Part shown: one piece after another, positions 1-20,000 of the stretch | How the letters are laid out: the number at the start of each line of letters is the position of its first letter | How positions within the stretch are numbered: position 1 is the stretch's first letter | The notes under the pieces: generated by a model | What the model was told of the DNA's origin: nothing | The model's database searches: none | What the model saw: only the letters and a program-made list of their open reading frames with translations | Origin: an uncultured virus (IMG/VR IMGVR_UViG_3300046832_002586) | Taxonomy: Duplodnaviria > Heunggongvirae > Uroviricota > Caudoviricetes | Strand: one strand, 5' to 3' | IMG/VR virus record: IMGVR_UViG_3300046832_002586 | Location: 51,195 to 71,194 of that record | Length of the DNA stretch: 20,000 bases | Made by a program: the position numbers and the translations under genes

Positions 1-2
1 AT

Positions 3-350
3 GATAAGGGTCACTTGGCACCTGCGGCAACATTCTCTGACAACATGGTAAACCTAAAGACCACCTTCTCATATTTGAATTCAGCTCTTCAAAATCAATA
101 CCTCAACAGAGGGGAATGGAGATTACTTGAAGAACAAGAAAGAAAATGGGATGATGCTGAGAAGTTAACTATCAAGATAAGTGTTGAATTCAAAAATAAA
201 AATAATGTCTTACCAACAGGTGCCACGGTACCAACAGGATTTACCAAACACATATACTTTAACAATCAAAGAGTTTGGAAGTGTTATTACTTCCCAAATG
301 TAAAACCAACTAAAAAGTGGGGTGAACATCAAATTTCTTGTAATCACTAA
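3..350 (+). CDS. DNA/RNA non-specific endonuclease (NucA/EndoG family), 5'-truncated by window edge
   Basis: Frame is open from nt 3: DKGHLAPAA (DRGH-type active-site motif), TFSYLNSALQ...LNRGEWRLLE, VPTGFTK. The ORF-track start at 15 is internal. Confidence 0.9.
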   Translation, partial: DKGHLAPAATFSDNMVNLKTTFSYLNSALQNQYLNRGEWRLLEEQERKWDDAEKLTIKISVEFKNKNNVLPTGATVPTGFTKHIYFNNQRVWKCYYFPNVKPTKKWGEHQISCNH

Positions 351-361
351 TATTTAATAGT

Positions 362-622
362 ATGAAAGTTCGGTTAACGGAATCACAACTTATTGATTTA
401 ATTAAGGAGATTGCGGTAAAATACCCTGAACTCCCACAATCATTTGATTTTAATATGGATATTGACAAAAAACCAAACAAACAAAACAAAGTAAATTACA
501 TCTCAGATAGAATGATTTCTAAGTTCAGAGAGATTAATGGTGTGTACGGTGAGGACTTTACCTTAGAAGTTCTTGACAGAGTATATGAAATTTTGAGTTC
601 AGAGTTGGGCGGAGAGGAATAG
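362..622 (+). CDS. Hypothetical protein with MKVRLTESQL leader
   Basis: 86-aa ORF with the shared N-terminal motif; TATTTAA at 351-357 just upstream. Confidence 0.8.
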   Translation: MKVRLTESQLIDLIKEIAVKYPELPQSFDFNMDIDKKPNKQNKVNYISDRMISKFREINGVYGEDFTLEVLDRVYEILSSELGGEE

Positions 623-650
623 TTTACTATATTTTTTAAAAATATAACAA

Positions 651-878
651 ATGAAAGTTCTCCGAAAAAAAATTAAAGTATTTGATGGTAAACCAACAAA
701 AAGTGGTGGACACTCACAATGGTTATCCAAATTTACAAAATTAGATTATCTTACATTTGAATTTGGTTTGTGGAGGTTTCATTACGACCATTTTTATTAT
801 GATGGGCAACATCATGCTCTCTCTTTGGGATTGATTAGAATCCTTTGGGGTGGGTTTCCATTTAAAGATGAAGAATAA
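651..878 (+). CDS. Hypothetical protein
   Basis: 75-aa ORF, aromatic-rich, fills the gap between co-oriented genes. Confidence 0.7.
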   Translation: MKVLRKKIKVFDGKPTKSGGHSQWLSKFTKLDYLTFEFGLWRFHYDHFYYDGQHHALSLGLIRILWGGFPFKDEE

Positions 879-891
879 TTTAACACCCTAA

Positions 892-922
892 CTTGTGAGT
901 GAAGTTTTTTATATTATATTTG
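892..922 (+). promoter_or_regulatory. Bacteroidota-type sigma-A promoter (-33 TTG / -7 TAnnTTTG)
   Basis: CTTG 892-895, 19-nt spacer, TATATTTG 915-922, ATG at 927. Confidence 0.65.
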
Positions 923-926
923 CTCT

Positions 927-1145
927 ATGAGTAAAAACGAAGTTCACTACGGAGACCTGATTAAATGGGTCCATAAAGTAATTGATAGTTGTCAGACATC
1001 TGAGCAAATTAGAACTGCCGAACGATTGATTGATAACTTTTCTGAACAACCACAAATCAAACAATTAGATACACATTTGTATTTTGAAATCATTTGTGAT
1101 ATGAGACACAAATGTAAAATGATTGGGAAACAATTAAATTCATAA
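927..1145 (+). CDS. Hypothetical phage protein
   Basis: 72-aa ORF directly after the promoter motif; WVHKVIDSC-x-T-x-EQ pattern. Confidence 0.8.
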   Translation: MSKNEVHYGDLIKWVHKVIDSCQTSEQIRTAERLIDNFSEQPQIKQLDTHLYFEIICDMRHKCKMIGKQLNS

Positions 1146-1147
1146 TT

Positions 1148-1402
1148 ATGTTTGTCGCAAAATATGTTGTTATCAATGGTAGTGTGATTGTTTTTAGTGC
1201 TGCGATAAATCACTCTGACATAGTTGGTGGGCAAGATGCAACAAGTGCTGGGTTTGTCTCATTCCGAGTAATCAAAGATGTGGATGACTTTGATGTTGTT
1301 GAACCACATTGTTATGGTGAGTCTATAAGTTTGGGGGGATTAAAATCAAATCCTGAGGAAGACCAAAAAAAGATTAGGTTACAAATCCTTAATAGATATT
1401 AA
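1148..1402 (+). CDS. Hypothetical phage protein
   Basis: 84-aa ORF starting 2 nt after the previous stop; motifs H...SAGFV...CYGESISL. Confidence 0.8.
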   Translation: MFVAKYVVINGSVIVFSAAINHSDIVGGQDATSAGFVSFRVIKDVDDFDVVEPHCYGESISLGGLKSNPEEDQKKIRLQILNRY

Positions 1403-1944
1403 AGGTATTTCGCTAAAACGTTTCTTAAACTTATTTTTGCCTTACTGAGTTGTGAACGAGAGGTTCCTGGGTCAATACCCAAGACCTCCGCAATCTCATT
1501 GTGTTTTAGGTTACCAAAATAATATAACATCAATATTGTTTTGTAACCTTCGGCTAAACCATCAACCGCTTTTCTTAACTGTTCTTTGGTTATTCTACCA
1601 CCCATGAAATCGGTTTCCGTAGGTTCTACTCCAACATCCATTTTTGAGATATCTAAATCAGTTGTGGTATCCAACTGTTTTTTTCTAAACTCATTGATAA
1701 TTTCGTTGGTGACAACTCTTCTTACCCATCCTTGTAAACTACCTTGACCTGAGTATTTGTCTAAGTTTTTATGAACTTTAAGAAATCCAATCTGACAAAA
1801 CTCTTTGGCTAAATCAATATCACCTTTGGCGTACTTCATACAAACCTGAGAAAATATTGGATTGTAATTTTTTTTATAAACTTCCGTAAAATCTAACCCT
1901 TCGGTTAAAATCTTACGTTGAGACTCCGTGATAATAATTTTCAT
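1399..1944 (-). CDS. ECF-type sigma-70 RNA polymerase sigma factor with MKIIITESQ leader
   Basis: Region 2 (AKEFCQIGFLKVHKNLDKY..GSLQGWVRRVVTNEIINEFRK) and region 4 HTH (LKHNEIAEVLGIDPGTSRSQLSKAK). Confidence 0.92.
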   Translation of the reverse strand: MKIIITESQRKILTEGLDFTEVYKKNYNPIFSQVCMKYAKGDIDLAKEFCQIGFLKVHKNLDKYSGQGSLQGWVRRVVTNEIINEFRKKQLDTTTDLDISKMDVGVEPTETDFMGGRITKEQLRKAVDGLAEGYKTILMLYYFGNLKHNEIAEVLGIDPGTSRSQLSKAKISLRNVLAKYL

Positions 1945-1961
1945 ATTCTAATAAATATCTG

Positions 1962-2348
1962 TTAGATGGGTTCCCCTTCAATTGCCCAATAAAACATGGA
2001 ATAATTACCTGCGAGTTGTTTCACATAATCAATGACTTCACTTAATTGTTCGGGATTAATGGTATCATCTTCAACCCATTCAACGTTAATCCAAATGTCA
2101 CCTTTACTTGGGTAGACAATAAAGATTAAGAATTCATCATCAAAGAATTTGAAATCTTTTCCTTCAAATCCAAAGACTTGAATTGCTTGGTCTTCAATTA
2201 ACATTCTTCCTGGCTCAACAATATCGTAACGATTCAGAAAATCGGCAACGGTTAAAACTTCCTCTGTTGGCTGGCCAATAATATTAGATTCAATATCAAT
2301 ATTTTCATTGAATCTTTTATATTGTGATTCTGAGATAATATACTTCAT
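1962..2348 (-). CDS. Acidic hypothetical protein with MKYIISESQ leader
   Basis: Start reassigned to ATG 2348 because the leader motif begins there and TATTTAT lies 4 nt upstream on the minus strand. Confidence 0.8.
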   Translation of the reverse strand: MKYIISESQYKRFNENIDIESNIIGQPTEEVLTVADFLNRYDIVEPGRMLIEDQAIQVFGFEGKDFKFFDDEFLIFIVYPSKGDIWINVEWVEDDTINPEQLSEVIDYVKQLAGNYSMFYWAIEGEPI

Positions 2349-2433
2349 GATTATAAATACTTTCCTATAGTTAATATTAAAGTTTTGATAATACATAAAA
2401 CCATCATAACAACATAATTTAACCTAATTATAG

Positions 2434-3123
2434 GTGATGAAAATAGAAGCATTATTTATTTCGGACGTTCACTTAGGTGCCCGTGGGGTTGAGTCCGAAA
2501 AACTGTTAGAAGTATTGAAGATGTACAACCCTGAGCATTTGTTTTTAGTTGGTGATATAATAGATGGTTGGTTACTCAAGAAAAGATTTTATTGGACACA
2601 ATCATACACCAATGTAATTAGAAAGATTCTATCTTACTCAAAGAACGGTACCAAGGTAATTTACATTACGGGAAACCATGATGAGTTTTTGAGGGAGTTC
2701 CCATTCTTGGAGTTGGGTAACATTGAAATTCATAATGAATATGAATATAAAGGTACTTGGATTACACACGGTGACTTATATGACGGTGTGGTTAAATTAA
2801 AGTGGTTGGCTATGTTAGGTTCAATTGGATATGACTCGGCGATTTACATTGACAGAAAACTAAAGTCTTTGGGGGTTAAAAGGTCTTTGTCCAAATTCTT
2901 AAAAGACAGAGTTAAAGAGGCGGTAAAGTTTATCACATCATTTGAGAATCAACTTGTGTTCCAAGCTAAAAGAAGATACTGTCATACGGTTATATGTGGG
3001 CACATCCACACACCTGAAGACAAGATGGTTGATGGGGTTAGATATTTAAATTGTGGTGATTGGATTGAGAACAAATCATATATTACATTAAAAGATGGGC
3101 AATATGAAGTACACAAATATTAG
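2434..3123 (+). CDS. Calcineurin-like metallophosphoesterase, UDP-2,3-diacylglucosamine hydrolase (LpxH/YbbF)-like
   Basis: SDVHLG, GDIIDGW, GNHD, HGD, GHIH and NCGDW motifs. Start is GTG 2434 or ATG 2437. Confidence 0.9.
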   Translation: MMKIEALFISDVHLGARGVESEKLLEVLKMYNPEHLFLVGDIIDGWLLKKRFYWTQSYTNVIRKILSYSKNGTKVIYITGNHDEFLREFPFLELGNIEIHNEYEYKGTWITHGDLYDGVVKLKWLAMLGSIGYDSAIYIDRKLKSLGVKRSLSKFLKDRVKEAVKFITSFENQLVFQAKRRYCHTVICGHIHTPEDKMVDGVRYLNCGDWIENKSYITLKDGQYEVHKY

Positions 3124-3832
3124 TGATGAATTGACAATTGTAATTCCGTGTTACAACGAGGTGAATTACATAGGAAAAACTTTGATGAACATTGGTAAAC
3201 AAGTGGGTATCAAAGGAACAAGAGTTATTGTCAGTGATGGTAAATCAACTGACGGAACACAAGAGGTTATCAAAAGATGTAAAGAGGAGTTAAAGGATGT
3301 GTTAAAGATTGAGATACAAAATGGGGGGAAGGTTGCTCTTGGTAGGAACGTAGGTGCCAATCTGAGTAAAACACCTTACATTTTATTCTTGGATGCTGAC
3401 TCAATACTTTTAAGTGATACTCAAATATCTGATGCACTTTTAACACTGAAAGACAGTAAGGTACAACTTGTAACTTGTAAGGTAAAATCGGTTAGTAAAT
3501 CACTTAGAAGCAAACTTGCATTTAAACTCTTCAATGTGGTAAATCACTTTGTGAGTAAGAAGACACCATTCGCGGTTGGTACATTCTTTTTAACTACAAA
3601 GAAATCATTTATGCATTACGGACAATTTGATGAAACCCTTCAACACTCTGAAGATTATTGTTTGTCAAAAAAATACAGAGTAAGAGAATTTAAAATTTTA
3701 AATCACTACGTTGGTCAGGACGATAGAAGATTCAGGAAGATGGGTTATACAGGTATGATTCGGTTGTTAATCAAATCATATGTTAACAGACGGAATCCAA
3801 ACTTTTTTAGACAAGACGTGGGTTATTGGTAA
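3104..3832 (+). CDS. Glycosyltransferase family 2
   Basis: IVIPCYNE, DGKSTDGT, GRNVGA, FLDAD (DxD), FDE..SED, DDRRF. Overlaps the upstream phosphoesterase. Confidence 0.92.
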   Translation: MKYTNISDELTIVIPCYNEVNYIGKTLMNIGKQVGIKGTRVIVSDGKSTDGTQEVIKRCKEELKDVLKIEIQNGGKVALGRNVGANLSKTPYILFLDADSILLSDTQISDALLTLKDSKVQLVTCKVKSVSKSLRSKLAFKLFNVVNHFVSKKTPFAVGTFFLTTKKSFMHYGQFDETLQHSEDYCLSKKYRVREFKILNHYVGQDDRRFRKMGYTGMIRLLIKSYVNRRNPNFFRQDVGYW

Positions 3833-3836
3833 AAAT

Positions 3837-3867
3837 AAAAGGGGAGTAGCGAATTCCCCTTTTTTTT
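3837..3867 (+). terminator. Intrinsic terminator (likely bidirectional) after GT2
   Basis: GGGGA-loop-TCCCC stem flanked by an A-tract and a T8 tract. Confidence 0.8.
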
Positions 3868-3915
3868 GTTACCGAAACGGTAACGGTCCTAAATGCCCTG
3901 AAACAGGGGGCTTGT
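3837..3915 (-). ncRNA. Putative small structured RNA (three hairpins, ending in a bidirectional terminator) with 23S rRNA-related segments
   Basis: Hairpins AAAAGGGGA/TCCCCTTTT (3837-3863), GTTACCG/CGGTAAC (3868-3884) and CCCTG/CAGGG (3896-3908). TATTTAT motif on the minus strand at 3923-3929 with no ORF behind it. Confidence 0.5.
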
Positions 3916-3968
3916 TTTATTTATAAATATCTTCAAATTATTATTTGTGATGATAGTATTTACCTTTT

Positions 3969-4145
3969 ATGAGAGATGCATTCCCAATCATAGGTAAAGA
4001 GATTACTTACAACAACAAAATGTGGACTATAAAAAAGTTTTATTATGTTCCAAATAATCCAAACATCTATGTTGCTTTATTTGATGGTATTTCACAAATG
4101 AACGTTGTGTTAAAGGAGATATCTGAACTAATTACAAAAGATTAA
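3969..4145 (+). CDS. Small hypothetical protein (58 aa, not in ORF track)
   Basis: MRDAFPIIGKEITYNNKMWTIKKFYYVPNNPNIYVALFDGISQMNVVLKEISELITKD; TATTTAC at 3957-3963, 5 nt before the ATG. Confidence 0.7.
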   Translation: MRDAFPIIGKEITYNNKMWTIKKFYYVPNNPNIYVALFDGISQMNVVLKEISELITKD

Positions 4146-4159
4146 AATATTTATTGTTT

Positions 4160-4681
4160 ATGAATTTGTTTGAAAACATAAATAGGATTAAGGAGGTGAT
4201 GGGATTAAACGAAGTGTTTGATGACATCAAAGGAGTTCCGTTATATCACAAGACTTCAACAAACAGGGGATTAGATATAATCAATAGTGATGCGTTAAGG
4301 GCGGGTTCAATACCATCAGGAGATTACCTTCAATATGATAAAAGAATGGCCAAAACAAAACATCAAAACGCCATTTCATTTACAAGAGATAAGAATTGGG
4401 ACCCAGGTCACACAATAGGTATAGGATTGGAATCACCATTGGAAGATTCAAATATGACATTTGTTGTAGATAGAAACAAATTAAGAACAAAATATAAAGT
4501 TGAATCGTTCAACTATGCAGGGATTGAACCTGACTACGAATATCATAAAAAGAATAATGAATTGGAAGAACGTGTGATGACTAATGAAATATATCCATTA
4601 CATCGTTATCTTATAGACATCATTTACACGGGTGATGACCCTGAAGTTCAAGATAAAATCAACAATTATTTGAGACGATGA
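4160..4681 (+). CDS. Putative ADP-ribosyltransferase-fold protein with MNLFENINRIKEVMG leader
   Basis: LYHKTS, ISFTRD and ELEERV resemble the three catalytic strands of ART-like folds; TATTTAT at 4148-4154. CDS is confident, function tentative. Confidence 0.55.
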   Translation: MNLFENINRIKEVMGLNEVFDDIKGVPLYHKTSTNRGLDIINSDALRAGSIPSGDYLQYDKRMAKTKHQNAISFTRDKNWDPGHTIGIGLESPLEDSNMTFVVDRNKLRTKYKVESFNYAGIEPDYEYHKKNNELEERVMTNEIYPLHRYLIDIIYTGDDPEVQDKINNYLRR

Positions 4682-5199
4682 ACTTACAAGAAAATATACA
4701 TAGAATCAAAGAAATGATGGGAGTTATCAATGAAGAGGTAATCACCAATCAACCTGTAGAAATATTCTCTGATGGTGGGGGAAGTGAATATGCAGACAAA
4801 TATGTTGGAGCAATTCAGAAGATACGAGTAAGTGACACATTACCAAACGAGCCATTCAAAGATATATCATACATGGAAACAAGTGATAATATTAAAAATA
4901 TGGTTAAATCCATCAATGATGGTGAAGAGTTACCACCAATCAAAGTAATACAACATCCATATGACAGGACTAAGTATATTGTGGTTGATGGAAATCACAG
5001 AAGATACGCATTTCTTAAGTCAGATATGGATGATGTTGGTGCAATTGTTATACCCCACTCAGATGTGGTTTTAATGAAAACAACATGGGGTGATAAAAAT
5101 AAAGACTATGTAAGTTTATCCGATGTCTTAGATAATAAAAAGGTGATAGATAAATATTTTGTTAAACCTGATGGGACAAACAATTTTGAAATAAATTAA
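4678..5199 (+). CDS. ParB/Sulfiredoxin-domain protein with MNLQENIHRIKEMMG leader
   Basis: ELPPIKV...YIVVDGNHRRYA is the ParB/Srx signature; 4-nt ATGA overlap with the upstream gene. Confidence 0.8.
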   Translation: MNLQENIHRIKEMMGVINEEVITNQPVEIFSDGGGSEYADKYVGAIQKIRVSDTLPNEPFKDISYMETSDNIKNMVKSINDGEELPPIKVIQHPYDRTKYIVVDGNHRRYAFLKSDMDDVGAIVIPHSDVVLMKTTWGDKNKDYVSLSDVLDNKKVIDKYFVKPDGTNNFEIN

Positions 5200-5200
5200 T

Positions 5201-5260
5201 ATATTTATCCATTATGAAAAGTTCAAAGAACACATATTTAGAATGTAATCAATGATGGGA
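5201..5260 (+). pseudogene. Decayed leader-module remnant (motif plus leader, no cargo)
   Basis: ATATTTAT-ccatt-ATG, then gaa cac ata ttt aga atg TAA tca atg atg gga (E-H-I-F-R-M-*-S-M-M-G) aligns with ENIHRIKEMMG of 4678; frameshift plus stop. Confidence 0.55.
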
Positions 5261-5264
5261 TTTT

Positions 5265-5825
5265 TTATTGTACAATTAATATGTTGGGTTTGGTTGTAAA
5301 TAATTTTGAACCTGTTTTTAATAAATCACTTGATAGTCTTGGTGTAACAGTAACAATAAATTTATTTATTTTACCTGGTTTGGTAAATTGTTTTAGTTTT
5401 TGAATCATATCAGAATTTTCATCAACTATAGAATATACAACATATGAATTATCAATAACCTCATAGTTTGCTTTAAATGTTGAGGCGTTAAAAAGTTGAC
5501 CATTATCTGTACCAAAACGATAAACAAGTTTACCATCTTCAGTTGTTACATCCAATCTTTCAATGAGATTAATAACTTGTGATTGATTTGGATTTCTTAA
5601 ATCCATTGAAGATATGGTTTCTCCATCATTACCTTTGATTTGAACACCAAGTTTTAAATCCCCATTACTATATGGGTTTGGTGCTATAAATGGCATTACT
5701 GTAGCATTTTTAGCCCAATCAAGAAATTCTTGGTTATCTTCAGGAGATTGTGTTTGTTCATTAACCAACCCATACATTCTTCTGATTTGTTCTTTTTCGG
5801 ATTCTTGTAATATAAATTTACCCAT
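5265..5825 (-). CDS. Hypothetical protein with MGKFILQESEKEQIRRMYGLVNEQ leader
   Basis: Start reassigned to ATG 5825 (leader plus TATTTAT 4 nt upstream). The longer ORF-track start overlaps the cyclophilin. Confidence 0.8.
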   Translation of the reverse strand: MGKFILQESEKEQIRRMYGLVNEQTQSPEDNQEFLDWAKNATVMPFIAPNPYSNGDLKLGVQIKGNDGETISSMDLRNPNQSQVINLIERLDVTTEDGKLVYRFGTDNGQLFNASTFKANYEVIDNSYVVYSIVDENSDMIQKLKQFTKPGKINKFIVTVTPRLSSDLLKTGSKLFTTKPNILIVQ

Positions 5826-5925
5826 GTAAATAAATACCGTAAAAATCACAATTTGTTTGACATACCCATTAATAATGTGTTGATACATCACCACAGATTG
5901 TTTATGTTTATCAAAAATATAACAC

Positions 5926-6357
5926 ATGAGTAGAGTAAAAATTTCAACAAGCAAGGGTGATATGATTGCAGAATTGTATGACGATGAAACGCCAATTACC
6001 ACAGGTAACTTCAAAAGTTTAATTGAGAAGAAGTTTTATGATGGATTAAACTTCCACAGAGTAATTCCAAACTTTGTTGTTCAGGGTGGATGTCCTAACG
6101 GTATGGGTAACGGTGGTCCTGGCTACACCATTCAGTGTGAGGTAACCGCACCAAAACAATACCACGACAGAGGTGTATTGTCTATGGCACATGCGGGACG
6201 TAACACAGGTGGTTCACAGTTCTTTATCTGTCACAACCGACAAGGTACACAGCATTTGGATAATAACCACACTTGTTTTGGTAAAGTGGTGGAAGGTCTT
6301 GATGTCCTTGACCAAATCAGACAGGGAGATGTGATTAACTCAATCGGGATGATGTAA
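5926..6357 (+). CDS. ppiA: Cyclophilin-type peptidyl-prolyl cis-trans isomerase
   Basis: FYDGLNFHRVIPNFVVQGG, GVLSMAHAGRNTGGSQFFI, HLDNNHTCFGKV. Confidence 0.95.
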   Translation: MSRVKISTSKGDMIAELYDDETPITTGNFKSLIEKKFYDGLNFHRVIPNFVVQGGCPNGMGNGGPGYTIQCEVTAPKQYHDRGVLSMAHAGRNTGGSQFFICHNRQGTQHLDNNHTCFGKVVEGLDVLDQIRQGDVINSIGMM

Positions 6358-6382
6358 TTCCCATTTAAATCAAAATCATAAA

Positions 6383-6409
6383 GCCCTCCACCAAAAGTGG
6401 GGGTTTTTT
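6383..6409 (+). repeat. Cassette-boundary hairpin/terminator repeat R1
   Basis: GCCCTCCACCAAAAGTGGGGGTTTTTT. Confidence 0.8.
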
Positions 6410-6410
6410 A

Positions 6411-6442
6411 TTTGGTAGTGTCAAATTTTTTGTTTTACTTTG
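6411..6442 (+). promoter_or_regulatory. Bacteroidota-type promoter (near-consensus)
   Basis: TTTG 6411-6414, 20-nt spacer, TTACTTTG 6435-6442, ATG 6447. Confidence 0.55.
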
Positions 6443-6446
6443 CATT

Positions 6447-6920
6447 ATGAGTAATATGGAACACCAAATTAACCTTGAAAAAATTGCTGAAGGTTTCAAC
6501 ATCAGTGTTGATGCGGTAAAAAAATTTTTAAATGATGGTAGAATCATTGGTAGACTTTCGGAATTTATTCGAGAAGAAGTAAGAGGTTCCACTCGAGCGT
6601 CATCTGAGTCGAGTCCATATGATGTTAGTGATGTTATGAATGGTAGAGAAGAAGTTAGGTCCATAAGTAAAAATGGTATTTCTTTTGCATCATCTAAGGA
6701 GGTTGGATATGGTAGGGTGGTTACTGAAGAAGGGTTTAAAGAAAAATTAAATAGTTTAGACATTTATGTTGCTGTCGATTTTAGAGATATTGAAAACCTA
6801 ATTTTTCATGAAATAACTAAAGATGAAATTGTCTTGTTAGAAAAAAATGGAAAATTAGGTAAGAATAAAAAAATGAGTGCGGAAAAAATTTATGAATTTT
6901 TAAACAGGCGTAATAAATAA
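6447..6920 (+). CDS. Putative PD-(D/E)xK-fold (type II restriction-like) endonuclease
   Basis: E...PYDVSD...EEVRSIS resembles a PD-(D/E)xK core (ExR variant); lies directly upstream of a DNA MTase. Confidence 0.5.
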   Translation: MSNMEHQINLEKIAEGFNISVDAVKKFLNDGRIIGRLSEFIREEVRGSTRASSESSPYDVSDVMNGREEVRSISKNGISFASSKEVGYGRVVTEEGFKEKLNSLDIYVAVDFRDIENLIFHEITKDEIVLLEKNGKLGKNKKMSAEKIYEFLNRRNK

Positions 6921-6955
6921 TATACTTTGTATTTAAAAAATCTTATATTTACTGT

Positions 6956-7783
6956 ATGGAAGTTAATAGAATTTATTTGGAAGATTGTTTGGACACGATG
7001 AAAAGAATGCCAGACAATTTTGTTTCTCTGACTGTCACATCACCTCCGTATGATGACCTTAGAACGTATAACAATAAGATAAAAGGTTTAACCACTGATT
7101 ACAATGGATACTCATTTGACTTTGAGAACATTGCTCGTGAGTTATACAGAGTAACCAAAAAAGGTGGGGTTGTTGTATGGGTTGTAGGAGATGCAACACA
7201 CAATGGTTCTGAAACAGGAACATCATTCAGACAGGCGTTATTCTTTAAAGAAATTGGGTTCAATATTCACGACACAATGATTTATATGAAGAACAACTTT
7301 GCCAATCCATCAAACACAAGATATCATCAGATATTTGAGTATATGTTTGTTTTATCTAAAGGTAAACCTGAGGTATTCAATCCAATCAAAGACAGGAAGA
7401 ATGTATATGGTGGACAGGTAGGTTCGTGGGGTAAAAACACTGTCAGACAAAAAGATGGTTCCATGAAGGAGAATACCAAGAAGATGATTGAGGAGTATGG
7501 ACAAAGATATAATGTTTGGACGTATAAAACTTCTAAGAATGGACAAGAAGATGAGGTTGCATATGAACACCCCGCTATCTTCCCGATTGATTTGGTTAAG
7601 GACCATATTACATCTTGGACAAACGAGGGGGATATTATTTACGACCCATTTATGGGAAGTGGAACCACCGCAAAAGGTGCGATGTTGTTGAATAGACTAT
7701 GGATTGGTTCTGAGATAAATGAAGAGTATGTAGATATTTGTGACCGAAGGTTAGGAACGATTCAAACGGAAATGAATCTGTAA
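6956..7783 (+). CDS. Beta-class N4-cytosine/N6-adenine DNA methyltransferase
   Basis: VTSPPY (motif IV) precedes HPAIFP and DPFMGSGTT (motif I); GSEINEEY. Confidence 0.95.
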   Translation: MEVNRIYLEDCLDTMKRMPDNFVSLTVTSPPYDDLRTYNNKIKGLTTDYNGYSFDFENIARELYRVTKKGGVVVWVVGDATHNGSETGTSFRQALFFKEIGFNIHDTMIYMKNNFANPSNTRYHQIFEYMFVLSKGKPEVFNPIKDRKNVYGGQVGSWGKNTVRQKDGSMKENTKKMIEEYGQRYNVWTYKTSKNGQEDEVAYEHPAIFPIDLVKDHITSWTNEGDIIYDPFMGSGTTAKGAMLLNRLWIGSEINEEYVDICDRRLGTIQTEMNL

Positions 7784-7787
7784 AATA

Positions 7788-7816
7788 GACCCTCACTAAT
7801 TAAGTGGGGGTTTTTT
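7788..7816 (+). repeat. Cassette-boundary repeat R2
   Basis: GACCCTCACTAATTAAGTGGGGGTTTTTT. Confidence 0.85.
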
Positions 7817-7840
7817 ATTTTAAAAAAAGTTTTAAAATCG

Positions 7841-7871
7841 TTTGGTAATTCAAAAATCTGTTTTATATTTG
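7841..7871 (+). promoter_or_regulatory. Bacteroidota-type sigma-A promoter (consensus)
   Basis: TTTG 7841-7844, 19-nt spacer, TATATTTG 7864-7871. Confidence 0.75.
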
Positions 7872-7952
7872 TAGTGTCGATGTGGGAGTAAATGTCCGAG
7901 CTTCTATCACAGACACTCTATTAATCACAATTCGGACGACACTTTTTTTACA

Positions 7953-9515
7953 ATGAACCAAAATTCATTACATGAAACCGATATGGTATCATCGGGAGCA
8001 CCCACCCTCACAGGAAGTGAAGGTCACGGTCAAAAGAACCAAGACAACCAATTAGTCGCTGACGCTAAAAGACGTTTAGTCGACTCTACTACTCAACCTT
8101 TGTTTAAAGGTGAGGTGACTGGTAAACACTATCTTGTGTATATCAAAGAAGATGCTGGTAAAGAAGTATCAGTGACTACTATCATTGATGACTATAAGTC
8201 AGATGGTCTTGTAAATCCGAAACCTGCATATCAACGTCCTGCGGGCCAACACTCGCCTAAAGTTCAAAAAGGAATTCTTCTTGACTTTTTGTGTGGAGAA
8301 CGAGTTGGAACTATCGTACTTTATCAACCTGAAAACCGTTATCAACAAGAGCTTGTAGATGGTGGTCAACGAGTTGATATTATCCGTAAGTTTATAAATA
8401 GTAAATTGACACTTTCTGGTCAACAAGCGGCTAAATTTTGGGCTTACTATCTTCCCGAAATTATCCGAGGGCACCAACAAAAAGTCGATGAGAGTTTACA
8501 ACTTGAATGTAATAAACTCTTGAAAGCGATTGGAACCAACAAAAACGTACCGGTGGTAAAATTTGAAAACTTACCGCATAATGTAAGAAAAGAGATAAAA
8601 AAACTAACCTTTGACCTCAAAGTAATTAGTAAGATAGTGTTCAAGTGTATCGAAGACGATATTACGTTGACTTACAACTCTGAAGACTACGATGAGACTA
8701 AAGTTATTGAGATGGTTAGGAGTAAATTTAACAAGTTGAACTTACAACAAAAACCTGTACAACCCATCCATCAGATTTGGGGTTCTCGAGATGAGTATAA
8801 CATCAAGTCCCGTGGATATGTTGAGACTTACCCAGCTATCATGAGTGCATTTGGATACAACTTGGAAGAGGATGGTTCAACCAATGACGAAGAAGTGACA
8901 CGAACCTTTAACGACCTGTTGGTACGTTCCATGTTAGGTTTTGATGAAAAAGTTAAGTGGGGTCTTGGTATCCAAAAAGTGGCTGAAAACTTACTCGATG
9001 CTGTTTATGATGATGAGATTCCTGTTCAACCAAATGCTTTCGGTTTCATCGACTTTATGAGAACCCGTTTGGGTAAGGTTTTTAGTGGTAAGTTTGGTGA
9101 TAAAAACAATAATGTTCGTAAAGTGGAACTGGCTCGTGAGATGGTTGGTGTAGGTCAAAAAGCTGTGATGCAACGTTTGTTTATTCTTTCACTTATGGAA
9201 TTTTGGATGTATCTTAAAGAAAACAACAAATCGTCCAAGTACATGAGTGGCGAGACTATTTACGATAGTATGTATAATTACATGGAGTTGTTGTCTAAAG
9301 TTATCTCAACAGTAACTATGAGAACTATGGAGAAAGAAGATTACGGTAATGTTGATAAACCCCTCAAGAAGTATGGTTTGATGGGTATGTATGAGACTAA
9401 CCAAAAACTTTTTGACAACCTGATTCGTTTAGGTGGTCACTCTCAAAAAGACCATGTTTTGGTTAAACCAACCTTACGTTCTATTGTTGAGTTAGTTGAT
9501 GAATACACCATCTAA
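7953..9515 (+). CDS. DUF262 (GmrS/DndB-like ParB-superfamily) domain protein
   Basis: PAYQRP, GILLDFLCGERVGTIVLY, ELVDGGQR (DGQQR-like), later FNKLN. C-terminal half unassigned. Confidence 0.8.
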   Translation: MNQNSLHETDMVSSGAPTLTGSEGHGQKNQDNQLVADAKRRLVDSTTQPLFKGEVTGKHYLVYIKEDAGKEVSVTTIIDDYKSDGLVNPKPAYQRPAGQHSPKVQKGILLDFLCGERVGTIVLYQPENRYQQELVDGGQRVDIIRKFINSKLTLSGQQAAKFWAYYLPEIIRGHQQKVDESLQLECNKLLKAIGTNKNVPVVKFENLPHNVRKEIKKLTFDLKVISKIVFKCIEDDITLTYNSEDYDETKVIEMVRSKFNKLNLQQKPVQPIHQIWGSRDEYNIKSRGYVETYPAIMSAFGYNLEEDGSTNDEEVTRTFNDLLVRSMLGFDEKVKWGLGIQKVAENLLDAVYDDEIPVQPNAFGFIDFMRTRLGKVFSGKFGDKNNNVRKVELAREMVGVGQKAVMQRLFILSLMEFWMYLKENNKSSKYMSGETIYDSMYNYMELLSKVISTVTMRTMEKEDYGNVDKPLKKYGLMGMYETNQKLFDNLIRLGGHSQKDHVLVKPTLRSIVELVDEYTI

Positions 9516-9520
9516 AAAAA

Positions 9521-9547
9521 GACCCTCACATAAAGTGGGGGTTTTTT
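9521..9547 (+). repeat. Cassette-boundary repeat R3
   Basis: GACCCTCACATAAAGTGGGGGTTTTTT. Confidence 0.85.
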
Positions 9548-9583
9548 ATTTACAGAATTTTTTATTTTGTTATTTTTTATTGA

Positions 9584-10552
9584 ATGAAAGATTTGATTTT
9601 TATAACGGCTCATTGTCCATCGGAAGAACAAGAAAGAGCTCTTGAGAGGTGTATTGATTCTGTTTCAAAAAGTGGATATCACATTGCCTTATTATCTCAC
9701 ACTCATATTCCTTTTCATATTCAAAAAAAATGTAATTTTTATTTCTACGACTATTTGAATGATACTTCTGAGGACGTAGATTTATTACCTCCTGGTTTCT
9801 TTTTTTCTTTTGGTGACAAAATCATAAAATCCATTTTTTTCATAAAAAACTTTTATGGGTTTGCAATCTACAGAATGTTTTCAATCGCATCACAAATTGC
9901 AATCAATTTTGGATATAAAAATATACATCACATTGAGTATGATTGTGAGGTCCTTGATTTAGAAATTTTAAAACAACACAATGAGTTATTAGAAAATTAT
10001 GACTCAATTCTTTACACAACAACTGGTGACAGTGATGGGTTTATGTTTGGGTCTTTAAAGTCTGTAAGGGTTGACAAATTACCACGATTGTTCACCGATT
10101 ATAATCGTGATGAGATTGAAAAAAGGATGAGAGATTTTGGACAGAATGTAAATTTGGAATATATTACCAAAACAGAGTTCAAAAATCACACAAATGTTTT
10201 GTTTAGAAAAGAATCTGAACTCAATGGTTTTTTCAAAAAGGGAGAACATTTTTACGAGAGAAATTTACATTATACTCTTTTTTATGATAAAAAAGACAAC
10301 AAAATCAAACTTTTCTACAATTCACAAAAAATTGAAGAGGAAACTGTAATTGTTATTATAAATAATTCCGAAGTGCATACCTTGAATGTAAAACCTAACC
10401 ATTGGTATATTGAAAATTTGTATCCTATGGATGAGGTAAAAACCATCAGAATTGATAATTCAGAAAAAATAATATACGAAAAACATTTTGATGATACTTT
10501 CAAAGAGATTTTTAAATTAAAATCTCACCTAATTTATGAAGAAAATAATTAA
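9584..10552 (+). CDS. Putative glycosyltransferase-like (GT-A) protein
   Basis: N-terminal LIFITAH strand, LLSHT, and EYDCE at the DxD position; in an operon with a sugar acyltransferase. Function tentative. Confidence 0.5.
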   Translation: MKDLIFITAHCPSEEQERALERCIDSVSKSGYHIALLSHTHIPFHIQKKCNFYFYDYLNDTSEDVDLLPPGFFFSFGDKIIKSIFFIKNFYGFAIYRMFSIASQIAINFGYKNIHHIEYDCEVLDLEILKQHNELLENYDSILYTTTGDSDGFMFGSLKSVRVDKLPRLFTDYNRDEIEKRMRDFGQNVNLEYITKTEFKNHTNVLFRKESELNGFFKKGEHFYERNLHYTLFYDKKDNKIKLFYNSQKIEEETVIVIINNSEVHTLNVKPNHWYIENLYPMDEVKTIRIDNSEKIIYEKHFDDTFKEIFKLKSHLIYEENN

Positions 10553-11363
10553 TTTTACTCCAACAGGTACTCAGACAACGAGGATTAATTCGTTTGCTCC
10601 ATTGACTCCAAGTGAAATTGTGGATGAGGTAATAGGTGCGAATGAAATTGGTATATCTATTGTTCATCTTCATGCAAGGGATGAGGTTACGTTAGAAAAT
10701 ACATACAAGAAGGAAGTATATCAGAAGATAATAGAGGGGATAAAGAAGTATTGTCCTGAGTTATTGATTTGTGTTTCATTAACAGGTAGGAATTTCCCTG
10801 AACTATCACAAAGAGCGGAGGTTCTACAGTTATATCCTGACATGGGTTCATTAACAATGTCATCATTAAACTTCCAATCAGGAACATCGGTTAACCAACC
10901 TGAGATGATATTGTCTTTAATTAATGAGATGGACAAATACGGGGTACAACCTGAGATAGAATGTTTTGACACAGGTATGTTAAATTATACAAACTATCTT
11001 ATTTCAAAGAACATATTAAAATCTCCACACCACATCAATATGATTTTGGGGAATATCTATAATGGTCAATGTGAATTTGGTACGTTATCAACAATTAAAA
11101 ATAACATACCAACGAACTCATTTACATGTTTGGGTGGGATAGGTTCACAACAGTTAAAGAGTATAACATATGGGTTATTGGATTTTGATGGAATCAGAAT
11201 AGGTTTGGAAGATAATTTATATTATAGGGGTAAGGAAAAAACTACCAACATGATGTTATTAAAAAGAGCTCACAGATTGATGGATGAATTTGACATGGAA
11301 CATTATGCATCTACGGAATTAAGAAAAATGGGTTATGGAAACAAAATTATTAATAGTAGGTAA
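10536..11363 (+). CDS. BKACE / 3-keto-5-aminohexanoate cleavage enzyme family (DUF849)
   Basis: PTG, PLTPSEI, VHLHARD, SLTMSSLN, PEIECFD, RIGLEDN motifs. Confidence 0.92.
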   Translation: MKKIINFTPTGTQTTRINSFAPLTPSEIVDEVIGANEIGISIVHLHARDEVTLENTYKKEVYQKIIEGIKKYCPELLICVSLTGRNFPELSQRAEVLQLYPDMGSLTMSSLNFQSGTSVNQPEMILSLINEMDKYGVQPEIECFDTGMLNYTNYLISKNILKSPHHINMILGNIYNGQCEFGTLSTIKNNIPTNSFTCLGGIGSQQLKSITYGLLDFDGIRIGLEDNLYYRGKEKTTNMMLLKRAHRLMDEFDMEHYASTELRKMGYGNKIINSR

Positions 11364-11973
11364 GGGTGATAATGTCATCACGATGATAGTTGACAATTTA
11401 TATTCCAACCATGATTTACTCACAATAGATGTCTACAACAATCTGAATTTAGAAGTTGTTAATAATATTTCTCATCCTGAATATAAAATCTCATTACTTC
11501 CCGATGTGGATTTTAACGATTACGAACACATTTGTTTGGGAGTGTATCAGCCAAAATTAAAAAGAATTTTGGTTGAGAAGTATAATATAAACGAAAATAA
11601 ATTAGTTAATATTATTCACCATGGTCTTATTAAATCTGAGACGGTAGAATTAGGTAAGGGGTTACTTATTAATTCTTTAGTAACCATTGCGGCACACACT
11701 TGTATAAAAGATTATGTTTCAATAAACCGTAGTGTTTCTATAGGTCATCACGTTACAATTGGTAAATACTCTTCAATTAATCCTGGCACAAACATTGCGG
11801 GAAATGTAACGGTGGGTGAAGGAACAACGATAGGGATGGGGAGTAATATTATTAATGGGGTTAAAATAGGTAACAATACTATAATAGGTGCAGGTTCAGT
11901 TGTCACTAAAGATATTCCTGACAATGTGGTAGCTTATGGTAATCCATGTAAAATAATTAGGGATAATCTGTAA
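11335..11973 (+). CDS. NeuD/PglD-like sugar O/N-acyltransferase (left-handed beta-helix)
   Basis: Hexapeptide repeats, GHH, IIGAGSVVTKDIP, AYGNPCK. Confidence 0.92.
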   Translation: METKLLIVGKGDNVITMIVDNLYSNHDLLTIDVYNNLNLEVVNNISHPEYKISLLPDVDFNDYEHICLGVYQPKLKRILVEKYNINENKLVNIIHHGLIKSETVELGKGLLINSLVTIAAHTCIKDYVSINRSVSIGHHVTIGKYSSINPGTNIAGNVTVGEGTTIGMGSNIINGVKIGNNTIIGAGSVVTKDIPDNVVAYGNPCKIIRDNL

Positions 11974-12000
11974 ATCCACTCACATAAAAGTGGGGGGTTA
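11974..12000 (+). repeat. Cassette-boundary repeat R4 (degenerate)
   Basis: ATCCACTCACATAAAAGTGGGGGGTTA. Confidence 0.7.
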
Positions 12001-12003
12001 TTA

Positions 12004-12035
12004 TTTGGTAATATCAATTATTTATTGTTACTTTG
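12004..12035 (+). promoter_or_regulatory. Bacteroidota-type promoter (near-consensus)
   Basis: TTTG 12004-12007, 20-nt spacer, TTACTTTG 12028-12035, ATG 12040. Confidence 0.55.
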
Positions 12036-12039
12036 TAAT

Positions 12040-12219
12040 ATGATGAATACAACTACTGAAATTTTGGAAAACGCTATAAATGAAATTAAACTTTTGACTC
12101 CTGAAGAAAGACGGGAGATAGAGTTGGAAGCATCTGAGAGCATGAATAGATATATTATGGGGGATGGTGATTCCCGAGACCTATACAATTACTATGATTG
12201 TATGGAGAAATTAAAGTAA
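12040..12219 (+). CDS. Small acidic hypothetical protein
   Basis: 59-aa ORF from ATG 12040 between the promoter and R5. Confidence 0.7.
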   Translation: MMNTTTEILENAINEIKLLTPEERREIELEASESMNRYIMGDGDSRDLYNYYDCMEKLK

Positions 12220-12225
12220 TTAAGA

Positions 12226-12252
12226 GACCCTCACTAATAAGTGGGGGTTTTT
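12226..12252 (+). repeat. Cassette-boundary repeat R5
   Basis: GACCCTCACTAATAAGTGGGGGTTTTT. Confidence 0.85.
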
Positions 12253-12277
12253 CATATTTATTAATAAACAAATTCAT

Positions 12278-12652
12278 ATGTGGCAAGCAAACATTACAAT
12301 CAATAATAACACCGAATACAATTTAACTATTAATGGTGTTGGACCTGGCAATCAAACAATAGGACCGAACTCACAAGTATCATGGTCATCAACTGAGGTA
12401 CACAACACCAAGAGTCTTTTATTTTGGGTTCAGGAGAATGTATGGTATATGCAAGGTAACCTTTCATTCGGTCCTGAGGCGGGAGTATATGTGGACCGTG
12501 GATGGATGGCGGACGGTGACCAATCTATAGAGATGGTGGCTGACGCAAACGGTAAGACATGGAATCAGACATCAAACGGGGGAGAAACTCTCTTACAGTG
12601 GAACGAATTTGAAAGTGGAGGTGATATAACACTAACCTTTAACAAACAATAA
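12278..12652 (+). CDS. Hypothetical beta-rich protein
   Basis: 124 aa, Asn/Gly/Thr/Trp-rich with alternating strand patterns; single-gene cassette between R5 and R6. Confidence 0.8.
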   Translation: MWQANITINNNTEYNLTINGVGPGNQTIGPNSQVSWSSTEVHNTKSLLFWVQENVWYMQGNLSFGPEAGVYVDRGWMADGDQSIEMVADANGKTWNQTSNGGETLLQWNEFESGGDITLTFNKQ

Positions 12653-12656
12653 AATA

Positions 12657-12682
12657 GACCCTCACATAAAAGTGGGGGTTTT
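12657..12682 (+). repeat. Cassette-boundary repeat R6
   Basis: GACCCTCACATAAAAGTGGGGGTTTT. Confidence 0.85.
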
Positions 12683-12699
12683 GTTGTATTTATACTATT

Positions 12700-13662
12700 A
12701 TGAGGGATTTAATTAGGCGTATTTTGCGTGAACAAACATTGATTAATGAATTTGCTAGAGGGTCTAAGAGTAATACTGATGAGTTCATCGAAAAGGCTCG
12801 CCAAGTTCACGGGGATAAGTACACCTACGATAATGTTGATTACAATGGCGCTGGAGCATTCGTTAATATAACTTGTCCAAAACACGGTGATTTTTCTATA
12901 CGAGCTAGTCATCATTTATCAGGTAGAGGTTGTAGAGATTGTTACCTTGAAAACCATCGTTTTAATACCGATGAGTTTATTGAAAGAGCAAAAAAAGTTC
13001 ACGGAGATAAGTACACCTACGATAAAGTTGATTACAAGACCAATAAACAAGATGTTATTATAACTTGTCCAAAACACGGTGATTTTCCTCAATTATCTGG
13101 AAACCATTTACAAGGTGCTGGGTGTCCAAAGTGTTTCCGTGAAAGCCGTCGTTATAATACTGATGAGTTCATCGAAAAGGCTCGCCAAGTTCACGGGGAT
13201 AAGTACACCTACGATGATGTTGATTATAAGGATGCGCACACACTTGTTAATATAACTTGTCCTAAACACGGTGATTTTCTTCAAAAACCTGGTAACCATT
13301 TATCAGGTCAAGGTTGTCCAACGTGTTTAGAATCAAAAGGAGAGAAGTATGTTGCAAACATTTTGGATAACAGAAATATTACCTATATTAGATGGAAAAG
13401 ATTTAATGATTGTAGAGGTTTCTGTAGAACTTTATCGTTTGATTTTTATTTACCCGATTATAATATATTCATTGAGTATGATGGTAGACACCATTTTAAA
13501 CCCGTAAATATATGGGGTGGAGATGACAGTTTAAAAAAACAACAAATGTATGACACCATCAAAAATGAATATGCAAAACGCAACAACATCAAGTTAATTA
13601 GAATACCCTATACTCTTCCTTTAAAAGACGTAGACGATTTACTCACAACAGAAATTAAATAA
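12700..13662 (+). CDS. Zinc-ribbon-repeat (DUF723-like) protein with C-terminal PD-(D/E)xK/Vsr-like nuclease; homing-endonuclease-like
   Basis: Three 64-aa repeats FIEKA..VHGDKYTY...ITCPKHGDF...HL.G.GC..C, then ESKGE...FDFYLP...IEYDGRHH; leader MRDLIRRILREQ. Confidence 0.85.
   Translation: MRDLIRRILREQTLINEFARGSKSNTDEFIEKARQVHGDKYTYDNVDYNGAGAFVNITCPKHGDFSIRASHHLSGRGCRDCYLENHRFNTDEFIERAKKVHGDKYTYDKVDYKTNKQDVIITCPKHGDFPQLSGNHLQGAGCPKCFRESRRYNTDEFIEKARQVHGDKYTYDDVDYKDAHTLVNITCPKHGDFLQKPGNHLSGQGCPTCLESKGEKYVANILDNRNITYIRWKRFNDCRGFCRTLSFDFYLPDYNIFIEYDGRHHFKPVNIWGGDDSLKKQQMYDTIKNEYAKRNNIKLIRIPYTLPLKDVDDLLTTEIK
12771..13346 (+). repeat. Three intragenic 192-bp tandem repeats
   Basis: Units start at 12771, 12963 and 13155; 12771-12831 is identical to 13155-13215. 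Confidence 0.9.
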
Positions 13663-13689
13663 ACCCTCACTAATAAGTGGGGGTTTTTT
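13661..13689 (+). repeat. Cassette-boundary repeat R7
   Basis: AAACCCTCACTAATAAGTGGGGGTTTTTT. Confidence 0.85.
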
Positions 13690-13718
13690 ATTTAACATTT
13701 ACCACCTATATTTTAGGT

Positions 13719-14201
13719 ATGGGGTTATACGATGACTATTTAAAATCCAAGACGGGAGATACTGAAACAAAAGTGGGGGTGATTAATAATATTATCTCAA
13801 CGTACCCTAAGATAATAGATTATCTGTATAATCGTATAGATACATGTTTTGGTGAACACACAGTATATCTTGTACACATGAGAGTAGGTGGTGAAGATAT
13901 GTTAAAGATTGGTTACACTAAGAATGATGTTAACGGTAGATTCTCTGAGAATAGATATTCAGGTAGAGATACTATAGAGATTGTGGAAATCATAAGGGAG
14001 AATAAACTCCAAGCCAAAGGAGCGGTGGATTTCGAGAAAGATATAAAAGAACATACAAAAGAATATAAGATTATTACCAATCTTACATTACCTGGCAAGA
14101 ATGAATTCATGAGTATAAATTACAGAGATGAAATAACAACTCTATATGATAATCTATATCCACAATACATTAGTGTGGAAGGATTAAAGTCACCTAACTA
14201 A
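13719..14201 (+). CDS. GIY-YIG-like nuclease (T5orf172/MUG113-type)
   Basis: VYLVHM...LKIGYTK...GRF, later FEKDI and GKNEF. Start moved to ATG 13719 because the ORF-track start lies inside R7. Confidence 0.7.
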   Translation: MGLYDDYLKSKTGDTETKVGVINNIISTYPKIIDYLYNRIDTCFGEHTVYLVHMRVGGEDMLKIGYTKNDVNGRFSENRYSGRDTIEIVEIIRENKLQAKGAVDFEKDIKEHTKEYKIITNLTLPGKNEFMSINYRDEITTLYDNLYPQYISVEGLKSPN

Positions 14202-14408
14202 TATAGGGTAATGGACAATACAGTTCACTCACTCATAAAGGTGAGGTTCGGGTAAACCCTCACACACCATTTATTCGTTCATTCACTGATTATCCATTAC
14301 TTGTTTATAGTAAGTGCGGACTATAAACCAATCGTATCACCTATCGTATATTTACGTATATTTGCGTATCATTTCATACAACATATATTTATAATCAAAT
14401 AAGTCGGG

Positions 14409-14750
14409 ATGAATAACATAGACAGAAAAATATCGGGGGTGGAAAAACTATTCAATGAAGTACTTCCAACAATATATCCACAGATAACAAATATAGAGAT
14501 AGTAAAAAAATATACTAACGAATATCCTGATTATGATATAATCATAGATACCAATCTACCAAATACTGTAACAGAGGATGACTATTGGGATAACGAATTT
14601 TGGGAAACAAATCAAATGTTTGATTACCACTATATGAATGATGTTATTATGCCTGAACTATTAGAGTACTTCTCCATTAAAGATGCAGAATTTGATAGAC
14701 AAATAAAAATCTACAACATAATCAATGGACTAATTATTACCACAAATTAA
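14409..14750 (+). CDS. Acidic hypothetical protein
   Basis: 113-aa ORF; TATTTAT at 14386-14392. Confidence 0.75.
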   Translation: MNNIDRKISGVEKLFNEVLPTIYPQITNIEIVKKYTNEYPDYDIIIDTNLPNTVTEDDYWDNEFWETNQMFDYHYMNDVIMPELLEYFSIKDAEFDRQIKIYNIINGLIITTN

Positions 14751-14885
14751 GGGATATACCTTAAGAGTAATATTATGCAAAAGGTAGTGAAAAATACTAC
14801 TTTATGCAAAAAATCTATCCTTATAAACTATCGTAATCCACAACCTCATTTGATTAAACGGGGGGAATATATTATCATTACTACT

Positions 14886-15344
14886 ATGGATAAAGAATTA
14901 TACTCAACGATAGAACATCTTATTATAAAATGGAACTTAGATGGTTATAAAACTGCAGGTCATCTAACAAGACAGATTATGGAACATATATCAAATGTAA
15001 CATTAAACACATATAAGACATTAGAAGAAAATGGTGTATACATTCACTATGCTCCTGAACATTACAGTGATGGTTCAAATCTAAGTTTCTCTATAGAGTT
15101 TACTAAACAAAAAATCCAAACAGGATGGTATAATGATGACCATGAGTTCGGTGATGCATATGATACTAAGGTTAGCTCAATCAAACTTGCACAATGGTAT
15201 TTAGAAGACCCTAAGAGAATAGAACTTATAGATGGTAGTATGAGAGACCCTGAGTATATGAAATATGTAAATGACCTATTTGATTTTTTAGAAACTATCG
15301 TATTACTAAAGGATAGTTTTACACCTTTACGTATAATACCATAA
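14886..15344 (+). CDS. Hypothetical protein
   Basis: Long ORF; most plausible start is MDKELYSTIE at 14886 (14775 possible). Confidence 0.7.
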   Translation: MDKELYSTIEHLIIKWNLDGYKTAGHLTRQIMEHISNVTLNTYKTLEENGVYIHYAPEHYSDGSNLSFSIEFTKQKIQTGWYNDDHEFGDAYDTKVSSIKLAQWYLEDPKRIELIDGSMRDPEYMKYVNDLFDFLETIVLLKDSFTPLRIIP

Positions 15345-16050
15345 GATAATTTTATACCTTTAAGTATAATACCGTTCGGTATAATCCCCCCCATTTCAGG
15401 TTCCCCCACCTAACGAATGACACATAGTATAGGTGATAGTGTATACCACAGTGAGGGGATGTCTGCAGTTAAGGGACTACGTCCCTATCATACGAGACAT
15501 CCCTAACTAATGGTATAGTGAATTCTTTAACCCACATCATTTTGCAGACAAACCCTACGGGACAAATGAGATGATGATACTATATCCCACTTTCTACCAC
15601 ACCTGACTATGTGTCATAATATGGGGGGATTATACACCATTGAGTAGACCATATAATGACCCTTACGGGTTCTCCTTGAAGGAGACTACGTCTCTCCCCA
15701 CGCTCTATACCTTAACATACCTTTTTAGCTGGATTTTGTAACACCTAAAAATATGGTCCTCACACTATCAGGAAGACCACTTTTTTTAGGCTGGTCATAG
15801 CGTCAGAACCATTTGGTGGTAGAAAGTGGGGGAAAGTGTTAAGATAGTATTACCCCAAAAGGGGGGAAAGAGATTGTGTGGGGTTTGAAACCCCCCTGAC
15901 ATTTTGACATTTCCAAATAAAATGGGGATAAGTTATCAACAATTTTCACCCCTGACAGTATGTCAGGGACCATTTATCCTTTACAAGTTATGAACATTTT
16001 ATATGTTCCTTAACGTGGATAAACTGTACCTTACCCCCAAGATAGAGAAG

Positions 16051-16428
16051 ATGGATGACAGGTATAGGGTGGAACTCTATTCTAATGGGGGGAAATTCTA
16101 TGGGATACTATACTATGAACTTGTTAAGAGGGGGTTTACAAACAAACCTATCTCAATGAACAAGTATACCTGTGTGGATGCTACACTCCAAAAAGACTTG
16201 TACGAAGACTTCCCCACCATAACTCCCGTCGGTCTGCTGAGGGGACTGACTCACCTAATCTCTCAATTAGATGGGGGTACAGATGAACATACATCTTCTC
16301 ATACCTACGAGCATCTATTTCATGGGGGTTCTTACGATACCCATGGAGACTATCAAGAGACCAATATACTTCCTTCTCCTGAGTGGAGTGGTACCACTCA
16401 TGAAGGAAACACTTCAGGAAATCCCTAA
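16051..16428 (+). CDS. Possible hypothetical protein, 3' part antisense to the HExxH gene
   Basis: First ~70 aa from MDDRYRVELY look protein-like; large convergent overlap makes it doubtful. Confidence 0.35.
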   Translation: MDDRYRVELYSNGGKFYGILYYELVKRGFTNKPISMNKYTCVDATLQKDLYEDFPTITPVGLLRGLTHLISQLDGGTDEHTSSHTYEHLFHGGSYDTHGDYQETNILPSPEWSGTTHEGNTSGNP

Positions 16429-16642
16429 GGGTTCCAATCTGTTTGGTCTGAAAGACAATGAACAGATTGTCATAGTCATAGTGTGATGCTGAGTCATCAA
16501 TTGTCTTACTATCTATATGACACTGAGGAACCATCCCACCAAATGGGGGGTGAAGGTTCTCGGTCCCCCAATCCAAACAGATATTCATAATCCTATTGAG
16601 GGTCCTGTTGTCTAACTTACTGATGGGGTAATCAAGATTCAT
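16181..16642 (-). CDS. Zincin-like HExxH metallopeptidase-domain protein
   Basis: FLHEWYHSTQ...NPHEIDAR (HExxH plus downstream E); TATCTTAG 4 nt before ATG 16642. Confidence 0.75.
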   Translation of the reverse strand: MNLDYPISKLDNRTLNRIMNICLDWGTENLHPPFGGMVPQCHIDSKTIDDSASHYDYDNLFIVFQTKQIGTLRDFLKCFLHEWYHSTQEKEVYWSLDSLHGYRKNPHEIDARRYEKMYVHLYPHLIERLGESVPSADRRELWWGSLRTSLFGV

Positions 16643-16783
16643 GCTGCTAAGATACAAAATATATCTGACATATAAGTTATGAACACCCCTTGTATATGTA
16701 AAAAGTTTGTGGTACCTTTGGGGTGGTAAGAGGGTGGGTCATCTAACCCCCCCGTTAAATAAACAATTATTTTTCCCCCCATG

Positions 16784-16815
16784 TTTGGTGGTGTCATATA
16801 TGTGTTGTATATTTG
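16784..16815 (+). promoter_or_regulatory. Bacteroidota-type sigma-A promoter (consensus)
   Basis: TTTG 16784-16787, 20-nt spacer, TATATTTG 16808-16815. Confidence 0.7.
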
Positions 16816-16835
16816 TAGTGTTAATAAGATAAACT

Positions 16836-16925
16836 ATGGAACAAGTCTTGGTCATCTCAGCAGTTGTGGTCCTCATCTTCGGGGGACTCATAGTGTATAG
16901 TATATCGGGCAAAGATAAGGAGTAG
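16836..16925 (+). CDS. 29-aa single-pass membrane microprotein (not in ORF track)
   Basis: MEQVLVISAVVVLIFGGLIVYSISGKDKE; hydrophobic helix plus charged tail, behind a consensus promoter. Confidence 0.65.
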   Translation: MEQVLVISAVVVLIFGGLIVYSISGKDKE

Positions 16926-17124
16926 GGCTCACAGGGGGGGACCTGTCACTATGACATGTTGTCCCCCCTTGTTGGGGATGGGGGCTACCCCCTATATGAC
17001 CCCCCCTCCCCCCGTATCCCCCCCATATACCCCTGTCAAAGTGTCAGTTTACCCCTACAATACCAAAAGTGTAGCAAAAAAATTTTTGGGAAAAAAATGA
17101 ACCTTTTTGGACTACTTATTGTAT

Positions 17125-17454
17125 ATGAAATTTCTCATTAAAGAATCACAGTTTGAAAAGATTGTATTCAGGTATCTTGATAGTGTGGATTTGGAACTAA
17201 TTGATGGTAGTAACACTTATGAATTTCATGGTACTCCTGTTATGTCAGACACAATGAGAGATTATCAATCAAGTCGTATTATTGTAGTTTTTAAAGTAGA
17301 TATGGATTGTTATATTAATTCTGATTTTGCTCAGGATATTTGTGATGTATTCTCTTTAACTCCTGGGGAGTCTTTAGATGTTATCGGAAAATGGATTGAA
17401 AATAAATTGGGTATCACTCTCAGTGGTGTTTATTCTGACTTTGGTGCAGATTAA
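17125..17454 (+). CDS. Hypothetical protein with MKFLIKESQ leader
   Basis: Leader motif; TACTTAT 5 nt upstream of ATG 17125. Confidence 0.8.
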   Translation: MKFLIKESQFEKIVFRYLDSVDLELIDGSNTYEFHGTPVMSDTMRDYQSSRIIVVFKVDMDCYINSDFAQDICDVFSLTPGESLDVIGKWIENKLGITLSGVYSDFGAD

Positions 17455-17459
17455 GAAAT

Positions 17460-18014
17460 ATGAAATATATTATTACAGAGCAACAATTAAATGATATTCC
17501 TGAGGAGGAACCTTCCAAGGGGAAGACTGTACGTAGGTTGGTTCAGGATATTGGGTTGACTGAGGTTTCAGAAATCATGGGGGGAATTGACCGTGTTATT
17601 GAATTGGGTTATAATGGAGACCTAATAAAGTTCAGTGAAGAGACAACAACACCAATTGCTTACATGTCAACAGACGGAATGAATTTATATTTACATGAGG
17701 CTTTAGTTAACAAACTTGGACTTGAAAATGTTAATTTTTCACCATCAACTTTTTCAAGACCAAAAACCTTAGGTAAATTTGTATATGGCTCCAAGAATGA
17801 TATACCATATGCATTCACAGCTAACTTAGAACCAATAAGACTTCATAACCAAAAGTATTATAGAGTTGTTGGTTCAAGTGGTGATTCAGGGTTTGGTTAT
17901 GGTTATATTACCAAACGAAACACATTAGGTAAGAGATACAGACAACAAATCTTCAAACAGATAATTGACAAGTATGATTTATTAAAATATATGACGGTAA
18001 AAACATTTTATTAA
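17460..18014 (+). CDS. Hypothetical protein with MKYIITEQQ leader
   Basis: 184-aa ORF with the leader motif, in tandem operon. Confidence 0.85.
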   Translation: MKYIITEQQLNDIPEEEPSKGKTVRRLVQDIGLTEVSEIMGGIDRVIELGYNGDLIKFSEETTTPIAYMSTDGMNLYLHEALVNKLGLENVNFSPSTFSRPKTLGKFVYGSKNDIPYAFTANLEPIRLHNQKYYRVVGSSGDSGFGYGYITKRNTLGKRYRQQIFKQIIDKYDLLKYMTVKTFY

Positions 18015-18016
18015 TC

Positions 18017-18373
18017 ATGAAATACATTATAACAGAAAATCAGTTTGATAGGATTCTTAGTGATGAAAATATTTCCTATATTAATAAAACCACCACAAGG
18101 TTGTTTAATCCCATATATCGTGAAATTCAGGATATTGTTATAACAAAGATGAATATTCTTGGGGACCCCCCTCTTCCCAAGATATACAATGTCTATGTGT
18201 ATGTTAATAATCAGCTTGATAAGAATAGAGAGCTTGAAATAGCCAGAACAATTTATTCATTTATTGAGGATAACTTTTTTATTAAAGTAAGAAACATTGA
18301 GTTTGATTCCGAAGACTTTCATTATAAGGGTAATCCCATTAGAATTAATCCCAATAGAGGACCGATTAACTAA
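18017..18373 (+). CDS. Hypothetical protein with MKYIITENQ leader
   Basis: 118-aa ORF with the leader motif, in tandem operon. Confidence 0.85.
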   Translation: MKYIITENQFDRILSDENISYINKTTTRLFNPIYREIQDIVITKMNILGDPPLPKIYNVYVYVNNQLDKNRELEIARTIYSFIEDNFFIKVRNIEFDSEDFHYKGNPIRINPNRGPIN

Positions 18374-18384
18374 AACAGATTGTC

Positions 18385-18424
18385 TTTCATTTTACACTTT
18401 GCGGGGATTTCATTTTACACTTTG
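18385..18424 (+). repeat. 17-bp direct repeat
   Basis: TTTCATTTTACACTTTG at 18385-18401 and 18408-18424. Confidence 0.8.
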
Positions 18425-18569
18425 TAAAACACGACCCCCCTTTTGAAAAGGGACTCAATATCCATTCTGGAATTTCCGGAAAAATTTTTGAAAAATGGGA
18501 ATATTCCTTATCGGGAATAAATGGGTTAAGGTGGGGGTGTAATATACCCAATACTCCTGAACGGGAATA

Positions 18570-18601
18570 TTTGAGAATTTGAATTTTGTTTTTTATCTTT
18601 G
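18570..18601 (+). promoter_or_regulatory. Bacteroidota-type sigma-A promoter (consensus)
   Basis: TTTG 18570-18573, 20-nt spacer, TATCTTTG 18594-18601, ATG 18606. Confidence 0.7.
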
Positions 18602-18605
18602 TCCT

Positions 18606-18854
18606 ATGGAAAAACTTAGAGTCATTGTTGATGTTGAATTCGTGGAGGAGGGGAGAACTTCCATTCAGGTTCTTCAACCTTTATCCCAAGAACAATTAAC
18701 CAATCAAGATATGGCTCGTATCTTAAGTGGGGGACTTGCCTTATGTATTCGTTCATGTGAGAACGACTCAGAGGTAATGGAAGAGATGATGGATTATCTG
18801 CAAAAGGAATTCGTTAACACAGATTTTCAAATTGGTAAGGTAGGGAAGGTGTAG
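18606..18854 (+). CDS. Hypothetical protein
   Basis: 82 aa from MEKLRVIVD, directly behind the promoter. Confidence 0.8.
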   Translation: MEKLRVIVDVEFVEEGRTSIQVLQPLSQEQLTNQDMARILSGGLALCIRSCENDSEVMEEMMDYLQKEFVNTDFQIGKVGKV

Positions 18855-18916
18855 TGGTTAATATCCTATTTCAAGGAACATTGAGATAGTTTATTATACC
18901 CCCCATATTTATCTAT

Positions 18917-19507
18917 ATGGATTCAAATAGGAAAGAACATATTGTAAATAGAATATTCAATTCTATTTTTCTACCCAAGGCTAAAAAGGAATGGGGTGTT
19001 GATTTGAATCTTAAGATTAATTTGGATAGTAATGACCGTTATGATAAATGGTCATTTGAGTTATTATCTATCCCAAATAAATTGGTATTAAAGAATCCTG
19101 ATGAAAATGGGTGGAACGAAGATAGGTATTGGTTTGTATCTCGTCTTATTAGACACCTTATTAGTGAATCATTGGATTATTCGGGCATTTATAACGATGA
19201 GGATACTTCCCCCCGTAAAACAGTGGAAAGAACATTTTCTCTTGACCGTTTTACCCCCTATGATATTGAAAACTATTATAGGGAATCATCTAATGATAAA
19301 ACCTCGGAACGTAATGCAGATTTACCCTCGTTTATCAGAGATAACATGGGGAACGTCACCTCTAAAAATACGGGAATTAATTATACCGTTTATCCGAATG
19401 GGAGACTTGATGAGGATTGGTATTTCTTGGGGGATATTGAAAATCAAGATTGGTGGGATTCTCTTGATGATGATGTAAAAAGAGAATTTGTAAAATACTT
19501 CGGTTAA
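18917..19507 (+). CDS. Hypothetical protein
   Basis: 196-aa ORF; TATTTAT at 18906-18912. Confidence 0.8.
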   Translation: MDSNRKEHIVNRIFNSIFLPKAKKEWGVDLNLKINLDSNDRYDKWSFELLSIPNKLVLKNPDENGWNEDRYWFVSRLIRHLISESLDYSGIYNDEDTSPRKTVERTFSLDRFTPYDIENYYRESSNDKTSERNADLPSFIRDNMGNVTSKNTGINYTVYPNGRLDEDWYFLGDIENQDWWDSLDDDVKREFVKYFG

Positions 19508-19851
19508 TATTTTAACTCACGTAATCTCTCTAAAGCTTTTTTTCGGGCTAGTTGGTCAAAATACTCATCTACCTTATCGTTATCACCGAGATATGCTAAT
19601 ACCCCATCAGATATTTTCATGCTTCGGTCCCCTTCTCTATATCGTAATTTCCCTTCGTCTAAAATATAACAGTGAACCTGCCCATATTGTAATTCCCCTA
19701 AATAATCTACAGTAATTTCTACACAAATTCGTGGAACTCTCGGAGCGTCAAACAATTTTCTTGGATTGGCAAATAACATTATGGGTCTTGTTTCTATTTT
19801 GACCTCCATACCCATTCCGTCTATGAACTTCTCTAATGCTGGATATTCCAT
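19504..19851 (-). CDS. Hypothetical protein
   Basis: 115-aa ORF; TATTTAT on the minus strand at 19857-19863; 4-nt convergent stop overlap. Confidence 0.75.
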   Translation of the reverse strand: MEYPALEKFIDGMGMEVKIETRPIMLFANPRKLFDAPRVPRICVEITVDYLGELQYGQVHCYILDEGKLRYREGDRSMKISDGVLAYLGDNDKVDEYFDQLARKKALERLRELKY

Positions 19852-20000
19852 ATTTTATAAATATATTTGTTGAGCTAAATTAAATGGGGGGATTAAATGA
19901 GGTACGCCGGTAACGGTTCCCGACTCCCCCTACCCCCTCTTTTCTCCCCCGCCGTTCACCGACCTTCGGTCGGATGTTTCCCCGTCCGAACCCCTTCGGG

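What the first reader, a model, noticed from the sequence alone, without database searches (positions are those of the whole stretch)
6383..14260. Repeat-delimited gene-cassette array: seven copies of a ~28-bp hairpin separate unrelated cargo
Seen: (GA)CCCTCAC-N4-6-AAGTGGGGGTTTT occurs at 6383, 7788, 9521, 11974, 12226, 12657 and 13661. Most copies lie within a few nt of a stop codon (R1 is ~25 nt away), are usually followed by a promoter motif, and are absent from the rest of the window. The U-G wobble in the stem is conserved, supporting an RNA terminator on +. Cassettes between repeats are co-oriented and unrelated (R-M pair, DUF262, sugar-acylation operon, two small genes, two nucleases). 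Sequence identity beyond what termination needs suggests common origin. Inference: an integron-like or homology-driven cassette-shuffling hotspot in which the terminator doubles as the recombination site. No recombinase is visible here.
Basis: partly seen in the sequence, partly recalled or inferred. Interest (0 to 1): 0.8.

Follow-up and report, generated by a model that had tools for sequence, protein, structure and literature searches.

The report
Terminator-joined gene cassettes in freshwater phage
A large uncultured freshwater phage separates its accessory genes with seven near-identical transcription-stop hairpins, and related phages have swapped genes at these hairpins, a compact variant of the gene shuffling already known from T4-type phages rather than an integron.

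Summary
Observation confirmed: seven terminator-like hairpins (CCCTCAC-loop-GTGGGGG-U tract; two are variants) lie in 7.3 kb, each 0-26 nt after a stop codon; the 71-kb record holds one more copy elsewhere. The record is a fragment of a large freshwater phage whose complete relatives carry T4-type gp23 and bS21 (Bacteroidota hosts predicted in the literature). Relatives show exchange at the repeat: all seven junctions occur with another neighbour, and identity switches inside the ~25-30-nt hairpin (L326, L293, L312, L403/L315). Loops travel with either side, so there is no fixed crossover point. No intact integrase or resolvase was found and the hairpins lack attC cores, but a UvsX-like recombinase is present in 6 of 8 complete records. 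Adjacency breaks at 13 of 22 hairpin boundaries versus 92 of 348 plain ones, but other terminators break at 21 of 51, and some joins lack a hairpin. No circles were seen (contigs only). Best reading: PeSL-type shuffling by short-homology recombination, in a variant where only the terminator is shared. 'Integron-like' is not supported. The scan noted PeSL-like arrays on other DNA before.

The parts
5926..6357 (+). Cyclophilin-type PPIase; recurrent upstream anchor of the variable block
   Evidence: PF00160 E 2e-43; followed by a family hairpin and different cassettes in L293, L312, L315, L344, L174, L403
6383..6409 (+). R1, variant hairpin + U tract
   Evidence: same variant arm followed by another cassette in L293
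6447..6920 (+). Type II restriction endonuclease-like gene (cassette 1)
   Evidence: PADLOC PDLC03550 E 6.6e-17; replaced by two other ORFs in L312 while the MTase stays
6956..7783 (+). N6/N4 DNA methyltransferase (cassette 1)
   Evidence: PF01555 E 3e-44; PADLOC oMTase E 4e-93
7788..7816 (+). R2 hairpin + U tract; exact TAnnTTTG box downstream
   Evidence: other right neighbour in L312
7953..9515 (+). 520-aa DUF262/GmrSD_N-like gene (cassette 2)
   Evidence: PF03235 E 2.4e-5, below cut-off
9521..9547 (+). R3 hairpin + U tract
   Evidence: same right flank behind other left genes in L326 and L403
9584..11973 (+). Three-gene operon (cassette 3): 322-aa unknown, BKACE, hexapeptide acetyltransferase (NeuD/PglB-like)
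   Evidence: PF05853 E 9e-59, PF00132; TIGR03570 142 bits, cut-off 160.8; followed in relatives by a DegT aminotransferase or a sulfotransferase
11974..12006 (+). R4, degenerate hairpin with weak U tract
   Evidence: G002 has a family hairpin at the start of the same downstream cassette but none at the operon end
12040..12219 (+). 59-aa gene of no known family (cassette 4)
   Evidence: no hit; hairpin on both sides and different neighbours on both sides in G002
12226..12252 (+). R5 hairpin + U tract; loop differs in the otherwise near-identical L122
12278..12652 (+). 124-aa all-beta protein, aegerolysin-like fold as a lead (cassette 5)
   Evidence: its hairpin is followed by 9 different right flanks among the sites sampled
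12657..12682 (+). R6 hairpin + U tract; TATTTAT downstream
12700..13662 (+). DUF723/CapR-repeat endonuclease, homing-endonuclease-like (cassette 6)
   Evidence: PHROG 559 E 1.6e-82; PF05265; three 192-nt internal repeats
13661..13689 (+). R7 hairpin + U tract
   Evidence: other right neighbour in L293, other left neighbour in L399
13719..14201 (+). T5orf172/MUG113-family nuclease-like gene, not closed by a hairpin copy
   Evidence: PF10544 E 1.3e-4, over cut-off
14206..14300 (+). Conserved ~95-nt rod-shaped non-coding element at the downstream edge
   Evidence: z -4.3; homologues in L334, L174, L253, L315, L326, L329 in different contexts; no Rfam match

Best explanation
The repeat is an intrinsic transcription terminator for + strand transcripts (inferred from position, strand asymmetry and U tract; not measured). 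It ends one accessory transcription unit and is followed directly by the promoter region of the next. Because the same ~25-30 nt recur at each boundary of a hyperplastic region, recombination between two copies (in one genome or between co-infecting relatives) joins any upstream gene to any downstream promoter+gene unit and leaves one working chimeric terminator. Shown: exchange products with the switch inside the hairpin, local clustering of identical terminators, no intact site-specific recombinase. Inferred: the exchange is general short-homology recombination by the phage's UvsX-like/SSB system or template switching in replication, selection keeps the viable products, and the same process homogenises neighbouring terminators. 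Once formed, junctions also spread by ordinary recombination in shared genes. This works like PeSL shuffling of T4-type phages, with the shared unit cut down to the terminator.
For: L326: left flank matches window R6, right flank matches window R3, switch inside GACCCTCACATAAA, flanking DNA 91% identical, downstream protein 100% identical. L293: cyclophilin + R1-variant hairpin directly followed by an R6-type tail and a 64%-identical homologue of the cassette-6 endonuclease, cassettes 1-5 absent. L403 vs L315 and L339 vs L312: 80-nt left flanks 100% identical, right flanks unrelated. Among 225 unique sites, 17 same-left pairs lose identity -4 to +10 nt from the 3' arm and 11 same-right pairs gain it within 3 nt of the 5' arm. 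All seven window junctions have another partner in some relative. Adjacency breaks: 13 of 22 hairpin clusters vs 92 of 348 without terminator (p 0.002). Identical terminator arms cluster within 10 kb in 5 of 7 records tested, with a different arm sequence per lineage. UvsX-like recombinase next to an SSB in 6 of 8 complete records.
Against: Other terminators break at 21 of 51 (p 0.20 against the family); within hairpin-bearing loci the contrast is 11 of 20 vs 18 of 62 (p 0.058). G002 joins the operon promoter to a left gene with no hairpin, its operon end has none either, and L312 swaps the REase at a hairpin-free boundary. The only multi-base difference from a near-identical record is a 173-nt patch with ends inside genes, not in the repeat. 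No hairpin-to-hairpin deletion or circle among the 15 of 19 joints listed for four runs (contigs only). No local clustering in G002 and G003. The UvsX-like gene is not on this 24%-complete record. About 25-30 bp is short for RecA-family pairing (recalled). Pairs are not independent events and the sites were sampled by the hairpin pattern.
Confidence: 0.65

Rival explanations
1. Selection only ('moron' accretion): DNA is joined at random by illegitimate recombination, only joins at transcription-unit boundaries survive, and the hairpins look alike because of local duplication and the demands of termination. The repeat marks the joints but does not cause them.
For: Other terminators also break often (21 of 51); joins without a hairpin exist (G002; L312); the intergenic space is so short (1-26 nt before, 21-43 nt after for six of seven copies) that any viable join falls near the hairpin.
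Against: Chimeric junctions keep exactly one intact hairpin with the switch within about 10 nt of it in all 28 pairs; unrelated cargo carries the same arms while the other 9 terminator-like hairpins called on the record have other arms; different lineages have locally homogenised different arm sequences.
Confidence: 0.2
2. Homing-type endonucleases in the block (12700-13662, 13719-14201) cut co-infecting genomes, and repair resolves at the nearest homology, often a hairpin; the repeat is a passive resolution site.
For: Two nuclease-like genes in the block; a homologue of the first sits at another position, right behind the cyclophilin hairpin, in L293.
Against: Swaps occur in loci where no such gene was seen beside the junction (L326, L315, L140); the G012 array has one-gene cassettes with no recognisable nuclease by eye (not scanned). 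Nuclease activity untested.
Confidence: 0.07
3. Integron-like, site-specific system: a dedicated recombinase recognises the hairpin as single-stranded DNA and excises and inserts cassettes.
For: Strand-asymmetric hairpin with a kept U-G/T-G pair (38 of 47 + strand forms); co-oriented cassettes; an empty-site-like arrangement in L315.
Against: No attC core at the hairpins: the three RYYYAAC..GTTRRRY matches in 6300-14300 lie inside the DUF262 gene. PF00589 0 of 1 on this record and 1 of 12 in relatives, that one with three stops and no matching ORF; PF00239 0 of 13; PF07508 0 of 11. Loop follows the left side in 5 of 17 and the right side in 7 of 11 pairs, so no fixed crossover. Cassettes carry promoter-like boxes of their own.
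Confidence: 0.04
4. The alternative junctions are mis-assemblies at a short repeat in mixed metagenomes.
For: All evidence is from assemblies; Logan contigs break at R2 and R3 in runs X20 and X8; no listed piece spans R6.
Against: Chimeric loci differ from the window by 4-16% in the flanking DNA, so they are other genomes; the order 124-aa gene, hairpin, operon recurs in L326, L139 and L224; the window's own order is matched by L122 over 12,487 nt at 99.9% and by pieces spanning R1-R5 and R7 (two of the four runs may be the source of this DNA).
Confidence: 0.04

Closest known systems
PeSLs/PmSLs (promoter-early or -middle stem-loops) of T4-type phages: Arbiol et al. 2010, PMC2839356 (parts 1-3 of 6 read); Comeau et al. 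2014, PMC4122927 (parts 1-2 of 3 read)
   Same: Repeated intergenic stem-loop terminator next to a promoter, clustered in a hyperplastic region, bounding accessory genes that are gained, lost, replaced or moved between close relatives, leaving one chimeric element; lineage-specific stem sequences; gp23-type capsid in complete relatives; non-repeat exchanges occur alongside.
   Different: Shared sequence is only the ~25-30-nt terminator (PeSL conservation spans about 100 bp and includes a sigma-70 promoter and Shine-Dalgarno); the downstream box varies (Bacteroidota-type TAnnTTTG or TATTTAT) and travels with the downstream gene; cargo includes an R-M pair and a three-gene operon; mini-circles and promoter/terminator activity are not shown here.
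Integron gene cassettes (attC/IntI); features recalled, not from a call
   Same: Co-oriented unrelated genes separated by an imperfect palindrome; order changes between relatives.
   Different: No attC core, much shorter site, no integrase, no fixed crossover point, cassettes bring their own promoter-like boxes.
bS21-encoding large freshwater phages (Chen et al. 2022, PMC9723584; 12 passages read)
   Same: Complete relatives of 270-326 kb; 3 of 3 tested encode bS21; the paper reports no integrase or resolvase and predicts Bacteroidetes hosts.
   Different: The paper's main text has 0 occurrences of 'terminator' and 'recombination'; bS21 is not on this fragment, so membership rests on relatives sharing 30-40 of 97 ORFs at 45-52% median identity.
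Morons and linker/boundary sequences of lambdoid phages (recalled, no paper read)
   Same: Promoter-gene-terminator units added between genes; short shared sequences at module borders.
   Different: Here one terminator sequence is repeated seven times in a row and units are strung in tandem.

Membership tests
PeSL-type shuffling | Repeated intergenic stem-loop clustered in a hyperplastic region | tested here: met
   7 of 8 copies in 7.3 kb of 71 kb; identical arms in 15 of 34 near pairs vs 0 of 42 far pairs, p 0.006
PeSL-type shuffling | Gain, loss, replacement or move of genes with a single chimeric element at the joint | tested here: met
PeSL-type shuffling | Conserved sigma-70-like early promoter and Shine-Dalgarno as part of a ~100-bp repeated unit | tested here: not met
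   Identity ends within 10 nt of the 3' arm; no sigma-70 enrichment; downstream boxes differ: TAnnTTTG in 36 of 225 and TATTTAT in 89 of 225 sites, shuffled means 15 and 16
PeSL-type shuffling | Excised mini-circles | tested here: inconclusive
   No hairpin-to-hairpin joint among 15 of 19 joints listed; runs were contigs, which drop rare forms
PeSL-type shuffling | Measured terminator and promoter activity | not testable with these tools
PeSL-type shuffling | T4-type phage | tested here: inconclusive
   gp23 (PF07068) in 3 of 3 complete relatives, absent from 2 fragments; this record was not searched for it
Integron | Integron integrase (tyrosine recombinase) | tested here: not met
   0 of 1 on this record, which is 24% complete; 1 broken match in 12 relatives, 8 of them at least 90% complete
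Integron | attC core sites RYYYAAC...GTTRRRY around a long imperfect palindrome | tested here: not met
   Three matches, all inside the DUF262 gene, none at a hairpin
Integron | Fixed crossover position | tested here: not met
   Loop shared in 5 of 17 same-left and 7 of 11 same-right pairs; chance sharing 0.019; loops differ in 6 of 25 pairs with both flanks kept
bS21 freshwater phage group | bS21 gene | tested here: inconclusive
   3 of 3 complete relatives have it; the near-identical fragment G006 and fragment G001 do not hold it

The most novel reading that the evidence does not exclude
The terminator itself directs recombination: these phages use a hairpin- or termination-linked route (a phage enzyme that acts on the single-stranded hairpin, or replication switching templates where RNA polymerase stops) that makes 25-30-nt terminators real crossover hotspots below the usual homology need, and each lineage keeps its own locally homogenised terminator as a compatibility code for which cassettes it can trade.
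Probability: 0.12. Interest if true: 0.75.

Novelty: new variant of a known kind. Interest (0 to 1): 0.42.

Why it matters
It extends PeSL-type shuffling to an abundant uncultured group of ~300-kb freshwater phages and gives unusually clean products: pairs with identical left flanks and unrelated right flanks place crossovers inside about 25-30 nt. That makes an old question testable: do short regulatory repeats drive phage mosaicism or only mark the joins that selection lets through? It also points to the block where these phages sample restriction-modification, surface-sugar and possible membrane-binding genes. The principle is in print since 2010, so the surprise is moderate.

Tried and rejected
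Rfam on the window: 4 matches, all far below gathering score. Sigma-70 promoter scan: no enrichment. tblastn of the cyclophilin against GenBank phages: best 51% identity, no named close phage. Four Logan runs (contigs only): no hairpin-to-hairpin joint listed; joints from a hairpin to 14206-14240, 4678 or 12277 have short sides (21-29 nt where given) or inserted letters and probably come from related phages, so they are not counted as circles or deletions. Search for closer relatives spanning the array through an upstream gene: the three 95% records (L409-L411) end before it by their contig ranges, and the two searched hold no hairpin. T5orf172 gene as anchor: 3 distant loci, uninformative. 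Three of the 20 same-left pairs (right identity 0.56-0.61) were diverged homologous flanks and were dropped by the stricter cut. The exact window hairpin occurs only 0-2 times in each of 8 complete records, so it is not a clade-wide site; local families with other arms take its place. One search found nothing because the pattern had one letter too many; the corrected pattern found 2 loci. One search's output was cut, and the needed rows were recomputed. My ORF caller missed the 124-aa homologue in G012 (found), so its cargo counts are not used. Earlier-findings look-ups by place and sequence were empty.
Full report
Observation. Five copies match CCCTCAC-N3-8-AAGTGGGGG exactly (7790, 9523, 12228, 12659, 13664) against 0 in 200 shuffles; R1 (6384) and R4 (11974-11977) are variants. 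Each follows a stop codon (about 26 nt for R1, 1-8 nt for the rest), has a U tract, and folds better on the + strand than on the - strand. In the 71,194-base record there is one more copy, at 43251, and the other terminator-like hairpins have different arms. A near-identical record adds about 29 kb upstream with no further copy. The last nuclease gene is not closed by a copy, so six cassettes are bracketed.

What the record is. It is a virus record estimated 24% complete. Complete relatives of 270-326 kb were reached through shared proteins; three of them share 30-40 of its 97 ORFs at 45-52% median identity. All 3 complete records tested encode T4-type gp23 and bS21. Chen et al. 2022 (PMC9723584, 12 passages read) predict Bacteroidetes hosts for such phages and report no integrase or resolvase. 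The -7 promoter consensus TANNTTTG of Bacteroidetes (PMC6847099, two passages read) follows 36 of 225 hairpin sites and TATTTAT follows 89 of 225, against shuffled means of 15 and 16. That TATTTAT is a phage promoter box is my inference.

Cargo. Type II REase-like gene and MTase; a 520-aa protein with a weak GmrSD_N/DUF262 hit; an operon of an unknown gene, BKACE and a NeuD/PglB-like acetyltransferase; a 59-aa unknown; a 124-aa beta-sandwich whose best structural matches are aegerolysins at TM about 0.5, none at E under 0.001 (a lead only); a DUF723-repeat endonuclease; a T5orf172-family gene.

Exchange at the repeat. L326 carries the 124-aa gene, one hairpin, then the operon: its left flank follows window R6, its right flank follows window R3, the switch lies in the shared GACCCTCACATAAA, the DNA on both sides is 91% identical to the window and the first operon protein 100%. 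L293 has the cyclophilin and the R1 variant hairpin directly followed by a homologue of the cassette-6 endonuclease, with cassettes 1-5 absent. L293 and L312 put the same right-hand gene behind two different left genes that the window follows with two other cassettes. L403 and L315, and L339 and L312, are identical over 80 nt on the left and unrelated on the right. G002, 82-91% identical and colinear over about 37 kb upstream, has the 59-aa gene between two hairpins with other neighbours on both sides. Thus all seven junctions occur with another partner. Of 356 raw sites, 225 unique ones with 80-nt flanks were compared: 17 same-left pairs lose identity between 4 nt inside and 10 nt past the 3' arm, and 11 same-right pairs gain it within 3 nt of the 5' arm. 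These are pairs, not independent events.

No fixed crossover. The loop is shared in 5 of 17 same-left pairs and 7 of 11 same-right pairs; two random sites share it with probability 0.019, and it differs in 6 of 25 pairs that keep both flanks. Exchange therefore falls on both sides of the loop, as expected for homology and not for a site-specific enzyme; loop mutation blurs the count.

Control. Over 3,987 unique stop-codon sites, clusters with at least 85% identical gene ends had a changed neighbour at 13 of 22 hairpin boundaries, 21 of 51 other terminators and 92 of 348 boundaries without one; in hairpin-bearing loci alone 11 of 20, 0 of 4 and 18 of 62; at 95% identity 5 of 13, 6 of 23 and 26 of 195. 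Fisher p is 0.002 against plain boundaries, 0.058 in the restricted set and 0.20 against other terminators. The family boundaries break about twice as often as plain ones, but the whole region is mosaic. Counter-examples: G002 joins the operon at both ends without a hairpin; L312 replaces the REase at a hairpin-free boundary; 13 of the 14 differences between the window and L122 form one 173-nt patch across R5 with ends inside genes, which is ordinary homologous exchange, also seen in the Logan contigs.

A clade-wide habit with private sequences. The exact window hairpin occurs 0-2 times in each of 8 complete records, yet identical terminator arms cluster within 10 kb in 5 of 7 records tested (G000, G001, G005, G011, G012; not G002, G003). 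G012 has seven copies of another hairpin in 3.5 kb between short cassettes. Local homogenisation with lineage-specific sequence fits repeated recombination between neighbours and matches what Comeau et al. report for PeSL stems.

Machinery. No PF00589 match on this record; 1 in 12 relatives, with three stops and no fitting ORF; no PF00239 in 13 and no PF07508 in 11. No attC core at the hairpins. A UvsX-like recombinase beside an SSB gene is present in 6 of 8 complete records; a seventh has a canonical RecA. It is not on this fragment. Four runs held as contigs showed no hairpin-to-hairpin joint among the 15 of 19 joints listed; contigs cannot show rare circles.

Mechanism. Shown: chimeric junctions, clustering, absence of an intact known site-specific recombinase. 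Inferred: termination; promoter function; crossover by short-homology recombination or template switching; selection of viable products. Unequal crossing-over between co-infecting relatives is enough to give the observed orders, so circles are not required. Best explanation 0.65; selection-only 0.20; endonuclease-driven 0.07; integron-like 0.04; mis-assembly 0.04.

Comparison with what is known. It works like PeSL shuffling (PMC2839356, parts 1-3 of 6 read; PMC4122927, parts 1-2 of 3 read). It fails one defining feature, the conserved sigma-70 promoter inside a unit of about 100 bp, so I file it as a variant and not as a member. Integron and moron features are recalled. Five literature searches listed no paper on such arrays in this phage group; the library lacks most subscription papers and I opened no supplements, which could hold such a description. 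I had the PeSL lead before the look-up; the word search then listed 8 of 25 earlier scan findings of similar arrays in other genomes, none checked by me.

Verdict. Real, well supported as a shuffled accessory block with crossovers in a repeated terminator; not an integron; new variant of a known kind; interest 0.42.

Noticed in passing
window 12278-12652: 124-aa protein, 44 viral loci with relatives; confident all-beta model (pLDDT 94.5) whose top structural matches are aegerolysin-family proteins at TM about 0.5, E 1.8e-3 or weaker. Possibly a phage lipid-binding protein; lead only.
   Followed up: partly
window 14206-14300: Conserved rod-shaped non-coding element with complementary ends, found behind different genes in six other loci and directly behind the cyclophilin hairpin in L315; z -4.3; little covariation (5 of 28 pairs with a double change, six sequences); no Rfam match. 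Small RNA or MITE-like element.
   Followed up: partly
window 12189-12361: Strain-level mosaic patch: 13 of 14 differences to L122 lie here, including a changed R5 loop; both forms appear in Logan contigs.
   Followed up: yes
window 1399-2396, 4154-5199, 12700, 17107-18373: Many unrelated genes start with shared N-terminal leaders (MKYIITE-type, MNLQENI-type, MRDLIRRIL-type), often behind TATTTAT (21 of 97 ORFs of the record); Logan joints between 4203 and 4678 suggest a second shuffling route through these leaders.
   Followed up: no
window 15350-17100 and 19860-20000: Gene-poor stretch with G/C runs and palindromes; a similar stretch lies in G001, G005, G011 and G012. Candidate origin or terminus region.
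   Followed up: no
window 1399-1944 (-): Phage-encoded ECF-type sigma factor (Sigma70_r2 and r4_2), a candidate reader of the TATTTAT box.
   Followed up: no
G012:C1:209600-213100: Seven copies of a different ~35-nt terminator repeat between short cassettes, a cleaner array than the window's.
   Followed up: partly
G000:C1:10222-21000: Long collagen-like repeat genes.
   Followed up: no
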